From positions 915 through 64,914 of the IMG/VR virus record IMGVR_UViG_3300049856_000084: DNA of 64,000 nt. One strand, written 5' to 3'. Shown one piece after another: positions 1 through 64,000 of this stretch; position 1 is the stretch's first letter; each line of letters starts with the position of its first letter. The DNA comes from a virus. Taxonomy: Duplodnaviria; Caudoviricetes. The translations under genes were made by a program, and so were the position numbers. Under the pieces are notes generated by a model, which saw nothing but the letters and a program-made list of their open reading frames with translations, did not search any database and was not told the origin of the DNA.

Positions 1-591
1 AGCTTTGGCGGAACAACTATAACTCTAAATTCTGGCGCTGGTACTAACTTCCCGATGACTTCGAGCGGCGGCAAATGGGGATTAGGTGCTGGAGCAACCT
101 CGCCCAGCTATTTTATGACCGTGATTCCGACAGCAAACGTTACAGCCTCTCAGACCTTCTTCCTTCAAGATGGAACGGCGAGCACTGGGAAGACTGGGGC
201 TGTCATCAAGGCTGGTGCTGGGGATGCGGCAACGGACAAGCTATTTCAGACGCAGAATAATAGCGGGACACTTACCTCAAGCATCACCCGCGACGGGGAT
301 ATTTCTGCCCATACGTTGACCGGTATTGGAACGGCCCCAACTGTATCTTCGGGCACAATTGGCACTGGGGCAAGGAATTTAGCTGGCTTTATCACTTCAA
401 CTACAACCGGGGCTTATACTGGTGTACTAACTTTTAGCGGACTCACTGCTCCCGTAGGTTGGGCATGTGCAGTTTCAAATAATACAACTGCCAACTTGAT
501 TAGGCAGACAGCCTATACGACCACAACAGCAACTTTCGCAGGGACAACGGTAAGCGGCGACGTTCTGACGTACAACTGCATTGCATTCTAA
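1..591 (+). CDS. Tail fibre/spike protein, C-terminal part (5' truncated by window)
   Basis: Frame is open from base 1 (SFGGTTITLNSGAG...); G/T/A/S-rich beta-strand sequence ending in TYNCIAF; lies just upstream of the lysis genes. Confidence 0.65.
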   Translation, partial: SFGGTTITLNSGAGTNFPMTSSGGKWGLGAGATSPSYFMTVIPTANVTASQTFFLQDGTASTGKTGAVIKAGAGDAATDKLFQTQNNSGTLTSSITRDGDISAHTLTGIGTAPTVSSGTIGTGARNLAGFITSTTTGAYTGVLTFSGLTAPVGWACAVSNNTTANLIRQTAYTTTTATFAGTTVSGDVLTYNCIAF

Positions 592-606
592 GGAGAAAAG
601 AGAAAA

Positions 607-1095
607 ATGAAACTGCTACTCTTTGTAATATTCGCGGCTTCGGCATTCGCGCAGACGACGGTTAACGCTTCGGCGGTGCTACTGGATACAAACGCCACTG
701 GGGCACTTGCACGGTGGATGATGGGGCAAAACACAGCGGCGAGCACCACGCTTGCATCGCCTATCGACGCCGTATCGAATACGTTCACGCTTGCGAGTGG
801 TACTGGCTTCGGAGCCACTTCGGCTATCGTGGTCAACGGCGTTGAAATAGCCCAATGCACTGTAAAGGCTGGGGCTGTGCTCACCTGTACTCGTGCGCAG
901 ATCGGAACCACGGCGGTAGCTCATGCGGCTGGCGTGTCGGTGAAGGAAATGATATACAAGACTCCGAATCAAGCGGGCACTGAACTCATGCGGGGACAAC
1001 TCAAAGGCATTATGAGGTCCGACCAAGTGATTCAGGCGCAAGTTGCGGCGGCTGCGGCTGCTGCTGAAGCTATTATTGCAGCCGGGGTGCAATGA
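607..1095 (+). CDS. Signal-peptide protein with virion-type beta module
   Basis: AAGGAG RBS; MKLLLFVIFAASAFAQ Sec signal; TTLASPI..TFTLASGTGF..E..LTCTRA.GTTA.AH module also in the 42730 and 51959 proteins. Confidence 0.7.
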   Translation: MKLLLFVIFAASAFAQTTVNASAVLLDTNATGALARWMMGQNTAASTTLASPIDAVSNTFTLASGTGFGATSAIVVNGVEIAQCTVKAGAVLTCTRAQIGTTAVAHAAGVSVKEMIYKTPNQAGTELMRGQLKGIMRSDQVIQAQVAAAAAAAEAIIAAGVQ

Positions 1096-1661
1096 TCGAC
1101 AGCATCCTATTCGCTGACCGCTGGGAAGCGGCCCACAAGCTCACGGAGCTAGGGCGTGCGAATCTGCGCCGTCTGGTGCAGTGGCTTGAAGATGCCCCCA
1201 CAATGGCCGATGACCGCTGGAAAGCCTACGCTCTTGCGACCGTGTGCCGTGAGTGCGGCTCAGAGTTCGATATGACCATCAAAGAGCGTGGCAAGCCTGA
1301 ATACTTCAAGAAGTACGATGGCAGGTATGGGAACGTGAATCCAGGCGATGGATATCGGTATCGCGGGCGTGGTCCAGTTCAGTTAACATTCTTGGACAAC
1401 TACGCGAAGTTCGGGAAACTGCTTGGCTTGGATCTGGTGAATGATCCCGATCTGGCGTGTGTCCCCGAGAACGGCGTCAAGATCATGGTCCAGGGTATGG
1501 TTGCCGGAATGTTTACGGGCGTCTCGCTGCACAAGTACATCGATAATCTGAAGACGGATTACTTGAACGCACGGCGGATCATCAACGGGCTGGATCATGC
1601 GCAAGAGATTGCGGATAACGCGCAAGCGTTCATCGACATTTACAAAGAGGTACGCGCTTGA
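1092..1661 (+). CDS. Endolysin, glycoside hydrolase family 19 (chitinase/lysozyme-like)
   Basis: LATxxxE, GDGYRYRGRGPVQLT..NY, LVNDPDLA and ARRIINGLD motifs of phage GH19 lysins. Confidence 0.9.
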   Translation: MIDSILFADRWEAAHKLTELGRANLRRLVQWLEDAPTMADDRWKAYALATVCRECGSEFDMTIKERGKPEYFKKYDGRYGNVNPGDGYRYRGRGPVQLTFLDNYAKFGKLLGLDLVNDPDLACVPENGVKIMVQGMVAGMFTGVSLHKYIDNLKTDYLNARRIINGLDHAQEIADNAQAFIDIYKEVRA

Positions 1662-1791
1662 GGAACCGAGTCATGGGCGTTTGCGCGTATTTGGGCGGCG
1701 CTGCATTATTATGGGTATTGATAGAATGGTTACTTGGTTAGGGTGGGCGTTCTTGGTTTGGTTCGTTTGGAATCTGATTGAGTGAGGGAAT

Positions 1792-2019
1792 ATGGATTGG
1801 CAATCTTCAGTAGCTCGCAAATCGGTAGATCGATTCTTCAAGGGCAAGCTCGGTCGTAGCATCATCGTTGCGGCCTCCGGCGCTGGACTGACCGTATACA
1901 ACAACTGGAAGGTCTACGGTACGGTCTGGGAAGGGATTGACGAACTATGGACAGCCGTGGGTGGCGCTGTTGTGCTAACCGTTGTACTCCATCTAAAAAG
2001 CCAAGGGGAAGAGAAATAA
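1792..2019 (+). CDS. Putative holin
   Basis: 75 aa with two hydrophobic segments and a charged C-terminus, next to the endolysin. Confidence 0.5.
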   Translation: MDWQSSVARKSVDRFFKGKLGRSIIVAASGAGLTVYNNWKVYGTVWEGIDELWTAVGGAVVLTVVLHLKSQGEEK

Positions 2020-2637
2020 ATGGACGTTCAAGAGGTAGTAGAATTTGCGCAAAAGTGGCAGGCTGCTATTGCAACTGGTGTCGCCATCGGCGGCGCGGTG
2101 ATAAGCTGGAAGCCCGTTCAGGATATTCGCGTTTCTCTGGCTCAATTGCGCCCAAACGGTGGAACATCGCTGCATGACAAGGTGACCAGCATCGATAACC
2201 GACTGTGCAAGCTCGAATCCATAAATCTCGCAGACTTCCAAGACGATCATGAAATGCGGTTCTATTCCGATAAAGATGGGCTGTGCGAAATTGCAAACAC
2301 TGCCTACCTCACAACGATGAAGAGGCAACTTTACGAGGTTACTGGTCACTCATGGCCTCAGTGCATCTACGAGGATGATCGGGAAATGGTGATACGCAAG
2401 TGGGATGCGGCTGTAAAAGACAAGCGCAGCTTCCATTTGGAATATCGTATGGTTGACCGCGATCAGAATATTATCCACGTAATGTGTGATGCATCCATGA
2501 TGGTTGACCTTGCCGGAGTGGTACAGGGGTGGAAAGGTGTCATCACAAAGAAAGAAACACCTAACCCCGTAGCCACGGCGGCGCTAACTTTAGGCGCATT
2601 CGCGGCGGCAACGGTGCTAACATTGGCAGCAGGTTAA
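2020..2637 (+). CDS. Membrane-anchored PAS-domain protein
   Basis: N-terminal TM, then PAS/PAC pattern (WPQCIYEDDREMVIRKW...FHLEYRM...VQGWKGVI) and a hydrophobic C-tail. Confidence 0.75.
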   Translation: MDVQEVVEFAQKWQAAIATGVAIGGAVISWKPVQDIRVSLAQLRPNGGTSLHDKVTSIDNRLCKLESINLADFQDDHEMRFYSDKDGLCEIANTAYLTTMKRQLYEVTGHSWPQCIYEDDREMVIRKWDAAVKDKRSFHLEYRMVDRDQNIIHVMCDASMMVDLAGVVQGWKGVITKKETPNPVATAALTLGAFAAATVLTLAAG

Positions 2638-3383
2638 ACCCTCGCCCACGTTTTGCGCTGTAGAAGCAGGTAAATGTTTTGAGTGGCTATCCCGTATTCC
2701 TTGGAAAGATCGCAGACAGTAGCACCATTCTCACGCTTCTTGCGAATCTCCACGGCTTGAATGGCGGTTAGTTTCCCATGATAGGCACGTTCCCCATGGG
2801 TTGTGCGGCCCTTCGCAACCATGTCATTGTTATTGTCCGTTCGAGTCCCAACAAACATGTGTTCAGGATTTGTGCAAGGCGGATTGTCGCAGTGGTGGCA
2901 TAGGCACATGTCATCTGGAACAGGCTCTTTGAATTCCCCGTAAACAAACCGATGAGCTAGTACATTCTTTCCATCTATAAATATCCGTCCATACCCAGAT
3001 CGTTCCAGCTTCCCCACCCAAACCCAGCATCCATGGATATCAACAATCCTATTGGCCAAGGATGGCAGTTTTTCTAGAATAGCCGATGGCGCTTTACTTG
3101 TATCCGACATGGCGATCAGCTTTGGATTGAACTGATGATGGTAAGGCGAAACGCAATCGTCAGTTTCACATGTACGTTTGCCTACAAGAGATGGGCTAAG
3201 ATCTGGTTCAACAAACAGCTTATACATCAGCCTCGATACTACCTCGCCCTTCCCGTTAAACCAAATGAGGGCTTTCCCTCGATGGTTCAAAGAACCACGC
3301 CATACCCAGCATCCATCTGGTTGGAAATAGATTCTTTCACGTATACGTGCGGGCAAATTGTTGATAGAATATTGTTCAGGCAT
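2634..3383 (-). CDS. HNH homing endonuclease with duplicated HNH domain
   Basis: Two GCWVW.G repeats; the second has intact LAHR...CHHCDNPPCTNPEH...GT..DN; C-terminal HTH. Confidence 0.88.
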   Translation of the reverse strand: MPEQYSINNLPARIRERIYFQPDGCWVWRGSLNHRGKALIWFNGKGEVVSRLMYKLFVEPDLSPSLVGKRTCETDDCVSPYHHQFNPKLIAMSDTSKAPSAILEKLPSLANRIVDIHGCWVWVGKLERSGYGRIFIDGKNVLAHRFVYGEFKEPVPDDMCLCHHCDNPPCTNPEHMFVGTRTDNNNDMVAKGRTTHGERAYHGKLTAIQAVEIRKKRENGATVCDLSKEYGIATQNIYLLLQRKTWARV

Positions 3384-3482
3384 TGCGGACTCCCTTAAAG
3401 TTCGTAAAGTTTAGAGCTGGCCGGATGCGGAAACATCCTACCAGTTCGTTCAAGTTTAACACGGCAAGGAGCTTTAATTCAA

Positions 3483-3668
3483 ATGGCAAATGATAATGAT
3501 CCCCACATCCCAAGTTGCCCGCCAACGTGCGAAGCGTTGCTATTCAACGCATTTACCAAAGGGCAGCAGGGCGAATTCAAAGACCAAGCAGCCGCTGCAA
3601 AGGCTTTCTGGAAGACAGTCCACGACGAGTACCATCGTCTCGTTGACTTAGCCACAAAAAAGGCGTAA
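3483..3668 (+). CDS. Hypothetical protein (stand-alone, moron-like)
   Basis: AAGGAG RBS upstream; followed by a terminator hairpin. Confidence 0.5.
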   Translation: MANDNDPHIPSCPPTCEALLFNAFTKGQQGEFKDQAAAAKAFWKTVHDEYHRLVDLATKKA

Positions 3669-3711
3669 GCTGTAATCAGTCTTCTTTCCTTTGATCTAAG
3701 CGCATGCACAA

Positions 3712-3738
3712 GGCCCCCTACTTGGGGGCTTTCTTGTT
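3712..3738. terminator. Rho-independent, probably bidirectional terminator
   Basis: GCCCCC-TACTT-GGGGGC hairpin with T-rich tail between convergent genes. Confidence 0.7.
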
Positions 3739-3758
3739 TCTGGTTCAATGAACGAGAA

Positions 3759-4064
3759 TCAGACTTCGTTGGGGTGTAAAACCAAGGCTGAATCGTCGAC
3801 CACTTGAACGCCTTCCGGCATTCGAGTCTGCCAAGTGAAAACCTGCCCATTCTTCCGCATTCTGGTTTTGAATCGCCGAAACGAATGGATCATATTCTCT
3901 TCCTCTTCGGAAAGAATGTTGATTTCCTTCGTGGCTATCATCTGCTTCATCTGCTTGCGTAGCCTTGCTCTAGCTTCAAGTTCGGCCAGTTCATCCATCT
4001 GTTCTGCTGTTTTCAAATCAGCGAAGGCACGCATACTTAATTCAGTTGCGGTACGATCTTGCAT
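3759..4064 (-). CDS. Hypothetical phage protein
   Basis: Tightly packed in a leftward operon, AGGAG RBS. Confidence 0.6.
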   Translation of the reverse strand: MQDRTATELSMRAFADLKTAEQMDELAELEARARLRKQMKQMIATKEINILSEEEENMIHSFRRFKTRMRKNGQVFTWQTRMPEGVQVVDDSALVLHPNEV

Positions 4065-4065
4065 T

Positions 4066-4386
4066 TTAGGCTCCTGGTTTCTTGTGTTCGTCGGTCACTA
4101 CAAATTCACTAACGTCGGAAGGCGGTCCTTTCTTGCCTTGCGCCTCCCGGTATTGGCGAAACAAAAGCAGAGTTTGAATTGCTTCTTGTTTCTGAAACTT
4201 CAATTCTGTCATAAAGAAGTGGACCAAAAATGCATCCTGTTCTGAAGCCTCAATCGCTTCAAGGATATTCTTCGCGTGGTCTCTGGCCTCTGCTGGCCCC
4301 ATCTGACAGATAACCTTATCGCCAAACAGCAATTGGACGAATGGTTCGAGCTTGCTATTAATTCCTGATTGATGCCAAAGTATCAT
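4066..4386 (-). CDS. Hypothetical phage protein
   Basis: Packed leftward operon, protein-like composition. Confidence 0.6.
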   Translation of the reverse strand: MILWHQSGINSKLEPFVQLLFGDKVICQMGPAEARDHAKNILEAIEASEQDAFLVHFFMTELKFQKQEAIQTLLLFRQYREAQGKKGPPSDVSEFVVTDEHKKPGA

Positions 4387-4394
4387 ATATCCCT

Positions 4395-4613
4395 TTACTT
4401 GGGGGCTTTCGTGCGTTTTGCATCCTTCAACCGTCGAAGTTTAAGTTCCCCAGCCGCTCGCATATTCAAGCCACGTGACTCAACTACCCGAAAGCGGCGG
4501 ATGCCATCGGTGATAATGTCGCCAGCCTCAATGTCGAAATTACGGATGCTGGAATCAATGTGGCAATCGAAGTGCCATGTTGTGCGTCCGCGCTTGTCGG
4601 TACTCTTAGTCAT
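4395..4613 (-). CDS. Hypothetical protein ending KRTKAPK
   Basis: ATGA overlap with upstream gene, with which it shares its C-terminus. Confidence 0.55.
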   Translation of the reverse strand: MTKSTDKRGRTTWHFDCHIDSSIRNFDIEAGDIITDGIRRFRVVESRGLNMRAAGELKLRRLKDAKRTKAPK

Positions 4614-4927
4614 TTGGGGGCTTTCGTGCGTTTAGGCACAATATCGTACCCGCATTTGTCCAATGCAATTCGTAGGAAATCGAAGCCCACGTTACTCCCA
4701 AGCCATTGGATAACCGTGGCGTAAAATACTGAGGCTTGCTCTGTTCCGGCCAAGGTAACTGTTCCAGCAAGCCGCTGCACTGTAGCGTAATCGCCTACAG
4801 GCATGCCTTTGTTTTGCTTCTCCCATTCAAGGGCAAACGCTTCCTCGCGTGGGTTTTCCTGTTCATCCAGCAGCCGCTTGCTGTGCAGCCCGCGATTCTT
4901 CAATGCTTTGATTTGCTTTTCCGTCAT
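4610..4927 (-). CDS. Hypothetical protein ending KRTKAPK
   Basis: GAGGGG RBS; ATVIQWLGSNVG.F motif recalled from phage hypotheticals. Confidence 0.65.
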   Translation of the reverse strand: MTEKQIKALKNRGLHSKRLLDEQENPREEAFALEWEKQNKGMPVGDYATVQRLAGTVTLAGTEQASVFYATVIQWLGSNVGFDFLRIALDKCGYDIVPKRTKAPK

Positions 4928-4991
4928 CGCATCCCCTCGCTGCTATGCCCCAATTCGTCAGCCTCAATCTGTTCCAGCGTCAGCGGCGGGT

Positions 4992-5189
4992 TCATTTGGT
5001 TCTCCATTTGCCAACCACGGTTGACACCTTCACTTCTCGGAATTTCACGTTAGTGATATTGCCAGATCGGTCGTTCCAAGCCTTCATGGTTTTTCTAGCA
5101 TTGGCCAAGGTAGCTCGCCTGACAATCCAATAATCGACGTCACCGCATACAGTGGCCGCAACTTCGTAATGCACCTTAGTGGTTTTCAT
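4992..5189 (-). CDS. Hypothetical protein
   Basis: GGAGG RBS, ATGA overlap. Confidence 0.5.
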   Translation of the reverse strand: MKTTKVHYEVAATVCGDVDYWIVRRATLANARKTMKAWNDRSGNITNVKFREVKVSTVVGKWRTK

Positions 5190-5578
5190 TCCGCCTCCAG
5201 TGGCATCGGGATAGGGCAGTGGCGTTTCACGTATCGCTCATCCATGACACGATTATCGTCCGAGAAATGCACAAAGCAATAATCCACCTGCCCTGATTCC
5301 CACTCAATCAGGTAGCGGCCCTTCCCGTCGCGCGGAACTGGCCCATCCACCCAGCGCATCTGCGCGGCCTCCAGTGCCTTAGCGTTCCAAGCCCATACTT
5401 GAAGCATGGTCCGCGTTATCTCGACGCCACCAAGAGCCGTGGGGTCATTTGCCATCTGTTCAATCACTTCACTCAGCTTCATCTTAGGCTTAGGATGCGG
5501 GCTGCTGGAACTTCCATCTCTCGGCATACCAATGGCATCCATGATATCGTCGTCAGTGCTCCCGAAGTTACCCATCAC
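5186..5578 (-). CDS. Hypothetical protein, DUF551-like C-terminus
   Basis: RWVDGPVP.DG..YLIEW...RHCPIP.P pattern; resembles 21183-21449. Confidence 0.55.
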   Translation of the reverse strand: MMGNFGSTDDDIMDAIGMPRDGSSSSPHPKPKMKLSEVIEQMANDPTALGGVEITRTMLQVWAWNAKALEAAQMRWVDGPVPRDGKGRYLIEWESGQVDYCFVHFSDDNRVMDERYVKRHCPIPMPLEAE

Positions 5579-5774
5579 TTCACCTCTTCAATCCTGCGAA
5601 TCAATACCCAAACCTGATCAGCCTTGCATCGATCAAATGTACCTTTAGTGAGTTGATGCACAAACGAATCGCCTTGCTCTCGGCTGGAATCGTCTTTCGG
5701 TCTGCCTAAGTTTCGGCAATGGCAGCATAGCGTTGCCGCGTGGAGCGTTAGATCGACAATAGTAAATGATTCCA

Positions 5775-5966
5775 TCACTTCACCGCCTTGGTGGGGTTGG
5801 GTGCATCGTGCTGGCGAAATGCGGCCCATCCTTCGAGGATCTCTTCGTACTTCTCGCGTAGGCTCATACGATCTTGCGCCGCGAGTACCTTCAGGATTTG
5901 GTTCGCCGCTTCGCTGACGGTCACCTGCATTCGGAGCTTCGCTGGTTGCTTCTTTGGTCTTGCCAT
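5775..5966 (-). CDS. Ribbon-helix-helix DNA-binding protein
   Basis: MARPKK...RMQVTVS strand, two helices and DRMSL turn. Confidence 0.6.
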   Translation of the reverse strand: MARPKKQPAKLRMQVTVSEAANQILKVLAAQDRMSLREKYEEILEGWAAFRQHDAPNPTKAVK

Positions 5967-6205
5967 TAGAACTGTACCTCGTCTCTCTCTTCCAGTAACC
6001 GATGAAGCCGTTGGTTTTCAGTAATCAATTCGAGCATGTTTCCAGCCATCTCAATCACCTGCTTTTGCAATTGGCTTGCTAAGCGTAGTAATTCAGGCGA
6101 CTCTGGGCTTGCTTCGATTATTGGCATTTTGATCGCTTCTCGCAATTCCGCCATATGGCGCGCAAGTTCCGCTTCGGCTTGTTTGAGTTCGTTTTCTAGG
6201 ATCAT
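5966..6205 (-). CDS. Helical hypothetical protein (leaderless start)
   Basis: TACTAT-N6-ATG upstream on the minus strand. Confidence 0.5.
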   Translation of the reverse strand: MILENELKQAEAELARHMAELREAIKMPIIEASPESPELLRLASQLQKQVIEMAGNMLELITENQRLHRLLEERDEVQF

Positions 6206-6343
6206 GAAAATATAGTACACCAAAGGTATTGACAATTACAAGTAGTATCTGATAATATTTATCTTGACTAAGGCTTACCGCCGATGTCGTGATTGAATGG
6301 GATGCGCCGTTGCCCACGGGCGGCGCATTAAAGGGAGAGTTCA

Positions 6344-6655
6344 GTGCTGTTGACATTGATATATTTGATCGGCGTAGCAAGCGGCCTCTTCCTGTATCGG
6401 GCGCATCTATACGTACAATCAATGATGAAGAGAGAGCTTGCGCGGCGATTGCGTAAGAAGGCTGAGACGTTTGGGAATTGCGCCCCTGTGATGATTTTGG
6501 AAGTACTTTCTGCTAAGTCAAAGCCGATGAGAGTAAACGATATTCATTTGGCGTTGCCGGATATTTCGGCCATGACAATCCGTGGTGCTCTCACTAGAAT
6601 GGTTAAGGATGGGCGAGTCAAGAAATGTGAGCGCGGTGAATATGCGGCGCATTAA
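6344..6655 (+). CDS. Membrane-anchored winged-helix protein
   Basis: N-terminal TM then ILEVL...TIRGALTRMVKDGRVKK.ERGEY. Confidence 0.6.
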   Translation: MLLTLIYLIGVASGLFLYRAHLYVQSMMKRELARRLRKKAETFGNCAPVMILEVLSAKSKPMRVNDIHLALPDISAMTIRGALTRMVKDGRVKKCERGEYAAH

Positions 6656-6664
6656 AGGAGCAGC

Positions 6665-6850
6665 ATGATTAATGCATTTGAGCAGTGGTGGGAAGCCGAG
6701 TGCCATAAAGATAGGGACGTAGGAGTATGGTCGAGCGAGTCTCAGTACGATGTGGCCGAAGCCGCTTTCGCCGCTGGCGTGGAGTATGGGCGCGAGTTCG
6801 AGCGTAAGATTACTTCGCCCCACGCAGACCTGAAGCTGTTCACCTACTAG
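6665..6850 (+). CDS. Hypothetical phage protein
   Basis: AAGGAG RBS; AFEQWW...A.AAF.AG motif. Confidence 0.55.
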   Translation: MINAFEQWWEAECHKDRDVGVWSSESQYDVAEAAFAAGVEYGREFERKITSPHADLKLFTY

Positions 6851-6852
6851 CC

Positions 6853-7326
6853 ATGAGCCGACGATTAGAAGCGCTTCGCAATCTCGCAGAACGCCCCGGC
6901 ACTGAGGCTGAGGGCCGCGTGGCGCGTGCGATGTACGAGAAAGCCAAGGGCAAGCGGGTGGGCCATCCAACTAAAGTCTATTGGGACGAAGTTGATATCC
7001 TCCCCGAACGCTTAATGTGTGACTGTGGTTCTCGGTATTGGATGTTTCGCGGGTGCACTGAATTAGCGAAGCACAAGCTGGTACGAGAATTTGGGGAAGT
7101 GTTCTTCCCGCCCGGTACGCGAATCTACTATAACTGCTGGGCATATGCGCAAAACTCACCCGGTGTGGTTGTGCCATCAAAAACCTGCGATTGGAACTGG
7201 ATGCGGATTAAGTTCGATCATCTGAAGCAACCACGCAAGGTGCCAGTGTTTCGCAAGGGCAAGTGGTTGATCTCAACTGAACCATTATCGAAGGAGACCG
7301 CTGATGAACTGTACCACCTCGTCTAA
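6853..7326 (+). CDS. Hypothetical phage protein
   Basis: RLEALRNLAERPGTEAEG..AR N-terminus (DUF2786-like). Confidence 0.6.
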   Translation: MSRRLEALRNLAERPGTEAEGRVARAMYEKAKGKRVGHPTKVYWDEVDILPERLMCDCGSRYWMFRGCTELAKHKLVREFGEVFFPPGTRIYYNCWAYAQNSPGVVVPSKTCDWNWMRIKFDHLKQPRKVPVFRKGKWLISTEPLSKETADELYHLV

Positions 7327-7561
7327 GCCACCATGCGAGTGCCACTCGTGCCAGCGGTCTAGGCGCGTGGATGCGGCGATAGAGGCACTATTCAATTCAA
7401 AGGTGTTCCAGTCTAACAATCCGGTAATACATGAACTGGTGGAGTGCATCGACCTATTGCGCTTTAATTTATTCAACGCCGAAACCGAGATTCAGGTGCT
7501 CAAGCAAAAGCTTGACGCGCCGCCGAAACAGGCGCATAATGCGGATAGTGGTCCAGCCTAA
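7304..7561 (+). CDS. Hypothetical protein
   Basis: AAGGAG RBS; CECHSC motif then coiled coil. Confidence 0.5.
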   Translation: MNCTTSSKPPCECHSCQRSRRVDAAIEALFNSKVFQSNNPVIHELVECIDLLRFNLFNAETEIQVLKQKLDAPPKQAHNADSGPA

Positions 7562-7745
7562 GTGCGAGTACTGGCTGGTTGGAAGTTAGAGAGGCGGTCC
7601 TAAATAAGCATCTGTCTCTATAGCCACGATTCAAGTTTTCCGTATTCCACATAGGAGGTACAGCTATAAGCGAAAAGTTACCTAGGGGGATCGAAATTAC
7701 TTCCAATTTTCTGTACACAAGGCCCGGAGCAATCCGGGCTTTGCT
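7547..7745 (+). ncRNA. Candidate ~200-nt structured ncRNA with its own promoter and terminator
   Basis: TTGACG(7512)-17-CATAAT(7535); several helices; GGCCCGGA-GCAA-TCCGGGCT terminator 7721-7740; no plausible ORF on this strand. Confidence 0.6.
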
Positions 7746-7833
7746 GTGTTAATATAGGAATTGTCGAGGTACACATTGACGAAACGCGCGTGAACGGCGC
7801 ATGGCTCTGAAGGCTGTGCGCTGATTCGCATTT

Positions 7834-8079
7834 CTAATGGTTATTGGCAAATCCGCCTTCAAATCCAGGTGGGTCAGACGGTTCCCAATCGGGGGACAAT
7901 CTCCACCTTGCTTCTTTGTACTTCCGTTCCTCAATATGTTCTAAGATGGCATTTAGCCATGGTTCTGCTTGCGTAATCTGGCTCAAGTTCTCCATCTCAA
8001 TAGCCACATCGTGCAACCGTTGTTCGATGGTTCGATTCAGACAATGCGAACAGGGAATTGTAGTTTTTCTATCGGCCAT
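7834..8079 (-). CDS. Hypothetical protein
   Basis: GGAAGGG RBS, TAATG overlap. Confidence 0.5.
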   Translation of the reverse strand: MADRKTTIPCSHCLNRTIEQRLHDVAIEMENLSQITQAEPWLNAILEHIEERKYKEARWRLSPDWEPSDPPGFEGGFANNH

Positions 8080-8378
8080 TAGCGATTCCCTTCCTTTTCT
8101 AAAACGGTAAACTCAGTCAGTGTTATCTTATCTGAGTAGCAATCAGAGCAACTGTAGGACCGCGAAAAATCATCGACCGTCCAAGATACTCCACAATCCC
8201 TGCAATGCATTTTGCCGGGAAGAATAGCTTCGCCCCATCGCGGAGTGGCAAGCCTTATCTGACGTCGCCACGTTCGCCACATCAAATCAACCACATTTGA
8301 GTTAGGAACTGGGAATAAATCGATTCTACATCGATACCGTTTCCATATTTCTGGTTCCATCGCTTCTCTCCTATCCAA
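8079..8378 (-). CDS. Zn-ribbon hypothetical protein
   Basis: CRDC...CSDC; true start may be a few codons downstream. Confidence 0.5.
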   Translation of the reverse strand: MDRREAMEPEIWKRYRCRIDLFPVPNSNVVDLMWRTWRRQIRLATPRWGEAILPGKMHCRDCGVSWTVDDFSRSYSCSDCYSDKITLTEFTVLEKEGNR

Positions 8379-8439
8379 AATTTGAACATCTGTTCGGAAG
8401 GTTCGTAAGTGTTCTTTGTTTTAGTGTATGCTTTTGTTC

Positions 8440-8855
8440 GGTTTTCAGCAGAGAGGTCCCAGCCCGAGCAAGCTCAGGTCAAGACCTCAATGGTATGCCT
8501 CCGCCCGGCCCCCATTGGCGCTTGCGCTGTTATGCCAAACGCTTCCCAGACTTCCAAGGTATAACCCCTGTCTCCGCGCTCTAGAATCAGTCCCCACGCT
8601 GCCACTTTGGAGATACCATTCTTGTGGCTTTCGACTTTCACCGCACGACCGTGATTTCAGACGCCTAATGCAGTGAGCACACGTCGGCCCGGCTTGGGGT
8701 TGAATCGAATTGTGAGAGCGCAAGGCATTTTCAAATTACCGTTTTATCTACCCTATCAATCTTCAGAAAGGGTAGGGGGTCTGGGTAGACCCCACAGCAA
8801 TCTGAGGAGATTGAAAGTTTTGAATCCCCGGCCAAAGGGAACAGCATCAAAGCTC
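8440..8855 (-). ncRNA. Candidate large structured RNA or long leader
   Basis: Minus-strand TTGACG(8890)-17-TATCCT promoter; at least five hairpins and one long-range helix; no convincing ORF. Confidence 0.45.
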
Positions 8856-8919
8856 AATTACAGGATAGCCGACTTCGATTTCTTCGTCAATACCTAAACT
8901 ATTGATTTATAATTACCGT

Positions 8920-9579
8920 ATGCTCTTCGCGCTCGCGGCGGTACAAGCGATATGCTCAGTAGTGCCGTGGTACAGGTGCCACCAGCAACGGCTGTACCTG
9001 GGCGTGATGTTTTTCGCCTACGACGCATTCCGCCAAATATTGCAGGGTGACCCATGCCATTACAAGGCCTACGCTGCGGCGTGGGTGGCGCTAGAACCGA
9101 TTGGCTTGGCGTTGTTGTGCTTAGCGACCCTTGAGGCATCCGGGCGCGTTCTGCGCGGCCACAAGGCTGAAACGGCGGCGTATTACCTATTGTGCGTACT
9201 GGCGGGGATCAGCTTGATTTGTGGGCTTGCAAAGCTGCTGGAGATACAGAGCAAGATATTTTGGGTGAATACCGAGATTCACAACCTCACCACATGGCAC
9301 CAGATCGCGTACGCGGCGTGCTGTGGGCTGCTCGCCTGGGCCGCTGCAAGTACCGGCAATGTGCATTGTAGGCGCATGGCGTGGCTGTGCGGGGTTGAAG
9401 CTGTGTTCATGCTGGCAGGCAATCTCAGGGGCATCTACGGCAGCTTAGTACCTATGGCGCTTTACGTTTCTACGGCGGGAACCAGCTTGATGTGGGCGCG
9501 GCCGGCGTCGGTGACAAACCAGCGGCTGGAGAAGCAGCGGGTATCGTTGGATGCGTCCATCTCCCACAACCGACGCTGA
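8920..9579 (+). CDS. Multi-pass (about 6-7 TM) membrane protein
   Basis: Repeated hydrophobic helices; TATAAT(8908)-N6-ATG leaderless start. Confidence 0.7.
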   Translation: MLFALAAVQAICSVVPWYRCHQQRLYLGVMFFAYDAFRQILQGDPCHYKAYAAAWVALEPIGLALLCLATLEASGRVLRGHKAETAAYYLLCVLAGISLICGLAKLLEIQSKIFWVNTEIHNLTTWHQIAYAACCGLLAWAAASTGNVHCRRMAWLCGVEAVFMLAGNLRGIYGSLVPMALYVSTAGTSLMWARPASVTNQRLEKQRVSLDASISHNRR

Positions 9580-9701
9580 ATGATATGTTCGGTGGTATCG
9601 AGACCACCATGCAGAAACAGCACTTCTCGCACCGCTACTACTGTGGCATTTGGCTCAAGCGCGGCCACGGTGCGCAGTAGCAGGCGATCAAAGTCAGTCA
9701 T
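9462..9701 (-). CDS. Small winged-helix-like protein
   Basis: FDRLLLR...WFVTDAGRA pattern; coupled to upstream gene; 3' end overlaps the membrane gene antisense. Confidence 0.45.
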   Translation of the reverse strand: MTDFDRLLLRTVAALEPNATVVAVREVLFLHGGLDTTEHIIQRRLWEMDASNDTRCFSSRWFVTDAGRAHIKLVPAVET

Positions 9702-9900
9702 ATTTCACATCCGGGTTGTTGTGCATGTCAATGGTAAAGCTAAAATCCCCAAGGACGGAATCTCGATAGGCGTTCAGTTCAGGCAACAATTCACGCCGGA
9801 AGCGGCGAACTGGCTTACCTGGGATTGTCAAGTAGATGCGGCCTTCTCTATCGGTATTCGTGAGCGATTGCAGGATTCTGGCGGCTCTGATGTCCGTCAC
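9694..9900 (-). CDS. Hypothetical protein
   Basis: GGAGG RBS, GTGA overlap. Confidence 0.5.
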   Translation of the reverse strand: MTDIRAARILQSLTNTDREGRIYLTIPGKPVRRFRRELLPELNAYRDSVLGDFSFTIDMHNNPDVKYD

Positions 9901-10068
9901 TTGTCAACCTCCACGCCATCCAGGTATTGAACATGCCGGTCGAGCATTGCCATAATCTCGGCGGCGGCTTTCATTCGGGTTTCACGAGTATCGCAATCGT
10001 AAATCGCCAATAATCCGATGATGCACAGCCGCACTGCCTCGCGTTTGTCATTATTCGCCGGGTCCATA

Positions 10069-10338
10069 TTAGATAGTTCCACCATAGCGGTTCTTGCGTG
10101 GCTCAACGCCGTGCTGTTCGCAGCACGCCACACCAACAGTGATTAATTTTCTAATTTCGACAAGTGCATCAGCGTCACCTCTATTACTGGCCCAAGCATC
10201 TTGAGCTTCGCGCAAGTACCGCGCCATGATTGTCAGCCATCCGCCTACCTCGTGGCCATGATTCTCAAGCGTGCCCCATTTCGCATCTTGAAACGTACGT
10301 TCTGAATCGATTGCACTGTAAACTTGTTCTCTGTTCAT
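10069..10338 (-). CDS. MazG-like / all-alpha NTP-pyrophosphatase-like protein
   Basis: AI..ER..QD.KWG...W...EIRK...VAC pattern. Confidence 0.5.
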   Translation of the reverse strand: MNREQVYSAIDSERTFQDAKWGTLENHGHEVGGWLTIMARYLREAQDAWASNRGDADALVEIRKLITVGVACCEQHGVEPRKNRYGGTI

Positions 10339-10377
10339 ATCAATCCTTTGAAGGCGGCCTTTCAGCCGCCTCAGCTT

Positions 10378-10764
10378 CTATTGTTGGTGCGTCCCTTCAA
10401 CTTGCCGCTTGATTCGCTCGCGTGTTCGCTCCTGCAAACAATCCAAAGCACTTCTGCAATGGGTTAAGGCTTGAGCGTTCATGACGGTGCTATATGGACC
10501 GGCTTGAAAGCATTCCAATCGATCAATAACAATCGCGAGAAGCGCTTCCTGCGTTACTCCGTTCACCCCGACCTCTTTGATTGGGCCGTTCTGGAAACTG
10601 ATACGGCATTTCTCCATTGTTGGGTGCAATTCCATGTAGTCGGATGGCATCAAGACTTCGTATTCATGGTTAGCACCACCAGCACCCGGTTCATCTAATA
10701 CGCGAATTTCCAGTTGGTGGTTAACTGAATCGCCTTCAACTATGTGTGTTTTTATGGTTCTCAT
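10378..10764 (-). CDS. tad1: Tad1-like anti-Thoeris immune-signal sponge
   Basis: GAGGANHEY...ISFQNG...GV....LLAIVIDRLECFQAGPYS...NA.ALTH...AL..L..R...R..R.VEGT closely matches Tad1 as recalled. Confidence 0.8.
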   Translation of the reverse strand: MRTIKTHIVEGDSVNHQLEIRVLDEPGAGGANHEYEVLMPSDYMELHPTMEKCRISFQNGPIKEVGVNGVTQEALLAIVIDRLECFQAGPYSTVMNAQALTHCRSALDCLQERTRERIKRQVEGTHQQ

Positions 10765-10768
10765 ATTA

Positions 10769-10900
10769 TTATCCGTGGCAGCCCGAGCACTTTGGCTCAT
10801 CTGCCATTCTGGTTGTTTCTGGTTGCACCGGGGAGGCTAGCCCAAGCGCGATAATCGATGTGGCTGCAAGTATCGCAGCGATCCACATTAGTGGCTTCAT
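10769..10900 (-). CDS. 43-aa secreted peptide precursor ending CSGCHG (below ORF-track cutoff)
   Basis: TAGGAG RBS; MKPLMWIAAILAATSIIALGLASPVQPETTRMADEPKCSGCHG fills the gap between neighbours. Confidence 0.7.
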   Translation of the reverse strand: MKPLMWIAAILAATSIIALGLASPVQPETTRMADEPKCSGCHG

Positions 10901-10907
10901 AGTTCTC

Positions 10908-11153
10908 CTAAACGGGCGGTTCATTCGGTTTGTACTTCCGTTTCACCGAAAATTGCAAGGTCTTGATATCATAACCACGATCTTCAAGTTCATCCAAAAA
11001 CGGTTTACCGTCTGACGACGATTCCAAGTAAGTAAATACCCCATGTACGAGACGCCCATCTGGACGGCACGGTGAACCGTATACGATATCGTTTTTTTTC
11101 TTGTCCCAGTAGCAGGTCAACCATCCCTCGTCCCAGTGCTTGCCTCTTAGCAT
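10908..11153 (-). CDS. Hypothetical phage protein
   Basis: FLDELEDRGYDIKTLQFSV motif recalled from phage hypotheticals. Confidence 0.6.
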   Translation of the reverse strand: MLRGKHWDEGWLTCYWDKKKNDIVYGSPCRPDGRLVHGVFTYLESSSDGKPFLDELEDRGYDIKTLQFSVKRKYKPNEPPV

Positions 11154-11356
11154 TTACGTTTCTCCACGGGCGCGTCTTCAATTGGCGTAGCGGCCAATGC
11201 TCTATCTTCGCAATGCTGGTTCATAATTGCAGCATTTGCCTCAACGCCGCAGAAGGTACACACAAGCCACACGCGGCGCTTGTGTTGCTGGCGTATCCAA
11301 TTGTGCGGCGTTGTACTCATATGTTCCTTTGAAGCCGGATGGGATCAAGCACCCGG

Positions 11357-11968
11357 CTATCGTGCTGGCCCCAGAGCAGGCTCAGCCGCGATCTGTAGTA
11401 TTCGCACCTTGCGCTTGTAATCAGGCATGTAGCTCACCAGATGCGCATTCTTGGTACGAAAGGCGTCAATAGCGGCCTGCAATTCCTCGACGCCTTCTAC
11501 CGATTCTTCCATACCCTCATAGCTTTCCTCGCAGCCATTAGCCACCAAATCACTGGCGTCATCAATAGCCGGGCCTCTGAGTGTTGGCGTGCAGCAAAAA
11601 GCAAACTCAACTTGCGGGAGTTCGTCATTGGCAAGGTAGTCCGACAAGTCTTCAGCGCTCTCGAAGTACCCATCCCCCCATCCACCACTACTCACGGCGT
11701 CAGTGTAAACCGGGCCGGTGTAACCCTCTACCAGTTCGGCGCGTTCGAGATTTGCGGCTTCTCGCTCCTCGCGTTGTTTGCGATCACAGGTGTTGCAGTA
11801 CAGCTTTGGATTTGAAATTTGCCGCTTGATCGGCACTCCGCATGTATAGCAGGTGCAGCACTTCTCTGCAATGTCCATATTGGGAAGTGCGAACAGCGTG
11901 TTGCATTCGCTGCAAGCTGCAATTTGCGATGGCGTACCGTCTGCGTACATTAGTTGTTTCGCGTTCAT
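11357..11968 (-). CDS. Cys-rich Zn-binding, acidic hypothetical protein
   Basis: Three CxxC pairs; ATGA overlap. Confidence 0.65.
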   Translation of the reverse strand: MNAKQLMYADGTPSQIAACSECNTLFALPNMDIAEKCCTCYTCGVPIKRQISNPKLYCNTCDRKQREEREAANLERAELVEGYTGPVYTDAVSSGGWGDGYFESAEDLSDYLANDELPQVEFAFCCTPTLRGPAIDDASDLVANGCEESYEGMEESVEGVEELQAAIDAFRTKNAHLVSYMPDYKRKVRILQIAAEPALGPAR

Positions 11969-12387
11969 ACTTTATTGATCCTTGCTACAAAATCCTTGCC
12001 TTCTTTCCGCAGCCGCCGCGTTTCCGATTTATGGCACGGCACACACAGCGTGCGAAGATTGTCCATGTCGCCAGAGCCACCAAGGCTCACTGGGATGATG
12101 TGGTCGGCCTCGGTATCGGACTGAGCATCTCCGCAAAGCTGGCAGGTATTTTTATCGCGCCTGCGTACATAATCGAAAAGCGTTTGCGGGTAACAGGCGT
12201 ATCGAATCGATTGAGCGCATTCTTTGGCATCGCACCTTGTACGGCGACCGCTGGGAACGCGAACGTGGCACCAAGTGCAAACGCGAATCGCCTGATGCTT
12301 GAATATTTCTTGCTGTGCATCTTGCATTTCGCGCCATGTCACAAGCCCCAGAATCGGGTGAGTGATGCGATGTGGACGCTTGTTCAT
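11965..12387 (-). CDS. HNH endonuclease
   Basis: RDKNTCQLCG...ADHIIPVSLGG...NLRTLCVPCHK..T. Confidence 0.9.
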   Translation of the reverse strand: MNKRPHRITHPILGLVTWREMQDAQQEIFKHQAIRVCTWCHVRVPSGRRTRCDAKECAQSIRYACYPQTLFDYVRRRDKNTCQLCGDAQSDTEADHIIPVSLGGSGDMDNLRTLCVPCHKSETRRLRKEGKDFVARINKV

Positions 12388-12707
12388 GCCTTGCCGTCCC
12401 TTGAATCTTGCACTGAAGCCACTACCGCCAGCACCGCCAGCGCCTCATCAATCGTCTCAACAACAGCCTTCTGGCCGCGCCAGTCGCCGTGCCATACAAC
12501 CTGTGCAGGTGTAAGCTGTTTTTGCGGTCGATGCGTCGTAGTGATCGGCTCCTTCACTTCGATGCACAGATTGACGCCGCGATACCCTACCAGCAGATCG
12601 GTACAGCCTCCACCAACGGCACTCAACGGTTGCACCGATGCACCGCATTGGCGCAGGGCCTTCACGATGGCTGGCTGGTTCTTGTCGATCCTGCCAAACT
12701 TTCTCAC
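12384..12707 (-). CDS. VRR-NUC family nuclease / putative resolvase
   Basis: DKNQPAIVKALR..G...G.TDLLVG......IEVK.....LTPAQ..W. Confidence 0.8.
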   Translation of the reverse strand: MRKFGRIDKNQPAIVKALRQCGASVQPLSAVGGGCTDLLVGYRGVNLCIEVKEPITTTHRPQKQLTPAQVVWHGDWRGQKAVVETIDEALAVLAVVASVQDSRDGKA

Positions 12708-13162
12708 TTGCCCTCCAGCCGCGCTTTCGCCGCATTGAGTTCAGCGGTATATGTTGGTCCGGTATATGGCCCGTTGTGAATCTGCGATAGACACCAAACG
12801 GCACGGTAATCTTCGCTTGCGTGGAGTGCTTCAAGTTGATTCACCAACTTAATGAGCGCTTCTCGCAGCTTCTCATTCTCGGAGTTCAGGCGTTGCAGGT
12901 CTGAGCACATCTGCGCGAATACTGACTTCTGGACGGCGATAGTATCGCGTGGCTCTGTGTTTTGCGTTTCGGTGAATGTACCGCATTTGGGGTATTCAGG
13001 CGAATCCACGAATTCAAGATACACTTTGGCGTCTTCAGCGTCGGGATAGCCTGAAAGCACCTCGCGAATTTCCTGCCAGTGCTGCTTGATCACGGCGCCC
13101 AATATTGTGGAATCGCCGATGCTCAGCTTGTCGAACATTTCGAGCAGTTCAGGTTTTGTCAT
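12704..13162 (-). CDS. Hypothetical protein
   Basis: TAGGA RBS; coiled-coil ENEKLREAL. Confidence 0.55.
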   Translation of the reverse strand: MTKPELLEMFDKLSIGDSTILGAVIKQHWQEIREVLSGYPDAEDAKVYLEFVDSPEYPKCGTFTETQNTEPRDTIAVQKSVFAQMCSDLQRLNSENEKLREALIKLVNQLEALHASEDYRAVWCLSQIHNGPYTGPTYTAELNAAKARLEGK

Positions 13163-13324
13163 CTGGTTTGTCCTAGTTTGAACTTCAATCGCCCTATCTG
13201 TGCCAGCAAAATCGGGATATCGCCATGAACGCCTACCGTATTTTGTAGCTTGGCAAGTTTGGCAGATTGAAACGCGATCATGCCTTCTACGTCCGAACTG
13301 GTTTCGATAGCCAGCAACTCAGCG

Positions 13325-13612
13325 TTAGTCATCGATTTTCCATCCTTTCGCTGCCTTTTTCAATTGGCGGTACTCTTCAGGGGAGCATCCAAAGTATACG
13401 GAGATTCGCAAGAGACCCCACGTAGTTGGTGGGGCAGAGTAGCCTCGTTCTATGTCGCTCATGTACATTACCTTCCATCCCATAAGCCGTGCTACTTCAC
13501 CTAACGTCTTGTTGTGTTTCCTTCGTAGTAGCCTGAGCACTTCGCCAAAGCATGGGTTACATGGACGATTGTCCGGCTCAACCGGATGCTTGAATGTTCC
13601 ACAGCCTTTCAT
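13325..13612 (-). CDS. XRE-family helix-turn-helix regulator
   Basis: FGEVLRLLR.....TLGEVARLMG....YMSDIERG..PP. Confidence 0.8.
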   Translation of the reverse strand: MKGCGTFKHPVEPDNRPCNPCFGEVLRLLRRKHNKTLGEVARLMGWKVMYMSDIERGYSAPPTTWGLLRISVYFGCSPEEYRQLKKAAKGWKIDD

Positions 13613-13812
13613 GGTCCCGGCCTCCGTAAATCTGCCAATGCTCTTGTCAAATCCATGGATGCACGGCGTACCGCTGCCGACGCCTTGGAGTCATCAACGA
13701 ATTGCCTTTTGCTGCCGTTTGAATATGTGTACTCCTTGAATGTTACTGCCTTGCATCGCTTCAGGAAACGCTCAGCCTCAGCCTTTGCGGCATCCAGTAT
13801 TTCTTTCGTCAT
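13609..13812 (-). CDS. Hypothetical phage protein
   Basis: AAVRRASMDLTRALADLRRP motif; GGAGG RBS. Confidence 0.6.
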   Translation of the reverse strand: MTKEILDAAKAEAERFLKRCKAVTFKEYTYSNGSKRQFVDDSKASAAVRRASMDLTRALADLRRPGP

Positions 13813-14027
13813 TCGATAACCTCCACGCCGCTGATGCGCGGCTTGCCAGTGCCGTTACAAAACCAGCAAGGCTTGGACTCTCCGCGAATTTCTAGACTCC
13901 CTGTGCCGCTGCAATTGGCGCATTGCCATGGTTCCCATGGCTTTCTCCCGCTCATGGCCTTGTGAACAATGCGCACGGCTTGTTCCATCGTTTGTGTCTC
14001 GTACTTGATTCGGATTTGTTCAGCCAT
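13809..14027 (-). CDS. DnaJ-type Zn-finger small protein
   Basis: CANCSGTG...CWFCNGTG. Confidence 0.6.
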   Translation of the reverse strand: MAEQIRIKYETQTMEQAVRIVHKAMSGRKPWEPWQCANCSGTGSLEIRGESKPCWFCNGTGKPRISGVEVIE

Positions 14028-14239
14028 TACCGCACCTTCCCCAGCACCCATGCCGACGCCTGTTTCAGCGCTTCGATCAACACATCCACTTGGTCTATCG
14101 TTTCAGGCCATGACCGCGGGGTGATGCGGTATCTCCCGGGTCTTACCCATGCTGAAACAAGAATAGAATTAGAGCCGGAGTACCATGACCGCTCTTCTTT
14201 TTCTCCGAACGTCTCATCGACGATTGTAAATTTCATCAC
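14027..14239 (-). CDS. Hypothetical protein, paralog of 14236-14484
   Basis: Shared TIxDxT..RxW...VxAxVR...YxITP...L..A..W pattern. Confidence 0.55.
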   Translation of the reverse strand: MMKFTIVDETFGEKEERSWYSGSNSILVSAWVRPGRYRITPRSWPETIDQVDVLIEALKQASAWVLGKVR

Positions 14240-14484
14240 CGCACCTCCACATGCTCAGAGATCCACGTTTCAGCCTCAACTAGGCATCGACGAAGGAGCG
14301 CTGAGTTTTCCAGCGTGGTCATGGATGCACGCAGCGGGGTTATAGAATAAGAATCGCCCCTTACCCTTGCAGTTACGATCAATATTCCGCCCTGCATCCA
14401 ATCGCGACTCTTCAGACCATTGGAGTACGTTTGGTCATCAATAGTAATCGATGGGCTCTCGCCTTTCATTGTAGGTATCACCAT
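14236..14484 (-). CDS. Hypothetical protein, paralog of 14027-14239
   Basis: Same pattern; GGAGG RBS. Confidence 0.55.
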   Translation of the reverse strand: MVIPTMKGESPSITIDDQTYSNGLKSRDWMQGGILIVTARVRGDSYSITPLRASMTTLENSALLRRCLVEAETWISEHVEVR

Positions 14485-15183
14485 TTACCGCACCTCCACA
14501 TGCGAGCCACGCGGCTCCAGCGTTACGCCGGGTACGGTACGCCTCCCGGTGCCTTGGCAATCGGGGCAAGGTACACGAGTTTGCTCATCGTCACCATACC
14601 ATTCCAAATCGCCGTGCCCACCACACTGCTCGCAATTCTTCGCCAACTCCGCACGGATGCGGTCGAGGTTGGGAACGCGCTTCACTATGGCATCCTTAAC
14701 CGTATAGCCATTGAGGATAAACGGGACCAATTGCCCAGCTTCTTTCCATGGACCCCACGGCATCACCACATGCGCATCGCACAGCGCATCCGGAACCAGT
14801 TCAGGGTTCGTGATCGTGAGTGCCTGTTTGCCGCCATTACCTTTCAGCGACAATACGCCAGTGCGCCCTTCCAGCTTCGTAATGCCACGCTTGCCCATAA
14901 TGAACTGAACAATGGCCTTCATGCGCTCGCCACGGCCTTCCCACGTCTTCTGGTAGTCTCTGAGCCGTTCCGATTCAGCTTTTGCACCTTGCGCCATAAA
15001 CTTGCACTGGTTGATCCATGCCACAATGCCATCAACCTTGGATACTTCGCGTTCACAGTACAGAGCAATCTGCGCGTCGATGGCTTCGAGCGATTCCTGA
15101 GTCAGGTCCGGCTCATCGTACAACTGCATGAGTTGCGTGAGTTCGGCGTCGATCTGGTACAGGCTGAGTGATTGTTCGCCCAT
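14485..15183 (-). CDS. Gp157-family protein with inserted CxxCxGxG zinc finger
   Basis: LSLYQI...KVDGI.....A...K.E..RL pattern, VPG..LE C-terminus, adjacent to the annealase. Confidence 0.75.
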   Translation of the reverse strand: MGEQSLSLYQIDAELTQLMQLYDEPDLTQESLEAIDAQIALYCEREVSKVDGIVAWINQCKFMAQGAKAESERLRDYQKTWEGRGERMKAIVQFIMGKRGITKLEGRTGVLSLKGNGGKQALTITNPELVPDALCDAHVVMPWGPWKEAGQLVPFILNGYTVKDAIVKRVPNLDRIRAELAKNCEQCGGHGDLEWYGDDEQTRVPCPDCQGTGRRTVPGVTLEPRGSHVEVR

Positions 15184-15185
15184 GG

Positions 15186-16229
15186 TTAGGCTCCTAGCGC
15201 TGCTTCATTCTCAAGTGCTCGAACCAATGCATCCATCTGGTCGGTGGTGACGTTCTTGGTTGACTTGCGTCCGAAGAATGCCAAGATGTCTCGGTACTTC
15301 TCTTCTGGAATTTCGCGCTGCTTCTGGAGTGTTCGTAGCATCGCAACCTGCTTGCCATTAATCACTGGGCAGGAGTCTCTTGCGCCTTGTTCCCCGTCGC
15401 CAATCATCATCGGCTCGATCACTTCTTCATATTGCTCTTCCTGAAGTTCTTCAACTGTTGATGCTTCGAGTACCTTGTCGCGATCCTTGGCATACTTGTA
15501 AGCCTTTTCCATGAATTCGGAATCGAGCAACTTGGATTCATCGGGGGATAGCGTAGAGAACCACTGTCGAAGCATGACTGATCCCAGCTTAGACTTGGAA
15601 CGAACCCCGTCCTTGAGCTTCTCGGTTGCAACCGCAAGCTGCGCGGCCCTTGCCGCAGCAAGCTCTTCTGCTGTTGGCTCAGGTGGAACGTAATCTCCGT
15701 CGGAATTGACAACACCACCAAGTTCTTCCGGCACATAGACAGGCATCCCGCAAGTGACCTCTGGACAATACCATTTCTGCCCATTCGAGATAGCACGGTT
15801 GAAGTACATGTTTCGAGGGAACTTGCGGTACATGTCGCTGTAGACTCCCGCTGTTTTAGCATCCTCTTCGGTGAAGCTAGACTCGCCCAAAATCTCGCCC
15901 TGCTTGCCGATGAACTGCAAAGAACAGCCCTTGTTGTCGAACTTCAGGTGTTTGAAGTTGTAGCCATGGCGACGGATCTGAGAAGCAATCAGCCCACCGC
16001 TCAGCGTGATCTTCCCTTTGATGATGTGAATGCCCATGACGGCGGCTACGGGCGCAATGCCTAGTTCTTCCCCTGCCATCACCTTAACAGCGGCTTGGGC
16101 GGCTTCACGCATATCGGAGAAGTACCCTGACTGCGCAAGGATGTTCCCGATGCGTTCAAGCCCGTTGATGCGCTCGTTGGAAAACCGCGCTACTTCTTGA
16201 TTCTGTACTACGATTTCTGTTGTTGACAT
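15186..16229 (-). CDS. RecT/Red-beta-like single-strand annealing protein
   Basis: KVMAGEELGIAP..A..GIHIIKGK...A..AG....Y.KFPRNM...RA......PEV..G..Y.PEEL. Confidence 0.8.
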   Translation of the reverse strand: MSTTEIVVQNQEVARFSNERINGLERIGNILAQSGYFSDMREAAQAAVKVMAGEELGIAPVAAVMGIHIIKGKITLSGGLIASQIRRHGYNFKHLKFDNKGCSLQFIGKQGEILGESSFTEEDAKTAGVYSDMYRKFPRNMYFNRAISNGQKWYCPEVTCGMPVYVPEELGGVVNSDGDYVPPEPTAEELAAARAAQLAVATEKLKDGVRSKSKLGSVMLRQWFSTLSPDESKLLDSEFMEKAYKYAKDRDKVLEASTVEELQEEQYEEVIEPMMIGDGEQGARDSCPVINGKQVAMLRTLQKQREIPEEKYRDILAFFGRKSTKNVTTDQMDALVRALENEAALGA

Positions 16230-16380
16230 AATCCCTTTGCTCCTGCCACCCATGTAAATGACCTGTTAAACATCTCCACCTTGTAGAACCCTTCCGTTAT
16301 CCCGCTCGCCTCAACCTTGCCGCATCGCTGGCACACCCAGCGCCATCCGCCAAAGAACAGCTTGTACCGCCAATCGTGGT

Positions 16381-17247
16381 TCATTTCATGTCCACCGCAA
16401 TAGCCCTAAGCTGTATCGCCTTGCTTCGGTACTCCACTATTGTGGCCTCAAGCTCTTTGTTCCTGGCGCGGCACTTGCGGAGCTTGTCGATGCACGCCAT
16501 ATGCTGAGCGAACGCCATTGGTAATTTACTCCGTTCTTCTGCCAACTCGATCAACTTGCGCTGCTCTTCGATGGTCAGCTTGTAATTGTGGATCTGGCGT
16601 TGAAGTTCGGCAATCTGGCCCGTTAAATCGGGGACATGCATGGATATGTTCATTGCCTTGGCGTAGTCCGCCTTCAGCTTCTCGTTCTCCGCTTGCAAGT
16701 CGGCGTACTCGCCAACGTTCAGCATATTGGCATGAGTCATATTCGCGATGAAGCTGTCCTTTTCTGCTACAGATTCCAGTACCGCCTTGTGGTTGCGCCC
16801 CAGCACCGCGTTAGCCTCTGTGAGCGAGTCGATCTGCTGTGTCTTAAGTTCGCAGGCCCTACGAGCCAGTTCGTTCTCGGTTTTAAGTGAGTCGCGCTCC
16901 GCCAGTAACTCAGCGTGTTCCTTCTTGTAGTCGATGGCATTCTCAATATCTGTTTGGCGTTGAACCGCAGTATCGCGTTCTCGCTTCAGCCGCAGCGCCT
17001 GGGTATGCAGCGCCGCGATCTCGCGGTCCTTGCGTTCTATCTCCCCTCGTAGGCTCGACGTCTCAGCCACATATACGTTGAGCGAGTCCCTGGCGGCTTG
17101 AAGTTCTTGCACCTTGGCCGCGTTGCCAGCTTTCGCCGTTTCGAGTAGCGATTGAAGTTCGGCAATCTGCCCAATGTAAAACTCGTGCAGATCAGTCAGA
17201 TCGCTTGTCACTTTGTTTCGCAGTACCGCTTGTTTCGTATAGTCCAT
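16381..17247 (-). CDS. Long coiled-coil protein
   Basis: Heptad-rich 288 aa; AGAGGA RBS. Confidence 0.7.
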   Translation of the reverse strand: MDYTKQAVLRNKVTSDLTDLHEFYIGQIAELQSLLETAKAGNAAKVQELQAARDSLNVYVAETSSLRGEIERKDREIAALHTQALRLKRERDTAVQRQTDIENAIDYKKEHAELLAERDSLKTENELARRACELKTQQIDSLTEANAVLGRNHKAVLESVAEKDSFIANMTHANMLNVGEYADLQAENEKLKADYAKAMNISMHVPDLTGQIAELQRQIHNYKLTIEEQRKLIELAEERSKLPMAFAQHMACIDKLRKCRARNKELEATIVEYRSKAIQLRAIAVDMK

Positions 17248-17343
17248 AAATCCTCTAAAAGTGGGCCAGCCTCCCCCATGGACACTGGCCCGTTAGTTGA
17301 GCGTTGGTCAAGCTGCTCGGAGTGGGCAGCGGCGCTCAGTCCC

Positions 17344-17793
17344 TCAAACTTCTGGAGTTGTCACCACGATTACGCGATCAGGCCCAACCATGTCGATGAG
17401 TTCAGAAATCGGATTCTTTGACATGTGCGCCTCTTTGGGAATTGGAGCAATGTCAAGCATTTCTGGGACTTCAACACCGTACTTGCCAGAAGTGATTTTT
17501 GACAGCCACCCAAGGATAAGGCTCGCCCGTTCATTTTTGCCAGCGTCAGTTTCCATCATTAAGACCAATTCGCCTACTGCAAAGGTTTGAATTTCAGGAC
17601 TGTCTAATTGCGGGAATTGTTTCAGCAAGTAAGGCTTACACTCTTCCCCAAATCTTCCCAGTTGATGGGTGAATACACTCTCCCCCGTCATGAAGCTGAG
17701 AATGTCATACAGCCCATCAATGTGTCTGGTTGATACGAGACGGCCAGTGGTAACACTGAGAACGTCTGAAATGTGAAATTGCTTCGTGTCCAT
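17344..17793 (-). CDS. Conserved phage hypothetical protein
   Basis: FHISDVLSVTTGRLVS..H..G.YDIL.FMTG....THQL motif. Confidence 0.7.
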   Translation of the reverse strand: MDTKQFHISDVLSVTTGRLVSTRHIDGLYDILSFMTGESVFTHQLGRFGEECKPYLLKQFPQLDSPEIQTFAVGELVLMMETDAGKNERASLILGWLSKITSGKYGVEVPEMLDIAPIPKEAHMSKNPISELIDMVGPDRVIVVTTPEV

Positions 17794-17794
17794 T

Positions 17795-18169
17795 TTATTC
17801 TTTCCACTTATCCAAAATCTTCAGAGCCTCCGCAATCGCGGCGCGTAAATCCGGCTCGTGTTGTGTGCGGTTTGGGTGCGTCCAATCATGGAGATGCTTG
17901 TAGGCCTTATCGAGCTTGTAGGCACTTTCCAGTATCGCCTTGCGGGTTTCAAATGGTGTGGGGTCAATGTCAGGCCGATAATCGTTACCCTCATACCCTC
18001 TTATTTCCCAAATGTCTCCAGTGTTAACAAAGAGATCGGTAGCTCGCTCACCATTCCAGCTAACCTTAACCATCCCCGTCTTCGTGATGGAGATCACACG
18101 GCCCTCTATAAAGGATTGGCCACGCCATCCAGTTCTAATGTACACGCCCTGCCCGACTTCGTAGCTCAT
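17795..18169 (-). CDS. SH3/beta-barrel hypothetical protein
   Basis: YEVGQ.VYI...GRVISITKTG..KV; ATGA overlap. Confidence 0.55.
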   Translation of the reverse strand: MSYEVGQGVYIRTGWRGQSFIEGRVISITKTGMVKVSWNGERATDLFVNTGDIWEIRGYEGNDYRPDIDPTPFETRKAILESAYKLDKAYKHLHDWTHPNRTQHEPDLRAAIAEALKILDKWKE

Positions 18170-18420
18170 GGCTTTGCCTTCACGTTTGGTTGGGGCTTGT
18201 CTTCCAGCCAAACGGTATAAGTGCCATCTTCTTTGTTTTTGCGACTACGCAGTTTGTAGCTGCTTACGTGGTAGAAAGTTGCCGCGCTCGCATACTGCCG
18301 GTGTGTAAGTCCCGCCACTGCTTTCTTCGCAGCGAAAGCATTTTCTAAAGCATCGTACACTGCTCTGTAGCTATTTTGTGGAGCTACGGATGGGATATCT
18401 ACGATTGTGAATGGTTCCAT
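18166..18420 (-). CDS. Hypothetical protein, first gene of the leftward operon
   Basis: GAGGA RBS after a structured leader. Confidence 0.6.
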   Translation of the reverse strand: MEPFTIVDIPSVAPQNSYRAVYDALENAFAAKKAVAGLTHRQYASAATFYHVSSYKLRSRKNKEDGTYTVWLEDKPQPNVKAKP

Positions 18421-18500
18421 TGTATTTGATCCTCGGCGGCCCGCGCACCCTGTAGCCTGGAAAGCTAATTAACCGGGTGCCATACGGTGCCGCCTGATTC

Positions 18501-18581
18501 AATATATTTTAGATTCGCTGCGTTGTCAAGGAAAATCGTATAAAAATATAATTTGACATTTTTATAGTTTCGGATTACACT
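18501..18581. promoter_or_regulatory. Divergent sigma70-type promoter pair (switch region)
   Basis: Leftward TTGACA(18529)-17-TATATT; rightward TTGACA(18553)-17-TACACT; AT-rich. Confidence 0.75.
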
Positions 18582-18591
18582 GATTTCAACG

Positions 18592-18756
18592 ATGGCAAAA
18601 CGAAAGTTTACAGACCCTACCACGGTCAATCTGCGAATCCCACAGAAGCTACATTCTTCGTTCAAGCAAGCCTGCGCGAAGAAGATGGTTTCGATGATAC
18701 AGGGATGCACTGAGGCCGTCCAGCTTTGGATGGAAGAACAGAAGGTGAAACGATGA
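18592..18756 (+). CDS. Arc/ribbon-helix-helix regulator (54 aa, not in ORF track)
   Basis: MAKRKFTDPTTVNLRIPQKLHSSFKQACAKKMVSM... directly after the rightward promoter. Confidence 0.7.
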   Translation: MAKRKFTDPTTVNLRIPQKLHSSFKQACAKKMVSMIQGCTEAVQLWMEEQKVKR

Positions 18757-19065
18757 CACTTCGGGACGAAATCAAGGAATTGAAAGACTTCTTGTATCGC
18801 ATTATCAGGGAGACCCAAATGGAAAAAGATGCAAGAATTCAGGGTTTCCCACGGATCGCAAGGACTGCGCGTAAGGATCGTTTAGAAATCACCGAAGACG
18901 TACGTAAATACTTGAAGGCGGCGGAAAAGCGAGGCAAGCGATGATTGACCGCTTCTTTGACTGGTACGCCAATGCGCCGCTCGTGGAAGTGGTGCGAGTT
19001 GGGACCATTACGGCCTATCTGTTCGGCATTATAACCGGCGCAATGATTAGCTATGCGGTGCTGCG

Positions 19066-19305
19066 ATGAGCGAACCGCTAAAGCTGAGCGATCTGGGAAG
19101 CCACGAGTTTCTATTGGCTTCTCGCAATGACGGCAAGACTACGATATCACTGTACGCTGATTTTGGTTTGTCGCCGCCGTTCACGCCATATGGATTCTAC
19201 ATCCGTGGAACCAATGGCTCTGGTCACACGACAGATCCAAATCAGGCAATTGCAGCATTCAACGCACAAGTTTTGATCGACGCCCAACAGGGCAAGGAGA
19301 AGTAA
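19066..19305 (+). CDS. Hypothetical protein
   Basis: Packed rightward operon. Confidence 0.5.
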   Translation: MSEPLKLSDLGSHEFLLASRNDGKTTISLYADFGLSPPFTPYGFYIRGTNGSGHTTDPNQAIAAFNAQVLIDAQQGKEK

Positions 19306-19307
19306 GT

Positions 19308-19829
19308 ATGGCAAAGAAAAATGCAGTTCGAGAATTAGAGCCAAATCCAGTGCCGGGAACGCCCGGTGTTGATGTTGAGCCAAACCACGCAGATGCAGTT
19401 CGCAATGGGCAGGAAGTTGAGGCTCAAGCCAACCGTGAGATTCTCAAGAAGTTTCTTGACGAATTGAAGGATTGGGTTACTAATTCACCAAAGGCCGCAG
19501 GGGTTGGCAAAGACTGGGGACCGGAACCAGTGGCACCATATGGCATCAAGGTTAAGGTTTATCCCGATAATCGCTTTGAAGTGCTGATCGGCGAAAAGGT
19601 GACTACTATCACGGCAAAAGACATCACGCCGGTTCCACCGACAAACATCAATGCGGTTGGTGGCCCGGTCGGTGGACCAATTCCTGATAGTCCTGGGCAA
19701 CCGAGCAACCGCTTCTACAACATCGGCGGATCGAAGTATGTTCCAGGCGACCGCTACGAAACAACGGATGGCAGCATCTACATTTGCATCGCCAATCTGT
19801 TTTACACCTGTTGGCTGAAAGTTCGATAA
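19308..19829 (+). CDS. Pro/Gly-rich hypothetical protein
   Basis: AAGGAG RBS; followed by GGGGC-TTCG-GCCCC hairpin at 19842-19855. Confidence 0.65.
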   Translation: MAKKNAVRELEPNPVPGTPGVDVEPNHADAVRNGQEVEAQANREILKKFLDELKDWVTNSPKAAGVGKDWGPEPVAPYGIKVKVYPDNRFEVLIGEKVTTITAKDITPVPPTNINAVGGPVGGPIPDSPGQPSNRFYNIGGSKYVPGDRYETTDGSIYICIANLFYTCWLKVR

Positions 19830-19940
19830 CCACAACCTCACGGGGCTTCGGCCCCTTCTGAGCGGTTCGGCCTTGAAAAAGTTCGGTATGGCTGGTACAG
19901 AAAGCCGAATATAATTGCAAGGCCGTTCCGCTGAGAGTTT

Positions 19941-20139
19941 GGGAATGTAGCTAACTGGATAAGCTTGTGGTCCGCAAGATCACGGCTGACGATGTGGCGA
20001 AATGGCATACGCGCTGGTCTAGCAAACTGGTGTTAGGTAAAGCTTAAGCCTAGCGTGCTGGTTCGACCCCAGCCATCGTTAGATAATCATCCGAACCCGA
20101 GGGTGGTTGATTCGAGTTCGAGTCTCGACATTTCCACCA
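19941..20139 (+). ncRNA. Outer tRNA-like RNA (G3:U70, A73, encoded CCA) enclosing a whole tRNA
   Basis: Acceptor GGGAATG/CATTTCC-ACCA; D arm GCT-AACTGGATA-AGC; T arm TCGAG-TTCGAGT-CTCGA; three arms between D and T arms. Confidence 0.75.
19988..20081 (+). tRNA. Class II tRNA, anticodon AGC (Ala) on a Leu-like body, no encoded CCA
   Basis: Acceptor GACGATG/CATCGTT-A; D arm GCG-AAATGGCATA-CGC; CTGGT-CTAGCAA-ACTGG; long variable arm; GCTGG-TTCGACC-CCAGC. Confidence 0.8.
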
Positions 20140-20171
20140 AATTTTGAAGTGATGAGAGAAGGGGAAGACTA

Positions 20172-20684
20172 ATGGAAAAAACAATCACAGTTCACGGTGA
20201 AGAGTGCATCGTCACGCTTCAGGATGATTTTACGTTTATAGCGTCGTACAGCGACGCCGAATACAACACCAAATATGTCAATGGTGAAAGCTTAAAAGAG
20301 GTTCGCGCCAATCTTGCGGCGGCGATCCCCAAGCCTGAAAAGTCGAACGCTCCGAAGAAGCAGAAAATTGAGATCAAAGCTATCCATTGGATGGCGGTCA
20401 TAAATCGTTACGATAAGCCACCATCGAACGAACCCATTACCATCACTGGTGTGCATCAACGAGATGGACGATCATTGCTAGGGTTTTATGATAATCACCC
20501 GAAAGCATCATTTGAGCCAGGGGGAAAGTATAGCAATGCTTGTTTGCTGGTTGCCGATGCACCTGTATCTGAGTTACTGCTTTTGAAACAGACCGCCGAA
20601 ATGCACAAGCAGAACTTTGACGCCACGTTGCATAAGTACCGCTTCGATCCAACAACGATTCCCGGCTATAAGAAGGGGTTCTAA
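20172..20684 (+). CDS. Hypothetical phage protein
   Basis: AAGGGG RBS; 170-aa ORF right after the RNA gene. Confidence 0.65.
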   Translation: MEKTITVHGEECIVTLQDDFTFIASYSDAEYNTKYVNGESLKEVRANLAAAIPKPEKSNAPKKQKIEIKAIHWMAVINRYDKPPSNEPITITGVHQRDGRSLLGFYDNHPKASFEPGGKYSNACLLVADAPVSELLLLKQTAEMHKQNFDATLHKYRFDPTTIPGYKKGF

Positions 20685-20686
20685 CC

Positions 20687-20923
20687 ATGAATGACAACGG
20701 AATATTGGCAATCGAAGTGAGCACGCTGCTGCTTGCGGCTATCGGCGGAATCAGTGCCATCTACAAGTGGCGTACATGGGCCGCATTCTGGCACTGGTGC
20801 GCTTCCAAGTGCATGGCGGCTGGTACGTACTGTTTCCGCTGGTGTACAGGCAAGGCGGTCGCCGAAGAGGCCAAGAAGGCGTACTGGCGTAATCTGGGTA
20901 AGCCGAACACGGAGCAAGTATGA
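20687..20923 (+). CDS. Small membrane protein
   Basis: One TM helix; AAGGGG RBS. Confidence 0.5.
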   Translation: MNDNGILAIEVSTLLLAAIGGISAIYKWRTWAAFWHWCASKCMAAGTYCFRWCTGKAVAEEAKKAYWRNLGKPNTEQV

Positions 20924-21186
20924 AAACGGTAGATTTGACAGACGTAATCAAGATGAAACGAACTGCTCCTGGGTTTATACCAGAGTTGTTTGAAACTTTG
21001 AAGGCACTGGAACCAGGGAAGTGCCTAGAAGTTCTTGTTGCAGAATTAGAAGGCCGTACACCTAAAAAATTTCGAGCGCAACTCACGATGCGTTGCATCA
21101 CTGTATCACCTACGCATAAGCTGTGTATGCGAGATAAGGTCGATACTCTCTACCTCTGGCTTGAGCCACGGGAGCCGAAGCCATGA
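20920..21186 (+). CDS. Hypothetical protein
   Basis: GGAG RBS, ATGA overlaps on both sides. Confidence 0.55.
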   Translation: MKTVDLTDVIKMKRTAPGFIPELFETLKALEPGKCLEVLVAELEGRTPKKFRAQLTMRCITVSPTHKLCMRDKVDTLYLWLEPREPKP

Positions 21187-21449
21187 GCAAGCCATACTCG
21201 GTACCGCCGTGTGATCTCACAGAGAAGCCACGCTACACGCCTGGGCCGCCGCCAGCCGACGCCGAGGGCTGGTACATGCTGCGGTGGGACAAGCTATCGG
21301 ATATCGACGAAGTACAAGTGCTTTGCGATAATCTCACCAATGGCGTTGGGATTAAGTATACGCGCCGAAACTTGGAACAATGCTCGCACCACATGAAGAT
21401 AGAGATGCCGGAGGAACCAGAATGCCACGAGACTCAGCCGAAGAGTTGA
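21183..21449 (+). CDS. Hypothetical protein, DUF551-like
   Basis: GPPP....GWYMLRW...SHHMKI..PE; resembles 5186-5578. Confidence 0.5.
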   Translation: MSKPYSVPPCDLTEKPRYTPGPPPADAEGWYMLRWDKLSDIDEVQVLCDNLTNGVGIKYTRRNLEQCSHHMKIEMPEEPECHETQPKS

Positions 21450-21630
21450 AGTTTATGTTCACTTCGGCTGCTATGGATTACGCGGCGGCTGTTTCCATCA
21501 TTATGGACGATGTTATGGCGATAGGGAGCGAAGGCCCAAACGCAGATGCTGTCAAAACAGCACATAGAAACATGCGGCTAGCGCAATCACGCATGATGCG
21601 CTGGTACGGGAAGATACAGGAGCAAGCCAA

Positions 21631-21843
21631 GTGACGATTAAGAACCTACACCGTGGAACGTGTCAAATGCCCAATAAGTGCCAGTATCCCGGCTGCGACG
21701 CGATCGCGCTGATCTATTGCGATAACTGCAATGCCGTGGCGTGCGAAGAGCACACGAAGCACTGGGACGCGGACCAATGCAGTTCTGGCGAGACTACGCA
21801 GTGCTGGAAGTGTACGGGGATGGATCTTGACTTATGCGAGTAG
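21631..21843 (+). CDS. Cys-rich zinc-finger protein
   Basis: Multiple CxxC / CxxH motifs. Confidence 0.5.
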   Translation: MTIKNLHRGTCQMPNKCQYPGCDAIALIYCDNCNAVACEEHTKHWDADQCSSGETTQCWKCTGMDLDLCE

Positions 21844-22064
21844 GGATAGCCGTGTACTGCACCGTTTGTGGACGCCAGAAGAAGCCGCGTGGCCGTAGCG
21901 CTCCCATGGGTATGGTGATGTGTGAAGCGCCGTTCTTCGATGAACCAGGCAGATGTACCGGCTATGGACAAGAACCGCGTGTTGGGGATCTGTGGCCGGG
22001 TGAGACGCAGGAAGATTTTGGCTACCTGGTGAGTGCCGATGGAACGAAGGAGGTGACGCCGTGA
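21834..22064 (+). CDS. Small Cys-containing phage protein
   Basis: CTVCGRQKKPRGRSAP...C...C.GY...P..G.LWPGE motif. Confidence 0.55.
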   Translation: MRVGIAVYCTVCGRQKKPRGRSAPMGMVMCEAPFFDEPGRCTGYGQEPRVGDLWPGETQEDFGYLVSADGTKEVTP

Positions 22065-22227
22065 AAATCACAATCGAGCATAATACCCAGGTGTTAGAAA
22101 ATCAAGCCGCGTTAGCCGTAGGGCGTGCGTTGTCTGCCTGGCAAGCCGTGGAGGCCAGTCACAGTTGATGGAAAGAACTACGTAGTGCTGCGTCACGCGA
22201 ATGGAACATTCTACGAAGTATCCATCG

Positions 22228-22444
22228 CAGAATAATGCTTTGCCATCGCGGCAAGCTGTGAATCAAATAAAGGAGTGTTAATTATGAACAACGAACTCGA
22301 TGAAGCCCTGCGCAAATGGCAAGCATGGGTACACCAGAAGCCCATGGATGAAATTTCTACCGAGGAAGTAAATTTGGACATCCAGATTCAAAACTGGTTC
22401 TCATATGAGCCAGAATAATTGCTTTGCCATCGCGGCAAGCTGTG
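22228..22444 (+). repeat. 33/34-bp direct repeat (stop codon plus promoter) flanking a 44-aa ORF at 22284-22418
   Basis: CAGAATAAT(T)GCTTTGCCATCGCGGCAAGCTGTG at 22228-22260 and 22411-22444; second copy is followed by a TAGACT -10 box. Confidence 0.85.
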
Positions 22445-22555
22445 CTAGACTTATAGAGCCTGTACAGTTTGACCCATGCGCTTAGCGGCAATTGGGCGAA
22501 GGAATCCAGGGTAGGGCCTCCATCCCTGCCCTCCTTCAAATTCCCATGGAGGGGA

Positions 22556-22906
22556 ATGATGGAACCACCAAAACACGACATTGATTTTTCGCACGGATGC
22601 CTTGCATACGCCATCGAAGATATTTTCGCGGCTGAGCCAAAAGAACTGTGGACTGCGGTAAAACTAGCCGTGCGGCTGGAGACATTTCCGTTTCGCCACC
22701 GTAGCTTGACTGACCCTGCAAAACAGCGAACACGGCGTATTCAGTCTATATCCCAAAGTCTGCACAAGTTAGCACTTGCCGGGCGCATAGCGCTGGTGCG
22801 CAAGCCACGCGAGGGCCAACCGTGCAAGTATGCAACGATTGGTGCATCTTGCTCCATCTGCTCCGAGTATCCATGCCGGTGCCACGCGCTGGAGGGCAAA
22901 CGCTAG
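22556..22906 (+). CDS. Winged-helix protein upstream of the replication initiator
   Basis: GGAGG RBS; ISQSLHKLALAGRI..V...Y; TAGTG overlap with the next gene. Confidence 0.6.
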   Translation: MMEPPKHDIDFSHGCLAYAIEDIFAAEPKELWTAVKLAVRLETFPFRHRSLTDPAKQRTRRIQSISQSLHKLALAGRIALVRKPREGQPCKYATIGASCSICSEYPCRCHALEGKR

Positions 22907-23832
22907 TGCCCAATAGACTCTTGCGGGATGGGATTCTTACCAGCGAAAAAGTTAACGCTTTGTCGATGGCCGGAGAGGTTTTCTACCGTCGCCTAATGAG
23001 CGTAGTTGACGACTTCGGACGGCTCGAAGCTCACCCTCAAATACTTCTAACGAAGTGCTTCCCGCTGCAAATGGAGACCGTGACTGTTGAAAATGTCCGC
23101 ATGATGCTCGCAGAGTGCGCGCAATTGCCCGCAGGATGGCCGCAGGGCTCGGAAGACAATGAACCGCTCATCACTATATATGTAGTAAAAGGCAAAAAGT
23201 ACTTACAAATCAATAACTTCCAACAAAGAGAGCGTACTGCTAAATATCCTTCGCCAGCGGAATGCGCGCAAGTTGCTAGCAGCGTGCTGGCAGAATGCGC
23301 GCAGCTTGCGCCTCGCGCGTCGCATTCGACTTCGCATTCGACTTCGCATTCGACTTCGCATTCGACTTCGACTGTTCGGAAGGGTTCGGACGCGCGCGAC
23401 CCAATTGCATGGGAAGCTGGCCCGAACTGGCAAACTGTAACCGACATCTGGAACGGTGACGAACTAAACCAAGGCGATTGCCAGATGTACATCAGCCTGA
23501 TTTATTCAGAATCGGAATTTAATTTGCTAGTGGAAGGGCTGAAGATTTGGGAAGCCTGCGAAAAATGGAAGACTGGCTACCGTACCAATTTTCAGAAATT
23601 TCTCAAAGACGGAGTTTACAAAACTCGTCCGGCAAAGAATCCAAAAGGCACGGCTTACGTGGCGCGGTCGGCGCATTGCCAGAAGTGCTTGGACACCGGC
23701 GAAGTGGTAGACCCGCACTACAGCGTTGGAGATGGCGCAAATTGGGACCGTTACTATCGGGATGGGGTAGAGGTGTCTGAATCTGAATTCGCGGCGGCAG
23801 TAAGGCCGTGTGTTTGCAGGGGTGGACTATGA
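22906..23832 (+). CDS. Phage replication initiator (replisome organizer) with internal iterons
   Basis: MPNRLLRDGILTSEKVNALS..GEVFY.RL.SVVDDFGR...YLQINNF.Q N-terminus; repeat-rich linker. Confidence 0.8.
   Translation: MPNRLLRDGILTSEKVNALSMAGEVFYRRLMSVVDDFGRLEAHPQILLTKCFPLQMETVTVENVRMMLAECAQLPAGWPQGSEDNEPLITIYVVKGKKYLQINNFQQRERTAKYPSPAECAQVASSVLAECAQLAPRASHSTSHSTSHSTSHSTSTVRKGSDARDPIAWEAGPNWQTVTDIWNGDELNQGDCQMYISLIYSESEFNLLVEGLKIWEACEKWKTGYRTNFQKFLKDGVYKTRPAKNPKGTAYVARSAHCQKCLDTGEVVDPHYSVGDGANWDRYYRDGVEVSESEFAAAVRPCVCRGGL
23320..23373 (+). repeat. Tandem 12-bp repeat (TCGCATTCGACT) x4.5
   Basis: Read directly; encodes (SHST)4. Confidence 0.95.
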
Positions 23833-24034
23833 GCAAGCAATCACGAGAGTCACTTGGGCGAACGCTGGAGATGGAAGCAGGTCCAAGCGAACCGGCGCGG
23901 CTACACCGCTACTGCTGGCGTAATGAACTGGGGCAGGTTACGCGATCAGAGTCGATGAGTCTGCGGGAAGCGCGGGAGTGGGCTGAATCGAGCAACACGC
24001 TGTTCCCGCAAACGCTGTACTGGGTGGAACCGGC

Positions 24035-24235
24035 ATGACGGAAAAGCAGAAACAGGCCGACCAAGTTTTTGATGTCTTGGTGGTAAAACTTGGGGCGCTA
24101 GAGCATCAAATCCAGTGCCAGATTTTGGGGCAGCAGCAATTGCTCGATAGGCTGATGGCGGTTGAGAAGCAGGCGGCGGAAGATAGGGCAATTTTGAGGG
24201 CACTGGAGGAGCGATGCCGAATATCGAAACCGTAG
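24035..24235 (+). CDS. Coiled-coil hypothetical protein
   Basis: ATGA overlap, heptad pattern. Confidence 0.5.
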   Translation: MTEKQKQADQVFDVLVVKLGALEHQIQCQILGQQQLLDRLMAVEKQAAEDRAILRALEERCRISKP

Positions 24236-24344
24236 TTATGTTTGGGGTCGGGCTAATGATCGGGTATGTGATAAACATCCTGAGCGGGATTCGCAAAGAA
24301 TTGCGCCGTAGTGCAGATGCACTGGAAGCACTGGAGGAAGCAGC

Positions 24345-24773
24345 ATGTCGAGTGACAAAGTGAGCGTGGTGGAAGGGATGGCTCAGGCTATAGCTGGTGG
24401 TATAGCTGGTGGGCTTAGGAAATCTATCGAATTGGCGCGGAATCGATTCGATGTGACAGATAAGCGCATCACAGATCTACAGGCGCAGCTTGACGCGGTG
24501 CTGGAGCGCCTTTCAAAAGTCGAGGCAACGCTTGAAATCGACGATGTTGGCTGCGAGTTAAACGCAGAACTACGGGTAGAGCGTGGCAGGATCGACGCGG
24601 CGCTGAAGCGGCTGGATGCGCTGGAGCCACTGGTTGCCAAGATCAACCGCTGGACGATCGACGAGAACGCCGATGAGCGTATCGCGGCGCTGGAGAAGCG
24701 GCTGTCGCTGATGCCGGACCCGCGCCCTAGGCCGCTGGTGCGAGATGCGAATATCGGGGAGGTGCAACCGTGA
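24345..24773 (+). CDS. Coiled-coil hypothetical protein
   Basis: GGAGG RBS; repeated RL.ALE heptads. Confidence 0.6.
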   Translation: MSSDKVSVVEGMAQAIAGGIAGGLRKSIELARNRFDVTDKRITDLQAQLDAVLERLSKVEATLEIDDVGCELNAELRVERGRIDAALKRLDALEPLVAKINRWTIDENADERIAALEKRLSLMPDPRPRPLVRDANIGEVQP

Positions 24774-25177
24774 AGCGCGAATGGCGTGTAGCGTGGCGTA
24801 CTGAAATGCGGATGGAGTGGTACGGGCCTAAATCCGATGTGAAATACAAAGCGCGGCAATTGCGCAAGGATGTGCTAAATACCCGCATCCAGGTGCAGAG
24901 CCGGGAAGTAAGCGCGTGGAAGGCGGCAAAGCCGTGAAACTGGGCAATATCAAGGCGCTGAATCGGGAGCGCGGGCCGCTGATCGACAAGAAAATTGCTG
25001 GCACGATCACCGAGGCTGAAAGCATCCGGCTGAAGCAGTTGAACGCATTGGTCGATGAGCATATCCAGCGTGTTGCACCACGGCCAGATCACGGTGAAAT
25101 GCTCGCCTCGCTTGAGCGAACGGATGCATTGCGCCGGAAGATAGAAGTGAGACTAGCTGGAAAAGGAGCAAGGGAAG

Positions 25178-25378
25178 ATGGGCGCTAAAACCGAGATTGA
25201 AGTGACAGCGGAGGAAAGGGCCGCAATGGTGGAAGAATACAACCGCGACGGGACCAGCACATGTCCAAAGTGTGGAACTAAATCACAGCCATGGGCCGGG
25301 TATTGGTTTTGCCAGTGTGGGGCGTTCGCAGCGCCAGTACAACAAGGAGACGCCATGAGGGTGGAACATGGGGCGTGA
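25178..25378 (+). CDS. Zn-ribbon protein
   Basis: CPKCG...WFCQCG. Confidence 0.55.
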   Translation: MGAKTEIEVTAEERAAMVEEYNRDGTSTCPKCGTKSQPWAGYWFCQCGAFAAPVQQGDAMRVEHGA

Positions 25379-26024
25379 GTATATCCAGGATCAAAAGCTC
25401 CGCGCTGCCAAAATCGCGGAGTACGAAAGGGAAATCAAGCGTCTCACTAAGCCATCACAGAGCCGAACACGAGTATGCAAGGAATTGGCCGTTAGGAGGC
25501 TCAAGGGCGAATTGCCCTACCTGGACGGCGTAAAGCCCACGGAGTGCCGCGTTAAGCTCGCCACGGGCGGTTTCTGCCGCAAGCCACGTACCCATAACGG
25601 CAAATGCGCGGAGCATAACCGGGAGTATGATCGGAAGAAATACTGGAGGCTGAAAGAGGCGAAAATGCCGGCTGAACCAAAACCACGAGGAGAGCCGTTA
25701 AAGTGCCTGCTGTGTGATGCTCCCCCACTTGGGCGAAGCAAGTACTGCGAAGGGTGCCAAGATTCGCCAGATCGTCCGAAGATCGGCAGGCCAAATGGCT
25801 ATGCAGTTAAAATGCAAAAAATTGGGGCCCAACGGTCTAAGCCAATGAAAACAAGTACAGAATCAGATATGCAGTTGAAACCCAAGCGCGGCGTCGTGAT
25901 TCGCAGGCGTCCAGATCCACCGATGCCCGATGGTTACCAGATGCCACGGGAGATGGTGGCACCGCCGATCATCCGCATTGCGCATACGTGGTTTCAGGAT
26001 TTGATGGACAAGAACACAGGCTGA
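25368..26024 (+). CDS. Basic Cys-rich protein, last gene of the replication operon (possible regulator)
   Basis: GAGG RBS; C..C..H and CLLC...YCEGC motifs. Confidence 0.6.
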   Translation: MGREYIQDQKLRAAKIAEYEREIKRLTKPSQSRTRVCKELAVRRLKGELPYLDGVKPTECRVKLATGGFCRKPRTHNGKCAEHNREYDRKKYWRLKEAKMPAEPKPRGEPLKCLLCDAPPLGRSKYCEGCQDSPDRPKIGRPNGYAVKMQKIGAQRSKPMKTSTESDMQLKPKRGVVIRRRPDPPMPDGYQMPREMVAPPIIRIAHTWFQDLMDKNTG

Positions 26025-26154
26025 GGCGCTGGCGGTTCGTCCTTGCCTACCATGTACGCCATCATGCCAACGAGGGCGAAAAATAGTATCAACCACAGCA
26101 CCCCGCGTGTTTCGGCGGCTTCACGTGGCTCGTGTGTGTTTTCCTGCCATAGTG

Positions 26155-29100
26155 TCATTGCTTGGTATCCTCCGTCCATTGCTCATATTCGATTCTGGCG
26201 GCTGGTTCTATGGCATCGAGCGCAAACTTTACGGACCACATGATGTGCTCCCAGTGCGAAATTTCGTTATTGATGGTGGCGTGTTCACCCCCGCATTTTG
26301 GGCAACTATCAACGCATCCTTCGCCGTGATTCTTTAATGCTCTGCGTTTGATAATAAGCCCGTCGTGCTGGGACTCAGCCCAGTGGTGCGCGGATTGCAA
26401 GGCCATGCGCCGTGTAAAGTTTGGGTACTTCTGTTGATCGGTCATATTCGCTTACCATCCACTTCGTCCAGCGTGGCGAGAAACCGGGTTGGCCTGTAGC
26501 CTTCGGTGATGTTGGTTCGCTGATCCCAAGCGTTGAGAGCATTTGCAATCTTGGTAGCGCAATCGCCATCTACCGTTAGATGGTCGATCCAATCAATTTG
26601 CTGTACTTTGTCCCATATTCGGTATGTCGTCATTCGGTCATTCTCCTTTGAATCGCGGATTCACGGATAGCGTGAATTTGCATTTACGGGGGAGGCCGGA
26701 ACCTCCCCGAATTTCTCTCTAAACTTTTAGTTTGCCCAATCCGCGCGTTTTCGGAACTTGAAGCGTCATGATCGGTTCAACTTCGAACACTGGCTTCTCT
26801 GGGCGAAACATCAGCGCGGCGACGTGGTTGGCGGATAGGTTGCAAGTGATTGCCGTTGGGTTGCCATGCAAATAAATTGCGCACATCTCCTTGTCAAACG
26901 GCACAACTGCGACAATTGCGGTAGTTTCGAGCCACTTGTATTCTGGGCTGTTTTTCTTTGGTGGACTATCGGTAAAGATTGGTCCTGTTTCGGTTCTAAT
27001 TGGTATCAGCATGCGGTCTCCTTTGTCTCGGTCAGTTCTAATTGCCTTGGGTCCGGATCAATCCCGAAATCAAAGCGGTCTACCCACAGCGGCTTGTTGA
27101 GGCGGCTGCATTCCTTGATCGCTTGGTACTCTTCAAGGTTTCGGTGGTGTGCCTCGCCCGTAGGCTTGCCATCCTCCAGAATGCGATAGCGGGGGCGGGC
27201 GAGGTAAGTTTCTTCAGCCGTCATTGTCCACCTCACTTGGGTCGATGCCCACAAGCTCCAGCGCTCGGGCGGCGGCGATACGTTCGTCTTCGGCTTTCCG
27301 CTTATCAGCAAGCCATTGGAATGCCTTAAACCATGCAGCATCGCTCGAATCGTCTTCTGGGTATTCCATCGGATCTGGTTGTTCGATCTGCCTATTTTCC
27401 ATTGTCTTGCTCCAGTAATCCTTCGATCTGAAATTCTGTGTAAAGTTTCTTTGTGCGGCGGTTGGTCAGGTAGTAGTGTACATTCCCAGCAGCTTCTACC
27501 CTCTCGATAATGTACTTACGGTTCTTGTTGAGGCGGTCCAGTCCATCGATAAAAGCAGGCCAAACGCTATCTTTTTCCCCATACATTTCAAGACTCATCC
27601 CCCCGTTATTCGGGCGATGTTTAGTTATGGTGACCATCTTCCACCTCGTCGAGTTTGGCGATCAGCGCATCTGCATGGGCCAACGCGTAGTCGGTTATGT
27701 ACGTTCCGTTGTCAGGGTCAGGCTCTAGGCCATTATTTGAGAGAAGCCCTTGCATTGCAGCCTTGGCGAATTCGTCGCGCCGTGATAGCGGCTTTATCGG
27801 CACATAGGCCCACATTGGGGCTTTAGGTGGCAGGTTGCTGGTAAAGCTCATAATCCCCCCATGATCTTCGGAATCACTACATGCACCCACAATGCGAACA
27901 AAAGAGCTATCCCTACCACGGCGGCGAGCGCGGTCCAGTACGGATTCACACCCGTCGGCTTATCCGAGAGTTGCTCCACTGGCCGGTAATCCACTGGACG
28001 GTTCTTGTTTGCGTATTCAAACCCAAAGTGAGAAGCACGGTTTGCGATTTCAAGAATTTCCGCTGAGAGCTTAATGTCGTGGCAATATGTACAACTGATG
28101 TACTGCTTCAATTCGGCCATAGTGGACAGCTTGTCAAATGGTGGCTTCACGGTTGCACCTGCGGGCCTTCGCATCGCGGACCAGTCAAAAAGCCCTTTGC
28201 CCCTATCGGCGTAGGTGCATTTGCTTCCGTGATCTCCACGGCGCGGTCTATGATTGCTTCGAGTGCTACCTGATACCATATCGCCGCTGGCCTTTGTGCA
28301 ACACAGGCCTTCAGTTCGTCGATGGTTTCACACTGTTCGATGGTCTTAAAAAACGGGTCAACTGACATTTGCTTTCTCCTTTTTCCTTTGCTTCCACTTC
28401 TTAAATTTGCACGCGGCACACCCGGGCAACTCGCAGCCCTCGGGCTTATCCAGCGTTGCGCATTTCATCCGGCGCCCAGGCTTGAGGCGCTCCAGCCCTT
28501 CGGCTTTACGGGCTTCGTGGCGCTGGTTGGCTGCTGCCTGCTTGCACAGCTTGCAATTACCGCACCTGCCGCATTTAGCCGGGCGCGGGTAGAGCTTGGC
28601 ATTGATCTTGCCCACGTGCCTACTCATCCACAGGCGGATTGTGGCAAGCTCCGGGTGATCGGCGGAGTTGATGAGTGATTCCACCAGCGCGGGGACGTTG
28701 GTATCGAGGATCGAGACTTTAGACATTATCGGCCACCGTAAAAAGGTAAGTTTCAACTACGTGTAAATCGGTGTTCAGGTGCGTGTTGTCCGGCGCGTGC
28801 TGCATTTTGACTTGATGTGCCGCGTCTCCAGCAGTTGGTCCACAAGCCCAACGTTCTGGCGATCCATCGACCCACGCTGACCAGTCATTGGCTCGCTTTG
28901 CTGCTATTATTCGCATTCTGCCACCTCGTAGCCAGCGGCTCGCACGGCGGCGGCGCATTCTTCGCGGGTGTTGAAATATTGCGGTTTCATCGCGTATGTT
29001 TTCCCGTTTCGGTAAAATTTGGTATAGCATTTTTTGGTTCTGCGGGATGCATACCATCCCCGAACTGCGTAAAAGTGCAGTGTCAGTTTCATTTGTCTAT

Positions 29101-30148
29101 CCTTTGCGCATTCACTCGCACGCCATCAATGCGGTACGGGGCTTGGTGCATGATGCACTTTCCCGCGCGTTCCGTGGCATCTAGCCGACGTGCCACGCCT
29201 AAGCAGGCTTGCTCTGCCGCTGATGGCATTGCGTTGCACGCTGCCCACTGTAGCGGGTCGAGCGTGGCAATCCCGCAATGGCGCTGTCCGTCGAAGATTG
29301 CCTCCAGGTGGTAGCGGACCATTACGGGTTCAGGCATTGGGCACCGCCTCTAAGCCTGTGCCGCGTCGTAGCCAGACGGCAGCTACATCGTGATCGGCTA
29401 ATTCACTCTCCCAATTCTCTGGGCCTTCGCCTGCGATGCATCGGCAGACCATGCAAAAACTGGTAGGGTCTTTCATGCATTCCCGCGCCGATGGCAGGTT
29501 CGTGCAATAAACTAAATGGCTGTGTTCGTTGCACAGCACCTGATAGCGGCCCCCTTCCTCGACGTAGTTTTCGACCAGCGGTATCCCCTCGGCGTCGGCG
29601 CGTTTGCAATCGCAAATCACGGTATGCCCGCCTGAGTACTTATTGCGCAACTCGCAGACATACCCGGCAAAATCGCTGTGAGGTTTTCGAGCACTAGGCA
29701 TTGGCCACCGCCTGCAACATCTGGCGCTCGATGATTTGTGCTATTACGTCACGCTTAGCTGCTCCGTTTACCGATGTGATAGTGTTCATCCACCACAGAT
29801 CCATAACCTCAGTGGCCGCGTTTTCGGCCAGCACTTTAACAAGTGCGAGCTGATTGTCCCTCGCCACGTCACGCTTTTGTTTCGTTGTCATTTTCGTTAT
29901 TCTCCTTGTTCAATCCACGCATCCCGCGCCCCTGCATTTTGGCGCGGATGTGGTGACTATCGTTCCAACGGGTCGATATCTTCAGCGTCGCGTGCTTCCC
30001 GCTCTAGGCGTTCGGCGCGGTCGATGGCGGAATCCGCCAATTCCATCGTGTCATACCAGCCAATCACTACGCCCTGGTAGGTGGCCTTAAATCTTGTGCC
30101 TGTCATTTCCATTTTCTTTCTCCCTTGATTTAGTGCGGTTTCCCGCAA
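26155..30148 (-). other. Leftward cluster of about 16 short hypothetical ORFs (e.g. 26155-26445, 26442-26633, 26719-27012, 27006-27224, 27214-27402, 27392-27637, 27621-27851, 28358-28726, 28907-29092, 29089-29337, 29330-29701, 29694-29891)
   Basis: Head-to-tail packing with overlapping stop/start codons and GGAG RBSs; 27621-27851 has the common phage RDEFAKAAMQG motif. Confidence 0.6.
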
Positions 30149-30169
30149 GCCCGGAGGCGTTTCGACCTG

Positions 30170-30373
30170 TTACGGTTGGTACGGCTTGAATCCCTTGAGT
30201 TTTACAATGGCTTCAATGCTGGTGTAACCGCCGTCGCCATCGCGTGGTGGCTTATCGTTGCGGACAATGTTGTAAATTGTGCCGCTTGACTTTGCAAATT
30301 CCCATACGCTGTGATCGCTGTACGGTTGGTATTCCAACTTCTTCCATTCGGTGGTCTGTGTTGTCTGTGTCAT
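30170..30373 (-). CDS. Early hypothetical protein (MTQT start)
   Basis: AGGAG RBS directly after the promoter at 30389-30422. Confidence 0.6.
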   Translation of the reverse strand: MTQTTQTTEWKKLEYQPYSDHSVWEFAKSSGTIYNIVRNDKPPRDGDGGYTSIEAIVKLKGFKPYQP

Positions 30374-30388
30374 GTTTGCTCCTGTATC

Positions 30389-30422
30389 CAATATACTTTG
30401 TATTCGGTATATTGTCAATAGC
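30389..30422 (-). promoter_or_regulatory. Sigma70-type promoter overlapped by palindrome CAATATAC-N10-GTATATTG
   Basis: TTGACA-17-TATATT on the minus strand; same architecture at 31921-31954. Confidence 0.8.
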
Positions 30423-30432
30423 TAAGTTAGAT

Positions 30433-30696
30433 TTATTTTACGTGACTCCATCCAAACTCAACTAACCGCGGTAGCGGGATGCGGTCGAACTTCGCTTGTG
30501 CCGCTTCAGTGCGCATTGCGCCTCGGATGGTGCGCAGCATATGGGCCGTAGTAGCGTCTAGGATCACCCACCCGCGTTTGTTGCCAGTAAACAAGGGCTT
30601 TGTGTCGTATTGCTTGATTGAATCGCTTGTAGGGCGAGTCCGGAGCATAATTGCTTCGTTTGCTGGCGTGGTTTCGAGAACTTGTGAAATTGTCAT
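30433..30696 (-). CDS. Conserved phage hypothetical protein
   Basis: AGGAG RBS; LDATTA.......QAKF....L..L..F.W motif. Confidence 0.6.
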   Translation of the reverse strand: MTISQVLETTPANEAIMLRTRPTSDSIKQYDTKPLFTGNKRGWVILDATTAHMLRTIRGAMRTEAAQAKFDRIPLPRLVEFGWSHVK

Positions 30697-30700
30697 TGGG

Positions 30701-30931
30701 TTAGCTCCTGATCCCGTAGTGGCGAATCCCAAACGGTCCGATAACGTAGAACTTCGCAAATCCAAAATGCAGGGAAAAGGACCACAAACCATGGGCTCTT
30801 TCTCCGCCGATATGCCACCGGCTTTCCCCGTCGCGTAACAATGCCAATTGCACCCAACCAGTCATCCAAGCTGGTGACGCCAGTGAGCGGTAGCGGTAAG
30901 TTTCTTTGCAATATTCGATAAAGCTGTCCAT
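30701..30931 (-). CDS. Hypothetical protein
   Basis: AAGGA RBS. Confidence 0.5.
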   Translation of the reverse strand: MDSFIEYCKETYRYRSLASPAWMTGWVQLALLRDGESRWHIGGERAHGLWSFSLHFGFAKFYVIGPFGIRHYGIRS

Positions 30932-30995
30932 GATGTTGATCCTTTGTTGGAGTTAAGCGCTCCACCCGGCCCACCGTGTGGGCTAGGTGCGGTGC

Positions 30996-31523
30996 TCAAG
31001 CTACCAGCGCCGTTTGCCTGTGCTTTTTTTCGGTAACGAAATCATCAGCCTTTGGCAATGTGATGCCAACGCCAGGGTGAATGTGGATTTGGCTATCTGC
31101 GCATAGTGAGAAATCCTTGCATTTGCCAAATTGAGCAAGCCCACTATAAACGCCAATTTCCAACTCGATATCGATGTAGTGACCGGATGTTTCGCCGCCA
31201 TTTGACCGGCTGGTGTATTTCCCGCCTTGCTCCAATTTGACGACTTTCACGTATTTCATGGAGCAGCCGATCATTTTGATGTAATCGCCAACCTTCACAT
31301 CTGCAACCGTTTTCAGCGTGATAGCGTCACAAGCTGCGCGCCAAGTATTGTAGTTTTTCTGGCCGTGCTTTGTGAGTATGAAGAGCGCCCCAGAGCATTT
31401 GAAGCACTTGCCTGCGTAGACATTGAAGCAGCTAAATGCATTCGCATGGCCATAGCAACGTGTACATGGCATAGACTCGAAAATCTCATGTATTTTACGG
31501 GGGGTTACTGGTGTGGTGTTCAT
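30996..31523 (-). CDS. Zn-finger hypothetical phage protein
   Basis: CTRCYG...CFKCSG...LTK.G; AAGGGG RBS. Confidence 0.65.
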   Translation of the reverse strand: MNTTPVTPRKIHEIFESMPCTRCYGHANAFSCFNVYAGKCFKCSGALFILTKHGQKNYNTWRAACDAITLKTVADVKVGDYIKMIGCSMKYVKVVKLEQGGKYTSRSNGGETSGHYIDIELEIGVYSGLAQFGKCKDFSLCADSQIHIHPGVGITLPKADDFVTEKKHRQTALVA

Positions 31524-31525
31524 GG

Positions 31526-31726
31526 CTATAATCCCCTTACCATTTCGCCGTTGACGCAGGCAGCATATTCACTGCCGTCACGGGAGTCGATCACTCTAAT
31601 TTCATCGGGTGCGCAATTGTCCGATAGTGCTTGGGCGGAATCCAGCCCATAGATTCCTAAGTCATACGATTCAAGAATTGTTCCCAATTCGTTGATAACG
31701 TGATAGCGTTTCTTTGTGGTGTTCAT
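31526..31726 (-). CDS. Early hypothetical protein
   Basis: AGGAG RBS. Confidence 0.55.
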   Translation of the reverse strand: MNTTKKRYHVINELGTILESYDLGIYGLDSAQALSDNCAPDEIRVIDSRDGSEYAACVNGEMVRGL

Positions 31727-31734
31727 GGTGGCTC

Positions 31735-31890
31735 CTAATTCTCCATTACCTTGAAAAGCTTCTGGACCAGCGCCACATACTCAGGCTCGTTGCCGATGTA
31801 CCCGGCTGCGTCTAATGCTTCCATTTCAGCGTTGATGGCATCGTAAAAATCGCCGTTTGCAATGTCGTTGTTAATCGTAGTCTGTGTCAT
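31735..31890 (-). CDS. 51-aa acidic early protein (not in ORF track)
   Basis: AAGGA RBS; MTQTTINNDIANGDFYDAINAEMEALDAAGYIGNEPEYVALVQKLFKVMEN. Confidence 0.65.
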   Translation of the reverse strand: MTQTTINNDIANGDFYDAINAEMEALDAAGYIGNEPEYVALVQKLFKVMEN

Positions 31891-31920
31891 GTTGTGTTCC
31901 TTTTCTCTACCTTACATAAT

Positions 31921-31954
31921 CAATATACTCTACACTAAGTATATTGTCAATAGC
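31921..31954 (-). promoter_or_regulatory. Sigma70-type promoter overlapped by palindrome CAATATAC-N10-GTATATTG
   Basis: TTGACA-17-TATATT on the minus strand; second copy of 30389-30422. Confidence 0.8.
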
Positions 31955-32696
31955 CTTGTGCATCTTTTTTTACTAATCTGCGTTACCACAACTTAAACCA
32001 TATCTCAAGCATTATTAACAGCTTAGAACGCCTTAACTGTAGTTAACTCCACACCTTAACCACAGCTAACAATTCAGCCTTAACCACTGCACTATCGTCT
32101 CGCGTGTAAGATTTACCGATTCGTGCTACGAAATGACGATTTTATGGCCGATCGTGCTACGATTCGCAGCCGCTACTCGTTTTATGGCGTTCGCCCCACA
32201 TTTTGCAACGCTCGCCCTACAATCGCCCAATGTATGCCGCATCCCGCACGCCAGGCGTGTAGCATTGCATTTGGTAGCTATTGCCGCTACCCGGTTGAGT
32301 TGTAAAGGTTTGAGTAGAATACGAACGAAGGCGGGAACAGCTTGTACGGGTTCTGAGTAGGGGTTTTGATGGGCGACTGTATAAAATCCCCCCTACCCCC
32401 CTTATTGTGGTTTTTGCAACTCAACGCCCATGGTTTTCGGCGCGTTACGTCTTGCGCCTGCCCTTGCCCGCTCACACTGGTTAGGTGGGGTTCAGATCCC
32501 CGGTACGTCGCCGTTCTGTGCCGTGTACCCGATTACGGTAGGTTCCGCTTATCGTTCACGCCCAACGGTGCCTACATTTTGCGCCTATTTTCTACCGAAT
32601 TGCAAGAACTATCGGTTCTGCTTATTTTGAGAGCATTGCTATATAAGCTGTGCTTATACTTCTTGACGTACTACATGAAACGATTACACTGGAACT

Positions 32697-33101
32697 ATGG
32701 CAAAACAAAGGCGTTATCAACACACAGCAGAAGGCAAGGTCATGCTCCAATTAGCCAAAAGGCGTCTCCGGCGCATTTTGCGGGAGATCATGGACCACAA
32801 CGCGGAACTTGATCGATTTAGAGAACTTGGGTATGAGGTTGACTGTCCTATTGTCGGTGGCGGGCCTGTCTATCTGCAAAAATGGCCGGTTCCGTTACTC
32901 ACATTGTCAGCTAACCAAGTGGTGGACGTTTGGGACGATACGCTATTCGATGACTTTCTAGAGCAAGGCCCAGACCTCGACCCTAAGTCAATCAAGCGTA
33001 GGGCAAGGGAAGACGCAGACAGAGCTATCTTTGACCGGGCTATCTTGGCCTCTGAGCCACCCAAGAGTTTGGCGAGCATCGAACTGGCGGAATCCGCTTG
33101 A
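32697..33101 (+). CDS. Hypothetical protein (leaderless; ends LASIELAESA)
   Basis: TTGACG-16-TACACT-N6-ATG. Confidence 0.65.
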   Translation: MAKQRRYQHTAEGKVMLQLAKRRLRRILREIMDHNAELDRFRELGYEVDCPIVGGGPVYLQKWPVPLLTLSANQVVDVWDDTLFDDFLEQGPDLDPKSIKRRAREDADRAIFDRAILASEPPKSLASIELAESA

Positions 33102-33122
33102 CGCTGGGTGTATAATCGGGCT

Positions 33123-33584
33123 ATGAGCATAGACGAACGGCGCAAAAGCGATTACAAAGCGTTGCGGGATTCCTTATTCGTGGCTGACTGGTATTTTAAT
33201 CGGTCCCAGTTGATCGCAGACCACTTCGCCAGCATTGACCGCATGGAAGCCAAGGAAAATGAGTGGATAAAGGCATTGCAAGCGCAGGGCATTAAAGCCG
33301 CACATCCCGACGATGGGTGGGTTAATCGAGCCGAAAACTACATTACATTGTGCTACCCGTCGTTCGATGATGGCCTGGAAGTTGGGTCTAAGCTGGTTCT
33401 CGGTAGCTCGCTACGGGATAAATACCGGGTAGTTGAGATCACTAGAGCAGATCATATTTGGGTGGGACTAACTCACTGGTATTTTAAGCCAGTCCAAGAA
33501 CCAAAACGCCCCAGCCGGTTTAGCGTGGCTCTCGATTGGATTAGGCGACGGTTGGCGAGCATCGAACTGGCGGAAAGCGCTTGA
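33123..33584 (+). CDS. Hypothetical protein (leaderless; ends LASIELAESA)
   Basis: TATAAT-N6-ATG; GIKAAHPDDGWVNR motif. Confidence 0.65.
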   Translation: MSIDERRKSDYKALRDSLFVADWYFNRSQLIADHFASIDRMEAKENEWIKALQAQGIKAAHPDDGWVNRAENYITLCYPSFDDGLEVGSKLVLGSSLRDKYRVVEITRADHIWVGLTHWYFKPVQEPKRPSRFSVALDWIRRRLASIELAESA

Positions 33585-33614
33585 TGTTTATCGAGATGCG
33601 TCTATAATCGAGTT

Positions 33615-33869
33615 ATGAGCATCAACTTTGACCCCAAGCAGCATGATTACACCAGGCACCAAACATACAGCGGTCAAGGCTGTGCGATGTGCGGGCGCGA
33701 GATTGCCGATCATTGGCAGGGCCAGCCGGTTGACGCAATTTCTCGATACGCGCCTGGCAAGTTGCTGCGGATTCACCCTGATGCCTACCGACTTTTGGAT
33801 GATAGACCTGGCGGTCGAAACCAGTCAGGGGACTCAGGTAGCGAGTTTCTCAAAGCTATTGGGCTGTGA
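33615..33869 (+). CDS. Hypothetical protein (leaderless)
   Basis: TTGATG-16-TATAAT-N6-ATG. Confidence 0.55.
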   Translation: MSINFDPKQHDYTRHQTYSGQGCAMCGREIADHWQGQPVDAISRYAPGKLLRIHPDAYRLLDDRPGGRNQSGDSGSEFLKAIGL

Positions 33870-34014
33870 TACAGTAGAGCTACACGGATACCCTTCATTA
33901 ACCCGTTGAGTGTTCACCGATCTGGTTCGTCGGTCCCTTTCAAAAGCTAACGAACCAGACCTTCTTGCTCGTACCTACTACGGACCGGCGCGGGATTCGG
34001 GATATAATCCAAAT

Positions 34015-34206
34015 ATGAACTTGATCTGGATCTGCGAGAACCCGGAATGCAGGGCAGAATACCAGGAGTATTGCAACGGTTGCCCCAAGTGTAGCTCACG
34101 GCCATTCCCGCTGATATTCTCGGTTCGGTGCGCTGGAAGGCCTGAAACAGATGAAACGCGCACCATGATCGAAGCGTTTGAATCCGAACACAACCAAAGC
34201 GCTTGA
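34015..34206 (+). CDS. Zn-ribbon protein (leaderless)
   Basis: TATAAT-N6-ATG; CENPEC...CPKC. Confidence 0.55.
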   Translation: MNLIWICENPECRAEYQEYCNGCPKCSSRPFPLIFSVRCAGRPETDETRTMIEAFESEHNQSA

Positions 34207-34235
34207 CCGGCGCGGGATTCGGGATATACTGAGGC

Positions 34236-34451
34236 ATGGACATCGACCGGCGTATTCTCATAGGCGGAAACCACCTAGCCAACGCCTTAATTGGAACTGA
34301 GATTCCTAACAACTTCGCCAACTACCAAGAAGCACTGGCAGCGCACGGTCAGCCCTATGCCGATATGTGGGTCTGTTGGCGTGCGATCATGGATGTTAGA
34401 GACGATAACTCCCTGTATCGGCAACGATCCAAGCTGCCAGTGTCAAGATAA
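34236..34451 (+). CDS. Hypothetical protein (leaderless)
   Basis: TTGACC-16-TATACT-GAGGC-ATG. Confidence 0.6.
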   Translation: MDIDRRILIGGNHLANALIGTEIPNNFANYQEALAAHGQPYADMWVCWRAIMDVRDDNSLYRQRSKLPVSR

Positions 34452-34515
34452 GCCCTAAATCTGAGTGGCCTGCTTTCAGCGGTTGAACTTCGCGGGATTC
34501 GGTTTATACTGAGGC

Positions 34516-34698
34516 ATGGAACAAACTATGGACCTACAAAAAGAAAACGAGCAACTGAAAGCGCAAGTCGCCGCTATGGGACTAGAAATCAGGGAATTGC
34601 AAGATGAGCGACTCAATGACTTGAAGCATATGCCGTGGCAGATATTCGACCCCGTAGAACGCGCAATCCTCACCCGGTTAGGGGCTGGCCTAAAGTGA
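34516..34698 (+). CDS. Coiled-coil hypothetical protein (leaderless)
   Basis: TTGAAC-16-TATACT-GAGGC-ATG. Confidence 0.6.
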   Translation: MEQTMDLQKENEQLKAQVAAMGLEIRELQDERLNDLKHMPWQIFDPVERAILTRLGAGLK

Positions 34699-34937
34699 GT
34701 AACCTTTTAAGCACATCACAGGTAGCAGCGGAGCTTTCGCGTCATCGCTCCACAATCTATCGATTGCTGCGTATTGGCAAACTGCGCGGGACGCTAACCG
34801 GAAAAGGTTGGCGCATAGTCTCGCCGCAATACGAAATATCGCTAATGATGAACGTATTGAAAGCAGACATCGACCGGAAAGTTAAGGACTGGGCCAGGGA
34901 GCATGGTAATCTTGCACGCGGCGCGGATTCGGTGTAA
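34695..34937 (+). CDS. Excisionase-like HTH DNA-binding protein
   Basis: LLSTSQVAAEL....STIYRLLRIGKL.G...GKGWRI; GTGA overlap. Confidence 0.7.
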   Translation: MSNLLSTSQVAAELSRHRSTIYRLLRIGKLRGTLTGKGWRIVSPQYEISLMMNVLKADIDRKVKDWAREHGNLARGADSV

Positions 34938-35044
34938 GATGGGTGCTGGTGGTCCGCTTGCGAGTATGAGGGGTCTGTTTGTTAGGCCCCTTACACTATC
35001 AGCCCCAACACTTGCACTTCCCGGCGATTCGGTTATAATCAGGC

Positions 35045-35404
35045 ATGGCAACACAAACCAGAACAAACGGCGCATTGGTTGGCGCATCCACCATCAAAGG
35101 GCTGGAAACGTATCTCGGGAAAGTGCAGAATGTTAACACATCCAATGAGCCGGAAGTGCGAGAGATCCCGCACGAGTTAAACCGGCTGGCTGTTCGCCTT
35201 GAGGATATGGAGTGCCGATGGCGTTGGGTGTGCGAGAGACTGAATCCGGCGCTAACATCTGATATTCCTGCCGTAAGCACTGATGATGGCGATACCAGAG
35301 AAGCCTGTCATACTGAGCTAGCAGCCACGATCCAACACGCAAACAGGCGCATTGAGTCACTTGTTGAAGGTATGGACAACGTGTTAAACAGGCTGCAACT
35401 GTAA
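35045..35404 (+). CDS. Helical hypothetical protein (leaderless)
   Basis: TTGCAC-16-TATAAT-CAGGC-ATG. Confidence 0.6.
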   Translation: MATQTRTNGALVGASTIKGLETYLGKVQNVNTSNEPEVREIPHELNRLAVRLEDMECRWRWVCERLNPALTSDIPAVSTDDGDTREACHTELAATIQHANRRIESLVEGMDNVLNRLQL

Positions 35405-36023
35405 TGTGTTCAAGCTACCCAGTACATGTTTCGAACATCGAGACCCGCGACAATCCCAAAACGCTGGCACTGGAAACCAAGATAGGCATTAGCTTTCACC
35501 CCGACGCCTTCACCCTGGTCAGTCCACCGGCCACGGATGCGGAGATTGAGGCAATCAAAGAAGCACTCCAAGATGTTCAAGCCCCACCAGTTAGCCCTAA
35601 TCCGCCAATTCCGCAAAGGTAAGAGCATGGACCCAATCACAGCTATTTTCGCGTTCTTGGCTACTCCGGCGGGTCAGGACGTGGTGCAGGATATTCGCAA
35701 GGTTAACGCGGAGTTTGCCGGCTTGATTGCCAAGCTTATTCAGCGCATCCACGACCGGCGAGAAGATAAGCCCTAGATTTGCCCTCTCAACCGGTACTGT
35801 ATCGCACTCTCCACCACAAACCGACTGTGCACCTGGCGTAGTTCAGATGGCGTCAAGCCCGCACGCATACCGGCTAGGCAATCGAGCACGCGGCCCACGT
35901 AGGCAAGTTTCAGCGGTGCCAATGGGCGCGGCTGGTCCTGTTCCGTGACCTTCTGCCTACCCTTGCGCTTCGGCTGGTTAGCGCGGGGGCTGGGCGGTAG
36001 TAGCTTGGCTCTGATTCGCTTGT

Positions 36024-36401
36024 TCATGGGTTTGTGGTGCAAGCTGCTGACCTGATTTGATTAGGACGTCCAGTAGACTCAATCAGGCATTGCAATTGCT
36101 TCTCAAGTTCCTTAGAGTACTTGTCAACCCTTGCGAAGTTCGCCCTTAGTTCTTTGACAACATCCCAGCAAGCTGCGCTTTCACTATACCTAGTATCGGC
36201 AAGAGAGCGGGTTACTTCAATCTCTGTATCACGGTGGTAGATTTCGGCTTCTAATACATGGATGCGGCCCCACAATGCCTTTGTGTCCTTGGTCCATTCC
36301 TTGATGCATTCAGATCGCGTGTTGGTGTGCCCGACAAACCAGCCACAGGCGTATAACGCAATGGCACAACCGATATGTATGAGTAGGTGATTAATCTTCA
36401 T
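36024..36401 (-). CDS. TM plus coiled-coil protein (spanin-like architecture, unconfirmed)
   Basis: N-terminal TM followed by heptads. Confidence 0.45.
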   Translation of the reverse strand: MKINHLLIHIGCAIALYACGWFVGHTNTRSECIKEWTKDTKALWGRIHVLEAEIYHRDTEIEVTRSLADTRYSESAACWDVVKELRANFARVDKYSKELEKQLQCLIESTGRPNQIRSAACTTNP

Positions 36402-36407
36402 GCTTGT

Positions 36408-39400
36408 TCATCCGGCGTAGTGCCACCAATGGCCAGTAGATGCGGAGAATCTGACTTCGTACTGTTTCCCACACGTGCAAGTGTATGGGAAGTATGAGCC
36501 AGTACCAATGGTGCAACGCCATGTCCAAGCATCCGGCACGGTGCAGACGTGCTCCAATGGTGGGGCTGGTTGTGGTTGTTTCCAAAATGCCAACTTATCC
36601 CATAGCAGGCTACAATCTCTATTGTCACCACCATGCATCGCCAATAGGGTACGCAGAAACCGCGCTTCTTCCGGCGTTAGTTCGATGTTCATGACAGTAT
36701 CACCGCCTTCACATTATCCAAGTCAAATTGATATTCCCCGCTTCCTTTGCACTTCGGGCAGGTGATTTGTATCAGGTGCATGTACTTATCCCAGTCTTCC
36801 GGCGTTGGGATCCAGTTCGGGTTGACTCGGTGAATCGTGCCGGTACCGCTGCAATTATCACACTTCATTCTCTCCACCTTCTCCCAACCCATAGGCACAG
36901 TACAGCTAGCCCGACGCTCAGAGCCTTCAGGAGGTACACTTCCGTCGCAGTGAGACACATCATAGGCCCACCTTGCATTCCCGCAACTCAGCCGTAAATG
37001 GTTCCACATTCTCCCACAGGCTTAGACTGGATTTGATTTGACCTAAGTATTCGGATTCCAACACAACACTACGCTCCCACGGCTGGAGGCTGTCACGGTG
37101 GCGGGCGTGCTTGCAATCAGAACACCGGCAGGGCTTGTAGGTGGCAGCGCCGTACTGGTTGCGGTTTCGCATCTGGTCGGTTAGTTCAGCCCACTTGGCT
37201 AGATTCTTTCTCATTCGATGATCGTCTCCACTCCGCCCACGAGTTGAGCAATGCGGATTTTTAGCAGCTTGCCTTCTGGGATCGCTATCGTTTGCAGGCA
37301 CACACCTACTGCATTTGGCTTATTGGCGACCCTGGCAGCGATTTCCAGCGGTTCCTTGGCTGTTTCAGGCTGGTATGTGATGGTTACAAAGTACTCGTCG
37401 GTTGTTCCACCCTTTACCAGAATCAGAACGCCACCCGGCCATGGTGCCCAAACAAATACGATGGGTGATTCACTGAGCATTTTTTATCACCACGGATATA
37501 GTTAGCAGCGCAGCGGTTGCCAGTAGTGGGGCGATCAGGTTCCGCCAGACGGTGTTAACGTGCTTCATATTCATTTGTTCCTCGTGTAGGTTGACGGCGT
37601 GACTTCGATTCTGTTGGCAGCTACGGCGGCGGCGATTAGCAGCACAACCACTAGGCCCCAGATTGCGAAAACTATGCGTACTAGCGTTTTATCGGTTTTC
37701 ATAGTGTTGGTCTCACTGTCTCGTAGCAGCCGGATTCGTGGATCAGGAACAGGCCACGGTCGTTACCGGCGAATAGATGGCCGTCGATTACCTGTAAAAA
37801 CGTGATGTTGCCACCGGGGAGAACGCATAGACATTCCATTGGCCTGTCCCATGGCTGCAATTCGTGGAAGTTCATGGCTTCTTCGGCCCTCCGGCTATGA
37901 TGTAGGGCATTTGTGCTTCCTCCAACTATCACACATCAATTCAAACTGTTTGATTATGGCCCTTGTATTCTCGCGAATCGATTCTTCGCTATCACCGTTT
38001 ATGGCAATGCATATGGCGTGAGATATCCATTCTGGCGGAAAGGCTACAAACATTTTAGTCCCAACCGCTTGAGTTAATATAACTTTGTTTCCTCTGATTT
38101 CCGTATTTCTGAAGATGCCAAAAGATGCACCGTTAACCCATTCTTCGAGCAACGGCATTGCTATTTCACAGGCTGAGGGCATTTGTGCTTCCTCCACGTC
38201 AAATCTGATGGTCTGACCATGGCACCACAGTCTGGGCATGGTACGGTGCTCTTGGGGCGTCCACCGCCCTTGGTTTTGCGCATGGCTGCGAGTGCAGCGC
38301 CTGGCTTAGGGCATTTTGGCATTGCCGGACTCCTTCAGTTTCATGCATTCCTGGCAGTCACGGTTAAGCAAGAGTAGCGGTTTGCCTCCGTGCTCCCTGA
38401 CCATGTTCGGGAAGCAGCGTCTTTCTTCGCAACTAGGGCAATCGAGAACCACTTGCTCATAATTTATCATCGAAATCGTTTGTGCCGATTTAACTGAGTA
38501 GCGAACCCACGTTTTACCAGTTTTAGGGTTTATAGAATCGCTAATTGTGATAGTTTCGCAGGTTTTGTCAATGGGGAGATTGATGAGCGCCTCTTCCAGT
38601 TGGGCGAGCGACACCGTGATGCTATTTGGCATTGTAAACTCCGTTAAAAGCGCTCATGTGAAGCACTTGCATACGAATTGCAAAGATTTGGCAATTCAGG
38701 GTTATGGCAGACTGGATTAACGCCAATTTAGCGGCGGCTTGCGCTTCCCTGTGGGCCATCTCGACCGCCTGGGCCTGCATTTCTTCAAGGCTTGGCATTC
38801 TGTTTCTCCAGCATGGCGTTGAATCGGTCCACGTCGGCTTGGTCCTGCAGGGTGATGGATCGTCGCGTTGGGGCAGTGAACTTATGCGGTCTGAATTCTG
38901 TCCCATCGCTGGCAATGAATTGCTGGTGACGGTCATGAACCACGACAGTACTTCCGATTACGATTGGCGTATGGTAATGTTCAACCGTGCCTGTAAACTT
39001 GCCTGATCTGAACCGCGCCTCAAAGTCCGCCTGTTCCTTCAGATCACGCTTCTTGTCTGCGATTGCTTGAATAATGGCGTCTTGCAATTTGCGATTTCTG
39101 GGCAAGATGGCGAGCGCTTGGTCAACGAAGTGATCCGGTTGCGTTGCCAGCATGCCTACCAGCGTGTGCATGAAATCGTAGAACTTGAAATGAAGCGTTC
39201 TGATGTGGGTTTCGCGCTTCGCTGCCAGCTTCTTGTAGTAGCCGGGTGGCTTACGCTTCGTCTGTTTCATGTTCCACTTCCTCCGATTCAGCTTCGATAT
39301 CCTCGCCACGGTGCATTACTTCACCTCGTTCAATAATCGGTGCTGTTCTTCAATCGACTTCAGAAGCAACTCCTGCTGGTCTATGTGTCGTTCCATGTCC

Positions 39401-39881
39401 CAGATGGCCTTGCCCCAGTAGCATAGTGCTATGAAGAAGAGGCTTATCACAAACTTGCCGTTTTCGTCCTCGGTCCAACAAATTTTCCAGTTATACCCAT
39501 CCCCAACGGGTTCGTGGAACTTGCGCATATGCTGGGTTAGTTTAGATTCCGCTTCGTCCCTGACTCGCCATTGGATGATGTTCAAGCCCAACATGATAGG
39601 GAATAGCACAATGTGGATTCTTCCAAACGTTTTCCAGTTCATTTCGGCAACTCCGGCTTGGGGTAGATCCCTGGGAACACTTCGGGATGCGATTCCTTCG
39701 TAGTGTAGGCGACATCGCTTATTGGAATCTCGATTCTGTCGATTCTTGCGATGTTCTCTACATCAGTTTCGCCACTACCGTCTGAGTACTTATGGATGAA
39801 CCGCACTGGCTTGGATTCATCAGTAGAGATTGCACGCCGTATCAGTGCATCTAGTTCGGCGAGTGTGATTACAATGTTCAT
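36408..39881 (-). other. Leftward cluster of short hypothetical ORFs (e.g. 36408-36692, 36689-36868, 37211-37480, 38306-38632, 38785-39270, 39316-39642, 39639-39881)
   Basis: Head-to-tail packing; several CxxC motifs and TM segments. Confidence 0.55.
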
Positions 39882-40213
39882 TTCGGCAACTCCGGCAGCT
39901 CGCGCCAGTGGGTGGGCTTAATCATAAACGTCGATACGCCAGCCCGAAGACGCATAACCCACACTTCCTGCCCAAATTCGAGGATGTCGTGGAAGATTTG
40001 AGCCTGATACAAGCCATCGGTACCCCAGATCGCACGATCCTTGGGCGCTGTGGCGATGGGCTGCCAGCTAAGATGTGGGTTTCTCGCTACGGATTCGTCA
40101 TACATTTGCTGCATCGATTCCAAGTACTCCATGCTGTCATTAGCCAATATCGAGCTGAGTGAAATCCGCGATAAAGCTACTGCAATTTCTTGCTTTGATA
40201 ACTTCTCGCTCAT
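39878..40213 (-). CDS. DUF551-like phage protein
   Basis: WQPIATAPKD...PTHW..LPE.P. Confidence 0.75.
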   Translation of the reverse strand: MSEKLSKQEIAVALSRISLSSILANDSMEYLESMQQMYDESVARNPHLSWQPIATAPKDRAIWGTDGLYQAQIFHDILEFGQEVWVMRLRAGVSTFMIKPTHWRELPELPK

Positions 40214-40379
40214 TTGATTTGTGCCACCTTCCAGATCAAGTACAAAAGCACAAACAGAAGCGCAGTTCCGGCGATTAAATCAAACGCTTCTGATCGAAGC
40301 ACGTGGCGGAGTAGTTCCATATCTCACTCTACAACATCCACGCTGTACTTTTCAAGAGAAATCGGTTAGAGTAGGGGGC

Positions 40380-40934
40380 ATGGACACTAAAACATGGGTT
40401 CTGATTGAGGTTGGAGAACTAGAGAAGCTGAAAGCAGAGAATCGTCAAATGAATAGGGCGTTGCGTACTCTTGATCCAACAGAAGAGGAACGAAGGCTCG
40501 GTATCGCTCTAGATGGCAAGGCGCAGGATGCCAACGAGACGGCAGAGTCACCTGAGTGCCCAGAATGCGAGAAGCGCAACAGCGGTGTACCGTTTAGCGG
40601 TAGTCACCTCGCATTCAGCCAAATGTGTTCCAAGTGCCAATCGGCATTACTGGCAGAGAAAAAAGGGATAGCGATGGCCTCAGCCTACAAAGCCTGCGGC
40701 GAAGAGTTGAGGCCACATCGGGAACGGCAAGCAAACGCAGACGCCGAAGCAACTGCGAAGTTGGTAGCCACCCAAGCAGCACGCGAGAAAGCCTACCACC
40801 GCGTGGAGCTTGCCGCGCAGTTCATGGCGGCGTTGCTAACTCGGTCTCAATATTTGCCACAATCAGACTACTGGGCAAAAGATGCATTCCAAGCGGCTAA
40901 CGCATTCCTGGCAGAGGCGGAGAAACACCAATGA
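40380..40934 (+). CDS. Hypothetical protein
   Basis: TAGAGT -10-like box just before ATG; CPEC/CSKC; R.ELAAQFMAALL...AF..A.AFLAE motif. Confidence 0.6.
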   Translation: MDTKTWVLIEVGELEKLKAENRQMNRALRTLDPTEEERRLGIALDGKAQDANETAESPECPECEKRNSGVPFSGSHLAFSQMCSKCQSALLAEKKGIAMASAYKACGEELRPHRERQANADAEATAKLVATQAAREKAYHRVELAAQFMAALLTRSQYLPQSDYWAKDAFQAANAFLAEAEKHQ

Positions 40935-41182
40935 ACGAAGCGCTTGCTGATCGAGTGGCTCGTGAAATGGCAGAACAGCAATATTACAAGAGTCACGGCT
41001 TTCTGCTCTTCGGCGCGGACAATCGCCCAGCGCCCATTGCCGGGAGATCATTGTACCAAGATCAAGGCTTAGGCCTGCGTTTCGTGCGAGAAGCTACTGA
41101 ACTTGATGAGTTGACAGGAATCGTAATGAAAGGCAACACTACCGACGCATCGACTACCTACAAAATCGAGTTTACCAAATGA
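40931..41182 (+). CDS. Hypothetical protein
   Basis: GGAG RBS, ATGA overlap. Confidence 0.5.
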   Translation: MNEALADRVAREMAEQQYYKSHGFLLFGADNRPAPIAGRSLYQDQGLGLRFVREATELDELTGIVMKGNTTDASTTYKIEFTK

Positions 41183-41511
41183 AAACACTGCTTTTATCAG
41201 CGCTGCTGTGCCTCCCGGCACTTGCACAGATGGAGATTGTTCTAACTCCGGTGCCAAGTTGGGCGACGCCGTTTCCATCAGTTGAGCCTACTTCCACGCG
41301 GATTCTCACGATTAGCGGCGGCAAGGGCACGCATTACGACGTGACTACGGTTTATGGGATGGCTGGGGAGAAGGTTACACTGAAGATGCGCATCGAAAAC
41401 AGTGGTAAGTACTCCAGTGCCGTGCTATCTATCCCGCAAAAGGCAGAATTATGGTCTGTTTCGATGGAGGATATCACAGTTCACGAGAAGCGGGAGGCCA
41501 AAATTGAATAG
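41179..41511 (+). CDS. Secreted beta-rich protein
   Basis: MKTLLLSALLCLPALAQ Sec signal peptide. Confidence 0.65.
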   Translation: MKTLLLSALLCLPALAQMEIVLTPVPSWATPFPSVEPTSTRILTISGGKGTHYDVTTVYGMAGEKVTLKMRIENSGKYSSAVLSIPQKAELWSVSMEDITVHEKREAKIE

Positions 41512-41737
41512 GCGCACGTTCCTCAAGGCTATCGCGGTGGCTCCGATGGCGGCTCCCGCTATTCCCGTTATTGCTGGCAGCATTCCGGGCTGCAATCTTC
41601 GACCGGGCGACACATTTACCATGGCAAAGGTTTACGATCCATATCGGCGGCTGAAACGCTTTACGATTGTTGCCGCTTATGCTGTAAAGACGCCGGACGG
41701 AATTACCTTTCAACTAGAACCATGGACCGAATCATGA
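41504..41737 (+). CDS. Twin-arginine-signal protein resembling the coat-protein insertion domain
   Basis: GGAGG-N6-TTG; NRRTFLK; LRPGDTFTMAKV...LKRFTIV...FQLEP. Confidence 0.55.
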   Translation: MNRRTFLKAIAVAPMAAPAIPVIAGSIPGCNLRPGDTFTMAKVYDPYRRLKRFTIVAAYAVKTPDGITFQLEPWTES

Positions 41738-41988
41738 AGCCACTCAACGAAGCCATTGCCGACATGCTGGATGCCGTTATTGCGGACGCCACGATCATGC
41801 GAGATGCACTGCGAGCCGACAAGGTGGGCCTGATTAAGTATCCAGTGGCACGGAAGCGCCAATTCGCCACTATTGGGCACTTTTTCTCGAACCACCAAGG
41901 TTACGCGAAGGTGTGTCTGGATCATGGCGGCGAATGGAAGGCGTTCAACTTCTTCAAGCCGCGTTGACAGTTCGTGTATAATGCCGAT

Positions 41989-42498
41989 ATGGGCCAAGTA
42001 GTTTGCAAACCGCGACTTGAGGATAAAATGACCCTCAAGTTGAAGCTGAAGCCAATTCTTGAAGCGATGGCCGATCACGTGCAACTGAACGCTGATGGCG
42101 AATTTGTACCGTTTGACCCACTTTCCAAGATTATCGAGATTGCGAGTGGGAATATGGTTTGCGGCGTATGCCACGGCGACAAAGAGGCCAAATACGCGCT
42201 TACGGATGAAGATGGCAACCGGCTGAAGGACGAAGCAGGGAACATTAAAACGGCGTTTCGGCTTTGCCAGTCATGCTACGGCACTGGGAAGGAAGCGCTT
42301 TCACCCAAAATCGTGCTGGATGCCAATGAAATGCTGCTGGCTAAGATGTACCCTGATTTGAAGGCAATTGAGCATACTGGGGACGTTGGCAACGGGCTGG
42401 CAGAAGCGATTCTGGAGCGTCGGCGTCTGAGGGAAGCAATGCGAGAGCAGGAAGACAAAACGATAACCGTGCCTCCGGCGCATGAGCAAGTTCAATGA
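41989..42498 (+). CDS. terS: Terminase small subunit (with Zn-finger insert)
   Basis: DPL..I.EIA.G...LLAKMYPDLKAIEHTG pattern, upstream of terL; own TATAAT-N6-ATG promoter. Confidence 0.6.
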   Translation: MGQVVCKPRLEDKMTLKLKLKPILEAMADHVQLNADGEFVPFDPLSKIIEIASGNMVCGVCHGDKEAKYALTDEDGNRLKDEAGNIKTAFRLCQSCYGTGKEALSPKIVLDANEMLLAKMYPDLKAIEHTGDVGNGLAEAILERRRLREAMREQEDKTITVPPAHEQVQ

Positions 42499-42729
42499 GC
42501 ATCACCCACGATAAAAAGCTACATCGTATAGCTTGCAGACTGTGCCAGAACTGTGGGAAGGCGAAATGTGCCTGCTTGAAGCCTAAGCGCATGGGTTTAC
42601 CTGTTGGGATTACGCGGCGTGCAGATATCAGGACTGGTCCGTATTGCCACCGTGACTTAGTTTCGGTTAAGATTGGTTCGGGGCGATAAGCCCCTTGATA
42701 TCTCGCGTCGTGAGACGCCAGGAGGCCCA

Positions 42730-45342
42730 ATGGCCCGTTTTCTCGCCCTCTTGCTTTTGCTCGCCTGCCCGATTTTCCCTCAGATTTACACCGATTCACA
42801 GCTTCTCAGAGCTGTCAACAACTCCCAAGCACGGCTCAGCGCGGCAATTACCGCTGGCACAACCACGCTCACATTCCCAACGTCGACGACGTTCGTAGCC
42901 AATTCCGTAGTTACGATTGACAACGAGATTATCCTGCTTGGTACGAAAGCCACCACGACGGTCATTACCTTCACCGGGTGTACTCGTGGCTATGACAGTA
43001 CCACGGCGGCGGCGCATAATTCCAACTCGCTCGCACAGTCACGCATCGTAGCGGCGCACCACAACAATATGGTTGATGCGGTTGAAGCGATTGGGAGCAA
43101 CGTGGCTGGGATCTTGTCAGGTTCAAGCGCAAGGGCCAATACGTATTACCAGTGGATTCGTGCGGTAAGCACTTCGGTTACTCCGGCAGCAGCGCTGGGG
43201 CAAGTAGCGCCGGTAAACTTCACCACGCTACCAACGGGCGTTCTCACTGGACTTCATGCCTACCCCATGACCGTTACAGCCGTTGGCACCGGCGCAACGT
43301 ATCTTGGGCATATTTCGTTCCGGGTCACCGTGACGAATGCAGGCGGCGTGGCTGGTGCGATTCTCAACGATGATGACGTGATTATCCTTTCAGGCATCAC
43401 AGGCACCGGCGGGTGCAATACTGCGATTCTCAAAGACCAAAGCAACACCATGGGTGTGTGGCGCGTTCGCAACGTGGCTGGCTTCCCGTTTCAGTTCGAT
43501 CTCTATGGGAGTACCGCTGTTGGAAGCTGTAATGGGGTTGGAACAGCAACAAGAGCGACTCATTTCATTGATGTTTCTGGTGGTACTGGGCAATCCGAGG
43601 CTGCTCCAATCGTTGGCGGGTCTGGCATCACACCGCTGGTATACTTTGCAAATTCACATTCTGGCGTAACTACCTATTCCTCGGCGACTTCGGGAGTGCA
43701 GGAAGGCTATTACGCTGGGGCCGCAATCCTAAATATTCCAGTCGGTACTTACACGCAGGATGCAGAAACCACTATCGGTTACGATCAATTGCAAGGCGCG
43801 GCCAGCGGACTTAATATCGTCGGCCAACTTGCCCAAAGTTCGATATTCATCCGTGGGGCGCGTTTCATCGGTGCGAATGCTGACTCTGGAGTTAGCAACG
43901 TCGGCGGAATCATGTTCCGAGTTGAACATAATGCTCGATTTGTGTTCTCTCAGGCATCGATCTACAACTACGGGAATGGTGCAACGCCGTACAACCTAGG
44001 CACCCAAAGCGCTGCAATCAGCTTCCAAGCATTGTTTTCAAACGATTTCTGCCAAGTCAAGGATTCGTACTTCATCAATGAATACGTAGGTACGCTCATC
44101 AAGGGAGCGAATCAGATTTCGATACTCGACAACGTCTATTACGCCCAGCCTGGGTATGAACAGAACTCGTTGCATGGCTACGCATTTATCTGGCTCCCAA
44201 ATTCCCCATATTCGAGCAATGCCAAGATCGTTATTTCCGGGAATACTCTCAATGCAACTGATCTGAATGACCCCAGCGTTCAGTTCATGCAAAATTACGG
44301 GATCAGAATCGAACAAAGTGATGGCGTTCTGATATCAGGTAACGAGATCGCTGCCAAGCATGGGCTTGGGATGGTTGCGACTGGTACCAACAATCTGAAC
44401 TACGTCACGGTTCAGGGGAATACGTTCGACCAGAGTCAAGACAGCGCTATTTTTATCGTCGCGAATGTTGCAGGGGTGACGGCATTCGGGAATATAGACA
44501 TTTCAGGAAATCTGATCCAAACCAGCCGCACTACCGGCAACGCCCTGATATTCATAACCGGGCCTTACATAAGCTCTCCAGGCATCAAGATCCACCACAA
44601 CATCATGACTTCGAGTTACGCGGAGTTGGTGGACATTTACGACGCCAAAAACCTGTTTTTTGACGATAACCGGCTGGCTCGTGTTAACTTCAGCTTGAGC
44701 GCGGGAGTGGATGCGATAACGATAAACACGACGGCTACCAACAGTAGCTTTTCGCGAAACAATATCACATGCTCTAACGATGAGGGCGGATATGCTGGGA
44801 CGGCTGGAATTCACCTTAATACAGGAACAAGCGCCTCCCGATTGACTATTAACGGGAATCAGATTAGGAATTGCGGTTCAGGGATTTGGCAGGAGTTCGC
44901 TTGTACTGGGTGTGTTATAGCAAACAACACACTGACAGACCACTCTACCTATGGGCTTAGAAGTGACGCTGACCTGCCCAATGGCTCGATTAGTGGCAAC
45001 ACGTTCTACAACAACACCACGGCTTCTATGGGGCTGCTGGGGACGTATACGACACTAACGCTGGGGCCGAATAGCTACCAAGAATCGGCAAACACTACGA
45101 TTGCCAGTGCCGCGACGATCACACTGCCGACTACTGGCACACCTGGTTGCATCCTAATTTCAGGCGTGACGAATATCGCCACTATCAACACAGGCTGGTC
45201 GAATCGGCAGGTGTGTTTCAAAATGGCCGGCATTCTCACTTTCACAGGTGGCAACATCGGGCAGGCATTTGGACCGACGACGGCAAACCAAGTGGTGTAT
45301 GCCTACTATGATGCGGCGGCTGTGAAGTGGTGGCTGAAATAA
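42730..45342 (+). CDS. Signal-peptide, parallel beta-helix (tailspike/depolymerase-like) protein
   Basis: GGAGG RBS; MARFLALLLLLACPIFPQ; many ISGN/I.NN beta-helix rungs; N- and C-modules shared with 51959. Confidence 0.8.
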   Translation: MARFLALLLLLACPIFPQIYTDSQLLRAVNNSQARLSAAITAGTTTLTFPTSTTFVANSVVTIDNEIILLGTKATTTVITFTGCTRGYDSTTAAAHNSNSLAQSRIVAAHHNNMVDAVEAIGSNVAGILSGSSARANTYYQWIRAVSTSVTPAAALGQVAPVNFTTLPTGVLTGLHAYPMTVTAVGTGATYLGHISFRVTVTNAGGVAGAILNDDDVIILSGITGTGGCNTAILKDQSNTMGVWRVRNVAGFPFQFDLYGSTAVGSCNGVGTATRATHFIDVSGGTGQSEAAPIVGGSGITPLVYFANSHSGVTTYSSATSGVQEGYYAGAAILNIPVGTYTQDAETTIGYDQLQGAASGLNIVGQLAQSSIFIRGARFIGANADSGVSNVGGIMFRVEHNARFVFSQASIYNYGNGATPYNLGTQSAAISFQALFSNDFCQVKDSYFINEYVGTLIKGANQISILDNVYYAQPGYEQNSLHGYAFIWLPNSPYSSNAKIVISGNTLNATDLNDPSVQFMQNYGIRIEQSDGVLISGNEIAAKHGLGMVATGTNNLNYVTVQGNTFDQSQDSAIFIVANVAGVTAFGNIDISGNLIQTSRTTGNALIFITGPYISSPGIKIHHNIMTSSYAELVDIYDAKNLFFDDNRLARVNFSLSAGVDAITINTTATNSSFSRNNITCSNDEGGYAGTAGIHLNTGTSASRLTINGNQIRNCGSGIWQEFACTGCVIANNTLTDHSTYGLRSDADLPNGSISGNTFYNNTTASMGLLGTYTTLTLGPNSYQESANTTIASAATITLPTTGTPGCILISGVTNIATINTGWSNRQVCFKMAGILTFTGGNIGQAFGPTTANQVVYAYYDAAAVKWWLK

Positions 45343-45352
45343 TGGGTTCTAC

Positions 45353-46846
45353 ATGGTAGCAAGCGACGCAGATACCGAACTATTGTCGATGATCGATGCG
45401 CATTACTATGCTGATCCGCTTGGATTTGTTTTAGATTGCTTCCCTTGGGGTGAAGGCTCACTTCATGGGATGAAAGGTCCAGACCCCAACCAACGCTCTT
45501 TTTTGGAAGATCTTGGGCGAGAGGTCAAAGCGCGCAAATTTGACGGGATCATGCCGGTTCTGCCAATTCGCATGGCGATCTCTTCAGGCCACGGTACTGG
45601 GAAGTCGGCCATGTACGGGTGGCTGGCGTGGTGGATACTTTCAACGCGGCCGTACTCGAAAGGCACAGTCACAGCGGGCACTTACGTTCAGTTGGAATCT
45701 CGCACTTGGGCGGCAATTCAGTATTGGGGGAAGATGTGTTCGACCTCGCATCTTTTTGATATTTTGCAAAGTGGTATCTACTCGAAAACAGACCCCGAAA
45801 ACTGGAAACTCGAAGCTCAGTCTTGTAAACCAGAAAACGCTCAATCGTTCGCCGGACAGCATGCAAGAAATTCTAGTTCGTTTTATATTTTCGATGAGGC
45901 ATCGGAAGTTCATGACAAAGTTTGGGAAACGGTTGACCCTGGTGGGTTGACAGACGGAGAGCCAATATTCATTGTCGGTGGTCAGATGGTGCGGAATACC
46001 GGCACATTCTACGAGTCATGCTTTGGGAAGAACAAAGAGCGTTGGAATGTCAGGCGTTGGGATGGCAGGTCATCAGACTTCACCAATAAGGCACTGATTG
46101 AAGAAGTTCGGCGGGATTGGGGCGAAGATTCCGATATGTGGCGAGTCCGCATCTTGGGGTTGCCACCAGCCGCGTCAGAACTGCAATACATTGACCGTAA
46201 TCGAGTGAATGATGCACGCAAGCGGCCTGCGCCACTTCCAAACCTTCAAGACCCACTTATTGCGGGGTTTGACGTGTCAGGCGGCGGCAAGGCGTGGAAC
46301 GTGATCCGGTTCAGGCGTGGCTACGACATGCGTAGCAAACCTGCAATCCGCATTCCTGGGGAAAAAGATCCAGATCGGTCGATGCGCATTGGCCTTTGTG
46401 CGGAATTACTACGAGATCAACGCCAAGAACATAAATTGTCAGCAATGTTTGTGGATACGGCCTTCGGGGCTCCAATTGTGCAAACGCTTAGGGGCATGGG
46501 GTTCACGAATGTCTGGGAAGTGGCGTTTGGGGCCGAGACACATGATCCAAATTGCGCCAATCTTCGAGCTTACATGTACATGAGCCTGAAAGACTGGCTT
46601 TTGCGCGGGGCAATCCCGGATGAAGATGACCTTGCAGACCAATTATGCCGTCCTGGATTTCATATCCGAGTGCAAGGATCGAAATTAGTGATAGAGTCAA
46701 AGGCGGACATGCAGAAACGCGGAGAAAGCTCGCCTGATGACGGTGACGCCTGTGCGTTGACATTTGCAAGGCCAGTGGCAATTGCGAGGAAACCGCCACC
46801 GCCACAATATGTAACGCCTCCAAGGCTTACAATGGGGTGGAGTTGA
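45353..46846 (+). CDS. terL: Terminase large subunit
   Basis: Walker A SSGHGTGKS, Walker B YIFDEAS, nuclease GFDVS and SPDDGDA.ALTFA. Confidence 0.95.
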   Translation: MVASDADTELLSMIDAHYYADPLGFVLDCFPWGEGSLHGMKGPDPNQRSFLEDLGREVKARKFDGIMPVLPIRMAISSGHGTGKSAMYGWLAWWILSTRPYSKGTVTAGTYVQLESRTWAAIQYWGKMCSTSHLFDILQSGIYSKTDPENWKLEAQSCKPENAQSFAGQHARNSSSFYIFDEASEVHDKVWETVDPGGLTDGEPIFIVGGQMVRNTGTFYESCFGKNKERWNVRRWDGRSSDFTNKALIEEVRRDWGEDSDMWRVRILGLPPAASELQYIDRNRVNDARKRPAPLPNLQDPLIAGFDVSGGGKAWNVIRFRRGYDMRSKPAIRIPGEKDPDRSMRIGLCAELLRDQRQEHKLSAMFVDTAFGAPIVQTLRGMGFTNVWEVAFGAETHDPNCANLRAYMYMSLKDWLLRGAIPDEDDLADQLCRPGFHIRVQGSKLVIESKADMQKRGESSPDDGDACALTFARPVAIARKPPPPQYVTPPRLTMGWS

Positions 46847-46850
46847 AAAT

Positions 46851-47102
46851 ATGAATCGTAGACTATTTACTAAGCTTCTATTCGGGGCGGCATCTATGGC
46901 GACTGCTCTCCCTAAGTTTGTTGCCAATCTTTCGCTGTTTAATCACAGTGATGAGGGTACTTATTCTTTTGATAAATGGTATGTAGAACAATGCTTGAAA
47001 AGCTTCCGGACTCACATTCGCTATAAACCATTTGACGATGGGACGCACATGAGAATCGGGGACACTATTCGTGTACCTCGGCCAATGAGGTTTAATGGAT
47101 GA
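46851..47102 (+). CDS. Twin-arginine-signal protein ending in a coat-protein-like motif
   Basis: MNRRLFTKLLFGAA; IGDTIRVPRPMRF versus coat VGPTVRVKYPQRF. Confidence 0.55.
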   Translation: MNRRLFTKLLFGAASMATALPKFVANLSLFNHSDEGTYSFDKWYVEQCLKSFRTHIRYKPFDDGTHMRIGDTIRVPRPMRFNG

Positions 47103-47269
47103 ACGAATTCAAGGATCGCGTTATTCGCTTGACTTGCCGCAAATGTACCCGGGTGGGAACATTCAAGGGCACTTCGGAAAAGGAAGCAGCCAAAGAGGCT
47201 GAGGCTAAGGGTTGGGTTATGGAGCAGGGGATAGTTTTTGTATGTCCCAAGTGTCCAGCGCGTAGATGA
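47099..47269 (+). CDS. 56-aa Zn-ribbon protein (not in ORF track)
   Basis: LTCRKC...AEAKGW......VCPKC; ATGA overlap. Confidence 0.6.
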   Translation: MNEFKDRVIRLTCRKCTRVGTFKGTSEKEAAKEAEAKGWVMEQGIVFVCPKCPARR

Positions 47270-47304
47270 GCCGGTTGAGAAATTCCAAGTCGGGAGACTT
47301 CTGA

Positions 47305-49533
47305 ATGAGCGACGTTACACCAAAAGAAATTCGAGAACGCTTCGTTTACCACAACGATGCATGGGATGAATGGCGCACTCAGGCGGAAATTGACCGCGAA
47401 TATGTCGATGGGAATCCATGGCCTAAAGATGAACAAGCGGCCCGCGAAGGTGTGCGCCCGTGCTATGTATTCAATGAGTTAAAGCAGTACACAAATGCGC
47501 TGGTTAACGGGTTCAGGCAGAACAAACGCGGCATCAAGGTAGGCCCGGATGAATTCGGCACTGATGAAAAGACTGCTGAACTTGAAGAAAACCACATTCG
47601 CCAGATCGAGTACAAGTCTCAGGCCCAAGTAGCCTACACCACGGCAGGAACGAACCAGGTGAAGGGCGGATACGGGTTTGTGGAGGTCAAGCGGGTATTC
47701 ATTCCTGGAACGTTCGAACAAGAAATTCGCATTGTGCCGATTGAAAACGTTGATTCTGTGTCAACTGACCCAGATTCGGTCGAGCCGGACAATTCCGATA
47801 TGATGGATGCATTTCAATTAGCCAGCGCGAGTCACGAGGACTTCAAGCATGACTATCCAGATGCAGAGATAAGGAATTTTTCAAACGATTTGCTACATGA
47901 GTTTCCGCAATGGGTCAATGACAAGCGGGTACAACTTGCGAGATATTGGAGAGCGAAAAAGTCGAATGATACGATTGTTCAGTTAGCGCAAGACGGAAGC
48001 CCACTCACGCTAGAAGAGGGCATGAGGGTCATAAGGAAGCCAAACTTTAACCAGCGCAAGACTGGCATCGTGAACATCGGTGGAATCGATTATGAAATCG
48101 TCGATCTGCGCAAGGAAGACAAGCGCACAATCACAAAGTACATTACCAACGGTATCGAGATCTTGGACGAAATCCCTTGGGATGGCAGCTACATTCCGAT
48201 CATCCCGTTTTGGGGAGAACGAATTTACCTTCGGCGAAAATTAGTGCTCAAGGGATTAGGTAGAGATGCGCGTGATCCGGCTATGGCATTGAACACTTCG
48301 GCCACTACTGTAGTCGAGTTGACCGGGCAAATGCCAAAGGCTCCATTGATGGCAGCCGAAGGTCAATTTGAAGGACATGAAGCCGAAGTTGCGAATGCTA
48401 ATCGAGTTCCGCTTGGGTTTATTTACTACAAGCCGGTCGTGGATTCTGGGTTAGGCCCTATTCAGGTAGCCGCCCCACAGCGTGCTCAATTTGAACCAGC
48501 AGTTCAATCTTTGATGTCGCAGATGGAAATCTTTCGCCGCGCAATCCAATCCAGTACAGGGCTTTCCCCTTTGCCTACTTCGGCTCAACGGGTGAACAAC
48601 AAATCAGGGATTGCATTACAAGAGATTCAGGAAGCAACGAATCTTGGCAGCTATGCATTCACCGACAATTACGAGCGTGGAATAACGAACGTCGGCAAGG
48701 TTGTTGAAGACTTGCTTGGGCCAACTATTGACACGAAGCGCAAAATCATCAACCGCAAGCCTGACGATACCCATGAACTGGTAGAAGTCGATGAGAACGC
48801 CTTCAAATTGCGGCATGATGTGACGATTTCTACCGGCCCGTCGAGTCTCAATCAGGCTGAGAAGGTTAAAGAATTCGCGCTGCAAACTATCAGCAACAAC
48901 AGTATTGTGCCAGCCGCCATTAGTGGCAATAAGCTTGCGCAGCAGTTTCTTGGGGCGTCTTTGAAGTTGCTGCAATTGGGTCCGATGGGAGATCCGTTGA
49001 TCGACGCGCTTGACCCTGAACAGCAAGGGCAGCAAGTGCCGCCAGAACTTCAACAACAGATGATGCAGCAGACTCAAGCGCTTCAGGCCCTGAATGCCCA
49101 TGCTCAGCAAATGGAGCAAGAAAACGCAGAACTGAAGCAAAAACTTGAATTCAACCAAGAAGAATTGGCGCAAAAGGAACGCATCGCGGCGGCTGATCGT
49201 GAATCCAAGGAACGGATTGCGGCCATGCAGTATGGGGCTAAATTAGAAGCAGACTTGGCTAAACTTGGTTCCGCTGAAAGCTTAGCACTTGGGGAACATG
49301 AAGCGCGATTCCTTGAATCTGAGGTTGATCGCGAACACGAAATCGGCATGACGATGATGGGTCATGCTCAAAAAACTGAAATGGCGGACCAGCAACATGA
49401 AAAAGATCTGCAAAAGCAGATGGTTTCCGCCGATCAATCGAGCCAATTGGCCGAACAGCAACACGAACAAGGACTGGAGCAGCAACAGCAGGCGGCGGAA
49501 TTGGCACCAGAGCCAGTCAAGGATGAGGCGTAG
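47305..49533 (+). CDS. Portal protein, P22 gp1-like
   Basis: Y.DG..W.....R..RP...FN, IPIIPFWGE, GL.R.ARDP, SGIAL, DVTISTGPS; Q-rich C-terminal coiled coil. Confidence 0.92.
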   Translation: MSDVTPKEIRERFVYHNDAWDEWRTQAEIDREYVDGNPWPKDEQAAREGVRPCYVFNELKQYTNALVNGFRQNKRGIKVGPDEFGTDEKTAELEENHIRQIEYKSQAQVAYTTAGTNQVKGGYGFVEVKRVFIPGTFEQEIRIVPIENVDSVSTDPDSVEPDNSDMMDAFQLASASHEDFKHDYPDAEIRNFSNDLLHEFPQWVNDKRVQLARYWRAKKSNDTIVQLAQDGSPLTLEEGMRVIRKPNFNQRKTGIVNIGGIDYEIVDLRKEDKRTITKYITNGIEILDEIPWDGSYIPIIPFWGERIYLRRKLVLKGLGRDARDPAMALNTSATTVVELTGQMPKAPLMAAEGQFEGHEAEVANANRVPLGFIYYKPVVDSGLGPIQVAAPQRAQFEPAVQSLMSQMEIFRRAIQSSTGLSPLPTSAQRVNNKSGIALQEIQEATNLGSYAFTDNYERGITNVGKVVEDLLGPTIDTKRKIINRKPDDTHELVEVDENAFKLRHDVTISTGPSSLNQAEKVKEFALQTISNNSIVPAAISGNKLAQQFLGASLKLLQLGPMGDPLIDALDPEQQGQQVPPELQQQMMQQTQALQALNAHAQQMEQENAELKQKLEFNQEELAQKERIAAADRESKERIAAMQYGAKLEADLAKLGSAESLALGEHEARFLESEVDREHEIGMTMMGHAQKTEMADQQHEKDLQKQMVSADQSSQLAEQQHEQGLEQQQQAAELAPEPVKDEA

Positions 49534-49594
49534 AAACAAAACGATGTTCAGTTTGCAAAATACTTGACATTAGGTGTATAGTGTTCTTAGTTGA

Positions 49595-49673
49595 ACGTCG
49601 TGAGACGTGCAATGGTTCGCCCGGAGAGTCCCAATAGGACATGGACGAACCTAAAACTAGCGTCGTGAGACGC
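49595..49673 (+). promoter_or_regulatory. Two CGTC-GTGA-GACG hairpins in the scaffold leader (third copy at 42705-42718)
   Basis: Exact 12-mer at 49596, 49661 and 42706; the latter two abut the RBS. Confidence 0.75.
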
Positions 49674-49684
49674 GAGGAGTAGGA

Positions 49685-50683
49685 ATGGCTGACTTAGGCG
49701 CAAACCCGGCAGAATCGTCAACTGCCACAGCACCTCCCGACTCATTGTCCGCAATGACCGAAGCCGCGCTTCAGCGGTGGCAAAATCCAGACAAACCCGA
49801 GGAATCTGGGGCCTCGGAACCACTTGAAGTTGAAGAGAAGGCAGCGGAAACAAGCATAGCCGATGAAGAACCGGAACCGGCAGAAGAAAAAGCCGTCAAA
49901 CCCGGTGGAAAACTCAAAACAAAAGAAGACACAGCAAAGAGGATGGCAGATCTTCTTGCTGAAATCAACACACTGAAAGCCGAAAAGCGCGAAAGCGAAA
50001 AAAAGCCGGAAGTTCCTGTTGAGTCTCCTAAAACTGAACCTGTTGAAGCTTCCTCACTTAAAGAGCCAGATGAACCTCCCTCGCTGGAGGAGTTTGAAGG
50101 CACACTCAAGGAATGGGAGAAACTCAACCGAGCCTACCTCAAGGATCTAGCCAAGTATTTGGTTGACAAATCCAAAGAGGAAAGTAAGGCCGAGCGTCAG
50201 CAGGAAAGTGCGAAGGCTACAACTGAAGCAGAGACTAAGCGGTTGAAAGATATCTGGTTCAAAAAGGTGGATCTTGCAAAAGAATCCTATCCTGATTATG
50301 AATCGGTAGCTTTTAACGCCGAAATCCCAATCAGCGCAGCCATGGACGCATTCATTATTGACCCGGAGAATGATGGCGCTAAGCTATTGTATCTGCTGGG
50401 ACAAGATTTGGAAGAGGCAAAAAGAATCTTTAAGCTGTCTCCAAATGCGGCTACAAAAGCGCTTGTCAAACTTGAGGCTTCCATCGAAGCAGAAACGGAA
50501 GAATCTAAGCCAGAACCAACTCGGAAACCAATCAACATATCAAAAGCCTCACGGCCTGCAACTGATATTCCGCGAGCATCCGGCTTGCCGAAAGATCCGT
50601 CACTTGAAGCCGTGAAAGCCAATGATTTTGGAGCCTTCAGAGCAGCCGAACAGGCTAAAGCTCAAGCAAGGCGGAGGGCTTAA
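49685..50683 (+). CDS. Capsid scaffolding protein
   Basis: E/K/P-rich, YPDYE.V and LLY.LG...EEAKRI..LSP motifs; between portal and coat. Confidence 0.85.
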   Translation: MADLGANPAESSTATAPPDSLSAMTEAALQRWQNPDKPEESGASEPLEVEEKAAETSIADEEPEPAEEKAVKPGGKLKTKEDTAKRMADLLAEINTLKAEKRESEKKPEVPVESPKTEPVEASSLKEPDEPPSLEEFEGTLKEWEKLNRAYLKDLAKYLVDKSKEESKAERQQESAKATTEAETKRLKDIWFKKVDLAKESYPDYESVAFNAEIPISAAMDAFIIDPENDGAKLLYLLGQDLEEAKRIFKLSPNAATKALVKLEASIEAETEESKPEPTRKPINISKASRPATDIPRASGLPKDPSLEAVKANDFGAFRAAEQAKAQARRRA

Positions 50684-50686
50684 ACA

Positions 50687-51946
50687 GTGTCAAATGACCA
50701 GTTCGTATTTGCTGACTGGGTAGCCATGAAGAGTCTTGACCGACTCATCAATAAGCTAGTCATTTCAGAGAATTTCACGATGCGGTACAACGAGGAGTAC
50801 AACAAAGATTTTGCTGTTGGACCCACCGTTCGCGTCAAATACCCACAACGGTTCAAAGCAGTAGATGGCATGGTATTTGGTAACCAAGCTATTTCCCGGC
50901 GAACCACCACAGTCAATGTGGACCAACCCTTCCACGTACCATTTGCAATGGATTCAATCGACGTTTCGCTTTACAGCGAGCGTGGCCGCGAAGCAGTGCA
51001 AGAAGAGTACATTGAGCCAGCCATGGACGAAATGGCACAGCAGATTGAATCTCGTGCGGCTTTGTTCGCGTATCAGAATACCTCCAACATTGTGGGTATT
51101 TTGGGAACCGACCCAACCGACGATACAACGCTTGCATCGGCCCGCCAGCGGCTTGTAGACTTCGGCGCTTATGCTGGGGCGAAACGCGCAATTCTAAGTA
51201 CTGGAATGGCAACGGCTATCGGCAACGGACTTTCCACCCGCTTCAACCCCAGTTCGGATGTCAGTAAGATCTACCGGCAGGGTGCCCTTGGCGAACTTCG
51301 CACTTTCGATTGCTACGAATCGGTTTCTTTGTACAGCCACACCGCTGGTACTTGGGCTGGCGCGGTAACCGTCAATGGCGCTGGCCAGCAGGGTGCTCCT
51401 GGTTCAACCACTCAGGGGCAAGCTCTGAACATCAACTGTACATCTGGCGACACCTTCAAGAAAGGTGACGTGTTCAAGATTGCTTCAGTTAATGCTGCCA
51501 ATCCCCAAACCCGGCGTATCGTCTCTTCTGGCGCACGTCAATTTGTGGTCACTCAGGATTTCACTGCAACCGCATCGACTGGCACAATCCAGATCAAGCC
51601 TGCAATGTATGGTCCTGGGGACAACTACCAGAATGTTGACGCGCTTCCGGCAAATGCTGCGGCACTTACACTGTTCCCCGGTACTTCCTCGCCAAACGGC
51701 AAGGTTGGTATGCAGGGTATTGCTTCTCTCAAGGATGCTTTCGCTTTGGTTGGCGTCAAGCTACCCGAATTGAAGGGGTCAACTGAGTACAGCAAAACAG
51801 TGCAAGATCCAACAACGGGCTTGTCAATTTGCTTGTCGAAATTCAACAACCCTGAAACTCGCGTATTCGGTTGGAGGCTCGATACAAACATGGGCTTCGG
51901 CGACCTTTACGGCGATTATCTGTCGGTTAGAATCCTGGGAGCATAA
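50687..51946 (+). CDS. Major capsid protein, P22 gp5-like
   Basis: G.TVRVK.P.RF, YIEPAM..MA..IE, insertion domain FKKGDVF.IA.V, RLD...GFG. Confidence 0.92.
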   Translation: MSNDQFVFADWVAMKSLDRLINKLVISENFTMRYNEEYNKDFAVGPTVRVKYPQRFKAVDGMVFGNQAISRRTTTVNVDQPFHVPFAMDSIDVSLYSERGREAVQEEYIEPAMDEMAQQIESRAALFAYQNTSNIVGILGTDPTDDTTLASARQRLVDFGAYAGAKRAILSTGMATAIGNGLSTRFNPSSDVSKIYRQGALGELRTFDCYESVSLYSHTAGTWAGAVTVNGAGQQGAPGSTTQGQALNINCTSGDTFKKGDVFKIASVNAANPQTRRIVSSGARQFVVTQDFTATASTGTIQIKPAMYGPGDNYQNVDALPANAAALTLFPGTSSPNGKVGMQGIASLKDAFALVGVKLPELKGSTEYSKTVQDPTTGLSICLSKFNNPETRVFGWRLDTNMGFGDLYGDYLSVRILGA

Positions 51947-51958
51947 GGAGAACACATC

Positions 51959-52624
51959 ATGGCAAATACTCTTACTCAAACAACTCTCAGTGGTGCTATC
52001 ACCGCAAATCAGACTATCTTCACCTTGGCTTCCGGTACTGGAATTTCCGTTGGTATGAACTTGTACGTGATCGACCCCAATGAACAATTGGGCGAACTCA
52101 TGTCAGTGCGTGCCATCTCTAGTGCTGTAGTTACCGTGAATCGCTTTGGCATAAGTGGTGGCAACAAAGTTCCGCACTCCACAGGTGCTATTGTTCTGGC
52201 CGGAACCCCAGATCAGTTCTACACCAAAAACCCTTACGGGGGCGTAGTGGCTGCGGATATCGCAAACACCCCATATGTCAACATCACGACCGGCGAACAG
52301 TGGCTTGCCCCAACATTGGCTGGCTTGAACTGGGTCAAAGGCTGGAACCAGCCCGCTCCGTTTGGTCCTACAGCGGCGGTTGCTTCGGCAGCCGGGGCTA
52401 TTCTTCCAAGCGGACCACTGTTTCACGTTACCGGAACTGCTGCCGTTACTGGCTTCACCATTCCGGTCGGTTTTGCAGGTGGATCTTTCACGATTATCCC
52501 TGATGGGGCATTTACTTGGACTACAGCAGGCAATATCGCACTTGCCGGTACTGCGGTGGTTTCGCGTGCGCTGACCTTTACATGGGAAAGCAACGCGGCT
52601 AAGTTCTACCCCTCATACGTGTAA
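51959..52624 (+). CDS. Head decoration/fibre protein
   Basis: Directly after coat, AAGGAG RBS, beta-rich. Confidence 0.65.
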   Translation: MANTLTQTTLSGAITANQTIFTLASGTGISVGMNLYVIDPNEQLGELMSVRAISSAVVTVNRFGISGGNKVPHSTGAIVLAGTPDQFYTKNPYGGVVAADIANTPYVNITTGEQWLAPTLAGLNWVKGWNQPAPFGPTAAVASAAGAILPSGPLFHVTGTAAVTGFTIPVGFAGGSFTIIPDGAFTWTTAGNIALAGTAVVSRALTFTWESNAAKFYPSYV

Positions 52625-52638
52625 TCGATAACCAATAA

Positions 52639-52665
52639 GCCGAGGGCCTTAACCGGCCTTCGGCC
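52639..52665 (+). terminator. Hairpin after the capsid genes (weak terminator or stabiliser)
   Basis: GCCGAGGGCC-TTAACC-GGCCTTCGGC; no T tail. Confidence 0.45.
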
Positions 52666-52685
52666 CAAACCATAAAGGATATCCA

Positions 52686-53090
52686 ATGCAGCCAGTCAAT
52701 AATTTTCCAAACAAGCCCGTAGTTTATACCGCCGCAGGCATTGATCCTGATCCGCCGGTGGAATACCCATGCATGGTATACAACTTCGATGGCGCGACAA
52801 AGATCGTGCATGATGAAGCATCTGAAGTAGCTGCGAAGGCAAGCGGATGGACCCGTACAGTAGTCGAAGCCCCACCGCCGCCAGTTGTGCTCTCCCCGTT
52901 TGACCAGCTTCGCGCAGATTTTGAAAACCTGAAGTTCGACGTATGGGTTCACCAAACGGTACTTACGGAGGCTGGTTTGATTCAGCCAAGCGGATATCCC
53001 GTTCCTGGAATTCCTGCGATTGTCGTGGCTAAGGCAGTGGAAGAGCCGAAGCTACCCCAAATCCCTCTGCCAAAGGTAACCAAGAAATGA
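52686..53090 (+). CDS. Hypothetical head-region protein
   Basis: EYP.MVY....KIV.DE..E......GW motif typical downstream of P22-like coat genes. Confidence 0.6.
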   Translation: MQPVNNFPNKPVVYTAAGIDPDPPVEYPCMVYNFDGATKIVHDEASEVAAKASGWTRTVVEAPPPPVVLSPFDQLRADFENLKFDVWVHQTVLTEAGLIQPSGYPVPGIPAIVVAKAVEEPKLPQIPLPKVTKK

Positions 53091-53559
53091 AGCTACTACT
53101 CCTAGTTTTGGCGATGACTTCGTTGTATGCTCAAACGCAACCTTATCGCGTGTTTCCGCCTGAAGTCCCACGATTTGGAGTCAGCAAAGAGACTGCGCTT
53201 ACTGCGGCAACGGAAAAGGTCACAATTCAGAATGCATTAAAGACGAAGGTTACATTTGAATCGGTTACCGTTTATTGTTCTGTGGCCTGCGATGTAACGT
53301 TTCAGCAGAACGGAACGGCGGCGACGGCAACAGCCGTAACATTTGGTAACAGTGTGTTCTTCAGCCTTAACGGCGTTATGACCCCAACCTCAACCGTGTA
53401 ACGACCTACAAGTATAGTGTCGCGGCTGGTACCACATCCGTCTTTGATTGTTCCAAAGTGTACATCGGCGGGTCTACCGTTGGTAATTTTTCTATTGGCG
53501 TGTCAAGCATCACTGGAACGGCACGCATTACAGCGCAATGGGTTGAGCAGTATAACTAG
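53087..53559 (+). pseudogene. Signal-peptide beta protein split by a frameshift near 53371-53401
   Basis: ORF stops at 53401; the -1 frame continues TTYKYSVAAGTTSVFD...ITAQWVEQYN to 53559 with no evident RBS and start of its own. Confidence 0.55.
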
Positions 53560-53568
53560 AGCGAAACA

Positions 53569-54261
53569 ATGGCAACTCTCGTATCAGACACCATCCTACA
53601 ATCGTTCGTTGATATGGGTTCCATAACGGCAGGCGGATCTATATCCACAGCACAGCAGACGGCTGCGTTCCTGATTTTACAGCAAATGTGGGCTGGCTGG
53701 TCAACAGAACAGGATATGTCGAATGCGGTATACCATCAGGCTTTCACTCTTACTGCTGGGCAGAACGCCTATACATTGGGAACGGCTGGCACACTGGTAG
53801 CAACAGCAAACCCATTGCGGGTGACGGCGGCAACGTCTACATCTGGAGCCTTCAGAAACCCTGTGACGGTGGTTTCCTTTGATAAGTTCGATCAACTCGT
53901 GGCAGATGGAACCGGCAAAACTTCGGTCCTGGCTGAATTGGTGGCGGTCGATAATTCCTACCCTACAAAAAATATTCGTGTTTATCCGACCCCCGCCGCT
54001 TCACCAGGGTCTCTCACGTTGGAATATTTTGCTCAACTGGCGCAATTTGCAACAGTTGGTGATTCGCTGAACTTGGCACCTGGGTATGAGGAAGCGCTGC
54101 ATTACAACTTAGCAGTTGCGCTCTACCCGCAATACCGCAGAGCGGCTGGGATACCGCCCGAGCTGGCTATATTGGCAGAGAACTCCAAGCGGCGCATTAT
54201 GGACTTGAACCGTTCTATTCTGGGGCTTCAACAGGCAGCACAAACGCCCGCAGTCGCATAA
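53569..54261 (+). CDS. Head-tail adaptor (P22 gp4-like), paralog 1
   Basis: TLTAGQ..YTLG..G, VYPTP, L.PGYEEALHYNLAV.L.PQY. Confidence 0.75.
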   Translation: MATLVSDTILQSFVDMGSITAGGSISTAQQTAAFLILQQMWAGWSTEQDMSNAVYHQAFTLTAGQNAYTLGTAGTLVATANPLRVTAATSTSGAFRNPVTVVSFDKFDQLVADGTGKTSVLAELVAVDNSYPTKNIRVYPTPAASPGSLTLEYFAQLAQFATVGDSLNLAPGYEEALHYNLAVALYPQYRRAAGIPPELAILAENSKRRIMDLNRSILGLQQAAQTPAVA

Positions 54262-54273
54262 AAGGGGGCCTAC

Positions 54274-55059
54274 ATGGCGTTATGGAACGATAGTCTATGG
54301 AATGGTCCATCCGGTACCGGCGTCACCGCTGGGCACATCATTGGCGATGCCCTGAGAATTGCTGGAATTACCCAACGCGCAGGGTTCGGACCTGACGAAG
54401 ATCAAGTTGAAGAACTTCGGCGTGCATTGAACCGATTGATGGGGCAATTGAACTGCCAAGCCAATGCAATTTATGGTAAAAGCATTGAATCATTCCCCGT
54501 AGTGGCCGGGCAACAAACCTATACAATCGGTGTTGGTGGCGAATGGGATACAGATCGGCCTCAACGCATCGAGATAGCTAATTTCGTTTATGGCTCGGCT
54601 CCTTGGCGCATACCGATGCGGATCTTGGACGATCAGGAATGGGGTGCGATTCAACTTCAATCTGCAAGTTCTAATATCCCAGCAGCGCTTTACAATGACG
54701 GGGCTAACCCGATCAGTACAATCTACCTTTACTACGTGCCTTCCGGGCCTGGGAGCGTGGAATTGTACCTGTGGAGCCTTCTAAAGTCGGATTTTGTATC
54801 GGTTGACGATGTGGCTGAGTTTCCCCCTGGGTATGCCGAAGCGATTACGCTGCATTTGGCGATAAAGGCTGCGATGCTGTACCCGTTACAACAAGCCATG
54901 ATGAAAGAGGTATTTCAGCAGGCAGCGATAGCCTTGGCGAATGTCAAATCGCTTAATTCTTCCGTCCCAAAGCTTTATACTGATGCTCCGCAATCAAATC
55001 AGGGCTGCGGTCCGTCGAATTGGCGAACTATTTCTATTCTTGGACCATATGCTCGATGA
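54274..55059 (+). CDS. Head-tail adaptor (P22 gp4-like), paralog 2
   Basis: II.DALR.AG, AGQQTYTIG.GG...RP.RI, FPPGY.EAI...LA. Confidence 0.75.
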   Translation: MALWNDSLWNGPSGTGVTAGHIIGDALRIAGITQRAGFGPDEDQVEELRRALNRLMGQLNCQANAIYGKSIESFPVVAGQQTYTIGVGGEWDTDRPQRIEIANFVYGSAPWRIPMRILDDQEWGAIQLQSASSNIPAALYNDGANPISTIYLYYVPSGPGSVELYLWSLLKSDFVSVDDVAEFPPGYAEAITLHLAIKAAMLYPLQQAMMKEVFQQAAIALANVKSLNSSVPKLYTDAPQSNQGCGPSNWRTISILGPYAR

Positions 55060-56852
55060 GAATTCCCTTACTTGGTCAGTCCTATCAGCCTCTAAGCCTT
55101 GCGGCTTCGGCGCAGGATTGTATCAACTTGTTTTTCGAGCCTACTGAAGACCCAAACGAGAAAGCAAAGGGCATCGGGGCGTTGTATGGGACGCCTGGAC
55201 GAACTTCTATCGGAACAAATGCAAACTTAGGTGGGGAAATTCGCGGGGTGTGGTCTGGGGCTGGCCGTGTGTTCGTTATGGGGGCTCTCAAGTTCTGCGA
55301 ATTTACTTCGGCGGGGGTTTTTGTCACTTCATACGCCATGCCTGGGGGTTTCGTAAACGGGCACATGCCGGTGGGGATATTCAGTAACGGCACCCAGTTC
55401 ATGTTAGTGACATCAGATGAAGTGGCAGGGAACCCGCATGGGTTCGCTTATTTTCTAAATGCTGGCGTCGTCACTAAGTGCGTATTTGATTCGTATGTAG
55501 GTACGGTAAATGTGCCCGTTGGCGGCGGCGCTGGTGTGCCGTTCTTGGTTAATTGGGTATCTGGTGATCTGTTCTTGAGTGACGGCACTTGGGACGGGAG
55601 TACTGTGGTGATCGCTGGGGTACCCGCACCTTGCACTGTACTTGCTGGCAGCGTCGATATTAATGGGACTTTCATGTTCTGCACGTCTGTTGGCGTTACG
55701 GGTGTTTTGACTGGAGCGGCCTATACCCATGCCGCTGGTGATGTCACCGCTATTACTGGGGCCTACCTTGACGGCTATTTCATCGTACAGCGTCCACCAA
55801 CGGCTGGGGCAAACCTTGGGCAACAGATCAACATTTCCCGGTATCTGTGCTTGGATGCTGATGGCGTAGCCGGATCTGGTCAAAAGTGGGATGGATTAGA
55901 TTATGCTCGCAAGGAATCCTCAATCGATAATTTGCAGTGCATCTACACCCACAATGAACAGCTTTTTCTGAAGGGTACAAACACGCTGGAGATCTGGCAG
56001 GCAAGCGGTGGAGTCACCCAGACCGGGCTTGCTGGCTTCCCGTTTCAACGTATCAATGGCGCGACGGCCAACTATGGTACGGTTTCTCGCTGGGCTGATG
56101 CATCGATCAACAATTTGATGTTCAGCATTGGGAGCGATTTTAACGGCGGCATTGTCGCCTACATGTTTGACGGGCTGACACCGACCAGAATCAGCACCTT
56201 CGCCGAAGAATCAGCTTGGGAAAACACCGAGATGCGGCACAGCATTGGGTTTTGCGAACGGCACGGCGGACACACATTTTACGTTATCAATACTGGCGCG
56301 GTGACTTGGGTGTATGATGCCACGGCAAAGGCTTGGCATCAACGTTACAGGTACTCAGGTGGGGCATTCGCTCCATACGGAACGTGCTTCCATACCTTTG
56401 TGCAGGAAGGGAACAGCCAGCTTGGAATTCACATCACGGCTGGGCCACACTACCAATTGGCGACATATGACGCGAATCTCTACAAGGAATCGCTCTACAT
56501 CTATTCCGACAATGGCACGGACATGAAGCGACAGCGGACGCTTCCCTATCAGTACGATGCTGCGAACGTTGATTTCTTTGGTCGCATGGATCTTGAAATG
56601 GAAACGGGCACAGTGCCAAGTGGGGCCGCGCCCAATGTGAACAGGAGTTACTCAGCCGATAGGGGACGCACCTTCTCAACTGAAGAACCAGCTTCTATCG
56701 GTGTGCATGATGACTCTGGCCTAACGGTGGCATGGCTCGCCGGTGGGTCTGGATCGAAGCGGATATGGCGATTCACGGTTATCGGCCAATTCAAAGTTGC
56801 GCTGATCGACTGCCAAGTTGATACCAGTGCTGGGCTTGGGAGGATCGGATAA
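55056..56852 (+). CDS. Tail hub / packaged-DNA stabilisation protein (P22 gp10-like)
   Basis: GQSY....S.Q.CINLF.E, LYGTPG, YLDGYF, FPFQRI.G, RIST.A.E, GHTFYV, TWVYD....WH.R. Confidence 0.85.
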   Translation: MRIPLLGQSYQPLSLAASAQDCINLFFEPTEDPNEKAKGIGALYGTPGRTSIGTNANLGGEIRGVWSGAGRVFVMGALKFCEFTSAGVFVTSYAMPGGFVNGHMPVGIFSNGTQFMLVTSDEVAGNPHGFAYFLNAGVVTKCVFDSYVGTVNVPVGGGAGVPFLVNWVSGDLFLSDGTWDGSTVVIAGVPAPCTVLAGSVDINGTFMFCTSVGVTGVLTGAAYTHAAGDVTAITGAYLDGYFIVQRPPTAGANLGQQINISRYLCLDADGVAGSGQKWDGLDYARKESSIDNLQCIYTHNEQLFLKGTNTLEIWQASGGVTQTGLAGFPFQRINGATANYGTVSRWADASINNLMFSIGSDFNGGIVAYMFDGLTPTRISTFAEESAWENTEMRHSIGFCERHGGHTFYVINTGAVTWVYDATAKAWHQRYRYSGGAFAPYGTCFHTFVQEGNSQLGIHITAGPHYQLATYDANLYKESLYIYSDNGTDMKRQRTLPYQYDAANVDFFGRMDLEMETGTVPSGAAPNVNRSYSADRGRTFSTEEPASIGVHDDSGLTVAWLAGGSGSKRIWRFTVIGQFKVALIDCQVDTSAGLGRIG

Positions 56853-57733
56853 TGCCGCTTCCCTTAATTTGCCCTACGCAAAGCACGCCACCAAGCACAG
56901 ACGCCCCAGTCTTTCAGAGCATCTGGTGGTTGTTTTTCAACCGGATTACTGACTGGATCAACAGCTCTGCTCGTGCGTTTGTTGGGCTGCACTCTAGCCG
57001 CTTGAATGACTTCGACCCTACTACCTTCCCCAAGGGGACTACGTTCTATGAAACCGATCGGACGGTAACCTATTCGGTGGTTCCAGTGAACGGTGTGAAC
57101 GTGTGGCGTTGGACATCTGGCACATATTCGGTTGCAAGCCTTGCGGTACTTCCAACGGGCTTAGGAGTCAATGATACTGGGCTGCTGGCCTACGACCAAG
57201 CATTGATGCACTTGTACCAGTGGACGGGCACAGTCTGGCAATTTGGGCCGGGTGATCCAGGTGCAAACTTCATTCAAGCTGGCAATCATGACACACTGGC
57301 ACCTTACGGTGGAGTTTGGCAGAAGTGCGATGGAACGGCTGGGGTTACGGTTAGCAAGGGTGATGGCACAACCGTGACACTGACGGCTCGCAATGTCTAC
57401 CAGTTGACTTTTGGAGTAGGTGACGGTGGCTGTTTCCTTGCGGCTGGCACGCCGGGGCGAGTTGGGCCGAGCCGACCATCTTGGGATACCTCGGTAACAG
57501 CGAAGACAGAAACTGAAAACGCGCACACTCACACAGTTGGTAGTGATTCGGCTGGGTCTGATGGTGCGGCTGTAACTGTAGGCGCTGAGGGCGCAACGGG
57601 AGCGGGAACGGCGCACGCTCATAACCTGACCGATACCAATGCGGTGTTGAAATTCCCAAGCGATGGCAACGATGCCTCAAATGGCGGTTCAATGCCAGAC
57701 CATTATCGTTTACACTGGTGGTTAAGGCGATGA
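56852..57733 (+). CDS. Tail needle/short fibre protein
   Basis: P...W.LFF N-terminus at the gp26 position; collar-like WQKCDG and HTH/HAH motifs. Confidence 0.6.
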   Translation: MPLPLICPTQSTPPSTDAPVFQSIWWLFFNRITDWINSSARAFVGLHSSRLNDFDPTTFPKGTTFYETDRTVTYSVVPVNGVNVWRWTSGTYSVASLAVLPTGLGVNDTGLLAYDQALMHLYQWTGTVWQFGPGDPGANFIQAGNHDTLAPYGGVWQKCDGTAGVTVSKGDGTTVTLTARNVYQLTFGVGDGGCFLAAGTPGRVGPSRPSWDTSVTAKTETENAHTHTVGSDSAGSDGAAVTVGAEGATGAGTAHAHNLTDTNAVLKFPSDGNDASNGGSMPDHYRLHWWLRR

Positions 57734-58179
57734 CAATACAGCAAATTACGGTCGAGCAGCTACCTGCATTGAGCGGATTAGCTGAATCGTTCTATAGCAG
57801 TTCGGCAGTGCTTTCCGCAGCCCCATTTCAACTTGAAAAGTTCGTTGAAATGTGGAGAGAGCTTATTGCGCTCGAAAGGGGGGTGATCTTTCTTTTGATG
57901 GATAGAGAACAACCGGTTGGGGCATTTGGTGGTATTTTGCATTTGGAGCAATACAGCGACAAGCCGATTGCTTCTGAGTTCTTTTGGTTTGTCCAAGAAG
58001 AAGCAAGGGGCAGGGGCATTCTCTTGATGCGCGAGTTTGAAAAATGGGCTAGGGAGCGTGGCGCTCGTGAGTTTAGAATGATCCACTTGGCCGATTCAAT
58101 GCCTGAACGCTTGAAGGATTTCTATTTAAGGGATGGCTTTCACGTCGTAGAGACTGCATATGCCAAGGAGTTAGTGTAA
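57730..58179 (+). CDS. GNAT-family acetyltransferase in the virion gene block
   Basis: ASEFFWFV..EARG.G..L...FE.WA...GA...FY.R.GF...E. Confidence 0.85.
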   Translation: MTIQQITVEQLPALSGLAESFYSSSAVLSAAPFQLEKFVEMWRELIALERGVIFLLMDREQPVGAFGGILHLEQYSDKPIASEFFWFVQEEARGRGILLMREFEKWARERGAREFRMIHLADSMPERLKDFYLRDGFHVVETAYAKELV

Positions 58180-59276
58180 TGGCGGCATTCACAACAGCGG
58201 CACTTTTGGGATCGGCTGCTATCAGCGGCGGTTCCAGCATACTTGGCGGATTGTTCGGGAGATCGGCAGCGAAGAAGGCAGCGGAAACCCAAGCCAAGGC
58301 GGCACAAGCGGCTGGCGACAAGGTTGGGGAAGCAGTACGAATCACAAACCCTGCCATCGCTGAAGCGGCTCGGAATGCCGGGGCTGATGTGGTTGGGCAG
58401 GCGAAGAATGCTGGTGCTGGGGTAGTCTCGGCAGCCGGGGAAGCAGGTAACTACGCAACCGACGCGGCGAACAATGCCAAGGCCGTAACGGGTGATGTTG
58501 CGCGGAAGACGGCGGCGGCATACAACCCTTACGCAGCACTTGGGGAACAGTCAGCGGATGTCATGAAGACTGGGCTTGCCGAAGGTGGCACGTTCAACAA
58601 AGCATTTACGGCCAATGACTTCATGTTGGACCCCGGATATCAGTTTCGGCTATCGCAAGGCATGAAGCTGCTTCAACAGAGAAATGGCGCACTTGGGGCG
58701 GCAACCGGCGGCGGTGCGGCCAAAGATTACATGAAGTTCAACAGCGATTTGGCATCACAGGAATTTGGAGCAGCCAATGATCGTTTCGAGAAAAACATTG
58801 CAGGGCGATTCGACCGTGAAAAGTTTGGTGTCAACACGGGTATGGATGCGGTCGGGAAGCAAAGTAATATTCTCAACGATGCGGCTCAGTTTGGCGAGAC
58901 GGGCCTCAAGAATGCCGCGCTTTACTCAGGCGATAAACTCTATGATGCCAAGAAAGTTGAAGGCAGTTTGAATACTAACGCGGCGATGTACTCAGGCGAT
59001 GCTGGGATGCACGCTGCGGACACCATTGCGGCCAATACCGTTGGGGGTGCGCGGACGGCAGCGGATTACCTGACGCAAGGGGCGAACGCGAAGGCCGCTG
59101 GAATCGTTGGCGGTAGCAATGCTCTATGGGGTGGCGTCAATAATGCTGTAGGCGGTGCAACGGGAGCACTGAGTCTCGCGGCTTATCTGAAAATGATGAG
59201 AGAGGGCGGAGGTACAGGGGAAATTAGTCAGCCGTGGAATAGGCCGTATCCAACTCCTGCTCAGGTGAGACCATAA
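58179..59276 (+). CDS. Ejection/DNA-transfer protein (gp7-like)
   Basis: Gly/Ala-rich hydrophobic N-terminus, AAKKAAETQ, DPGYQFRL.QG, LASQEF. Confidence 0.8.
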   Translation: MAAFTTAALLGSAAISGGSSILGGLFGRSAAKKAAETQAKAAQAAGDKVGEAVRITNPAIAEAARNAGADVVGQAKNAGAGVVSAAGEAGNYATDAANNAKAVTGDVARKTAAAYNPYAALGEQSADVMKTGLAEGGTFNKAFTANDFMLDPGYQFRLSQGMKLLQQRNGALGAATGGGAAKDYMKFNSDLASQEFGAANDRFEKNIAGRFDREKFGVNTGMDAVGKQSNILNDAAQFGETGLKNAALYSGDKLYDAKKVEGSLNTNAAMYSGDAGMHAADTIAANTVGGARTAADYLTQGANAKAAGIVGGSNALWGGVNNAVGGATGALSLAAYLKMMREGGGTGEISQPWNRPYPTPAQVRP

Positions 59277-59284
59277 GGGGAACT

Positions 59285-61057
59285 ATGCCAATCGACACTA
59301 GCTTTTACAGAACACAAGCACCTGCCCCAGTTCCCAGCCCAGTCGAGACATTCGGGAACGCGCTCTCTATTGGAAGCATGATCCAGCAGCAGAAACAACA
59401 CGGTAATGCGATGCAGTTGCAGGAGCAGCAGATTGAAGCGGCGAAGCGCGTGAACGCAGAGAAGGATCGTGATGTCGAATCAATGCACAACTTGCAAGGC
59501 ATCTACCAGCAGAATCAGGGAGATTTAACGAAGACGCTGAAGGATGCGGCTGTTAGTGGCAAGGTATTGCCGAATCATATTCAGCAATTAGAACAGCACG
59601 CAGCACAGTTGGTAGAGACTCGGGCAAAAACCAAGGCGCATGAGTTTGAACGCGACAAGTACAATAATGATTTGACCCTTGGGATCTTTGAGAACTTGAA
59701 GAATGTTTCACCTGACCAGTATGCGGCAGTGTTCCCCAGTGCGCGGCAGGAGTTTCTAAAGCTGCACCCCGATGCAAATGTTCCTGACTTCGTTCCGCAG
59801 GAGCAACTTGGACAATACGCACTGCCGTTTCAAACGATGGCAGGGATCAATGCACAGGCTGAAGAGAAGCGCAAGGCCGAGGAAGCAAAACAAAAGCTCC
59901 AAAATGAAGCAGCAACCCTTCTTCATACCCAAGCTGGCACAGAAAACCTGAAGGCTGAAACTCCTGGCAAGGTAGCAACTTCCGCTCAAACAGTACGAAC
60001 TACTGCTCTGGGAAGGATGGCTGGGTCGCAATCTCAGGCGGCTTGGACCCTGAACAGAAAAGCCGTCATTGCGGCCAGCCCTGATTTGGCAGCAGAAATC
60101 CCCGAAGAGTTTACGCCGCAAAATGCTAAAGCTGTAAACAATGCGGCACTCACAGCAGCCCAGCGCAGCAGCGACAGCAACAACCAGCCACCGAGCGTAT
60201 TGAGACTCGCTGAAATCATTGCTGATCCAAATTCCACGCAGGAGGAAGTTAGCAAAGCGAAGAAGATGCTGGAGATAGACACAGCGCAAAAAGTTGCAGC
60301 ACGCCCAATCAATCAAACCAATATTGCGGCGAATAACGCGAGTGGCGATGCTATTGACATGATGGCTCGTAGCATGATGGCTGGCGGATCTCCACCACGT
60401 AGTGCAGCTTTGCAGGTCAAGGCTTATGAGCGGATGGCCCAGATTGCCAAGGAATCCGGCATGGACGCAGAAGCTGCAATTGCCACCAAGAATGCAGCCA
60501 AGGCTAACTCGATGGCTCTCAATGCAGTGACGAAGCAATACGAGACATTGAAGCCGTTTGCTGATATGGCCGAGAAGAATGCCGATGTTCTCGAAAAGGC
60601 AATGAAGGGAGTTAATGACCTTGGCGTGCAATTCCTAAATACCCCAGTTCGAGCAATTGCCAAGCAATTTGGTGGGGAGAAAACATCGGCGTTCACTGCG
60701 GCCATTTTGCCAGTGCAGGCTGACTTTGCACGAATCCTGAACAGTCCCACTGGTGCTGGCGTATTAAGCGACCATGCACGAAAAGAAATGCAGGCAGCGG
60801 TACAACCCGGCGCTACCGTTGGGCAGATCAAGGCGGCAATGGATGTATTCAGAACCGATGCAAGGAATCGGCGTGAAGCATATAACGCTGAAATCAAGTC
60901 GTTGAAGGAGCGGAGTTCATTCAGTGGGGCGCAGCAGAATCAAACAGAACCAAGCGGCACAGTTCAGATGAAGCACCCACAAACTGGCAAGGTCGGGGCT
61001 GTCCCGGCAGACAAAGTAGCAGATGCCGAGAAGCATGGTTATAAGAGGGTCCAATAA
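59285..61057 (+). CDS. Ejection/DNA-transfer protein (gp20 position)
   Basis: MPIDTS start; Q/A/E-rich helical 590 aa after the gp7-like gene. Confidence 0.7.
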   Translation: MPIDTSFYRTQAPAPVPSPVETFGNALSIGSMIQQQKQHGNAMQLQEQQIEAAKRVNAEKDRDVESMHNLQGIYQQNQGDLTKTLKDAAVSGKVLPNHIQQLEQHAAQLVETRAKTKAHEFERDKYNNDLTLGIFENLKNVSPDQYAAVFPSARQEFLKLHPDANVPDFVPQEQLGQYALPFQTMAGINAQAEEKRKAEEAKQKLQNEAATLLHTQAGTENLKAETPGKVATSAQTVRTTALGRMAGSQSQAAWTLNRKAVIAASPDLAAEIPEEFTPQNAKAVNNAALTAAQRSSDSNNQPPSVLRLAEIIADPNSTQEEVSKAKKMLEIDTAQKVAARPINQTNIAANNASGDAIDMMARSMMAGGSPPRSAALQVKAYERMAQIAKESGMDAEAAIATKNAAKANSMALNAVTKQYETLKPFADMAEKNADVLEKAMKGVNDLGVQFLNTPVRAIAKQFGGEKTSAFTAAILPVQADFARILNSPTGAGVLSDHARKEMQAAVQPGATVGQIKAAMDVFRTDARNRREAYNAEIKSLKERSSFSGAQQNQTEPSGTVQMKHPQTGKVGAVPADKVADAEKHGYKRVQ

Positions 61058-64000
61058 TGGCCGAAGTGCCAAACTTCTTTGTTGAAAAATCCGATACCGT
61101 TCCTGACTTCTTCGTTGGATCGTCCGAGAAGAAAGAGAATCCGCGTGGTTTTGTCGAAGGACTTAAAGATTCGACTACCCGTGCATTCACGTCATTGTCA
61201 GGGATCGACGATTTCAATGAAAGCGGGTTTAAGGGGTTGCTTCAGTTTGCGGCCAAAGGTGGACCAGCAGGGAAGGCAGCGCACGGAATTCTTCAAGGGC
61301 ACATAGATCAAGCTAAGAAGGCGAAAGAAGCCGCAAGCCGTGGAAGCTATGTTGAAGCGGCTGGCCGCGCAGGGATGGCTGCTATTCCAATATTCGGACC
61401 GATGGCGGGTCAGTTTGTTGATACCGCTGTTGGGACTACACCACAAGATAGCCGTGGCAACGTGAATCCCGATGCGGCGGAAGGCGACTTACCACGTGCA
61501 TTGGGGCAACTTGCGCCAATCGTTGCTGGGGCTGGCGCTGCGAAGTTTGTGAAGGCATACCCCAATGCTCTGCCAGCGGCTCGGGCTGCGGGTGGCGATG
61601 TGGCCGCAGGGCTGAAGGCAACACCAAGAGGCTTGTGGGATGGTATAACACAGCCAGTGCCGACAGGGGCGGTTGGAGTAGATATTGGGTTAGAAGGATT
61701 AGGCCATGCGGCTGGACTCCCGCCAGGGGCTGTAACAGGCTCGCTTGCAGTTGCGCGCGGAGTGCCAAGTGCTGCAAGGGCATTCTTGGACGCATTCGCC
61801 AAGAACAAGGCCAAAAGAGCACCACAACCGCCGCCGATTCCCGCACAACCACCAGCATTGCCAGTTGAGGCAGTAGCCGTTCAGCCGGAAGTGGTAATTC
61901 CGCCGCCATCCATCAGAACTGGCAAGCCAGATACGACGGGCTGGCACCCGGTGGGGCAAGCTCCACCGATCAAGGTATTCACCAAGTCGGAGATTCAGCA
62001 GATGCCACCGAAGCAGGCATATGCTACTACTCTGGCCCAAGAGGCTATGGACCCTGCAGAGGTTCAAGCGGCTTTAGAACGGCGAATCGCGGATGCTGAA
62101 TTCAAAGCTAATGTTCAATCGCAAGGCGAGGGGCTGATAGAACAAGGCCGTAGCGGCCCTGTTGCGCCTCCAGTTGAACAAGTACCGACTTCAGCGCCAG
62201 TGGTTGAACCGCCATCAATCCCTAAGCAGCCTAAGCCTACCGAGCCAATAGTAACGCCGCAGCCTGAAGCGCCGGTAGCCGCTGAGGCACATCCAGCAGG
62301 TGGACCAAATAATTGGGGAAAAGAGATTGACGATTATTATCGCAGTATCGGGAAGCCCACAACCGCTGAACTGATGGAGATTATAAAGGCCAAAAAGGCC
62401 AATCGGGCAGCCGAAGCTCCTCCCTCCGCTGTACCAGTGCCTGAACCCGCACCAGCGGTGGTGGCGGAGCCAGTAGTAAAGGCGAATCCGAATAACCCCG
62501 CCGATATCCCAGAGGCATGGCGAGGCAATGGCGAACTACCAGCGGAACAGGTACAGAAGGCACGCCAGCAAGAATTGAAGGGCAAGCTGGCAAAGAGTGA
62601 CAACCAAGATCCACGGGCGAAGGCACTATTGGAGTATTTGGATAAGAACAATTACGATCTTGAGAAGGTTGCAAAGATCAAGCCCGGCTCTCCTGAATGG
62701 GAGCATTTCGCCCGTGAAGCTGGGCTTGCCGATTTGAAGAAAATCCATACGAAAGTAGAGCTAAAAAAGCTGGATGTTTCACCAGATACCATCGACAAAA
62801 TGTTCCTGCTCGATGCTGAACGCCGCACTCCACCAAAGGGCATGTTCAACCCTCATCCTGGGATGCCAAAGCCATGGAATAAGATGGATCTGACCGAAGA
62901 GGGATTGACACCAATCGAACCCGGTGTTATAAATGAAGCCAGTGGAATCGAATCAACCAAAGCTGGAACTAACGAAAGCCCAAGTGTTCCTAAACAGGCT
63001 CCATCAGTCCCTGGAATTGTGGGGCAAGAAACAGCAATCCGAGTCCCCGGCTCCCCCCAAAAGTACCCCGCACGTTATGAAGTCGCAGAATTAGGCGACG
63101 TTCAAAGCTCTCACAACGGACAGACCTTCCAGCCAAATCCAAAGTATGGCCTCAAGAATGACCGCAACTATGACAACTCGCAGAATCAGGCGAAGATAGT
63201 TCAGTGGTCTACGAAGGCTGAGTTTGATCCAGCCTATCACGTCACAGATGCGCCTGACGCACTGAACGGCCCTATCGTTGTCGATTACGCAGGGAATGCG
63301 CTCGGAGGCAATGGCCGTCGCATGATCTTGGATCGCGTATACAAATCTGGTGGCGGGAAAACATATCGCGATATGTTAGAGGCGAAAGCCCAGCAATTCG
63401 GTATCAACCCCGAAAGCTTCAAAAACATGAAAGAGCCTGTCTTGGTTCGCAGAATCGATGAACAGGCGATTATTGATGCTGGTGGATCTGGCAGGGCCAT
63501 AACCGATTTCAACGTAAATGGAACTGCTGATTTAACTCCGGCTGAAAGGGTAATAGCTGATTCTCGCCGGGTATCTGCATCCACATTTGATGATGTCGCC
63601 CGTCGTCTTTCCTCCCATGGCGAAGATGCGACTTTAGCTAAAGTACTAGAAGGCAATTCGGGCAGAGAAGTATTAAAGAAATTGATTGATGATGGAGTAG
63701 TTTCAACACAGGAACAGGCTTCATTGGTGGATCAGTCCGGCCTAACCAAGGCAGGCAAGGACAGGATTTCCGGTTTGATGATGGGGCGATTCTTCAGCGA
63801 TCCCGCACAGATAAATTCCATCCCAGCATCACTTCGTAGCAAGATCGAACATATTTCAGCGCCACTCGTAAAGGCTGAATCGCATTCAGGATGGAGCATT
63901 ACGCCGGACGTTTCCGATGCGATTGAACTAATTGAAAACGCTCGGGCGCATGGGTCTAAAAATCTGTCTGATTTCGTTAAGCAAGAAGGTCTATTTGGAG
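61057..64000 (+). CDS. Large injected polyvalent protein with ddrB-like ParB domain (3' truncated)
   Basis: TAATG overlap, frame appears open to window end; Y.V.EL.DV..SH....PNP.Y....DRNY...GPIV......GGNGR.M at about 63060-63340. Confidence 0.75.
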   Translation, partial: MAEVPNFFVEKSDTVPDFFVGSSEKKENPRGFVEGLKDSTTRAFTSLSGIDDFNESGFKGLLQFAAKGGPAGKAAHGILQGHIDQAKKAKEAASRGSYVEAAGRAGMAAIPIFGPMAGQFVDTAVGTTPQDSRGNVNPDAAEGDLPRALGQLAPIVAGAGAAKFVKAYPNALPAARAAGGDVAAGLKATPRGLWDGITQPVPTGAVGVDIGLEGLGHAAGLPPGAVTGSLAVARGVPSAARAFLDAFAKNKAKRAPQPPPIPAQPPALPVEAVAVQPEVVIPPPSIRTGKPDTTGWHPVGQAPPIKVFTKSEIQQMPPKQAYATTLAQEAMDPAEVQAALERRIADAEFKANVQSQGEGLIEQGRSGPVAPPVEQVPTSAPVVEPPSIPKQPKPTEPIVTPQPEAPVAAEAHPAGGPNNWGKEIDDYYRSIGKPTTAELMEIIKAKKANRAAEAPPSAVPVPEPAPAVVAEPVVKANPNNPADIPEAWRGNGELPAEQVQKARQQELKGKLAKSDNQDPRAKALLEYLDKNNYDLEKVAKIKPGSPEWEHFAREAGLADLKKIHTKVELKKLDVSPDTIDKMFLLDAERRTPPKGMFNPHPGMPKPWNKMDLTEEGLTPIEPGVINEASGIESTKAGTNESPSVPKQAPSVPGIVGQETAIRVPGSPQKYPARYEVAELGDVQSSHNGQTFQPNPKYGLKNDRNYDNSQNQAKIVQWSTKAEFDPAYHVTDAPDALNGPIVVDYAGNALGGNGRRMILDRVYKSGGGKTYRDMLEAKAQQFGINPESFKNMKEPVLVRRIDEQAIIDAGGSGRAITDFNVNGTADLTPAERVIADSRRVSASTFDDVARRLSSHGEDATLAKVLEGNSGREVLKKLIDDGVVSTQEQASLVDQSGLTKAGKDRISGLMMGRFFSDPAQINSIPASLRSKIEHISAPLVKAESHSGWSITPDVSDAIELIENARAHGSKNLSDFVKQEGLFG

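Follow-up and report, generated by a model that had tools for sequence, protein, structure and literature searches.

A leucine-type tRNA nested in an alanine-type tRNA shell in an uncultured freshwater phage: anatomy and possible role as a tRNA mimic

Introduction

What kind of RNA is encoded by a phage locus that retains the recognition parts of a tRNA-Ala but has a disabled anticodon and a second tRNA placed in the variable loop? The usual interpretation of tRNA genes in phages is codon supplementation, and an ordinary tRNA-Ala is the label that annotation pipelines wrongly give to this locus. It occupies positions 19941-20139 on the plus strand of the window, by which we mean the whole 64,000-nt stretch analyzed from an uncultured freshwater phage, and specifies a 199-nt composite in which a Leu-type tRNA and an extra hairpin lie inside a tRNA-Ala-derived shell.

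Architecture of the 199-nt element

The element is made up of the following parts, listed with their pair probabilities (P) or the tools that delineated them.

19941..19947, plus strand: 5′ strand of the outer acceptor stem (G1 G2 G3 ...), with 7/7 pairs to 20129-20135 (P = 1.00)
19950..19964, plus strand: outer D arm of 3 bp plus an A·A mismatch, with GG in its loop (P = 0.83; ARAGORN on the shell)
19965..19985, plus strand: hairpin 1, a degenerate anticodon arm with a 6- to 7-bp stem (ARAGORN drawing after insert removal; P = 0.93)
19986..20082, plus strand: inner tRNA module carried by a 9-bp stalk, with the tRNA itself at 19988-20081 (ARAGORN; Rfam tRNA, 43.1 bits; stalk P = 0.93)
20085..20108, plus strand: hairpin 3, an 8-bp stem with an 8-nt loop, the second extra arm in the variable region of the shell (P = 0.97)
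20112..20128, plus strand: outer T arm, a 5-bp stem with the loop TTCGAGT (sequence; ARAGORN on the shell; match to Vibrio phage nt-1)
20129..20139, plus strand: 3′ strand of the outer acceptor stem with U70, followed by A73 and an encoded CCA at 20136-20139 (sequence)

The outer acceptor, D arm, T arm, and ACCA end, the two hairpins, and the inner cloverleaf had all been described in a first-pass annotation of the locus, and each was recovered at the same positions. That annotation had also taken three arms to replace the anticodon arm of the outer element. The arms are indeed present, but hairpin 1 represents the anticodon arm of the shell itself, and the inner tRNA together with hairpin 3 (19986-20108) therefore constitutes a 123-nt insertion at the variable-loop position of the shell. 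The MFE fold of the element reproduces the junction helices. Low thermodynamic pair probabilities (0.02 to 0.27) were obtained for the arms within the inner cloverleaf and for the outer T stem, and the nested-cloverleaf fold lies 8.9 kcal/mol above the MFE.

The outer acceptor stem consists of the pairs G1-C72, G2-C71, and G3·U70, then A-U, A-U, U-A, and G-C, so that the AlaRS determinants earlier ascribed to it (G1-C72, G2-C71, G3:U70, and A73) can be read directly from the sequence. Neither Rfam nor ARAGORN detects the shell in the native sequence. Upon in silico deletion of the insert (19986-20108), a check proposed in the first-pass annotation, ARAGORN called a 76-nt tRNA, whereas no call was returned for 2000 joins of shuffled shell halves and a single one among ∼2000 constructs in which a random 45-mer from the window preceded the real 3′ half. 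The outer shell is thus a real split tRNA, beyond what chance would produce. Its 3′ end (T arm plus 20129-20139) is identical at 29 of 32 bases to the tRNA-Ala of Vibrio phage nt-1, and 19 of 25 bases of its 5′ part match the same tRNA-Ala(UGC) (HQ317393.2; L132:1452-1527). The two molecules share G3:U70, A73, the encoded CCA, and an identical T loop, and their acceptors differ at one position. This similarity indicates that the shell descends from a phage tRNA-Ala.

Unlike the nt-1 tRNA-Ala, the shell has a longer anticodon stem and an anticodon loop that is one base shorter and lacks U33, carries the 123-nt insert in place of a 5-nt variable loop, and is natively missed by tRNA detectors. 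The loop of hairpin 1, CCGCAAG (or a 5-nt CGCAA loop), can be aligned with the nt-1 anticodon loop. All seven stem positions (7/7) are paired, though most of them differ from the nt-1 anticodon stem; such full pairing in a remodelled hairpin would not be expected of a dead gene. Among the features of a tRNA-Ala, those of the ends (G1-C72, G2-C71, G3:U70, A73, and CCA) are all present, whereas a 7-nt U33 loop with an NGC anticodon, a variable loop of 4 to 5 nt (123 nt here), and detectability as a tRNA are lacking. With a predicted loop that either lacks U33 or is closed to 5 nt, on a stem of 6 to 7 bp, the shell cannot be expected to read codons in the ordinary way. The A·A mismatch in its D arm corresponds to the 13:22 pair.

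The stalk of the inner tRNA is formed by 19986-19994 paired with 20074-20082. The molecule that it carries is a class II tRNA with a 23-nt variable arm, the anticodon AGC at 20021-20023, and A73, but no encoded CCA. ARAGORN designates it tRNA-Ala(agc), and it belongs to the Rfam tRNA family (RF00005; 43.1 bits vs a gathering score of 29). It has a 7/5 acceptor/T domain, a canonical T loop, and the anticodon loop CUAGCAA with U33 and A37. Comparison with the class II tRNA-Leu genes of Roseobacter phage DSS3P8, Streptomyces phage Muntaha, and Cellulosimicrobium phage DS1 revealed 36 invariant columns and a mean column identity of 71%, with a nearly identical D arm, an anticodon arm in register, A73, and a long variable arm as common traits. 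In contrast to these tRNAs, the inner module has AGC instead of CAA or CAG as the anticodon, a variable arm that is 11 nt longer, G·U at 1:72, and a stem extended by 2 bp, and it is embedded in another tRNA. Its 3:70 pair is C-G, not the G3:U70 of alanine identity. On these alignments, the inner tRNA is best described as a tRNA-Leu body with an alanine anticodon. The earlier proposition that its AGC reads Ala therefore holds as a statement on the anticodon only. A search of the inner tRNA against E. coli genomes returned no match.

The two extra stalk pairs involve the inner A73 and G74, with positions -1 and -2 lying opposite 73 and 74. Together with the probability of the 9-bp stalk (P = 0.93) and the missing CCA, these pairs make the inner module look built in as an arm. 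An in-frame GCG...TAA stretch within the inner tRNA overlaps the helices of this module.

Comparison with known tRNA-like RNAs

The alanine-type ends of the shell recall tmRNA. According to two reports (PMC4131195, PMC11915505), mycobacteriophage DS6A encodes a tag-less tmRNA that consists of the tRNA-like domain (TLD) only, and a molecule similar to it strongly inhibits tmRNA, perhaps by titrating SmpB. Like the shell, the DS6A RNA is a phage-encoded, non-decoding, tRNA-like RNA of alanine identity with a T arm and a CCA end, and the similar molecule shows that such a mimic can inhibit. Unlike the tRNA-like domain of tmRNA, the shell retains a D stem and an anticodon-arm hairpin. This hairpin and the 123-nt insert would argue against assigning the shell to the TLD-only tmRNAs. 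The D stem and the anticodon-arm hairpin also set the element apart from tmRNA at large, and a tmRNA candidate (RF00023 and permuted forms) was rejected on Rfam scores of 11.8 and 20.2 bits, confined to the 3′ end and compared with a gathering score of 47, and on the absence of any ARAGORN tmRNA call.

For the inner module, a parallel in kind comes from Streptomyces tRNA-ProA, which combines a non-Ala body with an AGC anticodon and mistranslates Ala codons (PMC10404621). tRNA-ProA and tRNA-ProX resemble the inner module in their non-alanine body, in AGC with A34, and in being called tRNA-Ala by the tools; they differ in being free-standing, Pro-type, and placed beside a dedicated ProRSx, whereas the inner module is Leu-type, nested, and without a synthetase gene nearby (PMC10404621). 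Soil and sediment metagenomes have yielded allo-tRNAs and irregular tRNAs (Mukai et al. 2017, reviewed in PMC7609411) that share with the element a class II body, an anticodon mismatched to identity, and sediment habitats; some of them are described there as having G3:U70, and some have predicted five-stem junctions. The inner module was rejected as an allo-tRNA, which by the account in that review requires a 12-bp acceptor domain arranged as 8/4 or 9/3, given its 7/5 arrangement, or 9/5 if the stalk is included (PMC7609411).

Other candidate classes were also rejected. A YrlA-type Y RNA found no support in the phage record, in which TROVE (Ro60) had no match while the control search matched two genomes, nor in Rfam, where no match was obtained at E ≤ 10. 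A group I intron-containing tRNA was dismissed as no Intron_gpI was detected in the window at the gathering score or at E ≤ 10; the 123-nt insert sits in the variable loop. An attP site or tRNA-gene fragment of an integrative element was discarded, both shell halves being present and neither Phage_integrase nor Resolvase being found in the 89%-complete record, which is also devoid of Y1 transposase matches. Phage T4 encodes stable RNAs C and D (species 1 and 2), which are longer than tRNA, occur with tRNA genes, have tRNA-like ends, and are of unassigned function; we know of no nested complete tRNA or alanine identity set in them.

Alanine-type frames turned up elsewhere in viral sequences, where 8 of 121 matches combine a complete 7-bp GGG...TCC-A-CCA acceptor with an enclosed stretch of 44 to 106 nt that is not a tRNA. 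By this sequence criterion, phage tRNA regions commonly contain non-canonical tRNA-like frames of alanine identity. A screen of 71 viral loci plus the window yielded some outer tRNA call in 13 viral loci, and among the eight inspected (i.e., all except L034, L049, L081, L115, and L121) only one, L016 (IMGVR_UViG_3300018430_000106; L016:4972-5124), was clean. In this contig, a complete tRNA-Phe (72.4 bits) is enclosed by another complete tRNA frame, which contributes an acceptor stem, a D arm, a T arm, and a CCA of its own. L016 thus resembles the window element in having a complete tRNA nested within a second tRNA frame, but the insert is located in the anticodon loop rather than in the variable loop, extra hairpins are missing, the outer frame is Arg-like instead of Ala-type, and the two loci have no sequence similarity. 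The first-pass annotation had declared this architecture unfamiliar from phages; the literature searched indeed contains no account of a phage tRNA with another tRNA nested inside it, with the proviso that supplementary files might contain such cases, yet the viral contig L016 does hold a nested tRNA. Reports on AcrIIIA1 (PMC11662646) and on a csRNA catalogue (PMC10690425) had no bearing on the locus.

Relatives and genomic context

Five sequencing runs were found for the locus, none of them listed as RNA; one, X3, gave no aligned sequence. One run from another study (X2) contains 19982-20132 without differences, and two more (X4 and X5) contain diverged versions of the inner-to-outer junction. 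The 3′ junction is thus not an assembly artefact. The 5′ junction (19985/19986) is bridged by only four bases in the three runs. The X4 relative, which comes from another sequencing study, is visible as fragments that do not cover the shell's 5′ half, hairpin 1, or most of the inner tRNA; its flanks are too diverged for alignment, and the nested 3′ parts are kept in order. The 3′ strand of the stalk retains 17 of 18 bases, the sole change turning G1·U72 into G-C. This G-C at the third pair of the stalk ruled out the G·U of the window as a hidden alanine identity element. The AU linker is kept, and the hairpin 3 that follows is cut from 8 bp with an 8-nt loop to 4 bp with a GUAA loop on the same basal pairs; this loop sequence ruled out a kissing interaction of hairpin 3 with the inner T loop. 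Of the 38 bases that span the outer T arm, acceptor, and CCA, 34 are kept. The four differences in these 38 bases represent a higher rate than the six differences plus a 3-base gap over 123 bases of the upstream coding region, which suggests that the shell may be drifting. In the 30 letters visible of the inner module in X4, ...GTAAAT precedes the 3′ strand of the T stem, a sequence at odds with a canonical T loop of 7 nt. The first-pass annotation had held that homologues keeping the inner tRNA while the shell decays would speak against a composite RNA; in the one partly visible relative, X4, the outer region is instead retained at 34/38 and hairpin 3 is resized.

Homologue searches in viral metagenomes, likewise advised at that stage, were unproductive: neither IMG/VR, the JGI metagenomes, the GTDB genomes, nor the GenBank phages yielded a full-length relative of the element, and blastn of 19800-20300 against GenBank phages gave no match. 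The terL relatives comprise seven loci; none of the five records available for them contains a match to the element, and one complete terL relative has an ordinary tRNA only. A pattern describing the architecture matched three IMG/VR sequences, all three being tandem tRNAs, and its lineage-specific version matched 22 metagenome sequences, every one a tandem or duplicated tRNA-Ala and none nested. Patterns for the 5′ half (IMG/VR), the junction (IMG/VR, JGI metagenomes, and GTDB genomes), and the 3′ end (IMG/VR and GTDB genomes) had no matches.

The element starts 111 nt past the stop codon of the upstream ORF and ends 32 nt before the start of the downstream ORF. Two hairpins lie on its 5′ side.

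19842..19855, plus strand: small G+C hairpin after the stop codon of the upstream ORF, with no U tract (fold; kept in X4 with a loop change)
19856..19937, plus strand: long stable hairpin directly upstream of the shell 5′ end (fold)

The small hairpin is probably a 3′ stabilizer, not a terminator. The region 19836-19942 folds at -51.6 kcal/mol (z = -4.5), and none of 200 shuffled sequences was as stable. X4 shows only the base of the long hairpin's stem, followed by a short closing sequence, which makes the TATAAT in the distal part of the hairpin an unlikely promoter. A scan for promoters and terminators detected neither a σ70 promoter nor an intrinsic terminator around the element. The flanking proteins (19308-19829 and 20172-20684) have no PHROG, and a search of IMG/VR gave no loci related to theirs. 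Both are singletons in a set of 5.8 billion proteins and have no Pfam domain on record, and the ESM Atlas provided nothing usable for either. Both are orphan genes, and no partner protein is evident beside the element. Pfam searches on ten neighboring ORFs found nothing RNA-related. RNA_ligase and RtcB are absent from the phage's own record, and splicing of the element by a phage ligase was rejected on this ground; an Rnl1 search of the record had no match, the positive control being likewise without a match. GCT makes up an unremarkable 22% of the Ala codons in 32 ORFs.

What RNA the locus may encode

We tentatively favor, at somewhat less than an even chance, that the locus encodes a one-piece, non-decoding, alanine-chargeable tRNA mimic of ∼199 nt built from two tRNA genes. 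This reading starts from what is shown, namely how the element is built, the origins of its two tRNA parts, and a junction that one diverged relative has kept, and for the steps beyond these we infer transcription, processing, charging, and a target. The shell would have kept the parts that enzymes read (the 7-bp acceptor with G3:U70, A73, the CCA, the T arm, and the D arm) and lost a usable anticodon loop, while its variable loop would bear two arms, the tRNA-Leu-derived module on its 9-bp stalk and the hairpin. Transcription would take place within the rightward early operon, between the two orphan genes. Processing would follow, with cleavage by RNase P at the outer 5′ terminus and trimming of the 3′ terminus to the outer CCA. 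Pairing of positions -1 and -2 with 73 and 74 hinders RNase P cleavage and 3′ trimming; the RNA would remain uncut at the inner tRNA because these positions are paired there and an inner CCA is absent. AlaRS charges acceptor/T-arm minihelices carrying G3:U70 and would load alanine onto the RNA, and the mimic, reading no codons, would occupy or distract a tRNA-recognizing host factor such as a defence nuclease, a toxin, or a translation-quality factor. If made as one RNA, this modular two-tRNA design would join the few known phage tRNA mimics (e.g., the DS6A tag-less tmRNA) and offer a concrete substrate for testing what tRNA mimics bind. A more elaborate version, which we regard as speculative and distinctly unlikely, makes the RNA two-headed: alanine on the shell CCA and an uncharged Leu-type body would form an early bivalent decoy that traps a tRNA-inspecting host factor (an anticodon- or acceptor-directed nuclease, a toxin, or quality control), within a wider, undescribed class of phage RNAs with tRNA-Ala bodies. 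As a counterpoint to the one-piece mimic, the inner tRNA is a good one (43.1 bits, canonical T loop, U33, and A37) and would equally fit a released, working tRNA.

Such a release is the essence of a nested precursor, a reading that we consider rather unlikely as a whole. RNase P, 3′ processing, and CCA addition would free a leucine-charged, Leu-type tRNA(AGC), and the shell would serve as a scaffold for processing or stabilization, or would persist as a tRNA-like remnant in two pieces, its halves held together by the acceptor stem after a nick in the variable region. Bacterial LeuRS ignores the anticodon; it would leucylate the inner tRNA regardless of AGC, and GCU would therefore be read as Leu by a deliberate mistranslator resembling tRNA-ProA. 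The Rfam and ARAGORN calls, the canonical CUAGCAA loop in register with phage tRNA-Leu loops, A73, and the Leu-type D arm are all consistent with such a product, and the Streptomyces tRNA-ProA report supplies a precedent for a non-Ala body with AGC that mistranslates Ala codons (PMC10404621). Release of the inner tRNA, if it occurred, would give the phage a Leu-type tRNA that reads an alanine codon, an instance of programmed mistranslation in a phage. However, it is the shell that has an encoded CCA, which the inner tRNA lacks, and the pairing of -1/-2 with 73/74 would be unfavorable for RNase P and 3′ trimming at the inner ends. Furthermore, no dedicated synthetase adjoins the locus, the flanking orphans having no Pfam domain on record; GCT usage is unremarkable; the ...GTAAAT seen in X4 misfits a 7-nt T loop as far as its 30 visible letters go; and Ala-to-Leu mistranslation would harm the phage's own proteins too.

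The broken anticodon loop of the shell and its A·A at 13:22 would also be explained if insertion or recombination had placed a small segment with a tRNA gene and a hairpin within the tRNA-Ala gene of a phage, killing that gene and leaving at most the inner tRNA in use. L016, in which processing of the tRNA-Phe would cut the tRNA whose anticodon loop it interrupts, is compatible with relics of this kind, L127 and L065 resemble such interruptions, and the locus lies among orphan genes with no full-length relatives in the collections. We nevertheless deem a DNA-level relic unlikely: the outer acceptor (7/7) and T stem (5/5) are intact, hairpin 1 is remodelled yet fully paired, and X4 retains the outer 3′ end with its CCA and a hairpin 3 resized on both strands with its pairing kept. 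Neither integrase, resolvase, nor Y1 transposase occurs in the 89%-complete record, and the borders of the insert lack direct repeats evident by eye. The preferred one-piece mimic has one further competitor, a role purely in cis, in which the tRNA-shaped block and the upstream hairpins would form an RNase P/RNase E processing site that separates the flanking messages and sets their stabilities. The spacing to the two ORFs (111 and 32 nt), the lack of a detected σ70 promoter or intrinsic terminator around the element, the two stable hairpins immediately 5′ of it, and the conservation of the long hairpin's base in X4 all fit this punctuation. We judge it very improbable, as one plain tRNA or hairpin would suffice for the purpose, and the G3:U70/A73/CCA set, the second tRNA module, and hairpin 3 would be left unexplained.

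Architecture of the nested element

The 199-nt element is a real, unusual RNA gene that tRNA finders mislabel as tRNA-Ala. Its parts and the flanking open reading frames (ORFs) are as follows:

19308-19829, upstream flanking ORF
19941-20139 (+), the element
19941-19947/20129-20135, outer acceptor stem of the shell
19950-19964, D arm of the shell
19965-19985, hairpin 1
19986-20082, inner module, comprising a tRNA (19988-20081) on a 9-bp stalk
20085-20108, hairpin 3
20112-20128, T arm of the shell
20172-20684, downstream flanking ORF

All the stems listed in the first-pass annotation are present in the sequence. In the native sequence, ARAGORN and Rfam detected only the inner tRNA, called as tRNA-Ala(agc) with 43.1 bits. 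Ensemble pair probabilities of the junction helices were 1.00 for the outer acceptor, 0.93 for both hairpin 1 and the 9-bp stalk, and 0.97 for hairpin 3. Energy alone does not favor the inner cloverleaf arms or the outer T stem (-60.9 kcal/mol for the nested-cloverleaf fold versus -69.8 kcal/mol for the MFE structure), and the z-score of the whole element was modest (-2.3).

After scripted removal of the insert (19986-20108), ARAGORN called a 76-nt tRNA in which hairpin 1 forms the anticodon arm. As controls, joins of shuffled halves were never called (0/2,000), and random 45-mers fused to the real 3′ half of the shell yielded a single call in about 2,000. It follows that the inner tRNA and hairpin 3 have been inserted where the variable loop would be, instead of belonging to three arms that replace the anticodon arm, as initially described. 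The sole strong database match of the shell was to the Vibrio phage nt-1 tRNA-Ala(UGC) at its 3′ end; the two share 29 of 32 bases in the segment spanning the T arm through CCA, and 19 of 25 at the 5′ end. The anticodon loop aligns with that of nt-1 but is one base shorter and lacks U33 (CCGCAAG or a closed 5-nt loop), whereas its 6- to 7-bp stem is unlike the nt-1 stem in sequence, yet fully paired. The shell is thus a tRNA-Ala derivative that has lost an ordinary decoding loop, while keeping G1-C72, G2-C71, G3:U70, A73, CCA, and the T and D arms. The label Cys(gca) given to it by ARAGORN is a by-product of the shortened loop.

The nt-1 tRNA-Ala(UGC) is itself unannotated (L132:1452-1527), and its first 42 nt are overlapped by an annotated HNH endonuclease coding sequence (1050-1493). 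Acaryochloris phage A-HIS1 (FN436268.1) has, at L133:820-1030, a highly structured intergenic region that is unannotated and in which ARAGORN calls nothing. Its end carries the same T arm as the shell and then an acceptor-like strand; a permuted piece of tmRNA or some other tRNA-like RNA may be encoded there.

The inner module resembles a Leu-type tRNA

The D-arm region of the inner module matched phage tRNA-Leu genes in 7 of 20 rows, with weak E-values, and its alignment with three such genes revealed 36 invariant columns, with the D and anticodon arms in register. As judged by sequence, the module is a class II, Leu-type tRNA with A73. It differs from the compared phage genes in the anticodon loop (CUAGCAA versus CUCAAAA or UUCAGAA) and in a variable arm that is 11 nt longer. 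The anticodon is indeed AGC, but the claim that it reads Ala does not extend to the tRNA body, which is of Leu type with C3-G70 at the 3:70 pair and therefore carries no alanine identity. CCA is not encoded; the 9-bp stalk arises because A73 and G74 form pairs with the bases preceding inner position 1.

Genomic setting and diverged relatives

The virus record (64,914 nt, 89% complete by CheckV), of which the window is nearly all, contains a single copy of the element. Its P22-like large terminase has best matches (41 to 44% identity) in Vibrio, Pseudomonas, and Salmonella phages, and a proteobacterial host is therefore likely. Runs containing this DNA are labeled as freshwater and freshwater-sediment metagenomes. 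The two flanking ORFs have no relatives in PHROG, IMG/VR, a set of 5.8 billion proteins, or the ESM Atlas. The element is located immediately to the right of the point at which genes change from leftward to rightward orientation, and neither a sigma-70-type promoter nor an intrinsic terminator was detected around it. Directly 5′ of it are two hairpins, a small G+C one and a long one of very high stability. The latter (19856-19937; z = -4.5) has TATAAT in its distal part, a part not seen in what is visible of the relative in run X4.

No full-length homologue was found in IMG/VR, JGI metagenomes, GTDB genomes, or GenBank phages; fragments of relatives were obtained by aligning contigs from four sequencing runs. 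Run X2, from another study, covers 19812-19962 and 19982-20132 without differences, and run X5 covers 20091-20207 with four. In X4, the entire locus has a diverged relative, seen as three pieces, outside which fall the 5′ shell half and most of the inner module. One piece covers 123 nt at the end of the upstream ORF, with six differences and a 3-base gap, and another carries the small hairpin with an altered loop and then only the base of the long one. The third, a contig of 151 nt, has four differences from 20105-20142 in its alignable part. The letters before this alignment match the T-stem and stalk 3′ strands of the inner module at 17 of 18 bases (U72 is changed to C), those preceding the T-stem strand do not fit a canonical T loop, and the stalk strand is followed by the same AU linker and then by AACC-GUAA-GG, which leads on to the alignment itself. 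Hairpin 3 has thus been shortened from 8 bp with an 8-nt loop to 4 bp with a GNRA loop, its basal pairs being retained, which is what a helix under structural constraint would look like.

Possible functions of the element

Our favored, albeit tentative, reading is that of a one-piece, non-decoding tRNA mimic, for four reasons. The shell has a disabled anticodon loop but retains exactly the features recognized by RNase P, the CCA machinery, AlaRS, and EF-Tu. Hairpin 1, although remodeled, is still paired. The inner module lacks CCA and sits on a stalk in the manner of an arm, and the diverged relative preserves both hairpin 3 and the outer 3′ end. Minihelices with G3:U70 are AlaRS substrates, and by this rule AlaRS would charge the element. 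A precursor that releases the Leu-type tRNA for reading GCU is conceivable, if doubtful; GCT accounts for 22% of alanine codons in 32 ORFs, a share that favors none of the readings.

We regard a relic of DNA insertion as unlikely; neither an integrase nor a resolvase nor a Y1 transposase was recognizable in the phage's own 89%-complete record. The same record yielded no recognizable RNA ligase, RtcB, or Ro60 (an Rnl1 search was empty, but its control matched nowhere). In X4, the nested succession from the inner 3′ end through the hairpin and the outer T arm to the acceptor and CCA is retained despite unalignable intergenic flanks. Evidence for selection on the element comes from fragments of this one relative. 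A purely cis-acting processing site seems highly improbable. As a putative non-decoding mimic, the element is best filed among phage tRNA-derived mimics as a new variant.

Nested and tRNA-like layouts in other viruses

The literature covered by our searches does not describe any phage tRNA embedded in another tRNA. The nearest published cases are the tag-less tmRNA of phage DS6A (PMC4131195, PMC11915505), allo-tRNAs (PMC7609411), and tRNA-ProA with an AGC anticodon (PMC10404621).

An IMG/VR scan for pairs of T loops separated by 25 to 55 nt, with 12 bases and CCA after the second, returned at least 121 matches in at least 120 stretches. In 71 of the 121 matches listed, the first T loop is part of an ARAGORN tRNA; in these cases, no more than ∼55 nt separate an ordinary phage tRNA from an orphan T arm with 12 nt and CCA after it, an end that no tRNA finder claims. 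Such ends read NNNNTCC-A-CCA in 27 of 122 cases (the listed matches plus the window). Deletion of candidate inserts gave some tRNA call in 13 loci, and the inspection of 8 of these revealed, among the matches listed, one clean nested tRNA:

L016:4972-5124 (IMGVR_UViG_3300018430_000106), 153-nt nested element in a phage tRNA array

Here, a complete tRNA-Phe(GAA) lies within the anticodon loop of a second, Arg-like frame, which is itself complete (perfect 7-bp acceptor, D arm, T arm, and GCCA). GenBank phages contain no full-length relative of it. In a complete 146.7-kb viral record (G007), tRNA-Thr(UGU) at L065:3636-3840 has a 129-nt "intron" in its anticodon loop that is itself tRNA-like (L065:3670-3795; Rfam, 33.8 bits). 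This phage, alone among five records checked, encodes a T4 Rnl1-type RNA ligase (PF09511, 62.6 bits), which together with the tRNA-like insert suggests removal by tRNA-end processing and ligation. In a 164.9-kb viral record (G010, locus L127), the 5′ three-quarters of a tRNA-Asn-like sequence and the matching T arm, acceptor, and CCA are 240 nt apart with tRNA-Gly(UCC) between them, which looks like a tRNA interrupted near the T arm by a tRNA-Gly-bearing segment.

Eight of the 121 matches listed are non-canonical frames of 44 to 106 nt with a full GGG...TCC-A-CCA acceptor:

L025:3081-3180, L051, L119:7970-8075, L126, L079, L113, L058, and L122 (viral contigs), alanine-type frames

They combine G3:U70 and a T arm with an interior unlike that of a tRNA; in several, the place of the D arm is taken by a second T-arm-like hairpin, and most have no Rfam match. 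Mini tRNA-like elements with a 7-bp acceptor, a short D-loop-like linker, a T arm, and CCA, lacking an anticodon arm, occur directly after ordinary phage-array tRNAs in L118 (∼48 nt, after tRNA-Met), L088, L111, L106, L059, and L046.
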